Positions 1 through 64,000 of a stretch of DNA of 64,000 nt are shown piece by piece. The DNA lies in the NCBI GenBank assembly GCA_043756865.1, contig JAYUQG010000030.1:30703-94702 (forward strand). Direction: 5' to 3'. Every line of letters begins with the position of its first letter. The stretch's first letter is position 1. The notes under the pieces are model-generated. The model searched no databases and was not told the DNA's origin. It worked only from the letters and a program-made list of their open reading frames with translations. A program made the translations under genes and the position numbers. This DNA comes from a bacterium (lineage in GTDB: Bacteria > Patescibacteriota > Minisyncoccia > Phycocordibacterales > UBA6899).

Positions 1-129
1 CCCGATGGACACAATCAGCATAATGGCGGTAATACCTATCACAATACCGAGAACCGTAAGCCCAGAACGCACGCGGTTCGCCTGTACTGCGCGATATGCT
101 GTTTTTGTTGTGTAGTAGAAGGATGCCAT
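1..129 (-). CDS. ABC transporter permease (MacB/FtsX family), N-terminal fragment; the gene continues beyond the window start
   Basis: A minus-strand ATG at 129..127 translates to MASFYYTTKTAYRAVQANRVRSGLTVLGIVIGITAIMLIVSIG, the canonical N-terminal TM1 segment of MacB/FtsX permeases. It begins 10 bp after the stop of the ABC ATPase gene, consistent with an operon. Confidence 0.6.
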   Translation of the reverse strand, partial: MASFYYTTKTAYRAVQANRVRSGLTVLGIVIGITAIMLIVSIG

Positions 130-139
130 AGTGTAGTGT

Positions 140-838
140 CTATAATTCTGGAATATGCTTTGCTTCGCCACGCCAAAAAATTGCCCCGTCTTTCATCATG
201 ATTGCTTTGTCTGCGCGCTTTGCTAAGTTGCGGTCGTGGGTAATCAACACAACAGTCTTGCCGCTCGCATGCAGTGACTCAAGCGTTTCCATTACGACCA
301 TCCCAGAATTCGAATCAAGATTCCCCGTTGGTTCATCCGCAAAAAGTATTTCAGGGTCTGTGACGAGTGCGCGAGCAATCGCAACGCGTTGCTTCTCCCC
401 CCCAGAAAGCTGAGCAGGCTCGTGCATCAAACGGTGAGTGAGGCCAACCAAATCTAAGCTTTTTTTGGCACGCTCATCCCATTCCTTGGGATTTATCTGC
501 GAATACGCGAGCGGAAGTTTTACGTTCTCAAGTACGGACGTACGTGGCAGCAAATTAAATGACTGGAAAACGAAGCTCATTACTTCGTTGCGCTGACGAG
601 CGAGTTCTTCTTCGGAAAATCCGCGAGTTTCTTTTCCATTGAGTAGATACAATCCGGTCGAATAATCATCGAGCAGTCCGAGAATCTGGAGTAAGGTAGA
701 TTTGCCCGAACCGGACGCACCGACAATGGCGAGAAAGTCCCCCTTCTCAATACTGAGGTCTACTTCGCGAAGTGCAATAGTGGGTGCATCTGTAGGAGGA
801 TAAATCTTGCCGAGCTGTGTAATTGAAATCAGCGACAT
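140..838 (-). CDS. ABC transporter ATP-binding protein (MacB/LolD-type efflux ATPase)
   Basis: 232-aa ORF with Walker A GASGSGKST, ABC signature LSGGEKQR and Walker B ILFADEP; typical MacB-type ATPase. Confidence 0.9.
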   Translation of the reverse strand: MSLISITQLGKIYPPTDAPTIALREVDLSIEKGDFLAIVGASGSGKSTLLQILGLLDDYSTGLYLLNGKETRGFSEEELARQRNEVMSFVFQSFNLLPRTSVLENVKLPLAYSQINPKEWDERAKKSLDLVGLTHRLMHEPAQLSGGEKQRVAIARALVTDPEILFADEPTGNLDSNSGMVVMETLESLHASGKTVVLITHDRNLAKRADKAIMMKDGAIFWRGEAKHIPEL

Positions 839-846
839 GGTGCATT

Positions 847-2409
847 CTATTTGGGTGTGAATGTCACAATGGTCTCCCCTTCACTTAGTCCACTCATAAC
901 CTCTATCGAACCGTCCGAGCCCCGAAGACCTACAGTGACCTCTTTTTCCGACACTGCGAGGCCATTAGGAATCCTGACGTACTTTTTTCCGTCCCGAGTA
1001 ATCACCGTACGTGCTGAGACATAAATAACGTCGCTTCGCTCGTCAGTTGAAATATCAATATTGGCGGTCATGCCTGAACGAATGCGCCCGTCCTGAGTAT
1101 TGAAACGCAGCGTAACCTTGTATGTCGACACGCCTCCAATTATTGTCTCTGCGGGATCAAGCGATGCAACACTCGCGGGAAACATCGTGTCGGCACCATA
1201 TGCGTCGAGCGTCACTTGAGCATTATCTCCCACGGTGATTTTCGCCACATCAACTTCGGGGATATTTGCGGTAATCTTAAACGCCCCGTCACTCATCAGC
1301 GAAACGAGGGGCTGATTTGGCGCCACGGTCTCACCGAGCTTTGCGTCTTGTTTCGTTATCACACCTGAAAACGGTGCAAGTAAAACCCCTTTTGCTATTT
1401 GAGCATCATAGTTCACGATCTGTGCTCGGACCGATGCGATTTTGGCTTCCTGCGCACTCAGCGCATCCTCTGTTGGGCCGGCTTTCTTGAGCGCAAGATC
1501 TGCATCCGCAATGCGCAGTGCCGCAAATGCACTGCGATAGGATTGTTCGGCTGCGAGGAGGGCGGTGAGTGCGGCATTCATGTTGGTTCGTGCATGCGAA
1601 ACATCCAGCTTCCACGAGTCTATTGTTGCCTGTGTGTATGCCGAAGAAACATTGAGCGAGTTAACCGCAAATGCTAAATCATCGAGATGCTCCTTGAGGT
1701 GGCTAAAATAGGTCTTGTGTGCCGATATATATGTTTCAAAAGTAGTTCTTCGAAATGTGAGAAGTGTTTCCTGCTCGCCCGTGAGTCCAAGTCTTCATCC
1801 TTCGATGGTTGTCGTCAATTTAAAGTCAGCAACCGTAAAATTAAGTTTGGGGTTGCCTGTACGCGGGTTATCAAAAAAACGGTCTGTTTTCGTAAAGAGA
1901 CTCTCTTCTGAGACAGCGATTGCATTCTCCAGTTTGTCCTCGAGGGTAAGCTTCGCATCCGCCACCACCGAAGCGGCACTTACCTGCCTCGCTTCTGATA
2001 TGGCAACATCCTCTGGTCGTGAGCCTTTTTTAATTTCGTTTAAACGTATAAGCTCATACTCAAGGTTCGCTTTTGCTTGGCCTCGCAATGCAGCAATTTC
2101 ACTTATATCTAAACGCACAAGCGTGTCGCCCCTGCGTACGCGCGCGCCGACAGGACGAGGTTCGGAGGACACCCGCCCAGAGCGTTCGAATGAGAGGGCG
2201 ACTTCTGATTCAGATTCCACACGGCCTGTCACCGAGACAACTTGCACTACTTTCCCTTTTTGCACTACTGCCGTGTCATACGAGGGTGCAACTTCACGCT
2301 GTGTGTAATAGACCCCTCCGCCCACCAATCCAACAAGGATAAGGGTAAGAAATTTATGCTGACCGAGGCGAGTAAAAAGTGCGTTCATATATACATTATG
2401 CCACAACAT
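847..2409 (-). pseudogene. HlyD/MacA-family periplasmic adaptor (membrane fusion protein) interrupted by a single in-frame TGA at 1795..1797
   Basis: ORFs 1795..2409 (N-terminal TM anchor and coiled coil) and 847..1581 (beta-barrel and MP domain) are in the same frame. I translated the 71 intervening codons by hand and found no other stop, giving ...TTIEG*RLGLTGEQETLLTF...SHARTNMNAAL.... There is no SD before the Met at 1581. TGA is used as a genuine stop elsewhere in the window (4443, 17934, 20904, 23155). Confidence 0.6.
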
Positions 2410-2444
2410 ATCTGATAAATAAATCAGCGGAGTGTGGCGATTCG

Positions 2445-3260
2445 CTAGCTATTCAAAAAGGTGGCGATGCGCGTACGAAGTCTTTTGTCGAGCATAAATG
2501 AGCTCGAAAGGTGTCCGCCTGTCTTGTACTCCGCGTATGTTGCGCGAATCATCTTTGCGAGTTTTTTTGTTGGGAGATAGGAAACGGAAGGGTCGTCTTT
2601 AGCATGCACCAGAAAAATCTTTTTGCCGTTTAATTTGTGCACCCAGTCAATCGGGTTATAAAATCGTTTCCTGAGTAGTTTCTTAAAGTTTTTTGCTTGT
2701 GTACGATATGCTCCTGGAAATCCCGCGGTTAATTGATACACAAACTCTTCAAACGGCTCGGCCTTTGTCTCAATACTCCAATCTACAACAGGAGCGACTG
2801 CGACAACTTTTGTTACCAGCGGATTTCGTGCTGCAAGTATCGCCGCAGCGCCGCCAAAGCTCGCTCCAACCACAACCACTTCGTGAAGTTCCAAGAAATA
2901 CGTTATTCCTGAATACACATCTTGAAATCCTTGAGGAATCGCAGAAATAACGTCGTCGACATCTTGCGCGGGGCTATACTTCAAAAACTCACCTTGTGAT
3001 TCCCATGTCCCTCGGTAGCGCATATGAAAAACCCAATACCCTTTGCGCACAAAATATTCCGCAAGCTTGCGCTTCGCGGGCATCGCGGGTGCACCGTCAC
3101 AAATGATTATCGCCCTGCCAGATGGCCTACGCGGTATCCAATACTCGGCAATAATCTCTCCACAAAGTAGCGTACGTCCGGATTGTAGTGGTGCTCTAGT
3201 CATGTGCGTGAGGAGACTCAACTGAACAGACGGAACAGGTGTCACAAATGCTTTGGCCAT
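2445..3260 (-). CDS. alpha/beta-hydrolase fold esterase/peptidase (dienelactone-hydrolase or prolyl-oligopeptidase-like)
   Basis: GxSxG nucleophile elbow VVVGASFGGAAA plus the downstream Asp/His region. The ORF track starts at a TTG at 3323; I prefer the ATG at 3260 (MAKAFV..., GGAAGG SD 13 nt upstream). An alternative ATG lies at 3203. The gene overlaps the 3' end of NDH-2. Confidence 0.55.
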   Translation of the reverse strand: MAKAFVTPVPSVQLSLLTHMTRAPLQSGRTLLCGEIIAEYWIPRRPSGRAIIICDGAPAMPAKRKLAEYFVRKGYWVFHMRYRGTWESQGEFLKYSPAQDVDDVISAIPQGFQDVYSGITYFLELHEVVVVGASFGGAAAILAARNPLVTKVVAVAPVVDWSIETKAEPFEEFVYQLTAGFPGAYRTQAKNFKKLLRKRFYNPIDWVHKLNGKKIFLVHAKDDPSVSYLPTKKLAKMIRATYAEYKTGGHLSSSFMLDKRLRTRIATFLNS

Positions 3261-4446
3261 TCTTGAAGGCCTTCCATGCTTTCGGAAATGGGAGTATCGC
3301 CATAAATATGTGCAGGTCTTCAAGGCGGCGGAGCCACCACCCGATGCGTCCGTAAAATTTCATTCCACCCCAAAGCACGCCCGCCCACTCGGGGCCTGCA
3401 GGAATTGCATTAATCGGCATCGTCGGGGCGTATGCAGGAAGTGCCGTGTCCGTCAGAATCGTGCGTGCAATCACCTCTCCTGCGTGCTTGCCATCGTACA
3501 TGGCAGTTTGTGCCCAGCCGGAGAATTTTGTCGCTGCGCCATCGCCAACAACAAACACCTGTGGGGTATCCTTGAGGCGAAGATGCTCGTCTACTTCCAC
3601 CTTGCCACGCTTATCTATAGGGAGTTTCCAGTTCTCGTAATGCATATTTGCGCGTACACCGGCAGTCCAAATAACTGTACGTGCCCGCATCTTCATGTCT
3701 TTGAGAAACACCTCTTCACATTCTGCACGCTCAATTGAGCGATTGAGGAAAATATTGATACCGAGGCCACGCAAATGATGCTCAATGCGGTCGGTGAATT
3801 CCTTTGGGAGTGCAGGGAGAATCTTCGGTGCTCCTTCGATAAGTTCGACAGAAACGAGTGCTGGGTCGATACCGTATTCATTCGCAAGTGCGCGTGCGTA
3901 TACAATGAGCTGCCCCGCCATTTCTACACCTGTCGCGCCTGCCCCGATGACCACAAAATGTGCGTCACAAATCTGCTCGACTTTGTTAGTGAAATCTATT
4001 TTGCAGGTGAGCAGCGTTTCGGTAATATGCTGTTTCAGTCTCAATGCTTCGGTAATCGACTTCATACCATAGGAATACTCCTTCAAGCCGGGAATATTAA
4101 AATAGTTTGTCTCGGAGCCAAGTCCGAGAATTAGATAGTCATAGTGATACCGAGAGCCGGATGAGCCAACAAGGGTCTGATTTTCTCTTTGTAGTTCAGT
4201 AATGCGATCTTCAATTACTTCGACATGCTTTCCTTCAAAAATCTCGCGCAGTGGGATGCATACTTCGAGCGGTGAGCTTCCTGTGACAAGGCGATAGAGC
4301 GCGGCGTGGTATTCAAAGTGCGGCTTATCTGCGACAAGAACAATCTTTGTATTAGAAAGCCGCTTCTTTTCGAGATGGAGTGCGGCGGTAATACCTGCAA
4401 ATCCTCCCCCGGCAATAACGATGCGCTTTTGTGTGTCAGTTGTCAT
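3196..4446 (-). CDS. ndh: type II NADH dehydrogenase (NDH-2), FAD-dependent pyridine nucleotide-disulfide oxidoreductase
   Basis: 416 aa. N-terminal dinucleotide-binding motif IVIAGGGFAGI, a second Rossmann motif VVIGAGATGVE, and an overall NDH-2 architecture. Confidence 0.8.
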   Translation of the reverse strand: MTTDTQKRIVIAGGGFAGITAALHLEKKRLSNTKIVLVADKPHFEYHAALYRLVTGSSPLEVCIPLREIFEGKHVEVIEDRITELQRENQTLVGSSGSRYHYDYLILGLGSETNYFNIPGLKEYSYGMKSITEALRLKQHITETLLTCKIDFTNKVEQICDAHFVVIGAGATGVEMAGQLIVYARALANEYGIDPALVSVELIEGAPKILPALPKEFTDRIEHHLRGLGINIFLNRSIERAECEEVFLKDMKMRARTVIWTAGVRANMHYENWKLPIDKRGKVEVDEHLRLKDTPQVFVVGDGAATKFSGWAQTAMYDGKHAGEVIARTILTDTALPAYAPTMPINAIPAGPEWAGVLWGGMKFYGRIGWWLRRLEDLHIFMAILPFPKAWKAFKNGQSICDTCSVCSVESPHAHD

Positions 4447-4988
4447 TGTGTGCGTCGCATTCCTGCGTACATCACAATGATAATCCAGATAAATGCATTC
4501 AGAGCGATCATGGGAATTGTAATGTAGCCGTATTCGAGCATATATATTTTATCACAAGATGGAAGCAAGGAGACGGCCGGACAAGGGATATTAACGTCCC
4601 CATAGAGTGCAAGCATGTCTTTTATCCATTGATAGAGCGCGACTCCCCCGCCGAGCACCGAAAGGAGGAGTGCGTACACCATAATCATGCGTTCCTTGCG
4701 CCAGAGTGCGAGACCAAAAAGAAACATCTGCGGATACATAAAAATGCGCTGTATCCAACAAAGGATGCATGCGGGAAAGCCAACAACTTCAGAGTAAATT
4801 AAGCTGCCTATGGTGGAGCCTCCTGAAATGAACAACCCAAGCCAAAGAGACCACTTCCCAAGAAAGGCCATGGCGCGATCATGTAGCGGGCGGGACAACA
4901 CGTATGACAACAAAAATGCTAGAGCGAAGACATTCCCGAAGAGTGTCGTTAGCGCAAGTGCTTTTGTAAAAAGATATGGTATGTCCAT
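4443..4988 (-). CDS. dsbB: DsbB-like disulfide bond formation protein (membrane thiol oxidase)
   Basis: 181 aa, 4 predicted TM helices. CxxC in the first periplasmic loop (ACILCWIQR, compare E. coli DsbB CVLCIYER) and a second Cys pair CPAVSLLPSC in the second loop. Confidence 0.65.
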   Translation of the reverse strand: MDIPYLFTKALALTTLFGNVFALAFLLSYVLSRPLHDRAMAFLGKWSLWLGLFISGGSTIGSLIYSEVVGFPACILCWIQRIFMYPQMFLFGLALWRKERMIMVYALLLSVLGGGVALYQWIKDMLALYGDVNIPCPAVSLLPSCDKIYMLEYGYITIPMIALNAFIWIIIVMYAGMRRTQ

Positions 4989-4995
4989 ACCGCTA

Positions 4996-5490
4996 TTAAA
5001 TGGGGCTGGGTACAGTCATATCAGGAGCAGCCTCGAGTGGAACTGTGGCACTTGTCGAAGCGGTGACTGAGGTGCCGTCAGTCGGCTTGGTGGGGTCTGC
5101 GCACCCGCTTTTTTCTGCAAGCGTACTGAATGTCTGCACACCGGTTGTCCTTGTCCCATCTTTGAATTCCCATGTTGGATAGCTTTCTACCTTCTTGCTC
5201 GCGCAGACCGCATTCTGTCCTTTCCCGTCAGCGGTCGAACACTCAACATACGGCAGCACGGAAACGGCTGAACCAAAATTTTCCTTTTGTTGTTTGCAAT
5301 GTACACACCAAAATGCGCCATAAAATGTCGCACCGCTGTCCTTCAAACACTGCGCGAGCGGAAGTGCACCCTCTGGCGCATTCTTCGATGAGGCACCTCC
5401 CGAAGTTGTGCCGCCGCTCAGCGCGAACATAATCCCTCCTACAATAAGAAGTAATAATACTACTCCACCGATGATTCCTTTGTCATTCAT
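4996..5490 (-). CDS. membrane-anchored thioredoxin-fold protein (DsbA/BdbA-like thiol-disulfide oxidoreductase)
   Basis: N-terminal TM or signal anchor and a CxxC active site FWCVHCK; immediately adjacent to the DsbB-like gene. Confidence 0.6.
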   Translation of the reverse strand: MNDKGIIGGVVLLLLIVGGIMFALSGGTTSGGASSKNAPEGALPLAQCLKDSGATFYGAFWCVHCKQQKENFGSAVSVLPYVECSTADGKGQNAVCASKKVESYPTWEFKDGTRTTGVQTFSTLAEKSGCADPTKPTDGTSVTASTSATVPLEAAPDMTVPSPI

Positions 5491-5510
5491 ATAGATTGGT
5501 AAATCCTTAA

Positions 5511-6557
5511 TTAATCAAGTTTATGCTTAAATACCACATCTCCCTTTTTCTCATGTGCAAGAAAGTTAAAGAATTGCTTCTCATTCAAGAAAGAACGATC
5601 GTAATAGTATATCAAAAACGGACTTGCAAGTTTCGAAGGATAGATAATCCACGCTTCTTTGTTCGTCTCATGTGCCTCACGCAACTCGTTCACCACCCCT
5701 GGACTGGCAGTGGGCTTAGGAAAGAACACAATAATTCTTTTTGATTGATGCAAGAGTATGTCGAGGTCAACTTTTACCGTTTGATATGTATTTGTGTACT
5801 CTGTATGATTTTTCTTTGAAAGCACCTGATTGGTGTCGGGGAATTTCCCCTTGGTAATCATTGGCACAAACACGACAAAGTACTCTTCAAGTTTCTTGAT
5901 AAAGTTATCAATTTTTTTTCTGTTTGGGCCATCCATCATGTGGGTCATCGGCATCGATATGTAGGTGGAATCCATTTCAGGGATAAATGCAAGCTTGAAA
6001 AGCGTGCACATGCGCTGTTTGTCGTAAAACCCATAGTATGGGCACTTCGAAAGTTCCGCCCACGTGGGGATTACTTCTGTCTCTACGTTCTGCCAGAGCG
6101 AAACCTCGGATTCGGTAAGGCGCTCGCGTTTCCACTGATCACGAGTACTAAGCTCCTGCACAATATCTACAGGATCACGCATAATGGTGATAAACATATC
6201 AGGCTTAAATCGCGTGATGAAATGGTGGTCGAATGAATGATGAAATGTTTTTTTCCAATAAAAAAACCCGTGGATTGAAACAACGATCAAATCGTAATTT
6301 TTATGATCATCCTTAAAACCTCGTAGCACACTTTCGTACACCCCACTGCGCAGTGCCTGCATCGTATGCTTATTGGTATTCAAAATATTCTTGGGAGTAA
6401 TATTCAGTCCATCACGCTTTGCGCGTTCAAGCATAAGTTGCCCCACATGATATACCTTTACTTTTTTTCCTAACTTTTTTGAATACTCAGCAAACCTGTC
6501 AAGATATTCTTTTCTTCCCGACCCTGATATCCCCGTACAAATGATGACTTTAGCCAT
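5511..6557 (-). CDS. P-loop kinase-like protein (adenylate/nucleoside-kinase-like N-terminus) with a C-terminal domain of unknown function
   Basis: Walker A CTGISGSGRKEY at the N-terminus. The C-terminal half has an SPGVVNELREA motif faintly reminiscent of nucleoside 2-deoxyribosyltransferase-like folds. No confident family assignment. Confidence 0.45.
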   Translation of the reverse strand: MAKVIICTGISGSGRKEYLDRFAEYSKKLGKKVKVYHVGQLMLERAKRDGLNITPKNILNTNKHTMQALRSGVYESVLRGFKDDHKNYDLIVVSIHGFFYWKKTFHHSFDHHFITRFKPDMFITIMRDPVDIVQELSTRDQWKRERLTESEVSLWQNVETEVIPTWAELSKCPYYGFYDKQRMCTLFKLAFIPEMDSTYISMPMTHMMDGPNRKKIDNFIKKLEEYFVVFVPMITKGKFPDTNQVLSKKNHTEYTNTYQTVKVDLDILLHQSKRIIVFFPKPTASPGVVNELREAHETNKEAWIIYPSKLASPFLIYYYDRSFLNEKQFFNFLAHEKKGDVVFKHKLD

Positions 6558-6788
6558 ATGTATTCAGCGTATACCAAAGGTTGGAGCGGGTCAAAAAATC
6601 TCCCAATACTTTATTGCAAATGCGCATTTCCGTCTCTGTGCGCACGTTCAATTTTCCAAAACTTCATAATTCCTTACGATATTGTGGAGCCAGCGGGCAC
6701 TCAAACTTGTCACATAGCACATAAACACAACATTAAATATTTAGTGTCAAATCTACCAATTTTTATAAGCATGATATACTTTAAACCT

Positions 6789-7175
6789 ATGGCAGAACAC
6801 AAAATACTTATCGTTGAAGACAGCGAATCACTCCGCAAAGTCCTTTCAGAAAAGCTCCGTGATGAAAAATTTGAGGTCATTGAAGCAAGTGGGGGCGAAG
6901 ATGGCGCGAAGACTGCTGAGACTGCACGCCCCGACATGATCATCACCGATATTGTGATGTTCCCTGTTGATGGACTCGAGATGGCAAAACAAATCCGACA
7001 GTCAGGAACGTGGGGGGCGGGAGTGCACATTATTGCCCTCACAAACCAAAACAGTGCAGAAGAGGAGCAGCGACTCGCCGGACTCAATCTTACTGCATAT
7101 CTCGTCAAAGCAGAGACTGGTCTTGATGAAGTAGTAAAACATGTAAAGGAGGTGCTCAAGGAAAAAAAGAAATAA
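6789..7175 (+). CDS. stand-alone response regulator receiver domain (CheY-like)
   Basis: Start moved to the ATG at 6789 (MAEHKILIVEDSE...). Has the acidic pocket DD, the phospho-acceptor Asp in MIITDIVMP-like context, and a conserved Thr/Lys; 128 aa with no output domain. Confidence 0.8.
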   Translation: MAEHKILIVEDSESLRKVLSEKLRDEKFEVIEASGGEDGAKTAETARPDMIITDIVMFPVDGLEMAKQIRQSGTWGAGVHIIALTNQNSAEEEQRLAGLNLTAYLVKAETGLDEVVKHVKEVLKEKKK

Positions 7176-7182
7176 CCACCGT

Positions 7183-7572
7183 ATGGAAAAAGACAAAAAA
7201 ACCATTCTTATTGTTGAAGATGACCTTGCACTCCGAAAGGTGCTCGTTGACAAACTCACCGATGAAGGGTTTGACGTACTGGAAGCACAAGATGGAATAC
7301 AAGGACTCAAACAGGCGACCGAAAAACATCCTGAGCTTATTTTGCTTGATATTTTTATGCCAAACATGGATGGAATCACCATGCTCTCCAAACTAAGAAG
7401 TCTCGATGCGTGGGGAAAACACATCTCTGTTATTGTGCTCACCAACTCCACAGACGCACAAACAATTGCAAAAGTCTCAGGGTTTGGTGGAACTGACTTT
7501 CTTATAAAATCTGAGTGGTCTCTCGAAGCACTCGTTGCGAGAATTCGAGAACGCCTAGCTCCGCACGAGTAA
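7183..7572 (+). CDS. stand-alone response regulator receiver domain (CheY-like), tandem paralog
   Basis: 129 aa, ILIVEDD...LILLDIFMPNMDG...VIVLTN...K; 8 bp after the previous receiver gene. Confidence 0.85.
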   Translation: MEKDKKTILIVEDDLALRKVLVDKLTDEGFDVLEAQDGIQGLKQATEKHPELILLDIFMPNMDGITMLSKLRSLDAWGKHISVIVLTNSTDAQTIAKVSGFGGTDFLIKSEWSLEALVARIRERLAPHE

Positions 7573-7595
7573 GAGGGGGATTCCATTCACCCCCC

Positions 7596-8093
7596 ATGAA
7601 CTACTGGCTAATGAAAAGCGAGCCGCAACCAAATGCGGAAGGTCGCTTATTGCACGACAGACCCGAGGAATATCTTTCTATAGATGACCTTCGTGTTATA
7701 AAACGTGCACCATGGATTGGTGTGCGTGGTTACGCTGCGCGCAATTTCATGCGAGACGATATGCAAATAGGTGACCTTATCATCTTTTACCACTCGAGTG
7801 CATCACCGTCCGGCCCCGCAGGTGTTGCGATGGTCTGCTCTCTATCCTACCCCGACTTTACGCAATTTGATAAGCATTCGAAATATTTTGATATCAAAGC
7901 GACCCCAGAAAAACCTCTATGGTACATGGTTGATGTTGAATTTGTAGAACAATTTGCACGCACCATTTCTCGTGAAGTACTTCGTGCGGTGCCACAGCTC
8001 GCAGACATGAAGCTTTGGAAACAACCTCGACTCTCAATATCAGATATCACAAAAAGTGAATTCGAAAAGATTGTTGCGCTTGGTAAAAATTAA
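7596..8093 (+). CDS. EVE (PUA-like) domain protein
   Basis: MNYWLMKSEPQ... start with the typical EVE N-terminus. 165 aa with IIFYHSS and WYMVDVEF motifs. Confidence 0.6.
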   Translation: MNYWLMKSEPQPNAEGRLLHDRPEEYLSIDDLRVIKRAPWIGVRGYAARNFMRDDMQIGDLIIFYHSSASPSGPAGVAMVCSLSYPDFTQFDKHSKYFDIKATPEKPLWYMVDVEFVEQFARTISREVLRAVPQLADMKLWKQPRLSISDITKSEFEKIVALGKN

Positions 8094-8136
8094 ATCAATA
8101 ACAGCACACTCTGTAGTTGTAATTCAGCAAATTTTT

Positions 8137-8793
8137 CTATTCGGGAACTATTCCAAATTTTTCAACGAGCGTGCACAGGTCTTCAATTGTTTGCTGAAGC
8201 ACCACAGGCTCCACGTAAACGTTGGTCTGCGCATAGTACCTCATAATTTGGGGGTGGCGCACTATAAACTCTCTGCTCATGTGTATTTCTTTTCCTGAAC
8301 GGAAATATGATGACTCTTTAAGAAAATATTTTGAAATTTTTTGAGCCAAATCATCGTTCTGCATGAGCACACTTTCTATGCGCTCCAGAAACTGCTCATC
8401 ACTTGAACCAATGAGTAGATTTACTCCTCCTATCATCAAATTCTTACGATGATTTTTTGCCCGAAGATTCCAGTCAAACTGAAACTTTGTCGCCTCAGCA
8501 TTCGCAATAAGGAATTCAGCTGGGGAACGGACTTTTGCCCACAACACTGGGGTTTTCAGAATAAACCCATATGAGATCGCACCACTGCCTTGAATCTTAT
8601 AATGAAAATCATAGCCACGCGCGCGAAATTGTAATCCAGATTCTAAGCACGAGTAGCTTGCATTAAAATGAGTTTGCAGTTTTTGTAATGCACTCTTTGT
8701 TTGAATACATAAGTACCACATTAATACAAAACCTATGCCGAGTAAAAACATGGCCCCCCATGGTGAAACTAAAAAATCGAGTGTTGCTAGCAT
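8137..8793 (-). CDS. hypothetical membrane-anchored protein
   Basis: 218-aa ORF with an N-terminal hydrophobic helix; no recognised motif. Confidence 0.4.
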   Translation of the reverse strand: MLATLDFLVSPWGAMFLLGIGFVLMWYLCIQTKSALQKLQTHFNASYSCLESGLQFRARGYDFHYKIQGSGAISYGFILKTPVLWAKVRSPAEFLIANAEATKFQFDWNLRAKNHRKNLMIGGVNLLIGSSDEQFLERIESVLMQNDDLAQKISKYFLKESSYFRSGKEIHMSREFIVRHPQIMRYYAQTNVYVEPVVLQQTIEDLCTLVEKFGIVPE

Positions 8794-9024
8794 GGCATAA
8801 TTATTATGATACTGAAATTATACACAAATCTTTCTAGGAGCATAACGCTCAAACAATGCGCAACTTGCAATTTTTTCACAAATGAATAGCCGCGTCTCGT
8901 GAGAGAACGCGGCATCTTCCTTTGGCCCAAACGGGAAAAAGAAACTACAAACAGAACGGGGCTGTTTCAATTCTACACCTAAGTGAGGATAAGCGCAACA
9001 GTGCTTTCGGTGTACAATGTAACC

Positions 9025-9441
9025 ATGATACAGGTTGCAGGTGGAGTAGTATGGAACCCCAAATTGGGCATTGCTGTCGTGAGTCAAAACCACGATTCTT
9101 GGTCACTTCCCAAGGGGCACGTAGAGGACGGAGAAAGCACACTAGAGGCTGCTAGACGCGAAATAGAGGAAGAAACGGGCATTCCCCACACCGCACTGAC
9201 ATTGGTGAGAGAAATCGCTAGTTATGAGCGTGCGCGCATAAAAAGACATCATAAAGATACGCCTGAAATGCGCCATATTACTCTCTTTTTCTTCACCACA
9301 GGCCATGAAACCCTCGCACCAACAGACTCCATTAACCCCGAAGCCCGGTGGGTGGATCCAAAAGATGTCCCCTCTTTTTTGACCCATCCTATTGATAAAA
9401 AAGAATTCGAGCGTATCATTCAGCTAGATTTATTTCGCTAA
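9025..9441 (+). CDS. NUDIX hydrolase
   Basis: Nudix box GHVEDGESTLEAARREIEEETGI (Gx5Ex7REUxEExGU); start taken at MIQVAGGVVWN. Confidence 0.8.
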   Translation: MIQVAGGVVWNPKLGIAVVSQNHDSWSLPKGHVEDGESTLEAARREIEEETGIPHTALTLVREIASYERARIKRHHKDTPEMRHITLFFFTTGHETLAPTDSINPEARWVDPKDVPSFLTHPIDKKEFERIIQLDLFR

Positions 9442-9472
9442 AAAAGGATACCTACAAACGTAGGGAAAAATC

Positions 9473-9994
9473 ATGCCCCCCACCGGTGAAGAACAAAATC
9501 ATGTTCAGTACGCAATGCTCGAGAACGAACTTGCTGCGCAAATGGCCGATGCGGAGCTTTTTGTACGTACGCTCGAAGATCGCGCAAAGGAAGAAGGTCG
9601 CGTACTTACGGGCGACGAGCGTAATCTCGCGCAAAAAATTCTGAATGCTCCCGCAGAGAGGGTTATTCCAATGGAAAGCGCGAAACTGCGCTCTTTCCTT
9701 AACCACATCGAGCCAAAGGAGTGGGCAAGATTTAATACTCTAGCGGCGGCCGTTGCAGAAGACCGTGAGGACGAGGCTGAGGTTGCATACTTTGTTGACC
9801 TCTACCACAATTTCTGTGCTGAATATGATGAATGGGTTAAAAGCTGGATTGGCACACTCGATCCCGATACCCTCACCGCATTGAGCGACGCATTGGCGGA
9901 CAAGGACAATCCGGAAGCACTTGTAACCGTCCAGCATATCACCGAGTCGCTTGTACTACGCAGAGAACGCCAGATTGACCGCATCGAAGAATAG
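9473..9994 (+). CDS. hypothetical acidic protein
   Basis: 173-aa ORF with good coding compositional signal, followed by a bidirectional terminator at 10003..10030. Confidence 0.45.
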   Translation: MPPTGEEQNHVQYAMLENELAAQMADAELFVRTLEDRAKEEGRVLTGDERNLAQKILNAPAERVIPMESAKLRSFLNHIEPKEWARFNTLAAAVAEDREDEAEVAYFVDLYHNFCAEYDEWVKSWIGTLDPDTLTALSDALADKDNPEALVTVQHITESLVLRRERQIDRIEE

Positions 9995-10002
9995 CCAAGA
10001 AC

Positions 10003-10030
10003 AAAAACCACCCAAGTGGGTGGTTTTTTT
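10003..10030. terminator. bidirectional rho-independent terminator
   Basis: AAAAA-ccacccaagtgggtgg-TTTTTTT, a perfect hairpin flanked by A and T runs, between convergent genes 9473..9994 (+) and copZ (-). Confidence 0.8.
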
Positions 10031-10033
10031 GTA

Positions 10034-10246
10034 TTATTTGGCTTTGTATCCGAGCGTTTCAATTTCTTTGATGATAGCTTCTTTCGAAGTCTTCTCATCA
10101 TCGAACTCCCAATCACCATTCTTTGCGTCATATGACACAAACACACTACTGACACCCTCAACACCCTCAGTGACCATCTGTATACCCGTCGCGCATGCAC
10201 CGCAGTGCATACCCTCTATGTCCATGTGTAATTTTTGTACTGCCAT
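10034..10246 (-). CDS. copZ: copper chaperone CopZ (HMA domain)
   Basis: 70 aa with the MxCxxC metal-binding motif GMHCGACA. Confidence 0.85.
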   Translation of the reverse strand: MAVQKLHMDIEGMHCGACATGIQMVTEGVEGVSSVFVSYDAKNGDWEFDDEKTSKEAIIKEIETLGYKAK

Positions 10247-10287
10247 ATAAATGTGAATAAATTAAGGTTACTTGTAATAAGTATATC

Positions 10288-10551
10288 CTATCTTTTAAAT
10301 TTTCTGAAAAGCATTAAGCATAGCATGCCGATTCCATAGAAAAGTGCGCAATTCAAGCCCGCTTCTACTGCAGCAACAAACCAATAAAGCGCGTCGTTGT
10401 TCCAACCCCAAGATGGAGCTAGCACGAGCGACCAAGGAAGGAGGCTCAGCATGAGACCAAGGTCGCCGAGAAACACTCTGTCGTAATCAATGATCGCCCA
10501 TGCAAAAACACATCCGTAGATCCCGACAAAGATAAGTGGAATATGTCTCAT
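10288..10551 (-). CDS. small hypothetical membrane protein
   Basis: 87 aa with two hydrophobic helices, between copZ and copA. Confidence 0.35.
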   Translation of the reverse strand: MRHIPLIFVGIYGCVFAWAIIDYDRVFLGDLGLMLSLLPWSLVLAPSWGWNNDALYWFVAAVEAGLNCALFYGIGMLCLMLFRKFKR

Positions 10552-10569
10552 GTAGCATCGTCGGTATAC

Positions 10570-13086
10570 CTAAACCTTCTTTGCAGCCAGTTCTTCTTCC
10601 TTCTTCGATTTCATGATTTGCTTTTCAATTGGTGGAACGAAGCGTTTCAATGTAAGCGAGTTCACCACAACCGAAATTGAGCTAAATGCCATGGCAAATC
10701 CTGCTATCTCAGGGCGTAGTGTTGCTTGCGAGAGGTTGAGGAAAGGTTGCCCAAGCCAGCCCAGATTCTCTTTGAGGCCGATGACCCAAAGAGCCGCCTG
10801 TCCTGCCGTTTGCGTGACCATAAGATGCGCTCCGGCGGCAACGGGAATAGCAACCACATTGTAGAAAAATGCCCAGAAAAGATTTTGCCACACCTTCTTG
10901 ATAGTCTTTGAAGAGAGCTGAATGGCCGTTGCTACGTCACGCAGGTCGTCTTTCACAAGAATGATTTCTCCGGTTTCTAGCGCAACGTCAGAGCCCGATC
11001 CAATAGCGATTCCGAGGTCACTCTGCGCAAGTGCAGGTGAGTCGTTGATACCGTCGCCCACCATAGCGACAACCTTCCCTTCTGCTTGCAGTTCTTTGAT
11101 TTTCTTCGCCTTATCCTGTGGAAGCACTTCTGCAAGGAAGCGATCGATGCCAACCTGCTTTGCAATCGCTGCTGCGGTACGAGGATTATCACCCGTAATC
11201 ATGATGATTTCTTTGCCCATGCGCTGTAGTTCTTGGATTGCTTCACGAGCGTAGGGCTTGAGTGCATCTGCCATTGCAATGAGCGCAACGAGCTTCCCGT
11301 CTACAACCATATAAACTGTGGTTTTGGCCTCTTCTTGTAGACGCGTCATGAGTGCCTCATGTGCCGTGGTGTCGACATTCAGCGTTTCCATGTACTTCTG
11401 ATTTCCAATGGCAATCTGCTTACCATTTACGTTTGCATGAAGTCCCATTCCTGCTACAGCCTCAAAATCTTTCGGTTCAAGGAGTTTCTTGCCCCCTTCT
11501 TTGCCCTTCTCCACCACTGCGCGTGCGAGTGGGTGCTCTGAGCCTGTTTCAAGCGATCCGGCGAGAAGGATTGCTTCTTCCTTGTCGAATGATGCGTCCA
11601 CCATTTCAAAGTCTGTAACAATTGGTTTTCCTATGGTAAGTGTACCGGTCTTGTCGAATGCCACTGCGGTAACACGATATGCCTTCTCAAGCGCCGCACC
11701 ACCTTTCAAAATTATGCCAAACTTTGCCGCCCGCCCAATACCCACCACCAGCGCCGTCGGAGTCGCGAGACCCATCGCACATGGACAAGAAATTACGAGT
11801 ACGGCGATCATCTTCGTGAGTGCGGGGCGGATTTGGTCTGGAACAAAGATAAAGTACCATACGCAAAATGTCAGCACCGAGAGAAATACTACTGCAGGAA
11901 CGAAGTATTCACTTATCTTATCTACGAGATCCTGAATGGGTGCTTTACGAGCCTGCGCCTCTTCAACCATGCGAATGATCTGGTAGAGGAGTGTGTCTTT
12001 CCCAATCTTCTCTGCTTTGACCTTTATAAGGCCTTCTTGATTGATGGTGGCTCCAATGACCTGATCACCGATGGTCTTGCCAACCGGAAATGACTCGCCC
12101 GTGACCACCTTCTCATCTAAATGTGTTTTTCCCTCAACAATAACCCCATCCACGGGTACTTTCTCACCGGGACGCACAAGGAGGACATCTCCCACAATGA
12201 GTTCAGCAAGTGGGACCGTGACTTCTTCGCCATTTCGCATGACATGCGCTTCTTTTGCCTCAAGCTTCATGAGCTCCTTGATCGCAGCTGATGCACGACC
12301 CTTGGCGACGATTTCTACATATCGCCCAAGCAAAATGAACACGAGGAGGGCTGCGGAGGATTCCCAGAACGGGTGGTCGATATTGAAGAACAGGAAGCCG
12401 AGCATGGAATAGAAGTACGCAGCTGAAGTACCGAGTGCGACAAGCACGTCCATGTTCGCAGACCCAACGCGAATCGATGTAAATGCATTGCGGTAAAACT
12501 GGTAGCCGATAATGAACTGAATTGGAGTAGAAAGGATCCAGTAGATCCAGTTGAGGTCTATGCGGATAGGAGGATTCATTGGATCTATTCCAAAGAGTAA
12601 GACAATGGCCTTCAACGGTTGTGCAATAAGCCAGAAAAGCCATTGAATACCGAATGAAATTGTACCCAAGATTCCGGACTCTGCTGTTGCAGGATACGAA
12701 AGCGACATGAAATCAAAGAGCTCATGCACATGTGTGAGGTTAAACATGTGAATCGCCATGTAATACGAGATGATAGGAAGCGCGAGTACAAGCGCAGCGA
12801 CAAAACGGCGTCGTGCCTCTTCTATTTTCCGAGCATCTTTGGCTTCATCTTCTTCAATAGAGGCAGATTCTTCGTCCGGACGAATAATATCGTACCCGAG
12901 CTGATTCATGAACTTGTCTATTTTCACAAGATCAATCTTTGTCTCGTCGTACTCAATCGCGGTTTTTTCCGCCCCATACGAGGTAGTCACGGACTGCACT
13001 CCCAGTTGCTTCCCGACAAGTTTGTCGATGAGCACCGAGCACGATGCGCAATGCATTCCTTTGACCTTGAGTACAACTTTTTGCAT
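10570..13086 (-). CDS. copA: copper-translocating P1B-type ATPase CopA
   Basis: 838 aa. N-terminal HMA GMHCASCS, the CPC motif in TM6 (ISCPCAMGLATP), the phosphorylation site DKTGTLT, and the hinge GDGINDSPAL. Confidence 0.95.
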   Translation of the reverse strand: MQKVVLKVKGMHCASCSVLIDKLVGKQLGVQSVTTSYGAEKTAIEYDETKIDLVKIDKFMNQLGYDIIRPDEESASIEEDEAKDARKIEEARRRFVAALVLALPIISYYMAIHMFNLTHVHELFDFMSLSYPATAESGILGTISFGIQWLFWLIAQPLKAIVLLFGIDPMNPPIRIDLNWIYWILSTPIQFIIGYQFYRNAFTSIRVGSANMDVLVALGTSAAYFYSMLGFLFFNIDHPFWESSAALLVFILLGRYVEIVAKGRASAAIKELMKLEAKEAHVMRNGEEVTVPLAELIVGDVLLVRPGEKVPVDGVIVEGKTHLDEKVVTGESFPVGKTIGDQVIGATINQEGLIKVKAEKIGKDTLLYQIIRMVEEAQARKAPIQDLVDKISEYFVPAVVFLSVLTFCVWYFIFVPDQIRPALTKMIAVLVISCPCAMGLATPTALVVGIGRAAKFGIILKGGAALEKAYRVTAVAFDKTGTLTIGKPIVTDFEMVDASFDKEEAILLAGSLETGSEHPLARAVVEKGKEGGKKLLEPKDFEAVAGMGLHANVNGKQIAIGNQKYMETLNVDTTAHEALMTRLQEEAKTTVYMVVDGKLVALIAMADALKPYAREAIQELQRMGKEIIMITGDNPRTAAAIAKQVGIDRFLAEVLPQDKAKKIKELQAEGKVVAMVGDGINDSPALAQSDLGIAIGSGSDVALETGEIILVKDDLRDVATAIQLSSKTIKKVWQNLFWAFFYNVVAIPVAAGAHLMVTQTAGQAALWVIGLKENLGWLGQPFLNLSQATLRPEIAGFAMAFSSISVVVNSLTLKRFVPPIEKQIMKSKKEEELAAKKV

Positions 13087-13112
13087 AACAGAATAATGAA
13101 ATGATTAAATAA

Positions 13113-13850
13113 TTACGGCAACATGCGCACGTCAGCTTTCTCGTCAGTGTGATATTCGTATTTCTTGTCACCAGCTTCAAGCACGACGCGGTACCCAGGA
13201 ACGAGCGCGGCTGTACACGCCCCTTCGGGAAATGGGATGTCGAGACATCCGTTTGACCAAGTGATTGCACTAAAGCTTACAATTTTGACATTTGTTTCGC
13301 CAATTTTTAATTCTGCGGCAAGCGATTTTTGAGCCAATACCACCACTGGAGGTGTTGGTCCTGCGGGTTCAATAATAGCTACCGTGTCATCCTCGATCTT
13401 CGGCGCTACTCCAATTTCATTGACATGGAGTACTCCAATTTGGTCAAAATGACTACGTTTCTGTCCCTTATATTTTCCTGACTCCGCTACACCTTCGTTA
13501 CATGATACTGAACAATAAAATTGGAAGTTGCCTGCTTTCGTAACTACAAACGGTGGTACATCAAGTGTGGCGCGGGCTGGGATACGCTGTGACACACCGT
13601 AGGCATCGATACCCACCCCGTGATCGTATTCATCTTCGTTCACAAACTTCATTTTCACCGTATCACCGCGAGTCGCATAAATGTGCTCAGGCTCAAATAC
13701 CCATGAATTTTTGAGAATGGTAATAGTAAACTCCTTGACCGATCCAGTGTCCACCGGTTTTTGTGAATCGGGAATAAGAAATGAGCGATAGATAACTCCT
13801 GATGCAATCAGGGCGACTAAGACGATCATCAATGTTATGTATTTGTTCAT
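13113..13850 (-). CDS. secreted/membrane-anchored cupredoxin-like domain protein (atypical copper-site ligands)
   Basis: N-terminal signal anchor. The domain GDTVKMKFVNEDEYDHGVGI...NFQFYCSVSCNEG parallels the plastocyanin-like C-terminus of ORF 38957..40267 (FEYYCSVGDHRAQGM), but has C-x-x-x-C in place of C-x-x-H-x-x-x-x-M. It is adjacent to copA. Confidence 0.45.
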   Translation of the reverse strand: MNKYITLMIVLVALIASGVIYRSFLIPDSQKPVDTGSVKEFTITILKNSWVFEPEHIYATRGDTVKMKFVNEDEYDHGVGIDAYGVSQRIPARATLDVPPFVVTKAGNFQFYCSVSCNEGVAESGKYKGQKRSHFDQIGVLHVNEIGVAPKIEDDTVAIIEPAGPTPPVVVLAQKSLAAELKIGETNVKIVSFSAITWSNGCLDIPFPEGACTAALVPGYRVVLEAGDKKYEYHTDEKADVRMLP

Positions 13851-13878
13851 ACGTGCTGTATATATCTATCAACTAAAA

Positions 13879-14259
13879 TTATGCTACGGGCTTTTCTTCA
13901 TTTTTTGCTTCTGACGTCAACTTGACTGGAGGAACTTGCAAATACTTCCAGACCCCAACCGAGAGCAACGCCATGAGTGTGAGAGAAGTCATCATTACGC
14001 CCCACCAGGGTCCAGTACCAGGCTTGAGTATGCTGGATCCCCCCTGTGCATGCGAGTGGTCCGTATGACCGTCTCCCACCCCGTCCGCGACAGGTGCAGG
14101 TGCATGATCATGCCCAGCTGCGCCCACCCCGCCCAAAAGCTCATAATTTGCTCCCACAGAAATATAGTGCGCACTCGCAGACATTGGCACAAATGCGCTC
14201 GCAGTAACGATCTGTATTGCAACGACGAGAAATGTGATTTTTTTAGCAGAGTTTTTCAT
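13879..14259 (-). CDS. His-rich putative metal-binding protein with signal peptide and C-terminal TM anchor
   Basis: 126 aa: signal peptide, a HDHAPAPVADGVGDGHTDHSH His cluster, and a C-terminal hydrophobic helix. Confidence 0.4.
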   Translation of the reverse strand: MKNSAKKITFLVVAIQIVTASAFVPMSASAHYISVGANYELLGGVGAAGHDHAPAPVADGVGDGHTDHSHAQGGSSILKPGTGPWWGVMMTSLTLMALLSVGVWKYLQVPPVKLTSEAKNEEKPVA

Positions 14260-14281
14260 ACGTAAGTCAGAAATAAATAAA

Positions 14282-15829
14282 TTAATGTCCGTGAGGCATC
14301 GACTCCTTCACCACTGGAGCTACATTTGGCGCAGACACACCTGCGTCGATCTTCTTGATCGCGTCACTCACTGTAGTTGCTGTTACTGCAGGCGCACCAT
14401 GATTCATAGACCCCATTTCCGCTCCACCTCCTGCTTGGCCTCCATGCCCCTTCACTCCCTCAAAGTTCATAAACCAAAATGGAAGGAAGACTGCGAATAC
14501 TGCAATTAGGAGAAGTGAGAGTGTGAGATACCAGTTCCTGCGCACATGCAGGAGCTGCTCTTCATATGCTTGCGAAGTTGCATCACGAAGTCCGCTTTCT
14601 GCTCCATAGCGCATTGCCTCTTCGAGTGCCAAACGCTCTTTTACAACCCCATCAAACTGGTTCTCTAATTCTTTTACCCGATTCCCCTGCTCACCTTCAG
14701 GAATGTGCAATACTACTTCGATACCGCGACGCTCTTCTTCAATCTTTGCAAGTTGTCTCTCAAGTTTTTGAATTTGGAGCGCAGGTGTTCCCAGTACGCG
14801 TTTCTTCTCCCTTGCATATGACCACCAAAATGGAAGGAGCCACAAAAACACGATGAACCAGTTGCCCCACTCAAGTGGCTGACCAAATATACCGCGGGAG
14901 TCTCCTTTGGCTACGCCATGGGCGTGAGCAACCTCAGTATTCAACTGCTCATTCATGCGCGTATTAAAGGCCTGCTCGTTGGTGATTTTTTCAAGAATGT
15001 TGTGTTGACCCGAATTCGTCCACCAATCATGAGTGAAGAGCCCAAGGGTGAGGATGAATCCTGCCACAAAGACCATCGCCCAACCGTTCACGCGCTCAAT
15101 CTTATCTTTGCGCGCAACGAGCCAATTAAGTCCATTCACCCCAAGCACTCCAAGCACCGCGAGAAGAATGAGCGGCAATACACGCCCAATCGCATGCACA
15201 AAGAACATTGACCATCCGTAGAATACATCTGCAGAAGAAGCAATTTCAATCAATATAAGTGGTGTTGCGGGGTGTGGACATCCAACACCGACATTACCGA
15301 GGAACATGCCGAGCAGAAATGCTTTGGCGTAATCTTTTCGCTTCTGAATGAAGTCGGGCGCAGAACCTGTATAGGAAGGCATGTGGAACTTCACAAGTCC
15401 TATCTCAGCAAGTGCGAAGGTATATGCAAATATACCCGCAAAGAAATATACCCAGTTCTTGATGTCATCTACTTGTGCTCCCATCATCGAAAGACCGGCT
15501 TTGCCTGCGAGCGCGGCGAGCACTCCGTACACAGAGAGCATGAGCGCGACACCAAGACCAAATGAGAGTGCTGTGCCGAGACCTTTGACGAGGCCTTTGC
15601 CCATGGAAAGTGGAACAATGACAAAAGCGAGAGGAAGCGTACACGGAAGCACAATCATCGTTAGCCCTGCCGCAAATGAGAAGAGATACCAGCCGAGTTT
15701 ACCCAGCTCTGCTCCTGCCTGTGGTGCAAGAAAAAGAAACCAGAAAAGCCCGACACCAATAACCGCAGTAATAATGAGTGCCGTAACTGCAATTATCGCC
15801 TTCAGTCTACTGTTTGATTGTTGTTCCAT
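14282..15829 (-). CDS. CcdA/DsbD-like transmembrane thiol-disulfide transporter domain fused to a coiled-coil region and a His-rich tail
   Basis: 515 aa. N-terminal ~270 aa polytopic with Cys-in-TM motifs LPCTLPLAF and GVGCPHP (compare CcdA PCVLPL). It is followed by a coiled coil, two more TM helices and a C-terminal ...MNHGAP...MPHGH. Confidence 0.45.
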   Translation of the reverse strand: MEQQSNSRLKAIIAVTALIITAVIGVGLFWFLFLAPQAGAELGKLGWYLFSFAAGLTMIVLPCTLPLAFVIVPLSMGKGLVKGLGTALSFGLGVALMLSVYGVLAALAGKAGLSMMGAQVDDIKNWVYFFAGIFAYTFALAEIGLVKFHMPSYTGSAPDFIQKRKDYAKAFLLGMFLGNVGVGCPHPATPLILIEIASSADVFYGWSMFFVHAIGRVLPLILLAVLGVLGVNGLNWLVARKDKIERVNGWAMVFVAGFILTLGLFTHDWWTNSGQHNILEKITNEQAFNTRMNEQLNTEVAHAHGVAKGDSRGIFGQPLEWGNWFIVFLWLLPFWWSYAREKKRVLGTPALQIQKLERQLAKIEEERRGIEVVLHIPEGEQGNRVKELENQFDGVVKERLALEEAMRYGAESGLRDATSQAYEEQLLHVRRNWYLTLSLLLIAVFAVFLPFWFMNFEGVKGHGGQAGGGAEMGSMNHGAPAVTATTVSDAIKKIDAGVSAPNVAPVVKESMPHGH

Positions 15830-15863
15830 GAATACGCGTGAATAATAAAAAATAACACACCCC

Positions 15864-16136
15864 CTATGCAGGAAGTGCGGAAAGTGACTTTAATTTTTCG
15901 ACAAATTTCTCCTTGTTGAAACCTCCTGTTGCAAATACTTCGTTATCCAAAATAATTCCTGGTGAAGCGAAAATCTGGTACTTGCTGACCATTTCCTGGC
16001 CTTCTGGTGTGATAATAGAGAGCTCCTTCATGGCGACGTTCTTCCACTCGCCTTCAATCGTCTTCCAGTATTCTAAAAATTCATGGCAGTGGGTACAGCC
16101 AGGAGCGGTCAATACTTCGAGTGTAATGTTCTTCAT
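15864..16136 (-). CDS. small thioredoxin/glutaredoxin-like protein
   Basis: 90 aa with a CxxC active site APGCTHCH; adjacent to the CcdA-like gene. Confidence 0.65.
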   Translation of the reverse strand: MKNITLEVLTAPGCTHCHEFLEYWKTIEGEWKNVAMKELSIITPEGQEMVSKYQIFASPGIILDNEVFATGGFNKEKFVEKLKSLSALPA

Positions 16137-16292
16137 TCCTCATATTATATGCCATTTTTGACAAAATACTTGAAATCTTATCCACATTCATAATTTCCGA
16201 TTACACCCCTAGCTTATCGTTATCTTTTTCCGTATAGTTAATTAAGCAACTTCTTTACATGTGTAGTTTTTACCTTTTGAAAGGGGCAATAT

Positions 16293-17021
16293 ATGGCTAC
16301 GACCCCAAAACGTGCCGCACCGGCTGTTCCGCCCGCAAAAGACAGACGCAGACGCAAAAATCTGAGTCCCAGTGACACCTTGTGGTATTGGGCAACTTCT
16401 GGTTTTCATCTCACGCAACGCACGATTTACCTCGGCAGTGCGACAACTGATGTGGAGGGTAGCGAGAGTTCTGTCGACTCGGCAATGGCAAAGAACTTCG
16501 AAATTGCGATGCGCGCAGTCGAGCATGCTGACCCCAAAGGGCCGATCACCGTACTCATGAACAACCCCGGCGGCGATTGGTACCACGGTATGGCAATCTA
16601 CGACCGCATCACGGATTCGTCTTGCCATGTCACCATTTTGGCAACTGGATACGTCATGAGCATGGCGAGCGTTATCTTGCAGGCTGCTGACAAGCGCTTG
16701 TTGACGCGTAATGCGACGATGATGATTCACAGTGGGACTAACGGATTTTCCGGACATTCCCACGACTTTGTCCGCGCTGCAAAAGAAAACGAACGCATGA
16801 CGCTTGATATGGAGCAAATCTATCTTGGGCGCATGCTCGCAAAAGACCCGACGATGACAATCGACAAGATTCGTCAAATGCTCTTGTTCGATACGTTTAT
16901 CGATGCACCCAAAGCTATTAGGCTTGGTCTCGCAGACTGCCTTAATCCGCGCACCAAACACAAGCGGACGAAGGCGACTACGACTCCACCACCGCCTGTC
17001 CCGACAACCCCTCTATCTTGA
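16293..17021 (+). CDS. ClpP/S14-family serine peptidase homolog with basic N-terminal and Pro/Thr-rich C-terminal tails
   Basis: Core ...MNNPGGDWYHGMAIYD...GYVMSMASVIL...MIHSG... matches ClpP (GxxxSMGS nucleophile, MIHQP His motif). Extra tails MATTPKRAAPAVPPAKDRRRRK and ...KATTTPPPPVPTTPLS. No clpX is adjacent. Confidence 0.55.
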   Translation: MATTPKRAAPAVPPAKDRRRRKNLSPSDTLWYWATSGFHLTQRTIYLGSATTDVEGSESSVDSAMAKNFEIAMRAVEHADPKGPITVLMNNPGGDWYHGMAIYDRITDSSCHVTILATGYVMSMASVILQAADKRLLTRNATMMIHSGTNGFSGHSHDFVRAAKENERMTLDMEQIYLGRMLAKDPTMTIDKIRQMLLFDTFIDAPKAIRLGLADCLNPRTKHKRTKATTTPPPPVPTTPLS

Positions 17022-17096
17022 GGGGTTTTTTAATATCATAGACGGCTCACTTTTTTGTGTTAGGGTAACACGAGTAATGTACTCAAGGAGATTCGT

Positions 17097-17591
17097 GTGG
17101 AAAAACTCCGCATTCGCCGCATTAATCGCGGAAACTGGAGCAAGTGGTCGAGGGTTGTCATGAAAACAATGCGCGCGGTGCTCCCAAAGGCAACTTGCCT
17201 CAGCGCAGCGCAAATGCGTTCAATATTTTCGGAATGTAGTTACGCTGCGTTCGTCGCGACAAAAGGAAAAAACTTTGCGGGATTTTCACTGGGATTCTTT
17301 CACGCTTTCGTGGACGATCCAGAAATTGCGGCACTCAAAGACAAAAATATTTTCCACCTTTGTCTCAACATCATCGAACCTAAGTTTCAAGGGGGCGGAA
17401 TCGGACTCGCCCTACTCCAGACTCGCATCAACGAGGCGAAGAGGCGCGGTGCACGCAACTGCACCTGCTTCGCAAGAAGCGGAGCGTCACTCCACAACCT
17501 AAAGAAAGTTGGTGGAAAAACCATCGGCATACGTAAAAACTATGGCGAAAGTGGCGAGACATTTCATATTGTACGCATCAATATTGCGTGA
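17097..17591 (+). CDS. GNAT-family N-acetyltransferase
   Basis: GTG start with an AAGGAG SD 6 nt upstream; acetyl-CoA motif QGGGIGLALL. Confidence 0.55.
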   Translation: MEKLRIRRINRGNWSKWSRVVMKTMRAVLPKATCLSAAQMRSIFSECSYAAFVATKGKNFAGFSLGFFHAFVDDPEIAALKDKNIFHLCLNIIEPKFQGGGIGLALLQTRINEAKRRGARNCTCFARSGASLHNLKKVGGKTIGIRKNYGESGETFHIVRINIA

Positions 17592-17870
17592 CAAAAAAGC
17601 ACACTCACAATACGATAATTGACAAAATGACTGTGGCGGGTTAGTGTGCAAGAAGTAACTGGCAGTTCGATTCGTGTATCCATCTCTATATATAGAGACT
17701 TTCGGTGCAGTCATATATCTCCCGAACACAGGGCATGGGACCAAGACACCACCCCTTATGGATACGCCAATCTACTGCGCATACTCGCGTGAGTATTCCG
17801 CGAGTTCCGCGACCCCGGGGCAGGCACGCGAGTGTAGATGCACTCACCTGCCCCGGCCGCCACCCACAGA

Positions 17871-17893
17871 CCACACCTGCGTGTGGTTTTTTT
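17871..17893 (+). terminator. rho-independent terminator (plus strand)
   Basis: ccacacctgcgtgtgg followed by TTTTTTT. Confidence 0.7.
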
Positions 17894-17896
17894 GCA

Positions 17897-17927
17897 TAAA
17901 AAAACCGCGCCATGTTTATGGCGCGGG
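17897..17927 (-). terminator. rho-independent terminator (minus strand) for gene 17934..20726
   Basis: On the minus strand, ccgcgccataaacatggcgcgg followed by TTTTTTT. Confidence 0.75.
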
Positions 17928-17933
17928 GTTCTA

Positions 17934-20726
17934 TCAAACAGGCTTCGGAATAATTGCCTTCCAATCGACCTTTCGCGGTTTCTTGAACCATTCTCTGATC
18001 CAATCCTCCGGGATGAAGGTAATTTTGATGGGGGCAAAGTTTTCCCCGACTGCGGGGAGAGACACTACGACTCCACCGACGTGACTTCGTGCGAATCCAT
18101 GTTTACCGAACGGGTCGCCTGACGTCGCCGCAGGACACGAGATGTGCAGATAGTTTGGCACAAAGACATAGCCACCCTTGTGGATGTCTCCGGTCATCTG
18201 CACCTCCAGTGACAGATCGTGGAAGGCTCCCGTATGGTTGCCTCGTTCAACCGCATTTTTCGCTGCGTTTTCGAGTCCAAAGCCATTCGCCGGACCTTTA
18301 CGTGCGGGGTTGCCGCGCATATGCAGTCCATAGCGACCACCCTTGCCCGTTATGAGGCGGGCGAGACCGAGAAAGTCCTGCCCGTGCATCGGGTACCCGA
18401 CATACTTCGAACGCTCCGTGAGCATTTCATCACGAAACTCCTTGGGGAGATCGAGCGCGATACGGGGTTTCGCCACCTCGCCCAAAATGCAGCCTTCAGA
18501 AATGGTGTTCATTCCCTTTTGGCCGTGTGCATTTTGCCAATGGTTTCCGTTCGGAAACCACAGCACAGGAAGGTCGCGCGAATCCTCGATCAGCGGGTTT
18601 TTCCCGATGCTCTCGAGCTTAAGTCCGCTTTTGTTGAACGTCTGGATGACGCTTGCAAAACCAGCGCTACAGTTGTTGAGCATTCCGTAGATGAGCTTCA
18701 GAATCTGCTCTTGTCCACGGTATTCACCGCTGTAGACCTTCTGCCACATGACAAGTTCGTCACGCTCTGCTTCGAGTTCTTCAACGCGATCAAGCTTGCC
18801 GGTAGTGCGTGCACGTGCAATTCGCCCACGGAAGGAAGCTAACGTTCGCTGCATGTTGCTAAGCGACATGCGCTGCTCGTGCGGTTCGAGATAGTACGCA
18901 TGGTTCAAACCGTGCGACATATCGTCTTCAAAACCGTAGAGGGACAATCGTCCGAATCCGTCCGAATGGCCCATAACCTTGAACCACGCACTGGTGAAGT
19001 CGAGGAGCTTCCGTTCCTCTTTGTCGAAAACGTGAAACTCCCACGCTTGTCCCGAGTGCAGATCAGAGGTTGACCCGATATTCACATACTTGTCGATATC
19101 GGGAAGTTTCACCTTGTCACGCACTTTTTGCGGACCACCGAGGTACTGAACAGCCGGTACCGTATGCGTCGCAAACTGGACAAGTCCTTCGGGAACACTA
19201 ACCACAACTGCGGCAGGCTGGAACAGCGGATCGCCGACCAAGCGCTCAATTGTGGTTGCGCCTGAACCAATGAGGCCAGCTTCGCCAAACTTCTTCTTGA
19301 CGTATGCACCATCAAAAGCAGGTGCGAGCGTCAGCGCATGTACCACCCGAGGCTCACTAAAGTGACCGTCGGAAATAAGCGAGTGCGAGTGGTGTGTCGT
19401 CCATCGATTGACCACAGTTTCGATATCCGCGAGACCGCTGGATTTCGTTTTATGGTTTGCACGACGCTTGATGTACCCGTCCAAGTGATTGCCCGAAGGG
19501 ATGTCTCCGCCAAATTCGGCGAAGTGGAACACCTTTCCGCGGTAGATGCAGTACGAACTGCCGATGCCGAGAAGCTTCGCCCCGGGAATCGCCTCAATGA
19601 GTCGCCCGACGTAGTACGAGCGCACGCGCTCCGTAGCCCTGCGGTCGTTGTCCTTGCTCATGTTGGTCTGCACAGTACGCGAGAGTTCGTCAATGTGCGA
19701 ACGAAATTCGGCATCCAGCACGAGATTAAACGGGTCATGCTTCATTTCCGCACGCACCATGGCAATCTTCCGCTGCACTTCTGCGCGCGCTTTGAGCGTT
19801 TGTGAGCGCAATTCCCAATGTGTGAGCATGCGCACCAGCTCTTCTTCGCCTGCGCCCAATTGCAGATAGACGGGTACAGTGAATCGCGGAAGGCCACCTG
19901 ATTCTGCGGAGTGGAAAAAGTTTTTCTTGAAGCCACCCAGTAGATTCTCAAGGTCCTCAAGGAGTGTCGTGAAGATGGGTGTTTGATCACCGCTCTTCAT
20001 GATTTCTTTCACGCGTTCGGCGTAAATCGGATCAATGACCTCAAGGTCAAGATCGATTGCTGACGTGTGTGCGTGTCGATTACGCGTATTTGCATGCGAC
20101 ATTTTCACACGCAAGTGCATGAGTCCACCGGTGAACACCACTGCGTAACGCTCACGTTCTGCATACTCCATCAAACAACGAAGGAAGTTGTGCGACATCC
20201 GCCCGTCATAAGGTAGCCCCAAAAGAAGCGCACCGATAACAAACACACCGTTCATGTCGTCAGGAATGACGATGGGAGCAGAGAGGCTCGTTTTCGGCAT
20301 CTCGAGAATCTTGACGTTGTGTCCCTCGGGAATCACGCGAAGAATCCCGGGAATGTGCCCAGCGGGTTTCTTCTGCTGACTCTTTCCGCGAAGGTATTTG
20401 ATCTTGCGATCAACTTCCTCTTTGGGAATATGGTTAAACGTTTTATACAAACGCTCAACGGGCCAACCCTCACGAACATACTCGTCCAAGAGTGCGTTCT
20501 CGGCTTTCCCCCAGATGAGGGAGTCAAGGCGCGACAGGAGTGAGGTCTTGGTGAAGCGGTATCCACCGGTTGAGAGGAAGGGTCCAAGGGTCTTGTGGTT
20601 TGCAACGAGCGCGATGAGGTTGTTTATCGCATTCGGCTTTTTGAGTGCACCGGCTTGGATGCTCTCGCGAATAAAATGCAACAAGGGCTCGTGTTCCCAA
20701 TAGCTTTGCTTTTTGACTCGAGTCAT
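17934..20726 (-). CDS. large (930 aa) hypothetical protein with scattered metallophosphoesterase-like motifs
   Basis: Continuous 2.8-kb ORF with GDIHKGGY, GNH and D-x-H-type motifs, but not in canonical calcineurin-like order; no confident family. Confidence 0.5.
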   Translation of the reverse strand: MTRVKKQSYWEHEPLLHFIRESIQAGALKKPNAINNLIALVANHKTLGPFLSTGGYRFTKTSLLSRLDSLIWGKAENALLDEYVREGWPVERLYKTFNHIPKEEVDRKIKYLRGKSQQKKPAGHIPGILRVIPEGHNVKILEMPKTSLSAPIVIPDDMNGVFVIGALLLGLPYDGRMSHNFLRCLMEYAERERYAVVFTGGLMHLRVKMSHANTRNRHAHTSAIDLDLEVIDPIYAERVKEIMKSGDQTPIFTTLLEDLENLLGGFKKNFFHSAESGGLPRFTVPVYLQLGAGEEELVRMLTHWELRSQTLKARAEVQRKIAMVRAEMKHDPFNLVLDAEFRSHIDELSRTVQTNMSKDNDRRATERVRSYYVGRLIEAIPGAKLLGIGSSYCIYRGKVFHFAEFGGDIPSGNHLDGYIKRRANHKTKSSGLADIETVVNRWTTHHSHSLISDGHFSEPRVVHALTLAPAFDGAYVKKKFGEAGLIGSGATTIERLVGDPLFQPAAVVVSVPEGLVQFATHTVPAVQYLGGPQKVRDKVKLPDIDKYVNIGSTSDLHSGQAWEFHVFDKEERKLLDFTSAWFKVMGHSDGFGRLSLYGFEDDMSHGLNHAYYLEPHEQRMSLSNMQRTLASFRGRIARARTTGKLDRVEELEAERDELVMWQKVYSGEYRGQEQILKLIYGMLNNCSAGFASVIQTFNKSGLKLESIGKNPLIEDSRDLPVLWFPNGNHWQNAHGQKGMNTISEGCILGEVAKPRIALDLPKEFRDEMLTERSKYVGYPMHGQDFLGLARLITGKGGRYGLHMRGNPARKGPANGFGLENAAKNAVERGNHTGAFHDLSLEVQMTGDIHKGGYVFVPNYLHISCPAATSGDPFGKHGFARSHVGGVVVSLPAVGENFAPIKITFIPEDWIREWFKKPRKVDWKAIIPKPV

Positions 20727-20845
20727 GACAGTCTCCTATCCAGTTGGATTTCAAAAAACTACGTCTGATGCCATTCTAGGCCGACGAAACAAAATGCCTA
20801 TCTTGACAATAGAAAGAAAGAAACCCGTGGTAGAAAAATTACTGC

Positions 20846-20881
20846 CAAAAAAACCTTATGGTTGCTCGCACCATAAAGGTT
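20846..20881 (-). terminator. rho-independent terminator for engB (minus strand)
   Basis: On the minus strand, aacctttatggtgcgagcaaccataaggtt followed by TTTTTTT. Confidence 0.7.
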
Positions 20882-20903
20882 ATCCCCAACATTACGATTC
20901 GGG

Positions 20904-21554
20904 TCACTTGATACCAAGTACTCCAAACAACATCTTGCGCACTGCGGCAATATGAGTTCTTTTCACAGCGGAAAATGGAATGATGTCGATATCGGGAAAC
21001 TCGTCTATGAGTGCCTGCATTGCCTTCGGAAATTCATTACCGGAAAGTTTATCAACCTTATTTGCGAGCACCACGAGTGGGTGACCTTCATCATGCGCGA
21101 CACCGATCAGCTCACGATCGTGCTCGGTAATACCGACACGAATATCTATGATGAGTACAATAAGCTTGGGTTTTGCCTCCCCTCCTGAGAGATACCACAA
21201 AATATGTTTTCTCACTTTGTCTTGGTCGGCTGCAGGCATGCGTGCATATCCATATCCCGGCAAGTCGACAAAGTAGCCCTTCGCACCGACCTCAAAAAAA
21301 TTTATTTCCTGAGTCTTTCCGGGAGTTGTACTCGTACGCGCAACCGCACTTCCCAGAATCGCATTAATAGAGGAAGACTTCCCTACATTTGAGCGTCCCA
21401 CAAAGGCAATCGACGGACGCCCATCAAAGAGAATGTTGTCTGTTCCTTTGATGCCACGACGAAATTGCACAGCAACCCCTGCGGCGGTTTGCTGTTTCAT
21501 GTATGCAGGCTTTGGGGGCCGTTTGGTGGTGTGCTTCTTGCGTACCTGTTTCAT
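20904..21554 (-). CDS. engB: ribosome biogenesis GTP-binding protein EngB/YsxC
   Basis: G1 motif GRSNVGKSSSINAILG and G4 NKVD, with EngB family organisation. Confidence 0.85.
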   Translation of the reverse strand: MKQVRKKHTTKRPPKPAYMKQQTAAGVAVQFRRGIKGTDNILFDGRPSIAFVGRSNVGKSSSINAILGSAVARTSTTPGKTQEINFFEVGAKGYFVDLPGYGYARMPAADQDKVRKHILWYLSGGEAKPKLIVLIIDIRVGITEHDRELIGVAHDEGHPLVVLANKVDKLSGNEFPKAMQALIDEFPDIDIIPFSAVKRTHIAAVRKMLFGVLGIK

Positions 21555-21633
21555 TGTTAGATACTAGCGGAGTGTGGAATATTGCGCAACAAAAAGCCGC
21601 TTTCTTCAAGCGGCGAGTTTTATTTCACTGCAC

Positions 21634-21885
21634 TTAGCGTGCGTCATTCTCTTTTGCTGCGCATTCCGCACACGTCTGGCCTGCACCCTCGGTGTAGTAG
21701 GCACCGTCCTTCCAACGCTTCTGGTCGTGAATATGTGTCGCGAGTGCGAGATATCCCAGCGTACTCCAACAACTCACACAGAATTCAGGACCACCTCTTT
21801 TGGCGTCGTCGATAATCCGCTGTCGGTCATCAGAACTCGAAATATTCCGACGAATTGCGTTTTCAATTAAACTCAGAATGCTCAT
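21634..21885 (-). CDS. small Cys-containing hypothetical protein
   Basis: 83-aa ORF followed (minus strand) by a hairpin terminator at 21590..21615. Confidence 0.35.
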   Translation of the reverse strand: MSILSLIENAIRRNISSSDDRQRIIDDAKRGGPEFCVSCWSTLGYLALATHIHDQKRWKDGAYYTEGAGQTCAECAAKENDAR

Positions 21886-22010
21886 ATGGATCCCTCAAGA
21901 AAGTGCTCGACTATCCGCATTATTCAGGATTTGTCGCGGGTGTCAACAGTCATATTTATTCCGCACGTGTTATACTCTTGCACATACATTAATCTACTAG
22001 CGTATTCATC

Positions 22011-22805
22011 ATGGAAGAGCAAACACCTAAGTCTGATAAGACTCATGTAGCGACACCAACCCCAAAACGTAGGGGCGACGATTTGAGTATCCCACTCGCT
22101 ATTATCTTTGCGGGAGTCTTGGTTGCAGGCGCAATTATTTTCTCGGAACGCGCAACTCCTGTGGTGAAACAACCCGTGGTAGAGGCGGGCGTACGCGACA
22201 CTGTTGGCGCCGATGAAGCAAATGCCCCAGTTGAGTTGCTCGCACTTGTTGCGGATGATCACATTCTCGGTAACCCCAATGCCGAAGTACTTATCATTGA
22301 ATATTCCGACCCCGAGTGCCCTTTCTGTAAACGTTTTCATGAAACAATGGTTCAAGTCATGGAACAATACGGAAAATCGGGACAAGTCGCTTGGGTCTAT
22401 CGCCACTTCCCTCTTGATCAAATTCACCCCAAAGCCCGAAAGGAAGGTGAGGCGCAAGAATGTGCAGCAGAGCTTGGTGGAAATGAAGCCTTCTGGAAAT
22501 ATACCGACAAGTTATTTGAGATCACCCCCGCCAATAATGGCCTTGACCTCGCACAGCTACCAAAACTTGCCCAGACCATTGGCCTCGATGGAGTTGCGTT
22601 TACCGCATGTCTCGACAGTGGCAGATATGCAGCGCGTGTGCAGCGCGACTTTGAAAACGGCGCAAATGTTGGTGTACGTGGTACACCATATACAATCGTC
22701 TGGAATAAAACGACTGGAAAACAAATGCCACTCAATGGTGCATATCCATTCGAGAATATGAAAACAATCCTTGGGCTTATGATAGAGGCTCCTAAAGCAA
22801 AGTAA
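22011..22805 (+). CDS. DsbA-family thiol:disulfide interchange protein with N-terminal membrane anchor
   Basis: CPFC active site in SDPECPFCKRFH, a thioredoxin fold, and a hydrophobic N-terminus. Confidence 0.8.
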   Translation: MEEQTPKSDKTHVATPTPKRRGDDLSIPLAIIFAGVLVAGAIIFSERATPVVKQPVVEAGVRDTVGADEANAPVELLALVADDHILGNPNAEVLIIEYSDPECPFCKRFHETMVQVMEQYGKSGQVAWVYRHFPLDQIHPKARKEGEAQECAAELGGNEAFWKYTDKLFEITPANNGLDLAQLPKLAQTIGLDGVAFTACLDSGRYAARVQRDFENGANVGVRGTPYTIVWNKTTGKQMPLNGAYPFENMKTILGLMIEAPKAK

Positions 22806-22813
22806 TTGTGTTC

Positions 22814-22848
22814 AAAAAAATCACCGACTCCATCGGTGATTTTTTTTA
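22814..22848. terminator. bidirectional rho-independent terminator
   Basis: AAAAAA-atcaccgactccatcggtgat-TTTTTTTT between convergent dsbA-like (+) and sufT (-). Confidence 0.8.
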
Positions 22849-22870
22849 TGGAAATTTTTTAAACACAATA

Positions 22871-23158
22871 TTAGATACCCAGTGCAATACGAATATCCTC
22901 AGGGGGCACCCACTCGGGCTCAAAGGTCACGTCAACGCGCACTTCAACACCGAGGGCTCCGAGCGCCTTTTCTACAGAGGCAATAATTTCTTCGCCATAG
23001 GGGCAAAATGGTGTGGTAAGTGTCATGAGTATATCAATACCGTCCTCACCGATAGCGATGTTGTAAATCAACCCAAGGGAGTAAATGTCGATATGGATCT
23101 CAGGGTCCTCGACGGTCTTGAGCGCCTTTATAATGTCTTCTTTAGTTGGGTTGTTCAT
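22871..23158 (-). CDS. sufT: Fe-S cluster assembly protein SufT-like (DUF59/MIP18 family)
   Basis: 95 aa with the conserved DPE...TTPFCP Cys motif of the DUF59 family. Confidence 0.75.
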   Translation of the reverse strand: MNNPTKEDIIKALKTVEDPEIHIDIYSLGLIYNIAIGEDGIDILMTLTTPFCPYGEEIIASVEKALGALGVEVRVDVTFEPEWVPPEDIRIALGI

Positions 23159-23886
23159 ACTATTGATTCAAATCCCTCCCGCTCAACCCTCGCGACTAGC
23201 TCCATGCCACCTGAGGCAACAATCTTTCCGCCGCGCATGATATGTACGTGGTCGGGGGTGATGTGCTCGAGCAGTTTTGTGTAATGCGTCACAAGCAGAA
23301 ACCCAACTCCTTTTTTGCGCAGTGCCTCAATCACTGCAAACACTTTTTTCAGTGCATCGATATCGACACCCGAATCAATTTCATCAAGGAGTGCAAACTT
23401 TGGTTCGAGAGCCAGCAGTTGCAGCACTTCACTTTGTTTCTTCTCACCTCCTGAAAGGCCGGTATTCAAATGTTTTTTGAGAAATGTCGAATCAATACCG
23501 AATTCTTTTGCACGTGCTTCCATCTGTTTATAAAAATCCAGTGGAGTAGTGTCTCCGCCTTTGATGCTTTTGTGTGCGCGAAATAGAAAGTTCGTAAGAG
23601 TAACACCAGCAATCTCGGGTAAGTGTTGCAGGGAAAGAAAAACTCCTGCGCGCGCTTTTTTCTCTGTGGGGAGTGCGGTAATATCTTCTCCATCGAGTGT
23701 GAAGGTGCCACTGGTAATTGCGTAGGTGGGGTGTCCCATGAGGGCATTTAAGAGCGAGGTTTTGCCGGAGCCGTTTGGCCCCATCAGAATATGTACTTCT
23801 CCGCTTTTGAGTGCGAAAGAAATCCCCTCGAGCACGCTTGTGTCTCCGGCACTCACGGACAGGTCATGTATTTGTAGTTCACTCAT
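23155..23886 (-). CDS. sufC: Fe-S cluster assembly ATPase SufC
   Basis: Walker A GPNGSGKTS, ABC signature LSGGEKK and Walker B LLDEIDSG; 243 aa with no TM domain. Confidence 0.9.
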   Translation of the reverse strand: MSELQIHDLSVSAGDTSVLEGISFALKSGEVHILMGPNGSGKTSLLNALMGHPTYAITSGTFTLDGEDITALPTEKKARAGVFLSLQHLPEIAGVTLTNFLFRAHKSIKGGDTTPLDFYKQMEARAKEFGIDSTFLKKHLNTGLSGGEKKQSEVLQLLALEPKFALLDEIDSGVDIDALKKVFAVIEALRKKGVGFLLVTHYTKLLEHITPDHVHIMRGGKIVASGGMELVARVEREGFESIV

Positions 23887-23958
23887 TGGTTGGACTATTA
23901 CACACTAAAATAGCAAAAAAGGCAAGTAAATACCCGCGCGGTGCGCGGGTATGACGAT

Positions 23959-25134
23959 TCAGGAAACAAAGAACAAGTATGGACCGAATTTTTCGTGATT
24001 CTGCATCAAGTGCTGAACAACGAAGTATCCGATGCCACAACCAATTGCGGTGAGAAACGAGTATCCAAGCACGCTTCCAGCTGGGATCTCAAACCACTTC
24101 TCGAGTGCCCAAAGCACAAGGAATGAGCCGGCCATTTTCGCAAGGTCTGGTACACCAAGCACTCCGCCCAGCCAAATCGCGGCGAATGCAGCGACGAGCA
24201 TGACGGCATTCCAGACAACATACGACGAGTCCCTATAGAACTTCGACGAAAGAATCAGGAGGCCAAGGAAAAAAACGAAACTTCCGAGGAAGAAAACCGC
24301 CGGCGCGAATACCGAAAGATATGCATCGGGGAAACCGAAGGCACGGGAACCGACGTAGAAGAAGAGGAGGAGAAACGCGACTCCTGTACCACGCGGAACG
24401 GCCGCCTCGTCTTTGAATCCAATTGCATAGCACAGGCCACCCATCGATGCGGCGAATCCACCCATGCCAAGGAGTGCGAGCACGGCGACGTAGCCGATAA
24501 GCGTACTCTGATGCAAGAATGCTGCAATGATTGCGTACACCATCACAAAGAAGCAAAAGCGCATTGGGCTCGACTTGAGTTTGTGTACCCACGCAGAGAA
24601 CATGAGCGAGCCACCGAAGCCGAGTGTTCCGACCAACGCGGCGTAATGACCACCCCAGCCAAACAGGAAACTGCCGAAGGTGAGTCCGAGCGATGTGACG
24701 TAAAACAACACCTCGTAAAGCCCCTTCGGAATCCATTTGAATACGGGCACGCAATGGAACAGGAAAATTGCTCCTGCGATGGCTCCCACGACTGCGAAGA
24801 ACCCCTGCATCCAAGAAAGCGATGAAAGCGCACCAGCAAACTTTTGTGCCGCGGTGAGTTCGTAGGCCATGCCCACCTTCTGCGTCAAATCAGCTGCGCT
24901 GATATCACGACCGAGCGCAACCCTTGCTTGGGTCAAGCATTCTGCGACTGCAGTGGCGTATGCCTCTCCCACGAGCACTCCTTTTTTCTGGAAACGCAGC
25001 GCGCTGTCAAGGCAAATGCGCGACGGTACGAGCTGATTGTGTTCCGATATCGAAAGCGGCTCAGCAGGTGCCGCGTACACAAAAAATGAGCACAAAAGTG
25101 CGAGAGTGCATGCGAGCAAATTCTTCCAAATCAT
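23959..25134 (-). CDS. polytopic integral membrane protein with N-terminal signal peptide and periplasmic domain, function unknown
   Basis: Start set to MIWKNLLACTLALLCSFFV (ATG 25134) rather than the upstream in-frame extension; about 9 hydrophobic helices. Confidence 0.5.
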   Translation of the reverse strand: MIWKNLLACTLALLCSFFVYAAPAEPLSISEHNQLVPSRICLDSALRFQKKGVLVGEAYATAVAECLTQARVALGRDISAADLTQKVGMAYELTAAQKFAGALSSLSWMQGFFAVVGAIAGAIFLFHCVPVFKWIPKGLYEVLFYVTSLGLTFGSFLFGWGGHYAALVGTLGFGGSLMFSAWVHKLKSSPMRFCFFVMVYAIIAAFLHQSTLIGYVAVLALLGMGGFAASMGGLCYAIGFKDEAAVPRGTGVAFLLLFFYVGSRAFGFPDAYLSVFAPAVFFLGSFVFFLGLLILSSKFYRDSSYVVWNAVMLVAAFAAIWLGGVLGVPDLAKMAGSFLVLWALEKWFEIPAGSVLGYSFLTAIGCGIGYFVVQHLMQNHEKFGPYLFFVS

Positions 25135-25231
25135 GGTTACTCCTTCTGAAATGTATTGAACATTGAGCCGTAATATTACTACCACATATTTATAAAAAGT
25201 AAATCCCCGCGCATATGCGCGGGGTCTTTCA

Positions 25232-26884
25232 TTAACCTGCTGGGAAGAAGTAGGGCTCGGCGGGTGCGGCGAGTGCCTGCAAGTCTGCACGAATAACTCG
25301 TGCAACGTTATATCCGGATGCTCCCGTCACTCCCCCACCCGGGTGAGTCCCCGCACCACAAAGATAGAGGCCGGGGAATTCCCTCACACGATAATCTGCC
25401 ATTCCTGAAACAGGCCGGAATGAGAACAGTTGGGACAACCCCATTGCGCCATGAAAAATATTGCCGCCGGGCATACCCAACTCGGCTTCGATGTCGCGCG
25501 GTGTCAGAATTTGTACTCCGTCGCGTATCGCATCCCAGTTTGTCACGTATTCGCGCATGAGTGGCCAAACAACATCGTTGATGTATGCATGCTTCTGACG
25601 CTCGTCGACTTCTGGATTCCCCTCGTACAGGTAGAACTGCAGAAAGATGTTCATCACGTGGCGTCCGGGGGGCGCTAGCGTGTTGTCGAGCGCTGAGGGA
25701 AGTGTGATTTCGAGTATCGGAAACTTGTGTACACGACCTCCGTGGAATGCCTCGAGTGCGTCAAGGATGTAACGCACCGTTGGAGCGATATGGATTGTAC
25801 CGAAGTGTTGTGGCCCCGGAGTTGTACCAGGAACTACTTTCCAATTCGGAAGTCCCTTGAGCGTGCAATTGATTTTCATCGTTGCACTCTTGGTATCCCT
25901 CAAGCGCATGCGTGTCCCCATTTCATGTGCCCCCTTTGCCGAGCGCATGAGCTTCCCGAAGGTATGTGCGGGGTCTACACCCGAAACAACAATATCTGCG
26001 GGAAATACTTTCAGCGTTCCTTGCTTCCAGTCACTTTCGAATATGCGCGCAGAGACACCGGTCACCGCGCGATTGTCGTTAGTGTGAATCCATGACACCC
26101 GCGCACGAGTAATCATCTCTACGCCAAGTACCTCACACGCTGCACGTAGAGATTCTGAAATCCCACCCATGCCACCACGCATGTATCCCCAGACGCCACG
26201 AGCACCACCCGCCTCCCCCATCACATGATGCAAGAGTACATAACCATTCAACTCGACCGCACCTATGAGTGCGTCAGTTAAGAGCGTTGCCTTGACCACG
26301 TCTGATTCAAACCAATCACTCAAATAGTCGACGGGGTCCGAAATCAGCAGTTTCCGCAGTCGTGCCATTTGTCGAAAGGAAAGCTTGAGTGTGTGACGTG
26401 CAACGCCAAGCAATGAGCTGATGTCGCTTAAGCTACGCGGTGGAATATTCGGCGGAATCATGGTCATCAGTTTTGACATCCAGTCGCCGAGCTCACCCAG
26501 CTCGTGCTCATAACGCGGATACGCTTCTGCGTCCTTTGCGGAGAATTTTGCAATCTCGCGCTTATTGGCCTCCATGTCGGGACCGAGAAACAAGTATCTC
26601 CCGTCAGGAAGCGGGGTGAACGAAGACGGGTTCCTCGGAATCACCTCGTATCCATAACGCACAAGGTCAAGATCGCGCACAACCTCAGGAAGAAACAAGC
26701 TGTTCAAGTATGAAAACGAAGAAAGCTTGTAGCCCTTAAAAGTAGTGCTGTCTGTGGATGCTGCACCTCCGACCACATTACGAGCTTCAAGCACGGTCAC
26801 ATCGTGGCCGTCTTTTGCTGCATATGCCGCTGCGACGAGGCTGTTGTGCCCACCTCCGACAAAAACCATTTTTTTGCGTTCCAT
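25232..26884 (-). CDS. phytoene-desaturase-family (CrtI-like) FAD-dependent oxidoreductase
   Basis: N-terminal FAD Rossmann VFVGGGHNSLVAAAYAAKDGHDVTVLEARNVVGGAA; 550 aa, typical of CrtI-related oxidoreductases. Confidence 0.8.
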   Translation of the reverse strand: MERKKMVFVGGGHNSLVAAAYAAKDGHDVTVLEARNVVGGAASTDSTTFKGYKLSSFSYLNSLFLPEVVRDLDLVRYGYEVIPRNPSSFTPLPDGRYLFLGPDMEANKREIAKFSAKDAEAYPRYEHELGELGDWMSKLMTMIPPNIPPRSLSDISSLLGVARHTLKLSFRQMARLRKLLISDPVDYLSDWFESDVVKATLLTDALIGAVELNGYVLLHHVMGEAGGARGVWGYMRGGMGGISESLRAACEVLGVEMITRARVSWIHTNDNRAVTGVSARIFESDWKQGTLKVFPADIVVSGVDPAHTFGKLMRSAKGAHEMGTRMRLRDTKSATMKINCTLKGLPNWKVVPGTTPGPQHFGTIHIAPTVRYILDALEAFHGGRVHKFPILEITLPSALDNTLAPPGRHVMNIFLQFYLYEGNPEVDERQKHAYINDVVWPLMREYVTNWDAIRDGVQILTPRDIEAELGMPGGNIFHGAMGLSQLFSFRPVSGMADYRVREFPGLYLCGAGTHPGGGVTGASGYNVARVIRADLQALAAPAEPYFFPAG

Positions 26885-26978
26885 GTTGTCTCCACAAATT
26901 CAAAGAATCTCACCTTGGTCTATCATGACCAAAGGTGAAAAACAAACCCAAAACGTTATGTAATATTGTTTTGCAAAA

Positions 26979-27674
26979 GTGCACGTCGTGTGCGATATTC
27001 AGTGCAGATTAAATGCAATGAGGTGTGGAGTGATTACTGTACAAAAGCTACCTGACTACCCCATTTGGCACGTGGAATCGGATGACCGATGGGAACTTGC
27101 GATGACGTTTTTGCGCATCGAAGAGTTCTACGAATGTCCCAATCCACGTTTTCAAGGAAACGTATTTTTACTCGAAACATACATGGACTGGTATGTTCAG
27201 GAATATTCAAAGTCGAAAAGGTCATACGGCACATTTACGTATGCATCCGACTGGTTAGCGTTCAACGTCCCAGAGAGTGCTGTGCGTGCAGTCAGGGACA
27301 CCTTTACCAATCACTCAGCCAAAGAGTCGTGGCTGTTTGATGAATTGCACAAGCAGGGCGCATTTGCCGAAGAACGGTTTTATGTTATTGGAAACAAGCG
27401 CGGTGCACATGCATATTTTGCACACGAATATCGGCATGCATTGTTTGCTCTTAACGATGCATACCGTGACGAGATGCGCGCGGCAATTGCGCAGTTCAAA
27501 ATTCCTGAATTGCGCGAATGGATATTGTCATGCTATGCACCATCAGTGCTTGAGGATGAAATCCAAGCGTACGCACTCACCGGTTGGCCAAATGAGGTCG
27601 CCATCACAGGTCACATGCGTAAACTCCAGCGTGCTCTAAAGCGCATCGAAAAAAAATATATCTCCGCCATATAG
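26979..27674 (+). CDS. hypothetical protein
   Basis: 231-aa ORF with uncertain start (GTG at 26979; internal ATGs at 27018 and 27102); terminated by hairpin 27664..27685. Confidence 0.4.
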   Translation: MHVVCDIQCRLNAMRCGVITVQKLPDYPIWHVESDDRWELAMTFLRIEEFYECPNPRFQGNVFLLETYMDWYVQEYSKSKRSYGTFTYASDWLAFNVPESAVRAVRDTFTNHSAKESWLFDELHKQGAFAEERFYVIGNKRGAHAYFAHEYRHALFALNDAYRDEMRAAIAQFKIPELREWILSCYAPSVLEDEIQAYALTGWPNEVAITGHMRKLQRALKRIEKKYISAI

Positions 27675-27685
27675 GCGGTTTTTTT
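27664..27685 (+). terminator. rho-independent terminator
   Basis: ccgccatataggcgg followed by TTTTTTT. Confidence 0.75.
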
Positions 27686-27725
27686 GCAACTCAACACGCA
27701 AATATATCAACAATAGTACAGGGGC

Positions 27726-28088
27726 TTAGCCCCGCAAAGCCTGATGCAGTGTTGAAAGCGCGAGGAGTGCACACTTTTCTCGTTGTGGAGAAATCACGGT
27801 TCCATAGAGCTTATATATATCGTTTTCATTCAATTTTGCAATGTCCAACTTCGTCCTGCCTTTTATTTTGTCGGTAAGCATCGAAGCTCCCGACTGAGAA
27901 ATGGCACATCCGAACCCCTCAAAGGAAACGTCCTCGAGTACATCACCATTCCATTTCAGATAAAGCACCAAGTCGTCACCGCAGGATATATTCTCTCCTT
28001 TTTGTCTCACATCAAAATCTTCCATCCGCCGTCGATTGTGCGGATGCTTGTAGTGTTCGAGAATGTGTTCTTGGTAGAGGGGGTCCAT
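27726..28088 (-). CDS. sufU: Fe-S cluster scaffold SufU (NifU/IscU-like)
   Basis: Start at MDPLYQEHILEHYKHP. Has GCAISQSGASM and the conserved Cys residues of SufU. The upstream in-frame extension in the ORF track is not supported. Confidence 0.8.
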   Translation of the reverse strand: MDPLYQEHILEHYKHPHNRRRMEDFDVRQKGENISCGDDLVLYLKWNGDVLEDVSFEGFGCAISQSGASMLTDKIKGRTKLDIAKLNENDIYKLYGTVISPQREKCALLALSTLHQALRG

Positions 28089-28119
28089 ATTTATACAAGA
28101 GAATAGTCGGTAGTAAGCA

Positions 28120-29340
28120 CTATGTGGGTGCAAAAATCTTTTTTGCTTTTTCGACGCCGAGCACCAATGCGTCAACATCCTCTCTTGTGTTGTAAATATG
28201 AAAACTGGCGCGCAAGGTGGCGGGAATGCCAAGCGCAGTATGCACCGGTATTGCACAGTGGTGCCCCGGACGCACAGCGACGTTGTCACGTGCAAGGATT
28301 TCGGCGATATCGTGCGGGTGAGCAAAGTCTGCTGCGAAACTTACAATGCCCACATTCTTTGCTGGGTCGCAGGGAGAAAACACTTTTATTCCTTTTATTT
28401 GCTCAAGTCGGTGAATGGCATAAAATGCGAGTGTTGCATTGTGCTTATGGATTGCAGGGAGTCCGATGTCGTTTATATAATCAGTCGCCGCGCCTAGGCC
28501 GATTGCTCCGCCAATATCTTTAGTGCCAGCCTCAAATCGCTCAGGAATAGGAGCCCACGTCGACTTACCTTCTTCGATATGCGCAACCATGTGTCCCCCG
28601 AATGCTGCCGGCTCGAGTGTTTCAAGCAGTGGCATGGTGACCCACAATGCGCCAATACCTGTCGGTGCAAACATTTTATGTCCAGAAAAATAAAGCGCGT
28701 CTGCACCAAGTGCGGTCACACTTACAGGTATATGTCCCATTGCCGCAGTCGCATCAACCACAACAATTGCGCCATGTTGGTGAGCGAAATCTGCAATACG
28801 ACGCACGTCATTTATTGTACCCGTGACATTTGAAGCAAGAATAATCCCAACAATAGCGGTGTCGGACGTGATGAGTGTTTCTGCTTTTGCGTAAGCAAGC
28901 TCCATCTCCACTATGGGAATTATCCGCAACTCCAACCCCGCACGCTTCGCGAGCTGCTCTAGTGGCAAGAGTGAACCATGGTGTTCCATTGCAGTAGTGA
29001 CAATATTCGTTTTTCCTTTTAGCTTTCCTGATTCTTCAAGCATGCGCATGAACATATTTGAGGAGTCCGTTGCCCCCGCAGTAAACAGGACCTCACTTCC
29101 AGAGGTGGCGCCGATAAAGCGAGCGATTTTTTGCCTTGAATCCTCGTACATCTCCGTGGCACGCACCGCCTCTTTAAACATCCCACGGTGCACATTTGCT
29201 CGTGCTGTTTCATAATATGCGCGCACCGCTTCCAATACGGGTGTGGGGGTAAGCGAAGTTGCCGCAGCATCGAGATAGTGAAATGCTTCGGTTGTTCCGT
29301 ATTGCGGAAAATCTCCACGGATGTGCTTTATGTCTTTCAT
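28120..29340 (-). CDS. sufS: cysteine desulfurase SufS (class V aminotransferase)
   Basis: PLP-lysine motif FSGHKMFAPTGIGAL and the catalytic Cys region GHHCA. Confidence 0.9.
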   Translation of the reverse strand: MKDIKHIRGDFPQYGTTEAFHYLDAAATSLTPTPVLEAVRAYYETARANVHRGMFKEAVRATEMYEDSRQKIARFIGATSGSEVLFTAGATDSSNMFMRMLEESGKLKGKTNIVTTAMEHHGSLLPLEQLAKRAGLELRIIPIVEMELAYAKAETLITSDTAIVGIILASNVTGTINDVRRIADFAHQHGAIVVVDATAAMGHIPVSVTALGADALYFSGHKMFAPTGIGALWVTMPLLETLEPAAFGGHMVAHIEEGKSTWAPIPERFEAGTKDIGGAIGLGAATDYINDIGLPAIHKHNATLAFYAIHRLEQIKGIKVFSPCDPAKNVGIVSFAADFAHPHDIAEILARDNVAVRPGHHCAIPVHTALGIPATLRASFHIYNTREDVDALVLGVEKAKKIFAPT

Positions 29341-30545
29341 AGAGTGGTGGTTTCTATGCGTTGGCTCTGGAGCGTGGCGAGCTTTTCAGTGACCTGCAAC
29401 ATAATGTCGGTGTTTGCGTCACCCACAAATGCCTGAGCAAAATGTCCCTCCAAGAAGAGCGCGCGACTTTCATCATCAGAAAGCCCCCGTAATTTCGGAT
29501 AGAATATATCCCCATCACGAATATGTGAGATTGATAGCTTGTGGGCACAAGTCACGTCATTGGACGCTATGTCGAGTGCAGGTATCGCATCAACTTTAGC
29601 CCCTTTGGAAAGTACGAGGAATCTTCCGTCTTGTGCTCCCACTACCTTGTGTACTCCTTCTTTCATGTCGACGAGTCCGCGATAGAGAGTGCGCGAAGTG
29701 TCGCATGCAATGCCCGCAGTACGAATCGACGAGTGTGTATCATCGGCGAGGTGTCGTGCAGAAACTTCAATGTCGTGAATGGCATGCGCCTCACCTACTA
29801 CCCCTTGCAGTACGGTCGCACGAGCACCCACACCAATCAGAAGGCTTTCATTTATCGTTGAAGTGAGTGCGTCACCAGAGAAAATCTCTCTCCATGTCAC
29901 TTTGGAGTTTCCTGCGACAATTGCGCGGGCAGACTTCATGAGCATCCCGCCCGTAGCAAGATTCGTGCCCTCAGTTATCCGCACCTGGGTATCCCGCTCA
30001 GTCACCACCACCAATGTCCTTGAAAACACACTTCCCTCACCTCCTCCCGTCACATTGCTAACCAAATCAAGTTTGGCGCCTTCTTTGAGAATGACCACAA
30101 CGATATCTGCGCCAGAAGTTGTCGGAACCATTGTATCGAGCACGAGACGCTCTTCAATAAACGTGTCATCGATCGCCATATTGGGTTGTACATAAACCAC
30201 AATCCCTGAGGCGAAGCATGCTTGTCCGAATGCGCGAAAGTGATCACCCGCAATCGGAAAAAATTCACTATTAAGCAGTCCGTTAAGCACGGGCACGATT
30301 TCTTCCTGTGTGACCGCCTCCTTCCACGTATAGAGCTCTAACCCCTTGGATGCATCGACATGGTACTGTGCCACTCCCGCGTAGTCTGGTTCAGATTCAG
30401 GAAATAGTGCAGTTATCGCGATGCCATGCTTAATAGCCTTTGGCAGTATGCCTGCATCAACAAAGCGTTTTTCTCTCCACGACAAAAGCCAATCGGGTTC
30501 AGCGAGGGTTTGGGAGATATCTTTTATGTGTGCGTTGTTTGACAA
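29337..30545 (-). CDS. sufD: Fe-S cluster assembly protein SufD
   Basis: 402 aa with a SufB/SufD-family beta-helix core, lacking the SufB Cys motif. Overlaps sufS by 4 bp. Confidence 0.8.
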   Translation of the reverse strand: MSNNAHIKDISQTLAEPDWLLSWREKRFVDAGILPKAIKHGIAITALFPESEPDYAGVAQYHVDASKGLELYTWKEAVTQEEIVPVLNGLLNSEFFPIAGDHFRAFGQACFASGIVVYVQPNMAIDDTFIEERLVLDTMVPTTSGADIVVVILKEGAKLDLVSNVTGGGEGSVFSRTLVVVTERDTQVRITEGTNLATGGMLMKSARAIVAGNSKVTWREIFSGDALTSTINESLLIGVGARATVLQGVVGEAHAIHDIEVSARHLADDTHSSIRTAGIACDTSRTLYRGLVDMKEGVHKVVGAQDGRFLVLSKGAKVDAIPALDIASNDVTCAHKLSISHIRDGDIFYPKLRGLSDDESRALFLEGHFAQAFVGDANTDIMLQVTEKLATLQSQRIETTTL

Positions 30546-30597
30546 TGTGAAAAAAATATACTATATTATGCTCGGACTGTAAACCCCATACGAAAGG

Positions 30598-30855
30598 TTG
30601 GAAATGCACACACTCTTCGCAGCCCTTGCAGCTGTACTCGCCCTTGTGGTCGGATGGTGGCTCCTCGGAAAAGTCATTGTCGTCGGCGCGCTAGGTGCCG
30701 GTGTTTTCTTTCTCTTCTGGAAGAAGACGCTCATCCCCGCAGGCATTGCCTTCGGAGTTGCTGCATTCTTTCTCTTTGGTTTTTGGCTTTGCGTGATCAC
30801 CGTGGGCGCTTTCAGTGCAGCTCACTTTATCAGCGGAAACCGCAGTGGGAACTGA
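30598..30855 (+). CDS. possible small two-TM membrane protein in the sufB-sufD gap
   Basis: 85-aa ORF, strongly hydrophobic, with a weak SD; lies antisense between sufD and sufB and may be spurious. Confidence 0.25.
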   Translation: MEMHTLFAALAAVLALVVGWWLLGKVIVVGALGAGVFFLFWKKTLIPAGIAFGVAAFFLFGFWLCVITVGAFSAAHFISGNRSGN

Positions 30856-31170
30856 ACGCACCGCACACAATAGGGTTGTCGTCATAAAGTCTTGGCGCAA
30901 GCACGGCAACGGCGCAAAAGGTGGCGGACGACAAGGCTCCACCGGCAAGAAAGGTCAAATCTTTCAAGTCGCTACTGACGGCACACGGACTGCACTCAAA
31001 CTCAGCAAGGATGCTGACACACTGACGGGTGCGACATTCGCAGACCTTTCGCGCAAGCTGCGCGGCACGGGACTGATTCCCCGACATGTCGCATTGAATT
31101 CCCGCGGCGATACACACTTCTAACCAGCACAAACACCATCCTTCGGGTGGTGTTTTCTTTTTCTCAATAT

Positions 31171-32529
31171 CTAACCTACAGAATCTTCCATTTCGAGCTC
31201 AATCAATTTATTTAACTCAACCGCATACTCGAGTGGGAGTGCCTTTATGATCGGTTCCATGAACCCACCCACAATCAATCGCAGTGCTTCTTCTTCAGAA
31301 TATCCTCGTGTTTTTAAATAAAATACTTCTTGCTCACCGATCCGCCCGACCCGCGCTTCGTGAGAAAGGTCGGAGTGTGCGTTTTCGTTCTTGATGGAAG
31401 GATAGGTATTCGACACCGAGGCATCGTCTAGGATAAGTGCATCACAAGAAACCGACGAAGAGGCATTTTCCGCCCCCGGCAATATACGCACGAATCCGCG
31501 ATAGTTTGAAACTCCCCCACCTTTTGAAACAGACTTTGAGCGAATCACGGATACCGTGTCAGGTGCCATGTGTATGGCTTTACTTCCCGTGTCCTGCACC
31601 TGCCCCGCGTTTGCCATGACGATTCCCAACGAGTCACTACGCGCACCGCGCTCAAGTAATACTGACGAGGGGTACAGCATCGTTGCGCGCGATCCCATAT
31701 TGCCGTTCACCCATTCCACATGTCCGCGCTCAAACACCAATGCCTTTTTTGTATTTAAGTTGTAGGTATTCTTGGACCAGTTCTCGACACTGATGTATTT
31801 CACCCGCGCGTTTTTCTTTACCCAAAGTTCAACACATCCCGCGTGCAGTGATGATTCTGTATATTGCGGAGCAGAACACCCTTCTATGTAGGTAATCTCG
31901 GCGCCTTCGTCTGCGATAATGAGCGTGTGTTCAAATTGTGCAGAGCGTGCTTTATTCATGCGAAAATACGCCTGAAGAGGAAGCTCCACTGAAACACCCT
32001 TGGGCACATAAATGAATGTACCCCCACTCCACACTGCCGCGTGGAGCATGGTGAACTTGTGGTCGGTAATAGGCACGCACTTTGTCATGAAGTGTTCTTT
32101 GACTAAATCAGGATATTTTTCGAGTGCAACATCCATGTTCTCAAATATCACTCCTTTCTTCGCGAGCGAATCTTGGATGCGGTGATACACAATACCCGAA
32201 TCAAACTGCGCACCAACTCCGCCCAAGTAATCACGTTCCGCTTTAGGAATTCCCAGCTTTTCAAACGTATCACTTATTTCTTTGGGAAGTGCTTTCCAGT
32301 CATCTGTTTCTTTTACATTCGGGTCGACATAGTAGGTCATGCCATCCAAATCGAGTCCTGAAAGGTCCGGACCCCAGTTCGGCATAGGGGTTACCTTCCA
32401 CAGCGCGAGCGCGCGAAGACGAAGCTCGAGCATCCACTCGGGTTCTTTTTTTGTAGCAGAAATCTGACGTACCAACGCCTCGTCGGGGCCAAACCGCTCA
32501 TGATAGGTTATTTTTGCATTTCCCTGCAT
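31171..32529 (-). CDS. sufB: Fe-S cluster assembly protein SufB
   Basis: 452 aa with the full SufB signature including ...IEGCSAP... and the C-terminal beta-helix. Confidence 0.95.
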   Translation of the reverse strand: MQGNAKITYHERFGPDEALVRQISATKKEPEWMLELRLRALALWKVTPMPNWGPDLSGLDLDGMTYYVDPNVKETDDWKALPKEISDTFEKLGIPKAERDYLGGVGAQFDSGIVYHRIQDSLAKKGVIFENMDVALEKYPDLVKEHFMTKCVPITDHKFTMLHAAVWSGGTFIYVPKGVSVELPLQAYFRMNKARSAQFEHTLIIADEGAEITYIEGCSAPQYTESSLHAGCVELWVKKNARVKYISVENWSKNTYNLNTKKALVFERGHVEWVNGNMGSRATMLYPSSVLLERGARSDSLGIVMANAGQVQDTGSKAIHMAPDTVSVIRSKSVSKGGGVSNYRGFVRILPGAENASSSVSCDALILDDASVSNTYPSIKNENAHSDLSHEARVGRIGEQEVFYLKTRGYSEEEALRLIVGGFMEPIIKALPLEYAVELNKLIELEMEDSVG

Positions 32530-32595
32530 AGGTCTTGACAGTATAGATAAATATTGTGTTTATGCAAGTCTGGCACCCTCGCACGAGCGTGCTAC

Positions 32596-32624
32596 TTGAA
32601 ACTTTGGTGTGCGTTCTCTATAAT
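32596..32624 (+). promoter_or_regulatory. sigma70-type promoter (TTGAAA-17 nt-TATAAT) for gene 32664..32966
   Basis: TTGAAA at 32596..32601, a 17-nt spacer, TATAAT at 32619..32624, an AAGGGA SD and an ATG at 32664. Confidence 0.45.
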
Positions 32625-32663
32625 CGCCCGAGGTCACCGTTTTAGAACACAAGGGAAATCGTA

Positions 32664-32966
32664 ATGCCAGCCAAACGTGGAATTCGAAAAGAAGACAGCA
32701 TCGCTAATCACCTCGCACACACACTCGTCCTCGAGGGGCAGCGCGTACTAGAGGAATACCGCAACTACCTCAAGCAGCTTCCAGAGCTGGTGAGCCAACA
32801 GTCGCAGGCGCGCATCGCTCTGCATACATGGGAAGCCTACGTCACAAGACTCGCCCTTGCATCACTTTCAGGTGAGGATACACTCGTCATCATTGCTGAC
32901 TTCAACCGGCGTTACGTTTTTCCACATCGCGCGGAACAGAACAAATATCGTGAAAGTCTCGGTTAA
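32664..32966 (+). CDS. hypothetical protein
   Basis: 100-aa ORF with a promoter-like sequence and SD; followed by a bidirectional terminator at 33031..33059. Confidence 0.4.
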   Translation: MPAKRGIRKEDSIANHLAHTLVLEGQRVLEEYRNYLKQLPELVSQQSQARIALHTWEAYVTRLALASLSGEDTLVIIADFNRRYVFPHRAEQNKYRESLG

Positions 32967-33030
32967 GCTCAATCGACACCTAGGTGTCGATTTTTGTTAT
33001 ATGCGCGTGGTACAGATATAAAATAGATGT

Positions 33031-33059
33031 AAAAAAGCCCGTCGGAGACGGGCTTTTTT
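33031..33059. terminator. bidirectional rho-independent terminator
   Basis: AAAAAA-gcccgtcggagacgggc-TTTTTT. Confidence 0.8.
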
Positions 33060-33159
33060 AAATTGAGGTGATGAATCACCTCGATGGATATACTATACTC
33101 TTTTAAATTTTGATTGCAAGGGGAAATATTTAATGAAACACAATACGGAAATACGTCAA

Positions 33160-33729
33160 TCATATTACCTTGAGGCGTCGTAGCTCCCAAAAACATTTTG
33201 CGGTAGCCCCTATATCCACTGAGGCATCATGTGCCTCATCGAAGCCAACGCCAAATAATTTTTGGTGGAGCTCAAAAAGTTTTGGCCATTTGTAGCCATA
33301 CTGACCCTCAAGTGCGCAATATTCCGTTGCGCTTTGCATGGTACAAATCTTCTTCTTCCCGTCTACAGGATTACCGAGTCCTGCGCGGAGAAATTCTGCA
33401 CCTGCAATCTTTTCATCAAAGCTCATATTGTGTGCAACAAGATAGTCAGAAGCATTTATGAGTGCGCCAAACTCATCGAGTACCTCTCTGAGCGGTCTTC
33501 CCTCTCCCAGTGCACGCTCTGTCGTGATGCGGTGAATGCGCGAAGCTTCAGCTGGTATTTCAAAGCCGTCGGGGCGGATAATGGCACTGAAATCGCCCAT
33601 TTTATTCCCCGCATCATCAAACTGAAGTGCGGCAATCTGCACCAGCCTTGGCCAATTATTTATGTCAGTGACGGGAGCTTTCCAAGAACGCGGGAGACCT
33701 GTTGTTTCTGTGTCGAAAAAGAGATACAT
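33160..33729 (-). CDS. DEDDh 3'-5' exonuclease (DNA polymerase III epsilon-like)
   Basis: Exo I FFDTETTG, Exo II VAHNMSFD, Exo III HDASVD. Confidence 0.8.
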   Translation of the reverse strand: MYLFFDTETTGLPRSWKAPVTDINNWPRLVQIAALQFDDAGNKMGDFSAIIRPDGFEIPAEASRIHRITTERALGEGRPLREVLDEFGALINASDYLVAHNMSFDEKIAGAEFLRAGLGNPVDGKKKICTMQSATEYCALEGQYGYKWPKLFELHQKLFGVGFDEAHDASVDIGATAKCFWELRRLKVI

Positions 33730-33753
33730 AAGAAGTGATAATTTTTAATTGTG

Positions 33754-34584
33754 CTATTGCAACTTTGTAATTCGCACCTGACGTATATGGATAGTATTAT
33801 CTAAGGCAATGTCAGGATGACGGTACATACCTGCCTTCATATAGTGCTGAAACGCATTCAGCATATTCGGACCCTTCATGTCCACCCATGCCTCTTTATT
33901 GTCATCAATGAAGACTCTGGCCCGTCCGTTATTATCTTGTGACCAGGTGACCTCGAGCGTGATCTTGTACCATTTATTTTTTGAAATAGGTAAACCGCGC
34001 TCTTGGCGTTCACCCACTCCGTATGTAAAACCGATCATATCAGTGTTGTTCAAATATCCGTATCCAATAACGATTGGAGCACTCTGACCAATACCTGCAT
34101 ATGTGTCCCACGTTTCCCCTTTTGTGCGGTCAGGTTGGTCATGCCAGTCTGCCAGCACCCACCATCGGTTTGCTGGAGTATCACTTTGGAAATCTTCCGG
34201 AATCCTGAATTGCCACGAATAGCGCACTGTCTCTCCTTCTTGATATGGATAATCAATAGAAATTTCCGAACGAACGCCGTTGTTCTTTTTGGGTTGTCCT
34301 GTGAATAAGTGTAGTGCCAAGAATGGCCCCCCCTCATCACTGGACGTACTGACGTTCTCAAGCCCTGCCAGCTCAAGGAAAGAAAAATTAAAAAGACTAG
34401 AATCCACCGCGGACTGCAAGTACAAAAGTTCAAGTGCACGTAATCCCTCTGGTGTGGTCGGGAGAGACACTCCACCCACCGTTTGATTGCTGACTTCACT
34501 ATTCTTTGCGGAAGCTAAAAACACAACGGCCCCCACAAAGAGCGCCAGCAATAGCGCCCAACCCATAAGACGTTTAACTTTCAT
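33754..34584 (-). CDS. secreted polysaccharide-lyase-family-7-like (alginate-lyase-type) protein
   Basis: Signal peptide, then motifs resembling PL7 RSEL.., QIH-like and YMKAGMY (compare YFKAGVY); assignment tentative. Confidence 0.4.
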   Translation of the reverse strand: MKVKRLMGWALLLALFVGAVVFLASAKNSEVSNQTVGGVSLPTTPEGLRALELLYLQSAVDSSLFNFSFLELAGLENVSTSSDEGGPFLALHLFTGQPKKNNGVRSEISIDYPYQEGETVRYSWQFRIPEDFQSDTPANRWWVLADWHDQPDRTKGETWDTYAGIGQSAPIVIGYGYLNNTDMIGFTYGVGERQERGLPISKNKWYKITLEVTWSQDNNGRARVFIDDNKEAWVDMKGPNMLNAFQHYMKAGMYRHPDIALDNTIHIRQVRITKLQ

Positions 34585-34858
34585 GATTCAACAAGTATAG
34601 CGACAACACACATGGCCGTCACTATGGTAAGGGTATACAGCGGACATTTTGCATTACACTATAACAACAACTGTTTGCTTTTGTTGCACTCAGGTGATGC
34701 GGAACAAAAATATGCTTATCGAGATGTAGAAAAGCCCGCGCGATGCGCGAGCTTTTGATTAGTACCGAACGAATCGGTACATAATGAATATGCACCTGCT
34801 CCACATATGCGCAAGAGCAAATTGTCATCACAAAAAACAGTTTTGTCAACAATAATAG

Positions 34859-35152
34859 TTAATTCATCGTTTCTCTGCGATATGTTTGTTCAAGTTTTTG
34901 TCGCAGGGCGCGAGCCTCTGGATCATTGGAGATCGCGATTGCCGTATCGAGGTCAGATAGTATTCCGTCAAGTTGTTCGGCAGATTGTATGTCATATCGG
35001 TCTACAAACTCCTTCACTTCGTGCATAATATCTTCTGCAACGGCGCGCGGTGCGGCATTCACACCATAAAAGCGTGGGGTGCGACGCGATGCAGAGATGT
35101 CTTCGTTGAATGCTTCCGGTGTTTTTGTTACTGGAGTAGGTTCTTGTTCCAT
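34859..35152 (-). CDS. small acidic hypothetical protein (paralog of 45735..46040)
   Basis: 97 aa. Its C-terminal segment LDTAIAISNDPEARALRQKLEQTY aligns with LNTAIAINNEPYARELRQRLLERY of ORF 45735..46040. Confidence 0.45.
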   Translation of the reverse strand: MEQEPTPVTKTPEAFNEDISASRRTPRFYGVNAAPRAVAEDIMHEVKEFVDRYDIQSAEQLDGILSDLDTAIAISNDPEARALRQKLEQTYRRETMN

Positions 35153-35278
35153 TGCTATAGACTACACAAAAGTACTTAACTTCTCAATACAAAAGCTGTG
35201 GAGTATGTTTGACAGTTGGGTACTTTTGCAGTATTTTGTTCGCTAGGTGTTTCGTTCCCAACCACAAGGAGATCGCAA

Positions 35279-36166
35279 ATGAGCGATAACAGAGATTCTG
35301 ACTACCCACGCTTCGTTACCTGCACCGGTTGCGGAGAGCACGGCTACTTCCGAATGAACGGCAAAAAGACACCGGATGTCGATTCCAAGGAAGAAGGTCG
35401 CGCACTGCTCGATGCGTCCATCACCAGTGGTGAGATTTCTGAAGTAGACAAGTCCGTCCTCTTGCCGCTGCTTGAGGCATCACCCATACCAGAAGTGAGC
35501 GAGAGCGACGACTTGACAAACGAAAAAGCAATTGCGCAAATGTTTTCATCGGTGTTTCCATCGGTGGATGAATTCATTGAGATGCTGATGGGTGGTGGTA
35601 TCCCCGAACGCGAAGATGCGCCAGGTGTAGCAACAATGTTCGCCGCGGGCTTTCGGATGGCGCCGGATACTCTAGGCGAAGTTCCGCATGGTTCCTTCTA
35701 TACGCAGCACGAAGAAATCCTCCCCGTTGTGTTCTCCAAGAACGACGGACGGGTGATGCTCGAGAATGCGAAAGTAATGGAGATGGCTGACGAGGAAACG
35801 CTCGCGCAACTCTTGACCGACCTGGAAGCCTCTTCCCTCCCTGGTGAGCGTCCGAAGTACTCGGAGTTTCTCGCAAAGCGTGAGGGAACGCCGGAAGCTT
35901 TGGACGGTGCATGTCTTGTGGTGTGTGATTGCGGAAGCCCCATCACCCATGCGTACTACTGCATAAATGATGAGGAAGTCTCGCTGTCTATCGCCTCGAA
36001 GCGTGAAGGCCGCCACGAACTCTTCTCCTTGATGGAAGAAGGGCAAATCAGCCACTACGTCCACGCAGCACTACTCGTAGGACTCGAGGAATCCAGCTTT
36101 CCCGACGAACCCCCCACTCCGACAGACCGCACACCGCCGAACGAAGCGAGCGCCCTCTTTCACTGA
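35279..36166 (+). CDS. hypothetical acidic protein
   Basis: ATG at 35279 with an AAGGAGA SD, strong C-ending codon bias and a terminator at ~36170..36195. Confidence 0.45.
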   Translation: MSDNRDSDYPRFVTCTGCGEHGYFRMNGKKTPDVDSKEEGRALLDASITSGEISEVDKSVLLPLLEASPIPEVSESDDLTNEKAIAQMFSSVFPSVDEFIEMLMGGGIPEREDAPGVATMFAAGFRMAPDTLGEVPHGSFYTQHEEILPVVFSKNDGRVMLENAKVMEMADEETLAQLLTDLEASSLPGERPKYSEFLAKREGTPEALDGACLVVCDCGSPITHAYYCINDEEVSLSIASKREGRHELFSLMEEGQISHYVHAALLVGLEESSFPDEPPTPTDRTPPNEASALFH

Positions 36167-36297
36167 AACAAAACTCCCTTGGTGGAGTTTTTTTATACTG
36201 CAAAAAATAGTGATGTGCATTTTTGACATTTCGTTCATGTATGGTAATTTTTAAGTAGCATGAACCTTGAGCATCGCGCTCGGAAAAGGAAAAAGAA

Positions 36298-36759
36298 GTG
36301 GACATTATCGGGAATGCACCCTATCCCGCTTCGGCGCTTTCAAACTTTGCACCACACTACTTCGTATTTGAAGGAGTACCGTGTGCATCCATGGAAGGAC
36401 TGTTGCAGTCATTCAAAGAAGAGGACAGTGGCGCGCAACAGCGCGCTTGCCTGCTTGTCGGACTTACTGCTAAGAAGCATGGCCAGCAAAGAAACACCAT
36501 CTGGAAACAAGCGCAGCGTCTGTGGTGGAAAGGTATTGGCTACCCGCGACACGGAACCGCGTATCAGGACTTACTCGACAGAGCGTTCGTAGCACTCTTT
36601 AGCAACGTCGACTTCCGCAATGCGTTGCTCCTCACCGGAAATGAGCTACTCACGCACTCGATTGGTAACCATGATCTGAGAGAAACCGTGCTGACCGAAA
36701 CTGAATTCTGCTCGCGACTACTCCTGTTGCGCTCACGACTTTCACAGAGCGGACCATAA
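36298..36759 (+). CDS. NADAR-domain (YbiA/DUF1768-like) protein
   Basis: Motifs LSNFAP..F.FEG..C.S.E...Q..K and LLLTGNELL resemble the NADAR family; alternative start codon; terminator at 36761..36789. Confidence 0.45.
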   Translation: MDIIGNAPYPASALSNFAPHYFVFEGVPCASMEGLLQSFKEEDSGAQQRACLLVGLTAKKHGQQRNTIWKQAQRLWWKGIGYPRHGTAYQDLLDRAFVALFSNVDFRNALLLTGNELLTHSIGNHDLRETVLTETEFCSRLLLLRSRLSQSGP

Positions 36760-36865
36760 ACCCACGAAACTTACTACGTGGGTTTTTTTATATAAATTTG
36801 ACTTTTTTCATTATTTGTGATACAAAAATGCTAGCGTCATACACCCACTACGAAAGGCTCTTCTC

Positions 36866-37342
36866 ATGAATGCTCAGACTGTTTCCCGCACACTTGCTCC
36901 AAAGCTCGTGCGTCCCGTCGTCATCGTCAACGGCCTTATCGGTTATCCGCATGTGTTCGGCACGGACTACGAGCGTGGCGCTGAACACAATGCCGTCCGC
37001 GCACTTCTCGCGCGTGGCTTCACGACATCTGGGCTCACTGTTTCAAAATATGCTTCTGTGCAGCGCCTCTACGTCATTGCGCCACCCGATTTTGACGCTG
37101 ATGTGTACCAGCGGCATATGCAAGACATTGCCGATGGCGCAACTGTCCTCGGTGCTGAATGTGGATTTACGCAGTTCTTGTGTGGTCTCACCTACGACGC
37201 CGGTGCCCAGTCTGGCCCGCATGGCAACGCAGATGCGTGGCTCGATTTCACGCAGACAGGCAATGTCCAAAACGCCGTGTTCTGGTCATTTAACGCACAG
37301 ACAATGGGCGCCCTGCTATCCGCGCTCCGACGTCTCGACTAA
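36866..37342 (+). CDS. hypothetical protein
   Basis: 158-aa ORF with an SD-like GAAAGG, followed by terminator 37364..37385. Confidence 0.4.
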   Translation: MNAQTVSRTLAPKLVRPVVIVNGLIGYPHVFGTDYERGAEHNAVRALLARGFTTSGLTVSKYASVQRLYVIAPPDFDADVYQRHMQDIADGATVLGAECGFTQFLCGLTYDAGAQSGPHGNADAWLDFTQTGNVQNAVFWSFNAQTMGALLSALRRLD

Positions 37343-37438
37343 CGACATCGCGCACGACAACATCCCGCTTTGAGCGGGGTTTTTATTTACACTTTTTTAT
37401 TCGCACGAACAGTACAGTGTGCGCTATACTATTTCCCA

Positions 37439-37864
37439 ATGAATAAGAAATCATTTCTTGCCTCACTCCGCGAAGTCTACTGCAGACTGGGTGTGACGAA
37501 ACATGGCGTCGGGGTTATTGCAATCCGCAAGATTCCCAAAGGTACTGACCCATTCAAAAATGCTGACCCCATGGGCGATGTGCTCCGTATCCCCAAAAAT
37601 GAGTTCGATGCATTTGCGGCCCCCGAAGAAGCAAAAGCAATGGTGCGTGACTTCTGTGCACTGCAGAACGGGGTGTATTACGTACCTAACTATGGAATTG
37701 ACGCACTCACAAAGTTTTATTTTCTCAATCACTCCAAGCGCCCAAACTTGACGACTCCTGATAAGGGTGAAACTTTTCTTGCCATGCGCGCAATTAGCGC
37801 AGGAGAGGAGCTTACCGCAGATTACGGTACATATCACGAAACTGATCATTTTGTGCGTAAGTAA
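37439..37864 (+). CDS. SET-domain protein (putative lysine methyltransferase)
   Basis: GVGVIAIRKIPKGT, NHSKRPN (the NHSC.PN-like motif) and GEELTADYG (ELxxDY); start at MNKKSF. Confidence 0.7.
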   Translation: MNKKSFLASLREVYCRLGVTKHGVGVIAIRKIPKGTDPFKNADPMGDVLRIPKNEFDAFAAPEEAKAMVRDFCALQNGVYYVPNYGIDALTKFYFLNHSKRPNLTTPDKGETFLAMRAISAGEELTADYGTYHETDHFVRK

Positions 37865-38294
37865 ATAGCATCCTTTCAGCATCCCTCTTGTACTTCGTCC
37901 GTGTTTCCAGATAAAAGTGGCAGAGTTAGACTATTTTATTTTTAATGACTGCCCACACTGCTCTTCACCTTTGCTTCGCACAACGCGCCCAACTCAGGAT
38001 AATGCCCGACAAACCGAGCGCAATGCTTTCAGATATTGAGCTGACTATCCGTACACTCAAACGGTCAGTGCCCTTCCCGTGTACCAAGGATGGTCACGAG
38101 TTGCGATATATTTCACGTGGAATACACCGCGGAAAATTTTGAGTGTCGCTTTTGGTCAATTACAAAAAATAAGTACACAGACAGAAGATCCCGTGCGGCA
38201 TCTGCGAAACTCAGGTTCTACACACGCCATACGCGTGTGTACTTCCGCAAACAAGTAACAACCGCACTTCATGCGGTTTTTTGTTGGCTAAAAA

Positions 38295-38528
38295 TTATTT
38301 GTAAGTACGACTGATAGTCTCGAGGTAGAGCCCCTCTACTTTCTCACGTGCCCACGGAGTTTTGCGGAGAAATGTGAGACTTGAAGTGACGCTCGGATTT
38401 AGCAAAAAACACTTAATTTTGATACGACGCCCAAGCTCTTCCCAGCCGTACTGCTCGACAAGATACTCCATTATAAATTTTAGAGTTTTGCCGTGGAGTG
38501 GATTATTTGGCTGCGGGTGCATGTGCAA
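38295..38528 (-). CDS. DUF2132 (VF530-like) small conserved protein
   Basis: [24 protein letters not shown]...[21 protein letters not shown] matches the family consensus. Confidence 0.6.
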
Positions 38529-38798
38529 TCACTTTTTAACTGGCGTTGAAACAACGGAAGTACTGTTGCGTGGAAGCCAGTCAAATACTTTTTTGCGATG
38601 GAGGTCCAAGGACCACATATCACCGTGCTTAAACAACATTTGGTGAGCATCACGAAAACGTTCCAAAAGTGCAACCGTGGCACTGGGGAACGCAGGGGGC
38701 ATGTTTGCGTTGTATGATTTCAGGAAATCTGAAAGCGATATTTGCATTTCGCTCACTTTTGGTGCGGGTGGGGTTTTCATAAGTAGTGATAGTACCAC
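38529..38798 (-). CDS. hypothetical protein
   Basis: 89-aa ORF directly upstream of, and contiguous with, the DUF2132 gene. Confidence 0.3.
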   Translation of the reverse strand: MVLSLLMKTPPAPKVSEMQISLSDFLKSYNANMPPAFPSATVALLERFRDAHQMLFKHGDMWSLDLHRKKVFDWLPRNSTSVVSTPVKK

Positions 38799-38956
38799 AT
38801 ATCAATAAAAAAATCAACCGCTCATAACTATGCGTGAAACAGGTCCAATTTTCTCAAAAAATTACATAACGAGTACATGAATTTTTTATTCCTCCGGTCA
38901 TATGCAGCTGTGATACAATAGCTTCGAGTTCTATTATTTATTCATCACTATTCTCT

Positions 38957-40267
38957 ATGAAAAAAACATTCATTGCAGGGGCAATACTTCTTGCGATTAT
39001 CGCAGGTGGTGTGACAACGGCGTCGGCAGAGACCGTGGCAACGACCATGTCCACTGACCAGATGTCTGTGCTTATGAAACAGATTGAGATGCTCCAGTCA
39101 CAAATTGCGGAGCTAAAAAAAGCAAACATAGTCCTTCAGTCGGACGTAACTTTGCTCCGAGAGGAAATGAAAATTGCGCGCACCCTCAGGCAGGGTGACA
39201 AGGGAGATGACGTCAAAATGCTCCAAGAAATGCTGGGGACTGACTCTGCTATTTTTAGCGGAGGTACCACCGGCTATTACGGACCAAAAACCGCAGAAGC
39301 GATTCGCAGGCTCCAAGAAAAAATGGGGCTTGAGAAGGTGGGTCATGTAGGCCCAAAGACACTCGAGAAAATTAATAAAATCCTTTCTGAAGGTGCTGGT
39401 AATTCTGGGAAAATTCCCCCCGGAATGCTCAAGGAGCACGGCCGTGGAATGATGGTTGCACTCAAGCCGGTGGGAGAGAGCGGAGTAAAGGGTTTTGCAG
39501 GACTGTCATTTACAATGAAGACGTCTGTGACTACTACCGGCTCATCGACGGGCATAGTAAAGGTGAAGATTGAGCTTTGGGAAAAAGGGGTGATGCACGA
39601 TAGGCCTGAGCATATGCCTGCAGCCTCGACAACAACCACGACCCCCGTTGCAATGGCACACCCCGCACATATTCACAGTGGGTCATGCGCAGCACAAGGC
39701 CCTGTCAAGTGGCCACTAACTCCCGTTATAAATGGTCGCTCCGAGACCACAATTGAGCTTCCACTAAAGGACTTGGTTGCAGCAATGCCTCTCTACATAA
39801 ACGTGCATAAATCAGCTGCGGAGATTGCGACGAGTATTGCCTGTGGCGACATCAAAAAGCCATCCAGCGTGTGGAAAGGCCATGAAATGGATGAGGACGA
39901 GGACGAAGATGATGATCGTGACGACATGAAGGGACACATGAATAGCGAGAAGCCGAAGTCCGATACGACACACAATGACATGGCAGGTGTGACAAAGAAG
40001 TTTGAACTTGTTGCAGCAAACTTCTCGTACAGTCTCAAGGAAATAAAAGTGAAGAAAGGAGACAAAGTGGGAATAAATCTGAAAGTTTCAGATGGATTCC
40101 ACGATCTCGTCATTGACGAAATGAAGGCCCGCACCGCGAAGGTCTCTGCAGGACAGATAACGAGTGTTGTCTTCACTGCAGACAAAGTAGGAACATTCGA
40201 ATACTACTGTTCGGTGGGCGATCACCGCGCACAAGGTATGGTCGGAAAAATCGTTGTGGAGGAATAA
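38957..40267 (+). CDS. secreted protein with signal peptide, coiled coil, peptidoglycan-binding domain (PG_binding_1), acidic linker and C-terminal plastocyanin-like type-1 copper (cupredoxin) domain
   Basis: PG-binding repeat TGYYGPKTAEAIRRLQEKMGL..VGPKTLEKI, a DEDEDEDDDRDD linker, and a C-terminus GFHDL...FEYYCSVGDHRAQGMVGKIVV (H, C, H, M ligands; compare plastocyanin YSFYCSPHQGAGMVGKVTV). Confidence 0.7.
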   Translation: MKKTFIAGAILLAIIAGGVTTASAETVATTMSTDQMSVLMKQIEMLQSQIAELKKANIVLQSDVTLLREEMKIARTLRQGDKGDDVKMLQEMLGTDSAIFSGGTTGYYGPKTAEAIRRLQEKMGLEKVGHVGPKTLEKINKILSEGAGNSGKIPPGMLKEHGRGMMVALKPVGESGVKGFAGLSFTMKTSVTTTGSSTGIVKVKIELWEKGVMHDRPEHMPAASTTTTTPVAMAHPAHIHSGSCAAQGPVKWPLTPVINGRSETTIELPLKDLVAAMPLYINVHKSAAEIATSIACGDIKKPSSVWKGHEMDEDEDEDDDRDDMKGHMNSEKPKSDTTHNDMAGVTKKFELVAANFSYSLKEIKVKKGDKVGINLKVSDGFHDLVIDEMKARTAKVSAGQITSVVFTADKVGTFEYYCSVGDHRAQGMVGKIVVEE

Positions 40268-40449
40268 GCCACTTAGAGCCTATCCCAAAAGGAACTTTCC
40301 TACTACAACATCCGATCTCCGGCAATGCCGCGCAAAACCCATCAAAGCACTGTCTCGACAATGCTCCTCGGGATTTCGCACGTCCTTACAGCGAAGCTCG
40401 TATGTTTCGCGACGGAGGCCTTATTGGGATAGGCTCTTATACTCGGTAC

Positions 40450-40481
40450 AAAAAACCACTCCTTATAAGGAGTGGTTTTTT
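40450..40481. terminator. bidirectional rho-independent terminator
   Basis: AAAAAA-ccactccttataaggagtgg-TTTTTT. Confidence 0.8.
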
Positions 40482-40869
40482 ATTGCTCATCAATCGCAAG
40501 GCCACCCCGCCACGACACCTGTGGATTCTCCGATTTCTTTCCGCCATGCGTTACAAGCTTAAATCGCGGGGTTGCAGTGACACTCACGTCTTGTAGCGCA
40601 TCAACAACATCGGGGGATTCATCTTCTTCAAAAAGGACTTCAGCTTCTCCTCGTCTGACAAACTCACCTAAAATCCCAAACGCAATTTTGTACTGCTCCA
40701 ATTCGCCACTTGTATATGTCCCACGAGGTTTGTTGGGCAAATACCCGGGAAGAAGTTCCTGCGTGGACTTCGCCCATGTTGGCGAAAGTGCTTTATGAAT
40801 TTCTCGAGCAAAAATCTGCTCAATGCTTTCACTGGACTCGTTTGGTTCTCGCATTTGCTCCTGTTTCAT
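40480..40869 (-). CDS. hypothetical protein
   Basis: 129-aa ORF. Confidence 0.35.
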   Translation of the reverse strand: MKQEQMREPNESSESIEQIFAREIHKALSPTWAKSTQELLPGYLPNKPRGTYTSGELEQYKIAFGILGEFVRRGEAEVLFEEDESPDVVDALQDVSVTATPRFKLVTHGGKKSENPQVSWRGGLAIDEQ

Positions 40870-40905
40870 AAAAAAAGTATAGCAGAGTACGCCGTGTCCG
40901 CCACC

Positions 40906-42009
40906 TTAAGGATTTGCAGTCGTCGTACTTTCCACTAACCCATCCGTGCATGCACGCTGGTTTGCCGCCGTTTCGAGAGCGCGACAATACCCCCCTGCTC
41001 GCTCTTTTCCGTTCTCTGATTGAGAAATTTCCTTTGCACTTTTCACCAGCCAACACGACTCCTGATCTCCGAGCATATAGATACAGGTCTGAGATAAATC
41101 CACCGCACTCCCCTCGCGCTCACCGCGTAATTCTTCGGCAAACCAGTGCTGCATAAATGCACCCGTGGCACACTGACTACGATGCTCATCTGTGGCCATA
41201 TCTCCACAGCGGAGTAAAGACTCGGGAAGGTTGTCGCCCGTCATATATATCAAGGCATGCCCAATACCGTGCACACAGTTCAAGGTCGCGAGTGTGGATG
41301 ATGAATAGTAGGTTGCATTGGCACAGAAACCGCGCAGCTCAGCGGGGGACACCGATGCGACAGAACGATTGCGGAGCAACTCTTCGACAACACCATGGTA
41401 ATAACCGTTCTGACACAAATCAGAGCCCTGAAAAAATGCGGAACCCAGCGAGCCGTACTCGTGTGCGGCGCGATGTCCGATTTCATGCATTACTGCATGA
41501 CACCGCACGCCAAAATGTTCTTCACGTTTTACTTGCCCCGAGATAAGTGCGAGCGCACGCGCCGTTCCTGCGGTCTTTGCAAATTCTGCATAATACTGCT
41601 CCAAACACGCTTGGCGCGAAGGCTTTGATTCTGGTGTACAGATTTGAGTAAGGCTGGCCAGTCGCAGCGCAGTGCGCGTTTTCGGACCCACCTGTCCGTA
41701 CCCCGTTGTCTCCCTGCTCCCTGATTGGACGATACCCTCTTTTTGCTGAATGTGCTTAACGGCGTTCTCTGTTTTTACACCAAAATAACCGGTAGGGGTG
41801 AATCGCAATGCAGAGGACACGACCGCACTAAGTTCAGTCTGCAATACATAGACATCGTCACCTTGCATGCCGAGACGCATAATACGTTCAGTTGGAGTAC
41901 CTAGTGAGTTTTGAGCAGACATAGTACCGCTCACTACACCCGCCATGGCAACGCTGGGAAAGAGGAGCACGAAAAAAATAAGCGACCGCAACATCACCAT
42001 ATTATGCAC
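40906..42009 (-). CDS. membrane-anchored peptidoglycan-binding-domain protein with Cys-rich C-terminal domain containing an HExxH (zincin-like) motif
   Basis: N-terminal TM, PG_binding_1 (GDDVYVLQTELS...TGYFGVKTENAVKHIQQKEGI), then 13 Cys and CHAVMHEIGH. Confidence 0.5.
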   Translation of the reverse strand: MHNMVMLRSLIFFVLLFPSVAMAGVVSGTMSAQNSLGTPTERIMRLGMQGDDVYVLQTELSAVVSSALRFTPTGYFGVKTENAVKHIQQKEGIVQSGSRETTGYGQVGPKTRTALRLASLTQICTPESKPSRQACLEQYYAEFAKTAGTARALALISGQVKREEHFGVRCHAVMHEIGHRAAHEYGSLGSAFFQGSDLCQNGYYHGVVEELLRNRSVASVSPAELRGFCANATYYSSSTLATLNCVHGIGHALIYMTGDNLPESLLRCGDMATDEHRSQCATGAFMQHWFAEELRGEREGSAVDLSQTCIYMLGDQESCWLVKSAKEISQSENGKERAGGYCRALETAANQRACTDGLVESTTTANP

Positions 42010-42065
42010 GAAATTATAGAAAAAGAGCAGTGTGCACTGCTCTCGTTCTATTCCTGTAGTAGTGC

Positions 42066-42506
42066 TTAATTAAATGCAATATGGGGGTGCTTGGCGATTA
42101 TTGCGTCGACCGCACTTATGGCTCCAATCATGCGCAATGACTCAACCAAGAGTGCTTGGTCGGACATCGCACCATGGTGATATTCAACACCTGTCGGTTT
42201 CTCGTCGTGGCGAAGGATTCCATACACACAGCGTGGATCAACACCGAATTCGTCGCGCACCGCATCCAGATCAACTCCGGAGATTTCTGCGGTAATGCCC
42301 GTTTGGTTTTTTGAAAAACCCTCACCGCGTGTAGTATTCGTTTCTACTTGAGCTCTGGCCATCACACGTGTGAAATCCTTTTCGTTGATTCGGCCACCCA
42401 GAGCAACATAATTCCCATAGCTGAATCCTGATTCATTTTCTCCCACCGCTTCTTCGGGGGGTGTTTCGGGTACTACTTCTTCTGCAATTTTTTCTTTTTC
42501 ATTCAT
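42066..42506 (-). CDS. hypothetical protein
   Basis: 146-aa ORF, separated from the upstream ORF by several stop codons. Confidence 0.35.
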   Translation of the reverse strand: MNEKEKIAEEVVPETPPEEAVGENESGFSYGNYVALGGRINEKDFTRVMARAQVETNTTRGEGFSKNQTGITAEISGVDLDAVRDEFGVDPRCVYGILRHDEKPTGVEYHHGAMSDQALLVESLRMIGAISAVDAIIAKHPHIAFN

Positions 42507-42572
42507 ATAATTATGCTACGGCGAATATGGGTTGTTGCAAAAAATTTATTAGCAACAGGTTATTAATATTGT

Positions 42573-43016
42573 CTAATTGGCTCCTCGTTCTGCGATATGT
42601 GCGTCGAGCGCTGCAAGCATGCCCTCAAGTTTGGCATCTTCTGCGGTGTCCCCAGCAAGCTGTGCAACAATCTTTTTTTCCAAAAGAATGACCTTCATGT
42701 CGTTGTCTTTCTCTGCGCGCGACTTCTCTGCAAGAGCAGCCTCTGCGTCCGGAGTCTTGAGCGCAAGTATCTTATCAGCCGTTGCGATCTGCTCTGCGGT
42801 GCGTCCCTCGAAGTCGTCTGTAGGTGCGCGGTTTGCACGACCATCAATTACACGACCTGTTGCGGCAGCATCTGACTCGAGCTCCAGCGTGGAACCCGCA
42901 CCAAAGAATTCGACTGCTGCAATCTGGTCGGCAGAAAGCGTGTCTGCACCCCCGTAAATCAAGTCTTCTTTGTTACGATCCCCTGCTTTTCCAAATTCCA
43001 TTTCTTCTTTATGCAT
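42573..43016 (-). CDS. hypothetical protein
   Basis: 147-aa ORF. Confidence 0.35.
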   Translation of the reverse strand: MHKEEMEFGKAGDRNKEDLIYGGADTLSADQIAAVEFFGAGSTLELESDAAATGRVIDGRANRAPTDDFEGRTAEQIATADKILALKTPDAEAALAEKSRAEKDNDMKVILLEKKIVAQLAGDTAEDAKLEGMLAALDAHIAERGAN

Positions 43017-43226
43017 ATTGTTGTATTTAATAATAAATAATTAGTCACTCCAATTACATAATCATATAATAAATCTCTTTTTGTATTTTGATTATACCAT
43101 AATACAAAAATATAGTCAACTGATGCTAGCAAAAAAGAAAATCATAAATTACTTGACAGAGAGGCATAATTCGTGCTAAAATTTTATTGAACCACTTCTT
43201 TCACTTTCCCAAGCAAGGAGACTTCA

Positions 43227-43823
43227 ATGTCCTCATTCAGCAAGCTCGCCGCCAAGATGCGCACCACAGGGTCAATTTACTGTGACCGTGACCGCAATGT
43301 GTTTGCGGTTGCTGTGCTCGAAATGGCGCACGCAATCTCCCGCGGCAGGAAGCCGAGCTCATGTTCGGTACTTCTGGGCGAGAACACCCACGAGTGGCTC
43401 CACCGCACGTTCGTCGTCATTCATGACTACTGCCACGATCACATGGGCTACAAATGCTCCATCGCCGACGCGGAGCTCGACACTCTCTATGGCTGGTGCT
43501 ACAACGACCCTGACGCGATGAAGATCTGCCAGGCCATCGTCATTTGCAGGAAATACATCCAGCCCATCAAGAAGAACAAGGAATTCCGCGGCGACTGGAG
43601 GTATCAAGACCGCAACAAGTCGACGAACTTGAAGCGCAAAGCGGCCTGGCTGGCGCGCAAGAATGGCAGCCACTACGACGACCGCTACGACTACATCTCT
43701 AATGGTGAAGACAACTTCCCGTGGAGCATTCGGCGCGACGAGTTGGACGACGGCAGCGTCGACACGCTTCCGCCGCGGCCCGCAGTCGTTCGGCGCGTTC
43801 GCCGGGTCTCGACCCCCACCTGA
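43227..43823 (+). CDS. hypothetical Cys/His-rich protein
   Basis: AAGGAGA SD 8 nt upstream, very strong C-ending codon bias, 198 aa. Confidence 0.45.
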   Translation: MSSFSKLAAKMRTTGSIYCDRDRNVFAVAVLEMAHAISRGRKPSSCSVLLGENTHEWLHRTFVVIHDYCHDHMGYKCSIADAELDTLYGWCYNDPDAMKICQAIVICRKYIQPIKKNKEFRGDWRYQDRNKSTNLKRKAAWLARKNGSHYDDRYDYISNGEDNFPWSIRRDELDDGSVDTLPPRPAVVRRVRRVSTPT

Positions 43824-43882
43824 ACTTCGGTTCACACACAACCCCCGCATGGCGCTGGGGTTTTCTATATTCACAGTGCGCA

Positions 43883-44584
43883 TTAAATAGACACGCTGCT
43901 ATCCCCTGTTATAGGAATTTTGTCTCCGAGATATTTTGGCTGCCGATGATACAGCACGTTACTCACCGCTTTGACATTCGCCAGCAGTTCGCGCAAATTG
44001 TTGCGCACCCCATATATATGCCGGTCGGCAGATAATCCATATGCATTAATCCCGAGCCGGCGCGCTATAAATACCGAGCGCGGTAAGTGAAATGATTGTG
44101 TTACAATAATTGCGCTATCAACGAGAAATATCACTCGCGCACGGTACATACTGCTATATGTATCGAAACCTGCGTGATCAAGAAATATTGCCTCTGTGGG
44201 TATCCCATTTGCTAGTAAATAGTCGCGAGACGGATTTACTTCATTGTGCGTGACACTTCCATCATCCCCTGTAACCAGAATCGTTTTCACCTTTCCTGTG
44301 TTGTAGAGCACAATTGCGGTATCTACCCTATCTCGGAGTACTGGGGAAAGTTCCCCGTTACGGAGTATTCCTGCACCAAGGACGATGGCCGTATACCGTG
44401 CGGGTACTTCGTCGGATGTTGTCGCGATATACGAGGATGACTCTAGATGTATGAGAAAAAATGCCAAACTCACAAAGAGCAAGGCTAACACAAATCCAAA
44501 TAAACAAAGCCACAAAAATCGCTTCGCATATGTCCTCGTATGATGTATGTGGAATTGCTGTTGTACGGGCATATTGAAAAACAC
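43883..44584 (-). CDS. SanA/YdcF/ElyC-family (DUF218) membrane-anchored protein
   Basis: N-terminal TM, then the DUF218 core IVLGAG..NGELSPVLRDRVDTAIVLY..GKV..ILVTGD..H.EV. Confidence 0.75.
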   Translation of the reverse strand: MFFNMPVQQQFHIHHTRTYAKRFLWLCLFGFVLALLFVSLAFFLIHLESSSYIATTSDEVPARYTAIVLGAGILRNGELSPVLRDRVDTAIVLYNTGKVKTILVTGDDGSVTHNEVNPSRDYLLANGIPTEAIFLDHAGFDTYSSMYRARVIFLVDSAIIVTQSFHLPRSVFIARRLGINAYGLSADRHIYGVRNNLRELLANVKAVSNVLYHRQPKYLGDKIPITGDSSVSI

Positions 44585-44700
44585 GTATTACAAAGATACG
44601 CACTGCACACTATAGCACAATTACAGAATTAGTTGACAATAGTCTATTTTTGTACTATTGTATATTCGGTCTCGAACCTTTCAATTACAGAAGGAGTCTG

Positions 44701-45631
44701 CATGAAGCTAGAACGTATGGTCTTTGGTGTGCTTTTGTTGCTTGCAAGCATGATGGCGAGCGCACTGGAACTTCCCCTGCGCACCACAACTTTCGTCAAC
44801 GACTTTGCGGAAATGCTGAGTCCCGAAGAGGAGCGTGTGCTCAACGCGAAGCTCGGTGAGTTCAAAAACACCAGTCGCGTGAGCATGGTCGTCGCTACCA
44901 TCTCTGCTGCGAGTGACTACGGCTATTCTGGTCTTGTCGAGATGGGCACCTCCCTCTTCGAGCGATGGGCGCCCGGCGAAAAAGGTCTCAATTCTGGCAT
45001 TCTCGTAATCGTCGCAGGCAAGTCTCCGCCTTACAAGATTCGCATCGTCACCGGTCGTGGAGTGGAAGGCGCAGTCCCCGACCTCATCGCGAAGCGCGTC
45101 ATCGAGGACATGATGAAGCCCGTCATGCACAAGGGTGGACAGGGTGCATATGCACTTGGTCTCACCCGCGGTATCGAAGCACTCATGCAGCGGGCGAAGA
45201 ACGAGTTCGCGCCGAAAAGTGCGCCAGCGACGTCGGGTCATTCATCCTCAAGCACTGCCGTGCTTCTCCCCGTGCTCCTTGTGCTCGGCATAGGTGTAGC
45301 CTTGTTCTTCTTCCTCTTCTACCGGAGCAGTACTGTTCGGCGGGCGCAGGAGTTGCGTGAACAGGAAAATGCAGACGCCGAACGACTGCGTGCGTTGCGC
45401 GAGCAAAACCATTACGCAACCACTCGTCAGCCGACCCAGTACCGTGAACCGGCACGACACACACCAAAGCGGCAACCTCCCACGCGCCGTATGCCAGCAC
45501 GTGACGATGTTGTCGTTGTTGCAATACCCACATCAACGTATCAGGCATCCGAACCCGATGCTCCCGATACGGATACAAGCTCGCCCGACACAGGAGGCGA
45601 AACTTCTGGCAGTGGCTCCGGCGACAACTGA
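44701..45631 (+). CDS. TPM-domain (TLP18.3/Psb32/YgcG-like) protein with signal peptide, C-terminal TM and Gly/Ser/Pro-rich tail
   Basis: Start MKLERMVFGVLLLLA with an AAGGAG SD; TPM core FVNDFAEMLSPEE..L...L..F...T....VV.T; terminator 45650..45675. Confidence 0.75.
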
Positions 45632-45734
45632 AACAGTAGACGTACAAGCCCCCGCATAGCGCGGGGGTTTTCTTTGTGTGTGATACGCAACAAAACAGTG
45701 CGCGATACTCTGTACGCGGATTTTCTATCTCCAT

Positions 45735-46040
45735 TTAATCGTACCGTTCAAGGAGGCGTTGGCGTAGCTCGCGTGCATAGGGCTCGTTGTTGATAGCTAT
45801 CGCAGTGTTAAGTTTTTGGAGCAAACTATTGAGTTCAAGACGGGAAGTTAATTCTCCATTTTCTTTTTCCAAAAAATTATCCACCTCAAGAATTAGCTCG
45901 GCGGCGTCTTCCTCCGCATGGTCGTTACCCTCAGCAAACTGTGGTCTTACTTGCGTGTTTGTGATGTCGAGTTCGCGCACCAACATGCGCGTATGTTCGT
46001 CTCCAGGAAGCTCTTCGGGGATTTCGGAGTGTATTGCCAT
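45735..46040 (-). CDS. small acidic hypothetical protein (paralog of 34859..35152)
   Basis: 101 aa; shares the C-terminal motif L..LNTAIAINNEPYARELRQRL with ORF 34859..35152. Confidence 0.45.
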   Translation of the reverse strand: MAIHSEIPEELPGDEHTRMLVRELDITNTQVRPQFAEGNDHAEEDAAELILEVDNFLEKENGELTSRLELNSLLQKLNTAIAINNEPYARELRQRLLERYD

Positions 46041-46149
46041 ATGGGTTATTCTTCCTTACCTCCACTGCTTTTGCAATACATTAATGAGTTGTGTACTTTC
46101 GCTACACTGGATATCATAGGAAAATAGCAATGACTAACTCCCAAATAAA

Positions 46150-46455
46150 ATGAAAGAAAATTTAGCAGTTCAGCCCATATACGAAGACGAGTGCGAGGAT
46201 TTTCGGGACGCGGCAAACGATCCACAGATCAACAGCGCGGAAATTGTGGCCATCGACGCACTTCCCACAAGCAAGCTACGCGAACGCAAAAAAGCTTTTC
46301 TTTGGCTTGCGGATCCCGGTAACGGCTCATCAAAGGAACTACGTGCCAAATCACAGGCGATGATTGACCATATCGACATGCTCCTCAGTGATCGTGGAGA
46401 GATGGCGGATACCGAAGTACAAACAGAGGATTCAGTCAAAAAAGAGGCTAACTAA
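46150..46455 (+). CDS. hypothetical acidic protein
   Basis: 101-aa ORF divergent from 45735..46040. Confidence 0.35.
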   Translation: MKENLAVQPIYEDECEDFRDAANDPQINSAEIVAIDALPTSKLRERKKAFLWLADPGNGSSKELRAKSQAMIDHIDMLLSDRGEMADTEVQTEDSVKKEAN

Positions 46456-46637
46456 TGTTTTTTTCTGTGCATGGAGAGAAATATGTTGATGAAGTTGTCT
46501 GTGTGACAATTACCCACATGAGCTTGTCCCTGTATAATAAAATTACGGGGGTATTGACATACCTTACTATTTATGCTATCATCTTAGTGTAAGCACATTC
46601 ACTTCTTTTCAGTCACATCACCACGAAGGAGTCAGCT

Positions 46638-46856
46638 ATGGACACACTGAGCATGCTTCTCTACTCGCCGGGCGCAGCCCAAGGTCACCTCGACGAGAAC
46701 TTCGGCAACAATGACGGCGGCCGCTACTACGGCAGCGACGGCGAGGCCACCAACGTGAACCACGCCCAATTCCAAGAAGGCGCCGACTGCGGCCGAGCTT
46801 CCGGTAGCTACATCCCCGTCGACAACCTGCGCGGCCGGCGTATCGCTTCCAACTGA
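46638..46856 (+). CDS. small Gly/Asp-rich hypothetical protein
   Basis: 72 aa, AAGGAG SD, extreme C-ending codon usage. Confidence 0.3.
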   Translation: MDTLSMLLYSPGAAQGHLDENFGNNDGGRYYGSDGEATNVNHAQFQEGADCGRASGSYIPVDNLRGRRIASN

Positions 46857-47052
46857 TTCACCGCCGCCTCAACTTACTGAAAAGGAGACTCCAATGAGAT
46901 AACGATGACGGTTTCTCCCGTCACCAACTCTTCGCACCAGCGGGCGCCCCAAAGCGCCCGCTTCATTTTTTATATGTGGGAGCGTTGTAATAGGTCACTA
47001 GCTCAAACGGCATTACGCTTAGGAAATACTTTGCCTATTACGAGCCTATCTC

Positions 47053-47937
47053 ATGATATCTATGTCACTTCGTCACACAACAGTAACAAAACAGGTTCAC
47101 CCGAAACAAAAACAAACGAAGCAACCGGGGCAAGAATACAAAATGACTCCGCAACCTGAAGCGGATAATGGGAATACAAAAAATACTCCGAGACTCGGAG
47201 GCAAGGTTGCCCTTATCACCGGTGGCGATAGTGGCATCGGAAGAGCAGTCGCAATCGCCTTTGCAAAAGAGGGAGCGAACGTTGCAATCGTCTACCTGAG
47301 TGAGCACAAAGACGCGAAGGAAACAAAAAAGCTTGTTGAGGACTACGGGAAAAAGTGCTTGCTACTCTCCGGTGATATTGGGAGGGAGATATTTGCAAAG
47401 CAAGCAGTACGCAAAACCATAAAGGAATTTGGAAAACTCAACATCCTTGTGAACAATGCCGCAGAACAGCGTCCACAAAAATCCATATTGAATATTTCTC
47501 AGCGGCAACTCGAAAAAATATTTCGTACAAATATTTTTTCGTTTTTTTACTTTGTGAAGGCTGCACTTCCCTACCTGAAGAAAGGTGACACCATTATTAA
47601 TACGTCCTCGGTGGTGGCCTATCGTGGGAGCTGGCACTTGCTTGATTACGCAGCGTCAAAAGGAGCAATTATCAGTTTCACACGCTCACTCTCGGCATCA
47701 CTCATCGAGAAAGGTATCCGCGTCAACGGTGTAGCACCGGGTGCGGTGTGGACTCCTCTTATTCCCTCTACATTTACAAAAAAACAAGTTGCAACATTTG
47801 GTACAGACAACCCGATGAAGCGGGCAGGTGAACCGAGTGAAATCGCACCTGCATTTGTCTTTCTTGCGTCGGAAGATTCGTCGTTCATGACGGGGCAGGT
47901 ACTCCACCCAAACGGTGGAGAGATCATTAACGGTTGA
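47053..47937 (+). CDS. YghA/YhdF-type short-chain dehydrogenase/reductase (SDR)
   Basis: Full-length similarity to E. coli YghA, including the N-terminal HPKQKQ...KMTP segment, TGGDSGIGRA, NNAA and Y-x-x-x-K. Confidence 0.85.
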   Translation: MISMSLRHTTVTKQVHPKQKQTKQPGQEYKMTPQPEADNGNTKNTPRLGGKVALITGGDSGIGRAVAIAFAKEGANVAIVYLSEHKDAKETKKLVEDYGKKCLLLSGDIGREIFAKQAVRKTIKEFGKLNILVNNAAEQRPQKSILNISQRQLEKIFRTNIFSFFYFVKAALPYLKKGDTIINTSSVVAYRGSWHLLDYAASKGAIISFTRSLSASLIEKGIRVNGVAPGAVWTPLIPSTFTKKQVATFGTDNPMKRAGEPSEIAPAFVFLASEDSSFMTGQVLHPNGGEIING

Positions 47938-47972
47938 CCGCAACTCCAAACGTTCACCCGTGTGTATACATG

Positions 47973-48224
47973 TTAACGATGCGGGCAACCAGACCAACAA
48001 CAAGGTCGACGCTTCCCTTCTGCGATTTCTGTATACGTCCGAATGATGCGATGTACCCTCGTTTCAGGCTTCTTCGCATCTTCTATCCAGCAGAGGAACT
48101 CATTGCGCGCCAAGGGCGTAATATCCTCCCATGCAACAAGTGATTTGGCGTGAGAGACAAGCGCCTCACGTAAATCTGAGGGAACTTTGTGTACAACGCC
48201 CTGTGCAATTCGTTTTTGTGCCAT
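47973..48224 (-). CDS. YdeI/OmpD-associated (bacteriocin-protection) family small protein
   Basis: VP.DL..AL....W..I....R.EFL.WIEDAKKPETR..RI consensus. Confidence 0.55.
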   Translation of the reverse strand: MAQKRIAQGVVHKVPSDLREALVSHAKSLVAWEDITPLARNEFLCWIEDAKKPETRVHRIIRTYTEIAEGKRRPCCWSGCPHR

Positions 48225-48298
48225 GGGTCTATTTTACATCAAATTGTATAATGAAGTTGCAGAATGGGACTTATGTCTATTTTTGCTATAATTGCACC

Positions 48299-48541
48299 AT
48301 GAATGAAGAAGAGCAGAACAATGACATACTGAAGGAGTTAAAAAAACTCAATTCGAGTATTCACAAGCAAAACTCTAAGGGACATATTTTTAGCTCCGGG
48401 ATTATCCACGGTCTAGGATTTTTTATTGGTTCTGCGATACTCGCGACGATAGCGCTCGGTATACTGGGCCCGATAGTCGGAAAAATCTCCTGGGTTAAAG
48501 AATACTTTGATAAAGGAGTCTCAATCGTCCAACCGCACTAA
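48299..48541 (+). CDS. small membrane protein
   Basis: 80 aa: MNEEEQNND..., a KELKKL helix, then one TM helix. Confidence 0.3.
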   Translation: MNEEEQNNDILKELKKLNSSIHKQNSKGHIFSSGIIHGLGFFIGSAILATIALGILGPIVGKISWVKEYFDKGVSIVQPH

Positions 48542-48925
48542 AAAACCGAAATGGGCAAAGGGCTGGCGTTTCATTACAATATGCCCGTTTTTAATATTAT
48601 TCTCCTGTCACTAGAGGGGTAGTTTAAACTTATCTCCATTCTGTCATAAATCATAGGTTGCCCAAGATCTCTCATTCGAAAAAAATTGACAAATTTAAAA
48701 AAAATTATAGGCTGATTCTCAGCACCAACGGAGTCTATATGATCCTTACTCTCGCGATTGTCATTCGTGCCACTGACAGCTATCACGTCAACTACATCTG
48801 CCACACGCAGGTGAGCGAAGTTCCCAATGAGCCCAACCGGCGCGCATCGATCATCGCTCAGACCATGACTAAATTCATCAGTGACAACATCGGTAACGGC
48901 GATACGCTCATCTCTGCGACCCCGC

Positions 48926-48949
48926 TTCTCAGCTAAAAGCCCATGTTGG
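48926..48949 (+). terminator. rho-independent terminator immediately upstream of the first repeat copy
   Basis: AAAA-gcccatgttgggc-TTTTTTT. Confidence 0.7.
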
Positions 48950-48964
48950 GCTTTTTTTATGCAA

Positions 48965-49053
48965 AACTATTCGCCTATTCACCACATCACCACAGAGAGT
49001 ACTTCCATCTCTAACTCGCTTTGCTCGAAGGGGCTTAGATAGCTAGAGAATAG
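48965..49053 (+). repeat. MITE-like imperfect palindromic repeat, long form (copy 1)
   Basis: aactattcgcctattcaccaca...actcgctttgctcgaagg...agagaatag; left arm ctattcgcctattc, right arm (a)gagaatag. Confidence 0.8.
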
Positions 49054-49102
49054 AAAAAACCCCAGCGCGGTGGCTGTGGTTTCACTCGACGAAGCCTCGG
49101 GC

Positions 49103-49459
49103 TTACAACTGAAAGAACGGGGAAAGGGACGGTGGTGTGGAAACAATGGGCTTGAACTGAATAGCGGTCCACGGATCATCCTTCTCCTTCCCATGAAGGA
49201 GCAATGTGCTCTGCGCAAAGTCGAGACGCGGGTCCTCCGGATAACCAGCGGAAACGGCAACCTCAAACCATGATGGACACATCAGTGCGTCCACAAAGGA
49301 CAACGGCTGGATGTGTGTCCTCGGACCCTTAGTCGCAATCAGACTTTTGACGCCCTCGAAGGTGAGGTTCTGTTCCACGTCGTAGGCAATGCCCCTTTCG
49401 GCCGCCAACTGTGTCAGAGACTTTTCGGTATTCGCTCCCAATACAAAGATTGCAGACAT
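49103..49459 (-). CDS. hypothetical protein
   Basis: 118-aa ORF between repeat copies 1 and 2. Confidence 0.35.
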   Translation of the reverse strand: MSAIFVLGANTEKSLTQLAAERGIAYDVEQNLTFEGVKSLIATKGPRTHIQPLSFVDALMCPSWFEVAVSAGYPEDPRLDFAQSTLLLHGKEKDDPWTAIQFKPIVSTPPSLSPFFQL

Positions 49460-49572
49460 CTGTTCCTTTCAGTTAAATGAACAAGCAAACTTTAGCATGA
49501 TTATCAATTTTGTCAATATTTTATACCCTCCTTTAGTTTCTCGCTCCAAAGGACTGGTGCTTTGTAAGTGCT

Positions 49573-49762
49573 CTTCGCCTATTCACAAGAGAGTACTTCC
49601 AAATTCTAATATAAAAAACTATTCGTCTATTTGCCGCGAGGGTGCTGCAAAATTTTAGCACTCCGGGCACCACGGAGAGTATTTCCATTTTTATAAATGG
49701 ACTACCATTAAGAAAAATTAAGTCACTCGATGAAATTTTTGGTCGCGCGAGAATTAGGAATA
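49573..49762 (+). repeat. MITE-like repeat, degenerate extended copy (copy 2)
   Basis: cttcgcctattcacaagagagtacttccaa...aactattcgtctatttgccgcgagg...ggtcgcgcgagaattaggaatag; contains two left-arm units and one right arm. Confidence 0.65.
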
Positions 49763-49796
49763 GAAAAACCGGGGCATTGCCCCGGGTCGAGAAAGT

Positions 49797-50027
49797 TCAG
49801 TCGAATGCGTCGCGCAATGCCTCGGTCAGCTCCTGTAGTGACTCGTTGTCGCGGGGATGTGCGTTAGCGTGTCCCCCAACGATAAGCGAGACATCGTGGC
49901 AGGGATCGGAACCTTGGCAGATCTGTTCCTTGAGTTTGCACGAAGCTTTCGTAGAGAGGTCGATGCGGTGTTCGCGCCCCTGATCATCGACGACAACGAT
50001 TCTGAGTGTCGACATAGTTAACTCCAT
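49797..50027 (-). CDS. small hypothetical protein
   Basis: 76-aa ORF with a hairpin terminator (ccggggcaatgccccgg-TTTTT on the minus strand) at 49767..49790. Confidence 0.3.
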   Translation of the reverse strand: MELTMSTLRIVVVDDQGREHRIDLSTKASCKLKEQICQGSDPCHDVSLIVGGHANAHPRDNESLQELTEALRDAFD

Positions 50028-50078
50028 TCATTGGGGCAAAACGCCCCGAGTGAATCTAACCTGCTACTTCTTTTTTGT

Positions 50079-50198
50079 CAAAAATATTCGCCTATTTGCC
50101 AGTTACATCCTTATTCGCCTATTCACCACACAGAGTACTTCCAATCCCTAACTCGCTTTGCTCGAAGGGATTTAGGTCGCGCGCGAATTAGAGAATAG
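50079..50198 (+). repeat. MITE-like repeat, long form with duplicated left arm (copy 3)
   Basis: aaaatattcgcctatttgcc-agttacatcc-ttattcgcctattcaccacacagagtacttccaatccctaactcgctttgctcgaagggatttaggtcgcgcgcgaattagagaatag. Confidence 0.8.
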
Positions 50199-50448
50199 AC
50201 AACATGTGCCTTGCGACAGGGTGTGCTGTTTTTGAGAGGCGATAATGAATCGTGAGGCTCCGCTGGTCTTTCTCAAGCATACCGACTGCGTACAAGATAC
50301 CGAGATGTTTGGAGGTGGCCTTGAAGGAAAGCTTAATTTCCTCCGCAATATCCCCTACTGTCGCCTCACGTGACTTCTTTAAGTATTTGAGAATTGCGAG
50401 GCGGCGCGCGTTCGCTAGCGCTTTCATCTGCTTTTCGATGTCTTTCAT
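50188..50448 (-). CDS. ArsR/SmtB-family HTH transcriptional regulator
   Basis: LANARRLAILKYL...ATVGDIAEEIKLSFKATSKHLGILYAVGML is a typical ArsR winged HTH. Confidence 0.75.
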   Translation of the reverse strand: MKDIEKQMKALANARRLAILKYLKKSREATVGDIAEEIKLSFKATSKHLGILYAVGMLEKDQRSLTIHYRLSKTAHPVARHMLSIL

Positions 50449-50470
50449 TTCCCGATAATATCATCTCCAA

Positions 50471-50504
50471 AACTATTCGCCTATTCGCGCGAATTAGAGA
50501 ATAG
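50471..50504 (+). repeat. MITE-like repeat, short 34-bp form (copy 4)
   Basis: aactattcgcctattcgcgcgaattagagaatag. Confidence 0.85.
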
Positions 50505-50640
50505 AAAGTGGAGGGTATTGAGGCTTGTCTTGATTCAAATCAATACTCTCCCTCCCACTCACATCACCATTGACAAATTAATTTGTTATGGTATTTTTTT
50601 CACAGACAACCTGTTTCACTCGACCGCAAGGACCAGCAGT

Positions 50641-50961
50641 ATGAGCAACATCTCTCTTTCCCCCATCGACTTTATCGCTGCTTCATTCGCAGCAGGCAAA
50701 GAACCGGATCTCTACAACTGCGGCTGGAGTACTGAGGCGGTGTTCGAAACACTGCAGTCAGCAAAACAGATGGGCAAACCCTGGGCTGAACTCATGGCAA
50801 AGCGAATCACCGAGCTCTCAGGTGGCACCGTCCAAGTGACGATCGCCGACGGTCGCGGGCCGTACAAAAGCCCCAGCTTGGTACTCCAAGCCGTATATCC
50901 CGACAGCACCCGCATGATTGTGATCGGCGCAGGCATGAATGCCGTCCGCTTCCTCGATTGA
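50641..50961 (+). CDS. hypothetical protein
   Basis: ATG 50641 (MSNISLSPIDF...) with an AAGGAC SD, C-ending codon bias and terminator 50982..51009. Confidence 0.35.
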   Translation: MSNISLSPIDFIAASFAAGKEPDLYNCGWSTEAVFETLQSAKQMGKPWAELMAKRITELSGGTVQVTIADGRGPYKSPSLVLQAVYPDSTRMIVIGAGMNAVRFLD

Positions 50962-50981
50962 CTGCACACGAACCTACCACA

Positions 50982-51009
50982 CCCCGCTCCGGCGGGGTTT
51001 GTTTTTTAT
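50982..51009 (+). terminator. rho-independent terminator abutting repeat copy 5
   Basis: ccccgctccggcgggg-TTTGTTTTTTAT. Confidence 0.75.
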
Positions 51010-51023
51010 CTGAGAAACAACAA

Positions 51024-51116
51024 AACTATTCGCCTATTCACCACACAGAGTACTTCCAATCCCTAACTCGCTTTGCTCGAAGGGATTTAGGTCGCGCGCG
51101 AATTAGAGAATAATAG
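51024..51116 (+). repeat. MITE-like repeat, long form (copy 5)
   Basis: aactattcgcctattcaccacacagagtacttccaatccctaactcgctttgctcgaagggatttaggtcgcgcgcgaattagagaataatag. Confidence 0.85.
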
Positions 51117-51130
51117 AAAATACGAGGAAA

Positions 51131-51178
51131 TTAATTATTCATTATAATACGCCATGGCGTATTATAATGAATAATTAA
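51131..51178. repeat. 48-bp perfect palindrome (copy A of 2)
   Basis: ttaattattcattataatacgccatggcgtattataatgaataattaa is exactly self-complementary, centred on CCATGG, with two TATAAT hexamers; identical to 53925..53972. Confidence 0.9.
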
Positions 51179-51223
51179 ATACGTTTAAAAAAGCGGAAAA
51201 GGTTGTGGAGGGGTGGTTGGTCG

Positions 51224-51242
51224 GGCGCGAATTAGAGAATAG
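51224..51242 (+). repeat. MITE right-arm fragment (solo)
   Basis: ggcgcgaattagagaatag without a paired left arm. Confidence 0.6.
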
Positions 51243-51246
51243 TTTG

Positions 51247-51271
51247 AACTATCCGCAAATTCCGGATAGTT
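51247..51271. promoter_or_regulatory. perfect 9-bp inverted repeat (candidate operator) upstream of the NYN gene
   Basis: aactatccg-caaattc-cggatagtt, 100 bp upstream of ATG 51373. Confidence 0.35.
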
Positions 51272-51372
51272 GCCGACTTGGCAGTATGTGCATTACTTGC
51301 AAGGACTGAATTTCGAATTAATTTTGTTTGCTCAAACATATGATACTGCAACCCACAGGAGAACAACACGAA

Positions 51373-51900
51373 ATGATTCCTTTTGATATACTCTTATACG
51401 TGCAACCTCAGAAAAAAATACACATCTATATTGACGGCAACAACCTTTATCGAGGCGCGAAAGAGCTTGGTTTTGAAATCGACTACAAAAAATTTCGTAA
51501 TTGGCTCCGACAAAAATATAACGCAACAAATGTATATCTGTTCATCGGCCTCGTTCCCGATCGTGTAAAGTTTTACGAGCATCTACAAGAATGCGGTTTT
51601 ATTCTTGTGTTCAAGCAAACAATATCTGTCGAAGGGCGCATAAAAGGAAATTGCGACGCTGAACTTGTCTTGAAAGCAGTGTCAGATTTTTACACCAAAA
51701 CTTTTGACAAATGTATTCTCGTAACAGGAGACGGCGACTTCGGGTGCTTGGTTGAATTCTTGGCGCGCGAAAAGTCGCTTTTGGGTATTATTGCTCCTGA
51801 CAAGAAAAAATGTTCAATCTTGCTGAGAAATAAGAACGTTGAAATCACCTTTCTCAATGACCTTTATCACAAGTTTTCCACAAAAACTGATAAAGCATAA
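51373..51900 (+). CDS. NYN-domain (LabA/PIN-like) predicted ribonuclease
   Basis: Start MIPFDILLYVQPQKKIHIYIDGNNLY with an AGGAGA SD; NYN catalytic Asp residues in IDGNN, DAEL and TGDGDF. Confidence 0.7.
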   Translation: MIPFDILLYVQPQKKIHIYIDGNNLYRGAKELGFEIDYKKFRNWLRQKYNATNVYLFIGLVPDRVKFYEHLQECGFILVFKQTISVEGRIKGNCDAELVLKAVSDFYTKTFDKCILVTGDGDFGCLVEFLAREKSLLGIIAPDKKKCSILLRNKNVEITFLNDLYHKFSTKTDKA

Positions 51901-52083
51901 AAAGAAAAAGCCCCCAATGCATACGTATATGCACCAGGGTCTCTTTCATGGTTATGGGCAAATTATATCAATATTTAGCCATAACGCAAGGATCCAAAAA
52001 TCAACCAAAGTTAGGCAAAAGTATGCCATTAAATCATATCAATACCACTGTGCATTTTTTGCACATTCCTAGTTCCATTAGGA

Positions 52084-52170
52084 CTTTTCGCCTATTCCAC
52101 CACACAGAGTACTTCCAATCCCTAACTCGCTTTACTCAAAGGGATTTAGGTCGCGCGAATTAGAGAATAG
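52084..52170 (+). repeat. MITE-like repeat, long form (copy 6)
   Basis: ttttcgcctattccaccacacagagtacttccaatccctaactcgctttactcaaagggatttaggtcgcgcgaattagagaatag. Confidence 0.85.
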
Positions 52171-52360
52171 AAATGGGGGGAAGAATTTGACTACTGATTT
52201 ACTAATAAAATCGTGACTCGATTTTCGTTTTCATAACAATTCTGCATGGAAGGGCTCCATGAAATTTTGTGTCTCACCATATTAAAAAATATTAGGTATT
52301 GACAAATACAAATTTGTTTGTTATTATATATTTGTTCTTTTCTTCAAACGGAGACTCGCA

Positions 52361-52756
52361 ATGAGCTACAACGGCTACACGGTTCCCACGTACACCATAG
52401 TCACCGCCAACTTCGCAATCATGCCGGCTGACCTCCCGACCAAATTCGAGCACCTCTGGGAGGCCTTCGACGAAAGCGAGACGGAAGTCTCGGCAGCCTA
52501 CATCTTGCGCTACTGCCAAGTACAAGGCAGCTGGGCACCGTTCTCGTTCGAGCAGATCAACGCCTTCTATCAGCGGAAGCCGAAGCGTGGCAACTTCACG
52601 TTCAACCGACTGATCGAACCGGGCATGCACTACGGAATGCCCGGCGAACGTCACCTGACTGGCGGTGGCTGGATCGTGAAGAACGAGTCCGACGGCCTGT
52701 ACTACATCACAGACGACTTCATCAGCTGCGTGCATCGTTCCCTGACGAAGCGCTAG
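52361..52756 (+). CDS. hypothetical protein
   Basis: 131 aa with a GGAGA SD, extreme C-ending codon bias and terminator 52774..52804. Confidence 0.4.
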   Translation: MSYNGYTVPTYTIVTANFAIMPADLPTKFEHLWEAFDESETEVSAAYILRYCQVQGSWAPFSFEQINAFYQRKPKRGNFTFNRLIEPGMHYGMPGERHLTGGGWIVKNESDGLYYITDDFISCVHRSLTKR

Positions 52757-52773
52757 CGCATCACTTTCCCCAT

Positions 52774-52804
52774 CCCGTGCATCCGTGCACGGGGTTTGTT
52801 TTTT
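52774..52804 (+). terminator. rho-independent terminator abutting repeat copy 7
   Basis: cccgtgcatccgtgcacggg-GTTTGTTTTTT; the junction sequence is near-identical to that at 50982..51023. Confidence 0.75.
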
Positions 52805-52821
52805 ATCAAAGATCAAACAAA

Positions 52822-52854
52822 ACCATTCGCCTATTCGCGCGAATTAGAGAATAG
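52822..52854 (+). repeat. MITE-like repeat, short form (copy 7)
   Basis: accattcgcctattcgcgcgaattagagaatag. Confidence 0.85.
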
Positions 52855-52890
52855 ATAAGTGGGGAGAAATAGAGAGTAGAGAATGGAAAA

Positions 52891-53298
52891 CTAGTTCTTG
52901 GTGTAGGTGAAGGTGTGGGGGGAGGTGCCGTGGAGGGTGATTTTGTTTTCGTGGCGCAGGAGGGTGAGGAGGCGGGTGGCGGTAGTGCTCGGAAAATCAA
53001 GGTCTTCCATGACGTCTTTGTGGGTGATTGAAGACTTCGTGTCGAACAGGCTCATGATGAGGTCGGTCTTTAGCGCCATGATCTCATCGCGCTTTGCTGT
53101 CCCCTGTTTGCTCATGTCGATAAGGAAATCGTGTTTGATAGCCTCGACCTCATCATCTGTGGGTGGCGGGCAGACCTGCGAGGCTGGCTCTCGGTCGCGA
53201 TAGACTATTTTTTCCACTTCTACGATTTTTTCTACCACTCGTTCAACAACACGTTCTATTACCTGTGCCTCTGGTGTTGATGGAGTAGAACTGTGCAT
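52891..53298 (-). CDS. hypothetical protein with a C-terminal winged-helix-like region; N-terminal boundary uncertain
   Basis: The ORF track extends to 53823, but the upstream 175 codons traverse three repeat copies and an 18-bp tandem repeat. ATG at 53298 (MHSSTPSTPEAQVIERVVER...) is proposed as the start. The C-terminal ~100 aa look globular. Confidence 0.35.
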   Translation of the reverse strand: MHSSTPSTPEAQVIERVVERVVEKIVEVEKIVYRDREPASQVCPPPTDDEVEAIKHDFLIDMSKQGTAKRDEIMALKTDLIMSLFDTKSSITHKDVMEDLDFPSTTATRLLTLLRHENKITLHGTSPHTFTYTKN

Positions 53299-53301
53299 GG
53301 A

Positions 53302-53326
53302 ACCATTCGCGCGAATAGGAGAATAG
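53302..53326 (+). repeat. MITE-like repeat, truncated short form (copy 8a)
   Basis: accattcgcgcgaataggagaatag. Confidence 0.65.
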
Positions 53327-53360
53327 TTTGAGGTATCCGGGGCTTGAGTTGGTGGGGTGG

Positions 53361-53394
53361 AACTATTCGCCAATTCGCGCGAATTAGAGAATAG
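53361..53394 (+). repeat. MITE-like repeat, short form (copy 8b)
   Basis: aactattcgccaattcgcgcgaattagagaatag. Confidence 0.85.
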
Positions 53395-53427
53395 ATTTGG
53401 GGAGGGTGGGGTGGGACTAGGGCTGGA

Positions 53428-53505
53428 ACCATTCACCACAGGAGTACTTCCATTTTCATCTCCCTCCGGTCGTGAAAATTTGGTCGCGCTCTCATTAGGG
53501 AATAG
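53428..53505 (+). repeat. MITE-like repeat, degenerate long form (copy 8c)
   Basis: accattcaccacaggagtacttccattttcatc...ggtcgcgctctcattagggaatag. Confidence 0.6.
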
Positions 53506-53630
53506 ATCGGAGGGGTCGATGATGGGAAGGTTGGAGACGGAGGTGGGTTCAGTTACCACAGGTATCGCCCCTGTTGCATCTAGCACGGGCAGTTGTGAAA
53601 CGGTGGACTCCCCCACGCCTTCCTGACTTA

Positions 53631-53684
53631 CATGGCTTTCAGGAGTTGCATGACTTTCAGGAGTGGCATGACTCTCCAGACTCC
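53631..53684. repeat. 3 x 18-bp tandem direct repeat
   Basis: catggctttcaggagttg / catgactttcaggagtgg / catgactctccagactcc; encodes ESHATP x3 if the minus-strand ORF is translated. Confidence 0.7.
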
Positions 53685-53865
53685 CAGCTGGTGCCACAGG
53701 CACCACCTCAATCTCAATGGGTATCACCTCGATTGTCTCGGGTGTCATGGGCGTGTCGAGTGTCGCAAGCGTCGCAGTTGTCGCTGGCGGTACCCCATTA
53801 GCATTGGTATTGGTCTCATCCATAACGACATTGTATCAAAAAAAATTCGTTGTAACCCCACATAA

Positions 53866-53899
53866 AACTATTCGCCTATTCGCGCGAATTAGAGAATAG
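53866..53899 (+). repeat. MITE-like repeat, short form (copy 9)
   Basis: aactattcgcctattcgcgcgaattagagaatag. Confidence 0.85.
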
Positions 53900-53924
53900 A
53901 AAGGTGGTAAAAAAACGAGGGAAA

Positions 53925-53972
53925 TTAATTATTCATTATAATACGCCATGGCGTATTATAATGAATAATTAA
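53925..53972. repeat. 48-bp perfect palindrome (copy B of 2)
   Basis: Identical to 51131..51178, again preceded by aaa(a)acgagg(g)aaa following a MITE copy. Confidence 0.9.
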
Positions 53973-54098
53973 TTTAACTACTTTTGTGAGGGTATGTGCG
54001 GTAAATCCAACAAATAACAAAGATTATATCAAAAAAAATCACCACACTTTTCTGCAAAAAACTGTACTTATCCCCGATTCTTATCCCCGAATCCGGTT

Positions 54099-54953
54099 TT
54101 ATTCTTCTTTTCGAACCACTTGATCAAGGGTTTTGCCATCAGATTCCCTTTTCCACTCAGTCCATCCATTTGCATTCCTACCGAGTACATTCTGTGCTGC
54201 GCCTGAGGGACTACTGAATACATAGTCACTCACAAATACATAAGACTCAGGTCCGTCGTCGCGCAACACGCCGTCTTCCATGAGTATTGGACGTAGTTTG
54301 AGATAGCGCTCCTTGGCGCTATCAACAATTTCTTTTCTTGCTCTTGAGCCCGCACGCACAACCATTCCTTCACTGGTGTAGAGTCCCCTCGCCTCTGCTC
54401 CAGGGCCACGGCAAATATATATTTCTTCAGGATTCTTCTCAAAATCTGTAACCTTTTTTAGAAACGTCCATCCGATCGTTGCTAGGATAAGTTTTATGTA
54501 TTCCGCGAAAGTCTCCACGTCTGCACGATCCGACTCGTTCAGCCTTGTTTGACTAGGCTCATTGCCATTTTCAAGACGGACGCGGTTTGCTTCCTTTGTT
54601 TCTCTAATGAGTAGCTCTTCGAGATATTTTGCGTGCGCTTTATTTAGAGAGCCCTGTGTGGAGACAAAACACACTGCGGTACCCCAAAAGTCTTTATTTT
54701 TGTTGTGGCTCCTGATCCGTTCTTTTACGTTCTCACTTTCACCGATATACAGTGAGCCGGTTTCCTGCCCTATATCATTTTCAAGTAGAAAGTAGACTCC
54801 TTGTGCATCTAAGTCAACACGTTGCATCGCCAAATCGATACTATCGCGAGGAATGACGATGGCACGCCCTGTCCAGTTCATGGTTTCAATAGTACGCAGC
54901 CCTGTAGGATTCCCCTCCGCGAGAAAAACCTTGATAGTTGGTCGTGTCTCCAT
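54099..54953 (-). CDS. GIY-YIG nuclease domain protein with C-terminal DUF4357
   Basis: GIY-YIG motif GVYFLLENDIGQETGSLYIGESENVKERIRSHN; the C-terminal ~100 aa match the DUF4357 pattern typical of RM-associated genes. Confidence 0.7.
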   Translation of the reverse strand: METRPTIKVFLAEGNPTGLRTIETMNWTGRAIVIPRDSIDLAMQRVDLDAQGVYFLLENDIGQETGSLYIGESENVKERIRSHNKNKDFWGTAVCFVSTQGSLNKAHAKYLEELLIRETKEANRVRLENGNEPSQTRLNESDRADVETFAEYIKLILATIGWTFLKKVTDFEKNPEEIYICRGPGAEARGLYTSEGMVVRAGSRARKEIVDSAKERYLKLRPILMEDGVLRDDGPESYVFVSDYVFSSPSGAAQNVLGRNANGWTEWKRESDGKTLDQVVRKEE

Positions 54954-55043
54954 CTCTCGATTAGATCACGCGTGGATATTTGACACAAGTCTAATTTCCC
55001 ATGAAATGCTTCAATTCCCTATTTTTTCTACACTTTGATTGAA

Positions 55044-57422
55044 TTACGACGGGGTTTTGTCGTACAGGTATGGCTGGAAGTCTACGAATGCTCGGCTGAT
55101 CTCTTCAGGATCACCGAGATCGGCTACGGCATCAGAAATTGAATTGTTGTATTTGAGACGAAGCAACGGATTAAGCTGTTCTTGACTAAGCTCCTCCACA
55201 CCCACAGTCACATAGTGAGAAAGCACGAAATCAAGAAATGCTTGCTGCTGTGTCTTTAAGTGCGATGTGATGTGCAATCTTGCCTTCGCCGCACGTTCTT
55301 CTCGCGTCATTGGTGGGATTGCATATGCCACGTTAGCAAGCACATCAAAGATGTCACTCTTCTCTGCCTCAATAATCTTTTGCATCTCGGCAAGTTGGTC
55401 ACGACCAAATCCCTTCTCGGCTAGTCCTGCCAAGAGTTTCGCTCGGGTATCCGGTGCACTCCAAATAGTGCGGAGTTCATCTTCGTTCTTGAAGAAATCA
55501 GGTAGCTTACCAAATAGCATTTCCATGAACTGTTGTGCAGACATGGGCTTGCCGTCCGGATGCCAGAACGTTGTCATCATCATGTGTTGAATAGCGCGCT
55601 CTTTCCCGTCGGCAAGTTTCACCTTGATCTTCGACTTCTTGTTGCACACACACGGATCTTGTCCGCACACTGGGCATGCTTCCTTCGGGCATTCACAAGG
55701 AGTTTTGCCACACTTAGTACATGGTTTGGGCGGAGGAACTTTACACACGCATGGTTTCTGCCCGCACTTCTTGCATTGCTCGTCTTCCTCTGGAGGACCA
55801 TCCCATGCAGGGTCGTTGAAATGATGGTATGCCTTCACAAAGTCGTAGATGGTGAAATAATCCTTGCCGTCAAAGAGACGTGTGCCACGTCCAATGATCT
55901 GCTTGAACTCGATCATAGAATTAATGGGGCGCATCAGCACGATGTTGCGAATGTTTCGTGCATCAACACCAGTCGAAAGTTTTTGCGAAGTGGTGAGAAT
56001 GGTGGGAATGGACATTTCATTGTCCTGAAAATCGCGCAAGTGCTGGTCGCCAATTGCTCCATCATTGGCAGTAACACGCTGACAATAATTCGGGTCAGTA
56101 CTTGTCTTCACCTGATTGATGAAGTCGCGAACCAAAAGTGCGTGTGCTTGGTTTGCACAAAATACGAGCGTCTTCTCGTTCTGGTTGATTTGGTTCATGA
56201 ATACCTTCACGCGATGCATTTCACGCTCACGAATCACAATGAGTCTATTAAACTCTGCTTCCTCGTAGCGTTTCCCTGCTTCAATATCTCCCTCCACAAC
56301 TGTGTCATCGGGCGTATAGACGTACTCATCCATCGTCGTTGAGATCTGCTTCACTTTGAATGGGGTGAGAAATCCATCATTGATCCCCTCCTTTAGTGAG
56401 TATACATAGACTGGCTCACCAAAATAGGCATACGTGTCTACGTTGTCTTTGCGCTTTGGTGTTGCAGTGAGTCCGAGCTGCACAGCGGGCTCAAAATACT
56501 CAAGAATTGCACGCCAATTGCTCTCGTCCTTCGCGCCACCACGATGACATTCGTCGATGATGATGAAATCAAAGAAATCCTTGGGGTATTCACCAAAGTA
56601 TGGAGTATCCCCCGGACCACTCAAGAAGGTCTGAAATATGGTAAAGAAGATGCTCCCGTTTGTCGGCACTCTCCCCTTTTGTCGTATTGAGCTGGGGTCA
56701 ATGCGCACGAGTGCATCTTCGGGAAAAGCAGAGAAAGCGTTATATGCCTGATTGGCGAGAATGTTTCTGTCTGCAAGAAAAAGAATGCGGGACTGACGCG
56801 TTGCTTCACGACTCAGATTCCATCGACTCTTAAACAACTTCCATGCAATCTGGAAAGCAATGAAGGTCTTCCCTGTTCCTGTCGCAAGCGTGAGCAACAC
56901 GCGCTGCTTGCTGTCCGCTATGGCATCTAAGGTCTTCTCGACAGCAATATCTTGATAGTAGCGGGCGGGATGACTGCCACCTTTGTCTTCAAACGGAATG
57001 GCGGCAAATTGGTCTCTCCATGTATTTTGCTCAGAGAAGGTCTGATTCCAGAGCTCTTCAGGGGTTGGATATTGTGCAATTTCTCCCTCTGTGACCTCTC
57101 CCGCCATATCAATCGCATAGATACCCTTTCCGTTCGTTGCATAGGTATACCGAATGGCCATCTTTTCTGCGTAGCTCTTTGCTTGCCCTACTCCCTCGGT
57201 CAGTTCTTCGTCCCACGCCTTGGCCTCCACGACCGCGAGCTTATGATTGCGATAGACCAAAACATAATCAGCGATTTGTGGTTTTGCTCGACGACCTTGT
57301 CCTTCAAGGCGACCCTGTGTGATGTGATACTCGCGCAAGATACGACTGCCATCAACAACACCCCAGCCTGCCGCCTTCAGTGCTGGATCAATGTGCTCTG
57401 CTCGTGTTTCTGCTTCATTCAT
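55044..57422 (-). CDS. hsdR: type I restriction enzyme R subunit HsdR, with an inserted triple Cys-rich repeat
   Basis: N-terminal HSDR_N (MNEAETRAEHIDPALKAAGW), helicase motifs I (LTLATGTGKT) and II DECHRG, motifs III-VI, and a unique insert CKKCGQKPCVC...CTKCGKTPCEC...CPVCGQDPCVC. Confidence 0.9.
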   Translation of the reverse strand: MNEAETRAEHIDPALKAAGWGVVDGSRILREYHITQGRLEGQGRRAKPQIADYVLVYRNHKLAVVEAKAWDEELTEGVGQAKSYAEKMAIRYTYATNGKGIYAIDMAGEVTEGEIAQYPTPEELWNQTFSEQNTWRDQFAAIPFEDKGGSHPARYYQDIAVEKTLDAIADSKQRVLLTLATGTGKTFIAFQIAWKLFKSRWNLSREATRQSRILFLADRNILANQAYNAFSAFPEDALVRIDPSSIRQKGRVPTNGSIFFTIFQTFLSGPGDTPYFGEYPKDFFDFIIIDECHRGGAKDESNWRAILEYFEPAVQLGLTATPKRKDNVDTYAYFGEPVYVYSLKEGINDGFLTPFKVKQISTTMDEYVYTPDDTVVEGDIEAGKRYEEAEFNRLIVIREREMHRVKVFMNQINQNEKTLVFCANQAHALLVRDFINQVKTSTDPNYCQRVTANDGAIGDQHLRDFQDNEMSIPTILTTSQKLSTGVDARNIRNIVLMRPINSMIEFKQIIGRGTRLFDGKDYFTIYDFVKAYHHFNDPAWDGPPEEDEQCKKCGQKPCVCKVPPPKPCTKCGKTPCECPKEACPVCGQDPCVCNKKSKIKVKLADGKERAIQHMMMTTFWHPDGKPMSAQQFMEMLFGKLPDFFKNEDELRTIWSAPDTRAKLLAGLAEKGFGRDQLAEMQKIIEAEKSDIFDVLANVAYAIPPMTREERAAKARLHITSHLKTQQQAFLDFVLSHYVTVGVEELSQEQLNPLLRLKYNNSISDAVADLGDPEEISRAFVDFQPYLYDKTPS

Positions 57423-58075
57423 GATCTTCGTTTCTTTACTGGATACTGTTTCACTGAAACTCCGTCGTACCGCTCCTTGAGCCCCTGATAAATGAGACCA
57501 ACCAGTGGCTTGTAGTCATTAGCGGAATCGATCTGCGCGAGCGCCTGACGATAACGATTCTTGTTTTCTTGCTCTACTTTTATGGAGATACCGATCAGTC
57601 CATAGCGCTCCAAGATCAAGTTTGCTGCTAGGCGTGCAGTGCGTCCATTGCCATCTCGGAATGGATGCACACAGGTAATAGTGTAGTGCACCCAAGCCGC
57701 AAGCTGAATAACCTGCTCAACCATCTTGTGTACTTTCTGTGTATTTCCATTTCTCCCCTTGATGACCCCTTCGGCCTTTTCTATCGCTTGGAGTTTTTGC
57801 GCTAATTCTGCTGCTCGTTCCTCCATGAGGAAAGGCACTCTCGAGTGATGCGGTGGGATGTGCTTGGAATTCGTGATCTCTAGGTTTTCTGTACGATACT
57901 TTCCCGCGATCTCAGTCCACGCATCCCTAAATATTTCCTTGTGAATCTCTTTGATAGTTTCGACGGAAATCGGCTTATGCAACTGAGCAAACTTACGCAC
58001 AAAACGAGAGGCTCGAATGACTCCGATTGCCTCTCGTTTTTGCAGCTCCTCCTCAGTGCGTGGTCGCTCAGCCAT
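57419..58075 (-). CDS. Fic-family protein (AMPylation/Doc-like toxin domain)
   Basis: Fic motif HPFRDGNGRTARL; 218 aa; sits between hsdS and hsdR. Confidence 0.85.
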   Translation of the reverse strand: MAERPRTEEELQKREAIGVIRASRFVRKFAQLHKPISVETIKEIHKEIFRDAWTEIAGKYRTENLEITNSKHIPPHHSRVPFLMEERAAELAQKLQAIEKAEGVIKGRNGNTQKVHKMVEQVIQLAAWVHYTITCVHPFRDGNGRTARLAANLILERYGLIGISIKVEQENKNRYRQALAQIDSANDYKPLVGLIYQGLKERYDGVSVKQYPVKKRRS

Positions 58076-58082
58076 GGAATGA

Positions 58083-58277
58083 CTAGGCTACCTTTTGTGC
58101 AAGTTTTTCGAATTCTCCGCGATCAAGCTTGCTCCCCTCGAGGGCACTGGAATAATAGGCGTGTTCAATATCCCAACCCTTCTCAAGGGCGGACTTCTCT
58201 TTCGGCGTGAGCTTCGAAATCTGCTTCTCTGCTTGTTTCTTACTCGCCATGAGGTGTACGAGCTGTAGATTCTTCAT
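58083..58277 (-). CDS. small ORF carrying the Fic inhibitory alpha-inh motif (VbhA-like antitoxin, or split N-terminus of a class II Fic)
   Basis: 64 aa with the S/T-x-x-x-E-G/N motif SSALEGS. The stop is 7 nt before the fic ATG, in a different frame. Confidence 0.45.
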   Translation of the reverse strand: MKNLQLVHLMASKKQAEKQISKLTPKEKSALEKGWDIEHAYYSSALEGSKLDRGEFEKLAQKVA

Positions 58278-58357
58278 ATATCGACTATACCGACTAATGG
58301 GTAATTTGACAAGTTCTCTTGAAATGGCCTTCTTTGCATAGGGCTCATCTCATTATA

Positions 58358-59548
58358 TTACAATTTCCCTGTGAAGGCCTGATGGAGAAGCGACTTCTTC
58401 AGCGCCTTCAGCGCGTCGAGTTTGCGTTTGTAGATGGATTCGAGGTGTTGGGTTTCGGATTCGAGTTTCCTGATTATTGTTACGACTCTTTCTTGTTCAG
58501 TATGAGATGGGAGAGCAATTGGGTAAGGTTCGAGAGTTTCTTTGGTCACCCCGATCTGACCTGCCGCTCGCTCAGAATGGTAAATAATGTATTCGAGGAT
58601 TGTGGAGTGCTTCAGGAAGTAAAAAAGGAAGTCGCGGGAGATTTTTGATTCATCTGGCACTGCTTTCATCAATGCGACGTTATAAGCCCCTTCTAGTCCA
58701 CGGAGGATTTGAAAAAGTGGGGGGCCGTAGCGTCCAATCATTACGTCATCAGCGTTGCAGAATCGTCTTGCCTGAGCGCGCGGAATGTAAACGACATGGT
58801 TGTCGCTCTTGTAGTCACGAATCTGAATGAGGCGGATGTTATCTTCCTGCTTGGTTTTCGAGAATACCAGCTTCGGTGGCTGTGAGCCACCGATAAACTC
58901 ACAAACTTCTCCCAGGGATGACTCCGCCCACCCCGGGCCGCGCTGTGTGAAGACAGATTGGAGGTGGCTTTCAAAGAGGGCGCGTGCGTTTTGCAGGTTT
59001 TTCTCGGCATTGGCTTTTGCTGTGGCGATGCCCTTAAACGCTTCGTCGAGCAGACCAACGATCCGCTGCTGTTCGTCCAGCGGTGGGACGGGAATAGTGT
59101 AATCCTCGATGAAATCCTTGGACACTCGCTTGTGCCCGACTGCGCCTGTCATCCGCGCCGAACCTTCGACCCGAAATGTTTCACGAGAAAGGAAGTAGTA
59201 GAGCCATTCCTTGCTGACTGTTGGGTCGGGGCGAAACACATAGTATTCGCTCGAACCGAAGCCGATTCCGTTCTTCAGCCCATCTGCGATTCCAAGTTTC
59301 CCGTTTTCAAAGCAAGGCGTGATTTTCGCGAGAAGAACATCACCATCGGCGAAGTAAGTGTAGCTTCCGACGACTGCGGACAGCGGCTTCGTTTGAGTCG
59401 CCTGCACGAACTTCACGTCAATACCCATGTCCTCCATCGGCAGGAACGAGACCAGCGAAGAAGATGAAACCTTTTCACGTGCTTCGCTTTTCGGGGGCTT
59501 TATCTGGCACACCTCCGCGAGCGCCTTTGTATGCCACCCCTTCTTCAT
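58358..59548 (-). CDS. hsdS: type I restriction-modification specificity subunit HsdS
   Basis: Start MKKGWHTKALAEV overlaps the hsdM stop by 4 bp (ATGA). Two target-recognition domains are separated and followed by the conserved LPPL.EQ..I and coiled-coil repeats. Confidence 0.85.
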   Translation of the reverse strand: MKKGWHTKALAEVCQIKPPKSEAREKVSSSSLVSFLPMEDMGIDVKFVQATQTKPLSAVVGSYTYFADGDVLLAKITPCFENGKLGIADGLKNGIGFGSSEYYVFRPDPTVSKEWLYYFLSRETFRVEGSARMTGAVGHKRVSKDFIEDYTIPVPPLDEQQRIVGLLDEAFKGIATAKANAEKNLQNARALFESHLQSVFTQRGPGWAESSLGEVCEFIGGSQPPKLVFSKTKQEDNIRLIQIRDYKSDNHVVYIPRAQARRFCNADDVMIGRYGPPLFQILRGLEGAYNVALMKAVPDESKISRDFLFYFLKHSTILEYIIYHSERAAGQIGVTKETLEPYPIALPSHTEQERVVTIIRKLESETQHLESIYKRKLDALKALKKSLLHQAFTGKL

Positions 59549-61002
59549 AGCAGCGCTTTGATATTCTCCAGCACTTCTGCGCTCTCGGCGTCCAGCGCGG
59601 CGATTTCCTTCATAATGTCTTTTGGACTCTTGTGCACGATTTCTTCTCCGCCGTTCGGATTCTTTACGGAGAGATCGAAAGTCTTCTGGTCGATGGTGGA
59701 AATATCTACGGACCACGACTTCAGTGAGTCGGCCTTTGTTTTTTGAAGCTTGATGAACTCTGCAAGATCGGCATCATTCAAGGGATTAGTCTTTCCCATG
59801 TTGCGACCGGGCTCCAGCTGGTAGTACCAGACCTTGCGGGTCTTTGATCCTTTCTCGAAGAAGAGCACGACCGTCTTCACTCCCGCACCCTGGAATGTAC
59901 CACTCGGCATATCGAGCACAGTATGGAGGTTGCAACTCTCCAAAAGGAGCTTCCGCAAGCTGACTGAGGCATTGTCTGTGTTTGAGAGGAACGTGTTCTT
60001 GATGACCACGCCACCGCGTCCCCCCGCTTTGAGCATCTTGATGAAATGCTGAAGGAAAAGAAACGCAGTCTCGCCGGTACGAATAGGAAAATTTTGCTGC
60101 ACTTCTGGTCGCTCTTTCCCACCAAATGGCGGATTGGCGAGGACTACTTCATAGCGATCCTTTTCTTGAATGTCAGCAAGGTTTTCAGTAAGCGTGTTGG
60201 TGTGGATGATGTTGGGCGCTTCTATACCATGGAGGATCATATTCATGATTGCAATCACGTAGGCGAGGGACTTCTTTTCCTTGCCGTAAAACGTGCCCTC
60301 CTGCAGTTTTTTGTCTTGCGCAACGGTACGCTTGGGATTCATTTCCTGTAGATAGTCGTACGCCTCACAAAGGAAGCCCGCGGAGCCAACTGCAGCGTCG
60401 TAAACACGCTCACCGAGCTTGGGTGCAGTCACCGCCACCATGGCGCGAATGAGTGGGCGTGGCGTGTAATACTCGCCACCGTTTCTGCCAGCATTCCCCA
60501 TGTTCTTGATCTTGGTTTCGTAGAGGTGTGAGAGCTCGTGCTTCTCAGTCTGGGAACGAAATCGGAGTTCATCGATATGGTCGATGACTTCGCGGAGATT
60601 ATACCCACTCTGCATGCGGTTTTTTATCTCGCCGAAAATCTCACCGATCTTGTATTCGATGGTGTTCGGACCGCTCGCCTTTTGCTTGAAAGCGTGGAGA
60701 TACGGGAAAAGCTTTTGATTCACAAACGCGAGCAAATCCTCGCCTTTCATTGAGGTGTTATGGTCGAGCTTTCCATCATTTCCCCGCGGAGCTGCCCACG
60801 TGCCCCAACGATATTCTGGATCGAGGATGTAGGAGTATTTCTTGCCGTCTACCTTGGCCTCCATGGCCTTGTCGTGCTCCAGATCGTCGAGGTATTTTAG
60901 GAAGAGGAGCCAAGAAGTCTGCTCGGTATAGTCGAGTTCGCTCGATGATCCGGCATCCTTATGCAGTATGTCGTCGATATTCTTGAAAGTTTGCTCAAAC
61001 AT
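59545..61002 (-). CDS. hsdM: type I restriction-modification N6-adenine DNA methyltransferase HsdM
   Basis: N-terminal HsdM_N region, an AdoMet motif and the catalytic NPPFGG. Confidence 0.9.
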   Translation of the reverse strand: MFEQTFKNIDDILHKDAGSSSELDYTEQTSWLLFLKYLDDLEHDKAMEAKVDGKKYSYILDPEYRWGTWAAPRGNDGKLDHNTSMKGEDLLAFVNQKLFPYLHAFKQKASGPNTIEYKIGEIFGEIKNRMQSGYNLREVIDHIDELRFRSQTEKHELSHLYETKIKNMGNAGRNGGEYYTPRPLIRAMVAVTAPKLGERVYDAAVGSAGFLCEAYDYLQEMNPKRTVAQDKKLQEGTFYGKEKKSLAYVIAIMNMILHGIEAPNIIHTNTLTENLADIQEKDRYEVVLANPPFGGKERPEVQQNFPIRTGETAFLFLQHFIKMLKAGGRGGVVIKNTFLSNTDNASVSLRKLLLESCNLHTVLDMPSGTFQGAGVKTVVLFFEKGSKTRKVWYYQLEPGRNMGKTNPLNDADLAEFIKLQKTKADSLKSWSVDISTIDQKTFDLSVKNPNGGEEIVHKSPKDIMKEIAALDAESAEVLENIKALL

Positions 61003-61257
61003 AATTGGCTAAGTATCTATTGAGCAAGCATAAGCTTTTTACCCCTCTTTTACAATCAGTAATGCTTGCGCCTAGTTAAAGGAGGCTTTAACAGAAGGCG
61101 TGAGCAAATTGCATATCTTATTATGCGACGCAATTAAAAGAATAACTGACTTATGCCCGCTCACATGCAACCTAACAAATTTTAGTAGTTACAAAGGTAT
61201 GTTAAATTTACTAAATTTACTTAAAGCTACAGAGATTTATCTAGACCTTGTCCTGTT

Positions 61258-61842
61258 TCAGTATTGCTGAGCAACAACAAAGTCGTACAATTCTTTAAAT
61301 GACGGGCATCTAGTCTTAAGTACGTCCAAGGATACGTGGGCAGCGATGATGCTGTTGTGGGTAGTGTTTAAATACCTTTTTTCTTTGTTAGAACATAAAA
61401 AAACCAAATCTCTCAGCTTCTGAGAAAGTATGTTTTCTGGCAAACCCTTTGTTTTGGGTAGTTTTTTTAGATTTAATGCTCTTTTGATACCCGATGGATC
61501 ACTCAAAAACCAAGCCTCAATTTCTTCTGTTGGTATACAAATTAGGTATTTTGGGAATGGATTTGCTTTTAAAATAGAGCTGAGCTCAAGCCTGAGACTT
61601 TTTAAGTCGCTTCTGTCGCGGTCATGAACTAAAATGAGAATATCACAGCCCCTACTTTTAAGATTAAGTGCATAATCTCCAGCCTTTCTGCGCAACTTGG
61701 CGCAGCCACCCGCAATTGACTGCTTAAAAGCAATATTCTGTTTCGTAGTAATTCGCCTAATTATTATTTTTGTCGACTCAAAATCACTCAAATCTTCAGC
61801 AATGATTCCGATGCATTTAACTTTACTCATATGCAAATCCAC
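61258..61842 (-). CDS. small TOPRIM-like (DUF4276-like) protein, predicted nuclease partner of the upstream ATPase
   Basis: 194 aa. A conserved Glu in IGIIAEDLSD and a DxD in ILILVHDRD match TOPRIM/OLD-type catalytic residues. Overlaps the ATPase gene by 20 bp and is AT-rich. Confidence 0.55.
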   Translation of the reverse strand: MDLHMSKVKCIGIIAEDLSDFESTKIIIRRITTKQNIAFKQSIAGGCAKLRRKAGDYALNLKSRGCDILILVHDRDRSDLKSLRLELSSILKANPFPKYLICIPTEEIEAWFLSDPSGIKRALNLKKLPKTKGLPENILSQKLRDLVFLCSNKEKRYLNTTHNSIIAAHVSLDVLKTRCPSFKELYDFVVAQQY

Positions 61843-63040
61843 TTTCCTTCCAATATTCCCCCAAATTACCAGATTTTTCTAAATATTCACGAAGTGCTCT
61901 AAAGTCATTTTTTGACAACGACTGAGTCAGGGATTTAACTTGAGTACCCTTTCCTTTCTGTTTATTCACCAATAAAACATTTTCAGGCTTAAGCATATCC
62001 AACACATAATCTGAATGTGTACTTAAGATAATTTGCTTGTGTGCCGACTCTTGTTTAATTAATTCAATTACGCTACTCAGTAATCCGTGATGAACACAGA
62101 CCTCAGGTTCTTCAATTAGTAGCAGATTACTTTGATCATTTAGTATATAAAATATAAGTGCAAGTGTCTTAAAAGTACCCTCGGAAAGCTGATTTAGCGA
62201 CAAGGAGAGGCCGTCGATCTTGATTGTCGGAATAACAATGTGTTTACTCCTCTCGATAATTTTTACTTTGCCACCAGACTTAACTTCATGCGAATTACTT
62301 GGCAATTCATGCTCGATAAAATCGAGTTCTTCAATAAGCCCAATTCCATTTTTCCCAACTGTATTCACGTATTGCCTAAATTTACCGGCGTTGTTCTTCT
62401 TTATGGTATATAAATCAAAGATAAATTTATCGTGAGTTCTTTCTGACCTAATATTTCTAAAATGCGACCCCGAATTCTCTGATTCAATTTCAATTGAAAC
62501 TGGACATCTGCTCGGGTCTGAAAACTGTGTTGCACCATAATAGCTTATGTTTAATAGGTATTTCAATATTTCAAATGCCGTACCTCGATCAGGGTCGTTT
62601 TTGCCCTGTTTAATGAAATAGCCACGACTAGTTAATCCACTCTTGTGTCGAAACGGAAAATTTTGCATCTCGGGCGGGATTTCTTTCCACTTAGATTTGA
62701 CGCCAGTTTTTCGATAATTAATTTGAATTGAATAGATTTGATCTCGACTACTTTCATCTGGATCATAAAAGATAGTCGCTTTTACATCTAGTAATACTTT
62801 ATTTATTTCTAACTTAAGATTTATTGTAGCTTTTGAAAAAGAAAGCCTTCGCGCAACTTGCATTATGTTCCTGCCAAATCTGGACCTGGGTAAATTTTGA
62901 AAAAGGAGGAAACTATTTAATATATTGCTCTTACCTGCACCGTTAGTTCCTATTAACACCGTGAGATTTTCGCTGATATTTAACTTAGTACTAATACAGG
63001 ATTTATAGTTCGTTATGCTGTATTTTTGTAATTTAATCAT
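61823..63040 (-). CDS. ABC/SMC-like AAA ATPase (AAA_21/AAA_15-type), candidate abortive-infection ATPase
   Basis: Walker A GTNGAGKSN, Walker B LLLIEEPE, a D-loop/H-motif STHSDYVL, and a long helical insert between them. Very AT-rich relative to the neighbours. Confidence 0.75.
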   Translation of the reverse strand: MIKLQKYSITNYKSCISTKLNISENLTVLIGTNGAGKSNILNSFLLFQNLPRSRFGRNIMQVARRLSFSKATINLKLEINKVLLDVKATIFYDPDESSRDQIYSIQINYRKTGVKSKWKEIPPEMQNFPFRHKSGLTSRGYFIKQGKNDPDRGTAFEILKYLLNISYYGATQFSDPSRCPVSIEIESENSGSHFRNIRSERTHDKFIFDLYTIKKNNAGKFRQYVNTVGKNGIGLIEELDFIEHELPSNSHEVKSGGKVKIIERSKHIVIPTIKIDGLSLSLNQLSEGTFKTLALIFYILNDQSNLLLIEEPEVCVHHGLLSSVIELIKQESAHKQIILSTHSDYVLDMLKPENVLLVNKQKGKGTQVKSLTQSLSKNDFRALREYLEKSGNLGEYWKESGFAYE

Positions 63041-63307
63041 TTTTTGATTTTATCATTAAGAATTCATCCTGGCTTTATCCGCTCATACGATAAATGATCT
63101 TGGCGAAAACAAGGTTTGGTTCGGCGCAAAGAATGAGACGTCCTGGTGGAGTTTCCAAAAAACCCAACCTCGCTCGGAGGTTCAGATTTTGGATGCAATC
63201 CGACGGCGGTTTTGCGCAGTGTGTCAGCGGGAATAGTCGGCTATTTCCGCGACACCGAGCACAAAACCAGCTAGGAGTGCGCCAAAATTGGACGTCCCTC
63301 CAACCAA

Positions 63308-64000
63308 CTAGTAAGACCTAAGTTTGTTTATGTTGCCGTGTTGGCGAATCTTTTCATGCGCCTTGGCCTCAATTTGGCGAATACGTTCACGAGTCACACC
63401 AAACTCCTTGCCAACCTCTTCTAATGTGTGTGTAACACCATCTAGGAGGCCGTGGCGCATTTCAAGGATTTTGCGTTCCTTCGGGCTAAGATCCGAAAGT
63501 ATCTCCCCCACTTGATCCGAAAGAATACGGCGGGAAGATTCTGCATCGGGAGAGAGAATTTTGTCGTCGGCGATGAATTCACCGAGTGTCGACTTCTCAT
63601 CGTCATCACCAATCGGCTTCTCGAGTGACACCGTGTCTTGGTCGATATTTTCGATGATGCGGACGCGCTCGACATCGATACCCATCTCGGTCGAAACTTC
63701 CTCGGCCATTGGCTCGCGTCCAAGGTCTTGGGTCAGACGGCGGACCACCTGCTTGTATTTCGCAATGGTCTCCACCATGTGCACAGGAATACGGATGGTG
63801 CGGCTTTGGTCGGCGAGTGCGCGGGTAATAGCCTGACGAATCCACCATGTGGCGTACGTCGAGAATTTAAAACCTTTCGACCAGTCGAATTTGTCTACTG
63901 CTCTAAAGAGTCCGAGGTTCCCCTCTTGAATGAGGTCAAGGAGTGTGAGGTCGGGAGAGCGTCCTACATACTTCTTCGCAACGGAAACCACGAGGCGGAG
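63308..64000 (-). CDS. rpoD: primary RNA polymerase sigma factor (sigma-70/RpoD family), 3' portion; the 5' end lies beyond the window
   Basis: Region 2 ([34 protein letters not shown]), region 3 and region 4 ([21 protein letters not shown]). The ORF is open to the window edge. Confidence 0.85.

Follow-up and report, generated by a model that had tools for sequence, protein, structure and literature searches.

A HEC-01-type ABC ATPase and DUF4276 gene pair in a low-GC block beside a type I restriction-modification system

Two overlapping genes on the minus strand of a 64,000-nucleotide stretch of a Patescibacteriota contig (hereafter, the window) lie directly upstream of the hsdM gene of a type I restriction-modification (RM) system and in the same orientation. 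A first-pass annotation made from the sequence had paired an ABC-type ATPase with a small TOPRIM-like protein here, and this raises the question of what the two genes form: an undescribed abortive-infection module, a member of a known defense system, or a working part of the RM operon that they adjoin.

Results

Two Intact Genes with an Overlapping Junction

Both open reading frames (ORFs) that had been proposed are present, one at 61823..63040 (405 aa) and the other, when read from a GTG, at 61258..61842 (194 aa), and the motifs quoted from them were recovered, including AEDLSD and HDRD in the small protein (Table 1). These are not chance ORFs. Both are full length and free of frameshifts, homologs of the two proteins number in the hundreds to thousands, and the identical sequence was found in an independent assembly. 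The start of the small gene is most likely the ATG at 61830 rather than the GTG at 61842, which changes the proposed product of 194 aa and overlap of 20 bp to 190 aa and 8 bp (ATGAGTAA). A separate gene call, made on a Logan contig, starts at the same ATG, and an 8-bp junction of the ATGnnTAA type is found at 54 of 81 related loci. The overlap of the putative nuclease start codon with the ATPase stop codon suggests that translation of the two genes is coupled.

Table 1. Positions in the window of the gene pair, its sequence motifs and the surrounding features
Feature	Position	Strand	Remarks
Low-GC block, 35.6% GC	61003..63095	.	Both genes plus the 255-bp spacer to hsdM
DUF4276/TOPRIM-like putative nuclease gene (HEC-01B-like)	61258..61830	-	190 aa from ATG 61830
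Degenerate SQK replacing the family SPKE motif	within 61414-61431	-	DUF4276 protein
E103-I-E105	61516-61524	-	DUF4276 protein, second acidic pair
D70-R-D72	61615-61623	-	DUF4276 protein, putative active site
G42	61705-61707	-	DUF4276 protein
E12..D16	61783-61797	-	DUF4276 protein, putative active site
Gene junction ATGAGTAA	61823..61830	-	8-bp start/stop overlap, read from sequence
ABC/SMC-type ATPase gene (HEC-01A-like)	61823..63040	-	405 aa, ATG start
Conserved ATPase C-terminal tail GNLGEYWKE(S/G)GF	61832-61870	-	
H-loop STHS	62012-62023	-	H342
Walker B LLLIEE	62108-62125	-	Residues 306-311; with D-loop, LLLIEEPE 306-313
ABC signature LSEGT	62174-62188	-	Residues 285-289
Q-loop ATQFSD	62516-62533	-	Q172
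Walker A GTNGAGKS	62927-62950	-	Residues 31-38
Terminator-like hairpin, then T-run	63166..63182	-	Consensus scan only; follows the sigma-70 gene and precedes the ATPase gene

The Large Protein Is an ABC/SMC-Type ATPase

The ABC-type ATPase that had been proposed is confirmed: the large protein is of the ABC/SMC type and intact. It matches the Pfam models AAA_21 (3.9e-21), AAA_15 (1.2e-17) and SMC_N (6e-11), and the Walker A, Q-loop, signature, Walker B/D-loop and H-loop motifs are all present and invariant in 20 homologs. The C-terminal end carries a further invariant tail, GNLGEYWKEGGF. In PADLOC, its best family is HEC-01A (6.2e-29), which accounts for 11 of the 25 matches listed, and the match to AbiLi (3.8e-23) falls below it. 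An AF2 model of the protein (pLDDT 82) finds its nearest solved folds, by Foldseek, in PtuA (6.9e-13) and Rad50 (~1e-12).

The Small Protein Is a Putative TOPRIM Nuclease of the DUF4276 Family

By its profile match the small protein is clearly a true member of DUF4276 (PF14103): the model is matched at 5.2e-14, with 53.4 bits against a GA cut-off of 30.2, over profile positions 2-189 of 192, and all 148 family representatives match it as well. The family comprises ~2,500 clusters at 50% identity, and its representatives have a median length of 191 aa. The AF2 model (pLDDT 93) follows the order β-α-β-α-β-α-β. With TOPRIM motifs defined as in PMC6755086, E12 falls after β1 (6-11), G42 after β2 (34-39), and D70xD72 after β3 (64-68), so that the Glu, the Gly and the DxD stand where these motifs belong; the TOPRIM-like, DUF4276-like description first given to this protein is thereby upheld. 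We measured conservation in two sets, of 23 and 148 homologs. In the larger set, E12 and D16 are each kept in 144 sequences, G42 in 141, D70 and D72 each in 147, E103 in 136, and E105 in all 148.

These conserved residues parallel the two-metal site of the Burkholderia OLD nuclease, which consists of E400/E404, D455xD457, T506xE508 and K562; a lysine in the helical domain contributes to catalysis by OLD nucleases (PMC6755086). DUF4276 has been placed in the Toprim superfamily, with Mad4 named as a homolog (PMC12065111), and the description of the pair as a split OLD-like architecture agrees with published views (PMC11464382, PMC12065111, bioRxiv 10.1101/2024.01.29.577857). We regard the DUF4276 protein as a putative two-metal nuclease of the TOPRIM superfamily, with a predicted site made up of E12/D16, D70xD72, E103xE105 and a lysine from the SPKE region.

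Structure comparison, which had been proposed for both proteins, supported the ATPase, which folds like PtuA and Rad50, but gave no significant TOPRIM match to the small protein in the PDB. There, Foldseek returned generic Rossmann-like or flavodoxin-like folds for the small-protein model (top match ExoVII, E 4.6e-3, TMq 0.39), and HMM searches with the 23- and 148-sequence profiles found no related solved structure. When the family profile was aligned by hhalign to the single P2 Old C-terminal sequence, the probability was 0.3%; a search for homologs of the OLD TOPRIM domain yielded five near-identical fragments only, and a scan of viral contigs yielded only Old relatives, at 73-100% identity. 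Among BFVD models, an RloB-like protein gives the best fold match overall (TMq 0.56/TMt 0.51) and ranks second by E-value, and DnaG-TOPRIM matches are weaker. Within the family, 24 of 148 members also match DUF3226, and four match RloB, weakly (0.003).

The Pair Belongs to HEC-01

The pair is an ordinary member of the catalogued candidate anti-phage system HEC-01, not a new kind. In addition to the HEC-01A match of the ATPase, the small protein matches HEC-01B at 8.7e-12 over part of its length (residues 66-125) and at 1.4e-8 over the full length (11-187), and 17 of the 20 PADLOC families listed for it are HEC-01B. The two genes also stand in the HEC-01 order, an ABC ATPase followed by a small TOPRIM-like DUF4276 protein of about 190 aa, and they are adjacent and co-oriented. 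The first-pass annotation had taken the short partner as a possible sign of an undescribed variant; we reject this suggestion because 190 aa is the norm for DUF4276.

Payne et al. (bioRxiv 10.1101/2024.01.29.577857) described HEC-01 as an ABC ATPase paired with a TOPRIM protein inside Hma systems, and its PADLOC name stands for "Hma-embedded candidate 01," whereas the pair described here adjoins a type I RM system and is not inside Hma. The copy differs further in its modest full-length HEC-01B match and in the missing SPKE motif. The representative assayed by Payne et al. gave no protection against any phage in their assays (bioRxiv 10.1101/2024.01.29.577857), and in a 2026 study a different HEC-01 representative made E. 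coli B resistant to one or more of T7, T5 and T4 (PMC12881386). The locus adds one example of a widespread ABC ATPase and DUF4276 cassette, a type for which the plaque-assay evidence is mixed.

Relation to Other ATPase-Nuclease Systems

Membership in PARIS, AbiL or Gabija, to which the architecture of the pair had been likened, did not hold: the small protein matches none of DUF4435, RloB and the OLD TOPRIM model. PARIS shares with the pair a split ABC ATPase (AAA_15/21) and a TOPRIM nuclease, and it provides the best-understood mechanistic model, in which the ATPase scaffold detects a phage protein and sets free the nuclease, which then cleaves tRNA (PMC11464382). However, AriB (about 35 kDa) belongs to DUF4435 and the small protein here (22 kDa) to DUF4276; the latter has no DUF4435 match at E up to 1, and its PADLOC matches include no AriB model. 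On the ATPase side, one AriA match (PDLC02980) coincides exactly in its coordinates with that to the generic AAA_21 model. PARIS is also often carried by phages and satellites, whereas only 2 of 2.9 million viral contigs carried a member of the DUF4276 family.

AbiL (AbiLi/AbiLii) and Rlo (RloA/RloB) likewise combine an AAA_21-type ATPase with a small protein of the TOPRIM superfamily, and the BFVD fold match described above favors a likeness to Rlo, whose genes (restriction-linked ORFs) are, as cited in PMC12065111, linked to type I RM loci. In contrast, no match of the small protein to Pfam RloB (PF13707) was found at E up to 1 and none to AbiLii in PADLOC, and the AbiLi match of the ATPase is weaker than that to HEC-01A.

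The MADS system of Pseudomonas aeruginosa contains an AAA15/21-type ABC ATPase, Mad3, and a partner described as DUF4276-like, Mad4, and mad3 and mad4 are each required for defense (10.1101/2023.03.30.534895). MADS differs in having eight genes in its operon, which include the mandatory mad6-8 and encode a methyltransferase and a regulator. Here, the NCBIfam MAD3 model scores 63.2 bits against a cut-off of 420, the small protein has no mad4 match, mad6-8 are not among the neighbors, and no mad models were found in the PADLOC scan, which covered the neighbors apart from hsdR, hsdS and hsdM.

The OLD proteins (P2 Old; class 1 and class 2) and Gabija GajA combine the same type of ATPase with a TOPRIM domain, and their two-metal site (E/E, DxD, TxE and K) is mirrored in DUF4276. 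These, however, are single fused polypeptides with an OLD-like_TOPRIM domain (PF20469), and Gabija adds a UvrD-type helicase; the pair consists of two separate genes, shows no PF20469 match in a search for which P2 Old served as positive control, and has no helicase gene adjoining. Finally, the solved structure nearest in fold to the ATPase is PtuA of Septu and retron systems (phmmer 3.9e-7), but the partner of PtuA, PtuB, is an HNH nuclease, not a TOPRIM protein, and the inserts of the ATPase differ from those of PtuA, given TM-scores of only about 0.4.

A Low-GC Cassette in a Small Defense Island

The ATPase gene has a GC content of 34.9% and the small gene 37.7%, somewhat above the roughly 30% first reported. 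The flanks had been put at about 50%, and this figure stood: flanking genes have 48-52% GC, the window mean is 48%, and the low-GC block gives way abruptly to sequence of 48-52% GC. We read this 2.1-kb block as a horizontally acquired cassette. No direct or inverted repeats flank the insertion, the 64-kb window contains no tRNA gene, and no Rfam family is matched within 50-64 kb of the window.

By Pfam, the neighboring genes encode type I HsdR, HsdS and HsdM, as well as Fic, GIY-YIG, NYN and sigma-70 proteins. The pair sits in a small defense island in this genome, as an embedded Fic protein (PDC-S04/SoFic-like), a GIY-YIG protein (PDC-S14, 2e-97) and an NYN protein accompany the type I RM system. 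The terminator-like hairpin between the sigma-70 and ATPase genes probably separates the cassette from the transcript of the sigma gene, though terminator evidence counts for little because the region holds four such sites against 2.5 expected. Sites found in a promoter scan of the region were not above shuffled controls. The locus is a clean natural case of a discrete 2.1-kb low-GC cassette beside a type I RM system, and it could serve to examine whether pairs of this kind work on their own or together with methylation systems.

The Two Genes Travel Together but Keep No Constant Company

Beside this locus, 82 related loci were analyzed, 80 of them from a genome scan. An ATPase gene is directly upstream of the DUF4276 gene on the same strand at 82 of 83 loci, and the similarity scores of the two proteins co-vary (rho 0.85, 80 loci). 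A strict peptide-pattern scan, which gives a lower bound, confirmed at least 123 relatives in 185,579 species genomes, which indicates a sporadic occurrence, and the distribution across phyla is patchy. Low-GC Bacteroidota and CPR bacteria supply most of the closest homologs, which share 50-59% identity.

Immediate neighbors of the pair vary between genomes and are mostly housekeeping genes, so guilt by association carries little force at other loci; only 4 of 140 neighbors are defense-type helicases, and transposases or integrases occur occasionally. No relatives of this HsdM, HsdS, HsdR or Fic were found at the 82 other loci within up to 10 kb of the DUF4276 gene, a test that other methylase families would escape. 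The adjacency to RM genes is specific to this locus and not conserved. Given the absence of RM relatives elsewhere and the few defense-type neighbors, the pair normally occurs alone.

Discussion

We favor, with a probability of roughly 0.7, the view that the two genes are a self-contained, horizontally acquired HEC-01-type module of an ABC/SMC ATPase and a DUF4276 putative nuclease, whose function is most likely defense against phages or other mobile elements. By analogy with PARIS AriA/AriB, OLD, Gabija and MADS Mad3/Mad4, the two proteins would form a complex in which the ATPase restrains the nuclease and serves as the sensor. A phage-derived cue as trigger, or the binding and hydrolysis of ATP, would set the nuclease free or switch it on, and the nuclease would then cut nucleic acid, perhaps DNA or tRNA; the cutting would halt phage replication, possibly at the expense of the cell, an abortive outcome.

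Alternatively, though this is unlikely, the pair could serve the neighboring type I RM system as an accessory nuclease, with its activity controlled by the methylation that HsdM/HsdS set, much as Mad3/Mad4 operate in MADS or HEC-01 in Hma. The position of the pair, 255 bp upstream of hsdM on the same strand and, in the consensus scan, with no terminator-like site between, is consistent with such a role, as is the recurrence of ABC ATPase and DUF4276 pairs within the methylation-based systems Hma and MADS. In MADS, loss of the methyltransferase gene mad5 is tolerated only when mad2 or mad3 is also deleted (10.1101/2023.03.30.534895), and one DUF4276 family member (P0231) is fused to a SAM methyltransferase domain. 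Against this, the pair was probably acquired separately from the RM genes because its GC content is 35-38% and that of all RM genes is 48-52%, and no Hsd relatives were found within up to 10 kb at the other loci, where defense-type helicases are rare among the immediate neighbors. That the cassette was recruited at this particular locus as a methylation-gated arm of the RM operon, in a minimal Mad3/Mad4-like arrangement, we consider slightly less likely again. Such recruitment, if true, would link HEC-01-type pairs to epigenetic discrimination of self from non-self, and the change from SPKE to SQK could then reflect adaptation to that role.

We give as little weight as to the accessory nuclease to a selfish addiction module of the toxin-antitoxin type, with the nuclease as toxin and the ATPase as its neutralizer, which would stabilize itself or the island rather than protect against phages. 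A compact overlapping cassette with patchy distribution, scattered in mostly non-defense positions and with an occasional transposase or integrase nearby, would suit such an element, and so would the HEC-01 representative that was negative in the plaque assay. The other representative, however, lowered the plating of at least one phage, and homologous ATPase and TOPRIM modules (PARIS and Mad3/Mad4 of MADS) are shown defense components. The addiction and defense readings overlap in any case because many toxin-antitoxin modules act as abortive-infection systems.

That this copy is a decaying, non-functional HEC-01-type remnant is improbable, although the DUF4276 copy may be impaired because two near-invariant family positions are altered. 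SPKE, in which the P is kept in 139 and the K in 143 of 148 representatives, has become SQK with a two-codon deletion, and HDLD has become HDRD, with R in place of the conserved L71; the catalytic contribution of the helical-domain lysine in OLD nucleases (PMC6755086) adds weight to the first change. Yet the altered SPKE motif still retains one lysine, the acidic residues and ATPase motifs are all intact, the ORFs carry no frameshifts and are full length, and the independent assembly yielded the identical sequence.

A housekeeping role in DNA repair or recombination, analogous to RecF with RecR (TOPRIM) or to SbcC/Rad50 with a nuclease, is very improbable: the ATPase is Rad50-like in fold, has weak SMC_N and RecF matches, and with its TOPRIM partner follows the domain logic of RecF/RecR, but it scores far below the cut-offs for these proteins (27 bits against 172 for RecF; ~28 bits against 700-1000 for Rad50 models), and the pair is sporadic, foreign in composition and without conserved synteny, its neighbors differing between genomes.

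Identity and organization of the gene pair

The first-pass annotation described a module of an ABC-type ATPase and a small partner with a conserved Glu and a DxD. Both ORFs are present on the minus strand, and the motifs it quoted are real, with GTNGAGKS (residues 31–38) and LLLIEEPE (306–313) found in the ATPase and AEDLSD and HDRD in the small protein. The junction of the genes, which had been read as a 194-aa protein overlapping the ATPase gene by 20 bp, is revised here in favor of an ATG four codons downstream of the listed GTG, at 61830, which overlaps the ATPase stop as ATGAGTAA (8 bp, read from the sequence). Because 54 of 81 related loci share the 8-bp overlap and the same ATG was called independently on a Logan contig of identical sequence, the small protein is most likely 190 aa long. 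Among the 80 loci collected from species-representative genomes (L004–L083; Bacteroidota, CPR groups, Cyanobacteria, Myxococcota, Proteobacteria, Verrucomicrobiota and Planctomycetota), the junction is kept as ATGnnTAA/TAG/TGA in at least six phyla, despite protein identity down to ~30%, which suggests selection for translational coupling or a fixed stoichiometry. When three further loci are included, 82 of the 83 DUF4276 genes are directly preceded by an ATPase homologue. Across the 80 loci, how closely the ATPase resembles that of the window tracks how closely its partner resembles the window's small protein (Spearman rho 0.85 between the similarity scores). The ATPase and DUF4276 genes form one unit.

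The best PADLOC matches were HEC-01A for the ATPase (6e-29) and HEC-01B for the small protein (9e-12; 1.4e-8 with the full-length HEC-01B model). Judged by all the testable sequence features of DUF4276, the ABC ATPase clade and HEC-01, the pair is HEC-01-type. The earlier description of a split OLD-like pair stands insofar as an ATPase is joined to a partner with TOPRIM motifs, but the pair is not itself a member of PARIS, AbiL or Gabija, which the earlier description named for comparison; the defining partner or threshold tests failed for PARIS, AbiL, MADS, OLD/Gabija and RecF/Rad50. Nothing at the locus is categorically new, the cassette type being already known as HEC-01. Payne et al. describe HEC-01 as an ABC ATPase and TOPRIM pair embedded in Hma systems, and the representative they tested did not protect E. 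coli from the phages tried (bioRxiv 10.1101/2024.01.29.577857). A 2026 study reports protection of E. coli B by another representative against one or more of T7, T5 and T4 (PMC12881386). Mad4 of MADS has been described as a DUF4276 homologue (PMC12065111), and the PARIS and Menshen papers group Mad3/Mad4 with PARIS, AbiL and OLD as ATPase-plus-TOPRIM systems (PMC11464382, PMC12065111). MADS defence needs mad3 and mad4 each (10.1101/2023.03.30.534895).

The small protein carries TOPRIM motifs

The small protein clearly belongs to DUF4276, scoring 53.4 bits over the full model length (cut-off 30.2). When 1.84 billion cluster representatives were searched with a profile, 2,487 clusters fell within this family at E up to 1e-3. 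Since its members are typically 185–200 aa long (median 191 aa), the small size, once taken as a possible mark of an undescribed variant, is the family norm. In a confident AlphaFold model (pLDDT 93), the strands are ordered β1(6–11)-α-β2(34–39)-α-β3(64–68)-α-β4(95–98), followed by a helical C-terminal half. The near-invariant residues coincide with the TOPRIM motif positions as defined in PMC6755086: among 148 family representatives, E12 after β1 is retained in 144, G42 after β2 in 141 and each Asp of D70xD72 after β3 in 147, so that the Glu and DxD noted earlier fall in TOPRIM-like places. Also conserved are D16 (144/148), E103 (136/148), E105 (148/148) and the lysine (143/148) and proline (139/148) of an SPKE motif. 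We infer a parallel between these residues and the Burkholderia OLD two-metal site, which comprises E400/E404, D455xD457, T506xE508 and K562 (PMC6755086).

Direct fold support for TOPRIM is weaker than the motif support. Foldseek returned no PDB match below E 1e-3 for the small protein, and no PDB entry related in sequence to the DUF4276 partner was found. In the viral structure library, the model weakly matched DnaG-type TOPRIM domains, and an RloB-like protein ranked best overall (TM 0.56/0.51; second by E-value). Pfam DUF3226 is also matched by 24 of the 148 family members and RloB by four. Placement of DUF4276 (PMC12065111) and of HEC-01B (Payne et al., bioRxiv 10.1101/2024.01.29.577857) in the TOPRIM superfamily has been published independently. 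One 448-aa representative (P0231) also carries, as a fusion, a SAM-dependent methyltransferase domain (Methyltransf_25, 3.8e-11), another tie between the DUF4276 nuclease family and methylation.

The ATPase retains all ABC motifs

Matches to Pfam AAA_21 (3.9e-21), AAA_15 and SMC_N bear out the large protein as an ABC-type ATPase. In an alignment of 20 homologues (47–54% identity), Walker A, the Q-loop (Q172), the signature LSEGT, Walker B/D-loop and the H-loop (H342) are all invariant, as is the C-terminal tail GNLGEYWKEGGF. The solved folds closest to its AlphaFold model (pLDDT 82) are PtuA, of Septu and retron systems, and Rad50 (E ~1e-12, TM ~0.4–0.5), and the solved proteins nearest by sequence are PtuA and GajA. 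Scores for RecF, Rad50 and MAD3 were far under the equivalog thresholds.

Predicted function and alternatives

By analogy to PARIS, OLD, Gabija and MADS, and given the intact catalytic residues, we assign a probability of about 0.7 to the pair acting in defence as an ATPase-gated two-metal TOPRIM nuclease. The ATPase would be the sensor and regulator, and the nuclease the effector, with DNA or tRNA as its target.

Functional coupling to the adjoining RM system appears unlikely. An RM system does adjoin the pair, as first reported, and is of type I (hsdR, hsdS and hsdM). No relatives of the window's HsdM, HsdS, HsdR or Fic were found up to 10 kb around the other loci. The 140 nearest neighbours there are mostly unrelated housekeeping genes, with four SNF2/DEAD helicases of Dpd/Hma/BREX/DISARM type; the surroundings of the pair are not conserved between genomes. 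A selfish toxin-antitoxin-like module is a similarly doubtful reading of the two-gene unit. A few transposases or integrases occur among the 140 neighbours. Relatives turned up in just 2 of 2.9 million viral contigs. The window copy does have SQK in place of S-P-K-E at 61414–61431 (residues 134–139), implying a two-codon deletion, and HDRD at 61615–61623 where the family has HDLD. These changes may alter or impair activity, and the former could do so if the motif lysine is the counterpart of the catalytic lysine of OLD nucleases, but the acidic catalytic residues are all retained, and a decaying copy is quite improbable. That the pair, with its Rad50-like ATPase model and variable surroundings, serves in housekeeping repair is barely credible.

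An insertion of foreign composition beside a defence island's genes

The ATPase gene has 34.9% GC and the small gene 37.7%, not the ~30% first given, against 48–52% in the flanking genes. The low-GC block has sharp edges at ~61003 and ~63095 and includes the 255-bp spacer to hsdM. Its foreign composition fits the nearest homologues (50–59% identity), most of which belong to low-GC Bacteroidota and CPR bacteria. No flanking repeats were found around the pair, no tRNA gene in the window and no Rfam match in its 50–64 kb. In the source genome this neat natural insertion adjoins a type I RM system and sits at the margin of a small defence island. Immediately upstream of the cassette, on the side away from the RM operon, is a housekeeping-type gene (sigma-70).

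Features of the defence island and its borders (window coordinates)
Feature	Position	Strand	Remarks
NYN nuclease-like (LabA-like) gene	51328..51900	plus	Pfam NYN 6e-17; PADLOC NYN 1e-13, weak HEC-09
GIY-YIG/DUF4357 (RAMA-like) gene	54099..54953	minus	PADLOC candidate PDC-S14, 2.2e-97
hsdR	55044..57422	minus	
Fic/DOC-family gene	57419..58075	minus	Pfam Fic 3.3e-21; PADLOC PDC-S04 2e-23, SoFic 2e-21
64-aa ORF	58083–58277	minus	without family match
hsdS, as listed	58358..59716	minus	true start probably ~59548
hsdM	59545..61002	minus	
ATPase/DUF4276 pair	61258..63040	minus	
Small ORF, as listed mechanically	61258..61842	minus	GTG start, 194 aa, overlaps end of ATPase ORF
ATPase ORF	61823..63040	minus	405 aa
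Terminator-like hairpin	63166–63182		3' of sigma-70 gene, upstream of pair
Sigma-70 family gene	63308–63991	minus	regions 2, 3 and 4; continues past window end

A second low-GC patch (~51000–52250, GC 0.38–0.40) holds the NYN gene, possibly a further candidate for a defence gene of this island that was gained horizontally. The GIY-YIG/DUF4357 gene is directly downstream of hsdR. Within the type I RM operon, the Fic gene is located between hsdR and hsdS and overlaps the hsdR start; the 64-aa ORF directly upstream of it might encode a Fic partner or antitoxin. The listed hsdS start is a GTG 170 nt within hsdM, and there is an internal Met at residue 57 (MKKGW...); the ATG at ~59548, overlapping the hsdM stop by 2 nt as read from the coordinates, is probably the hsdS start.
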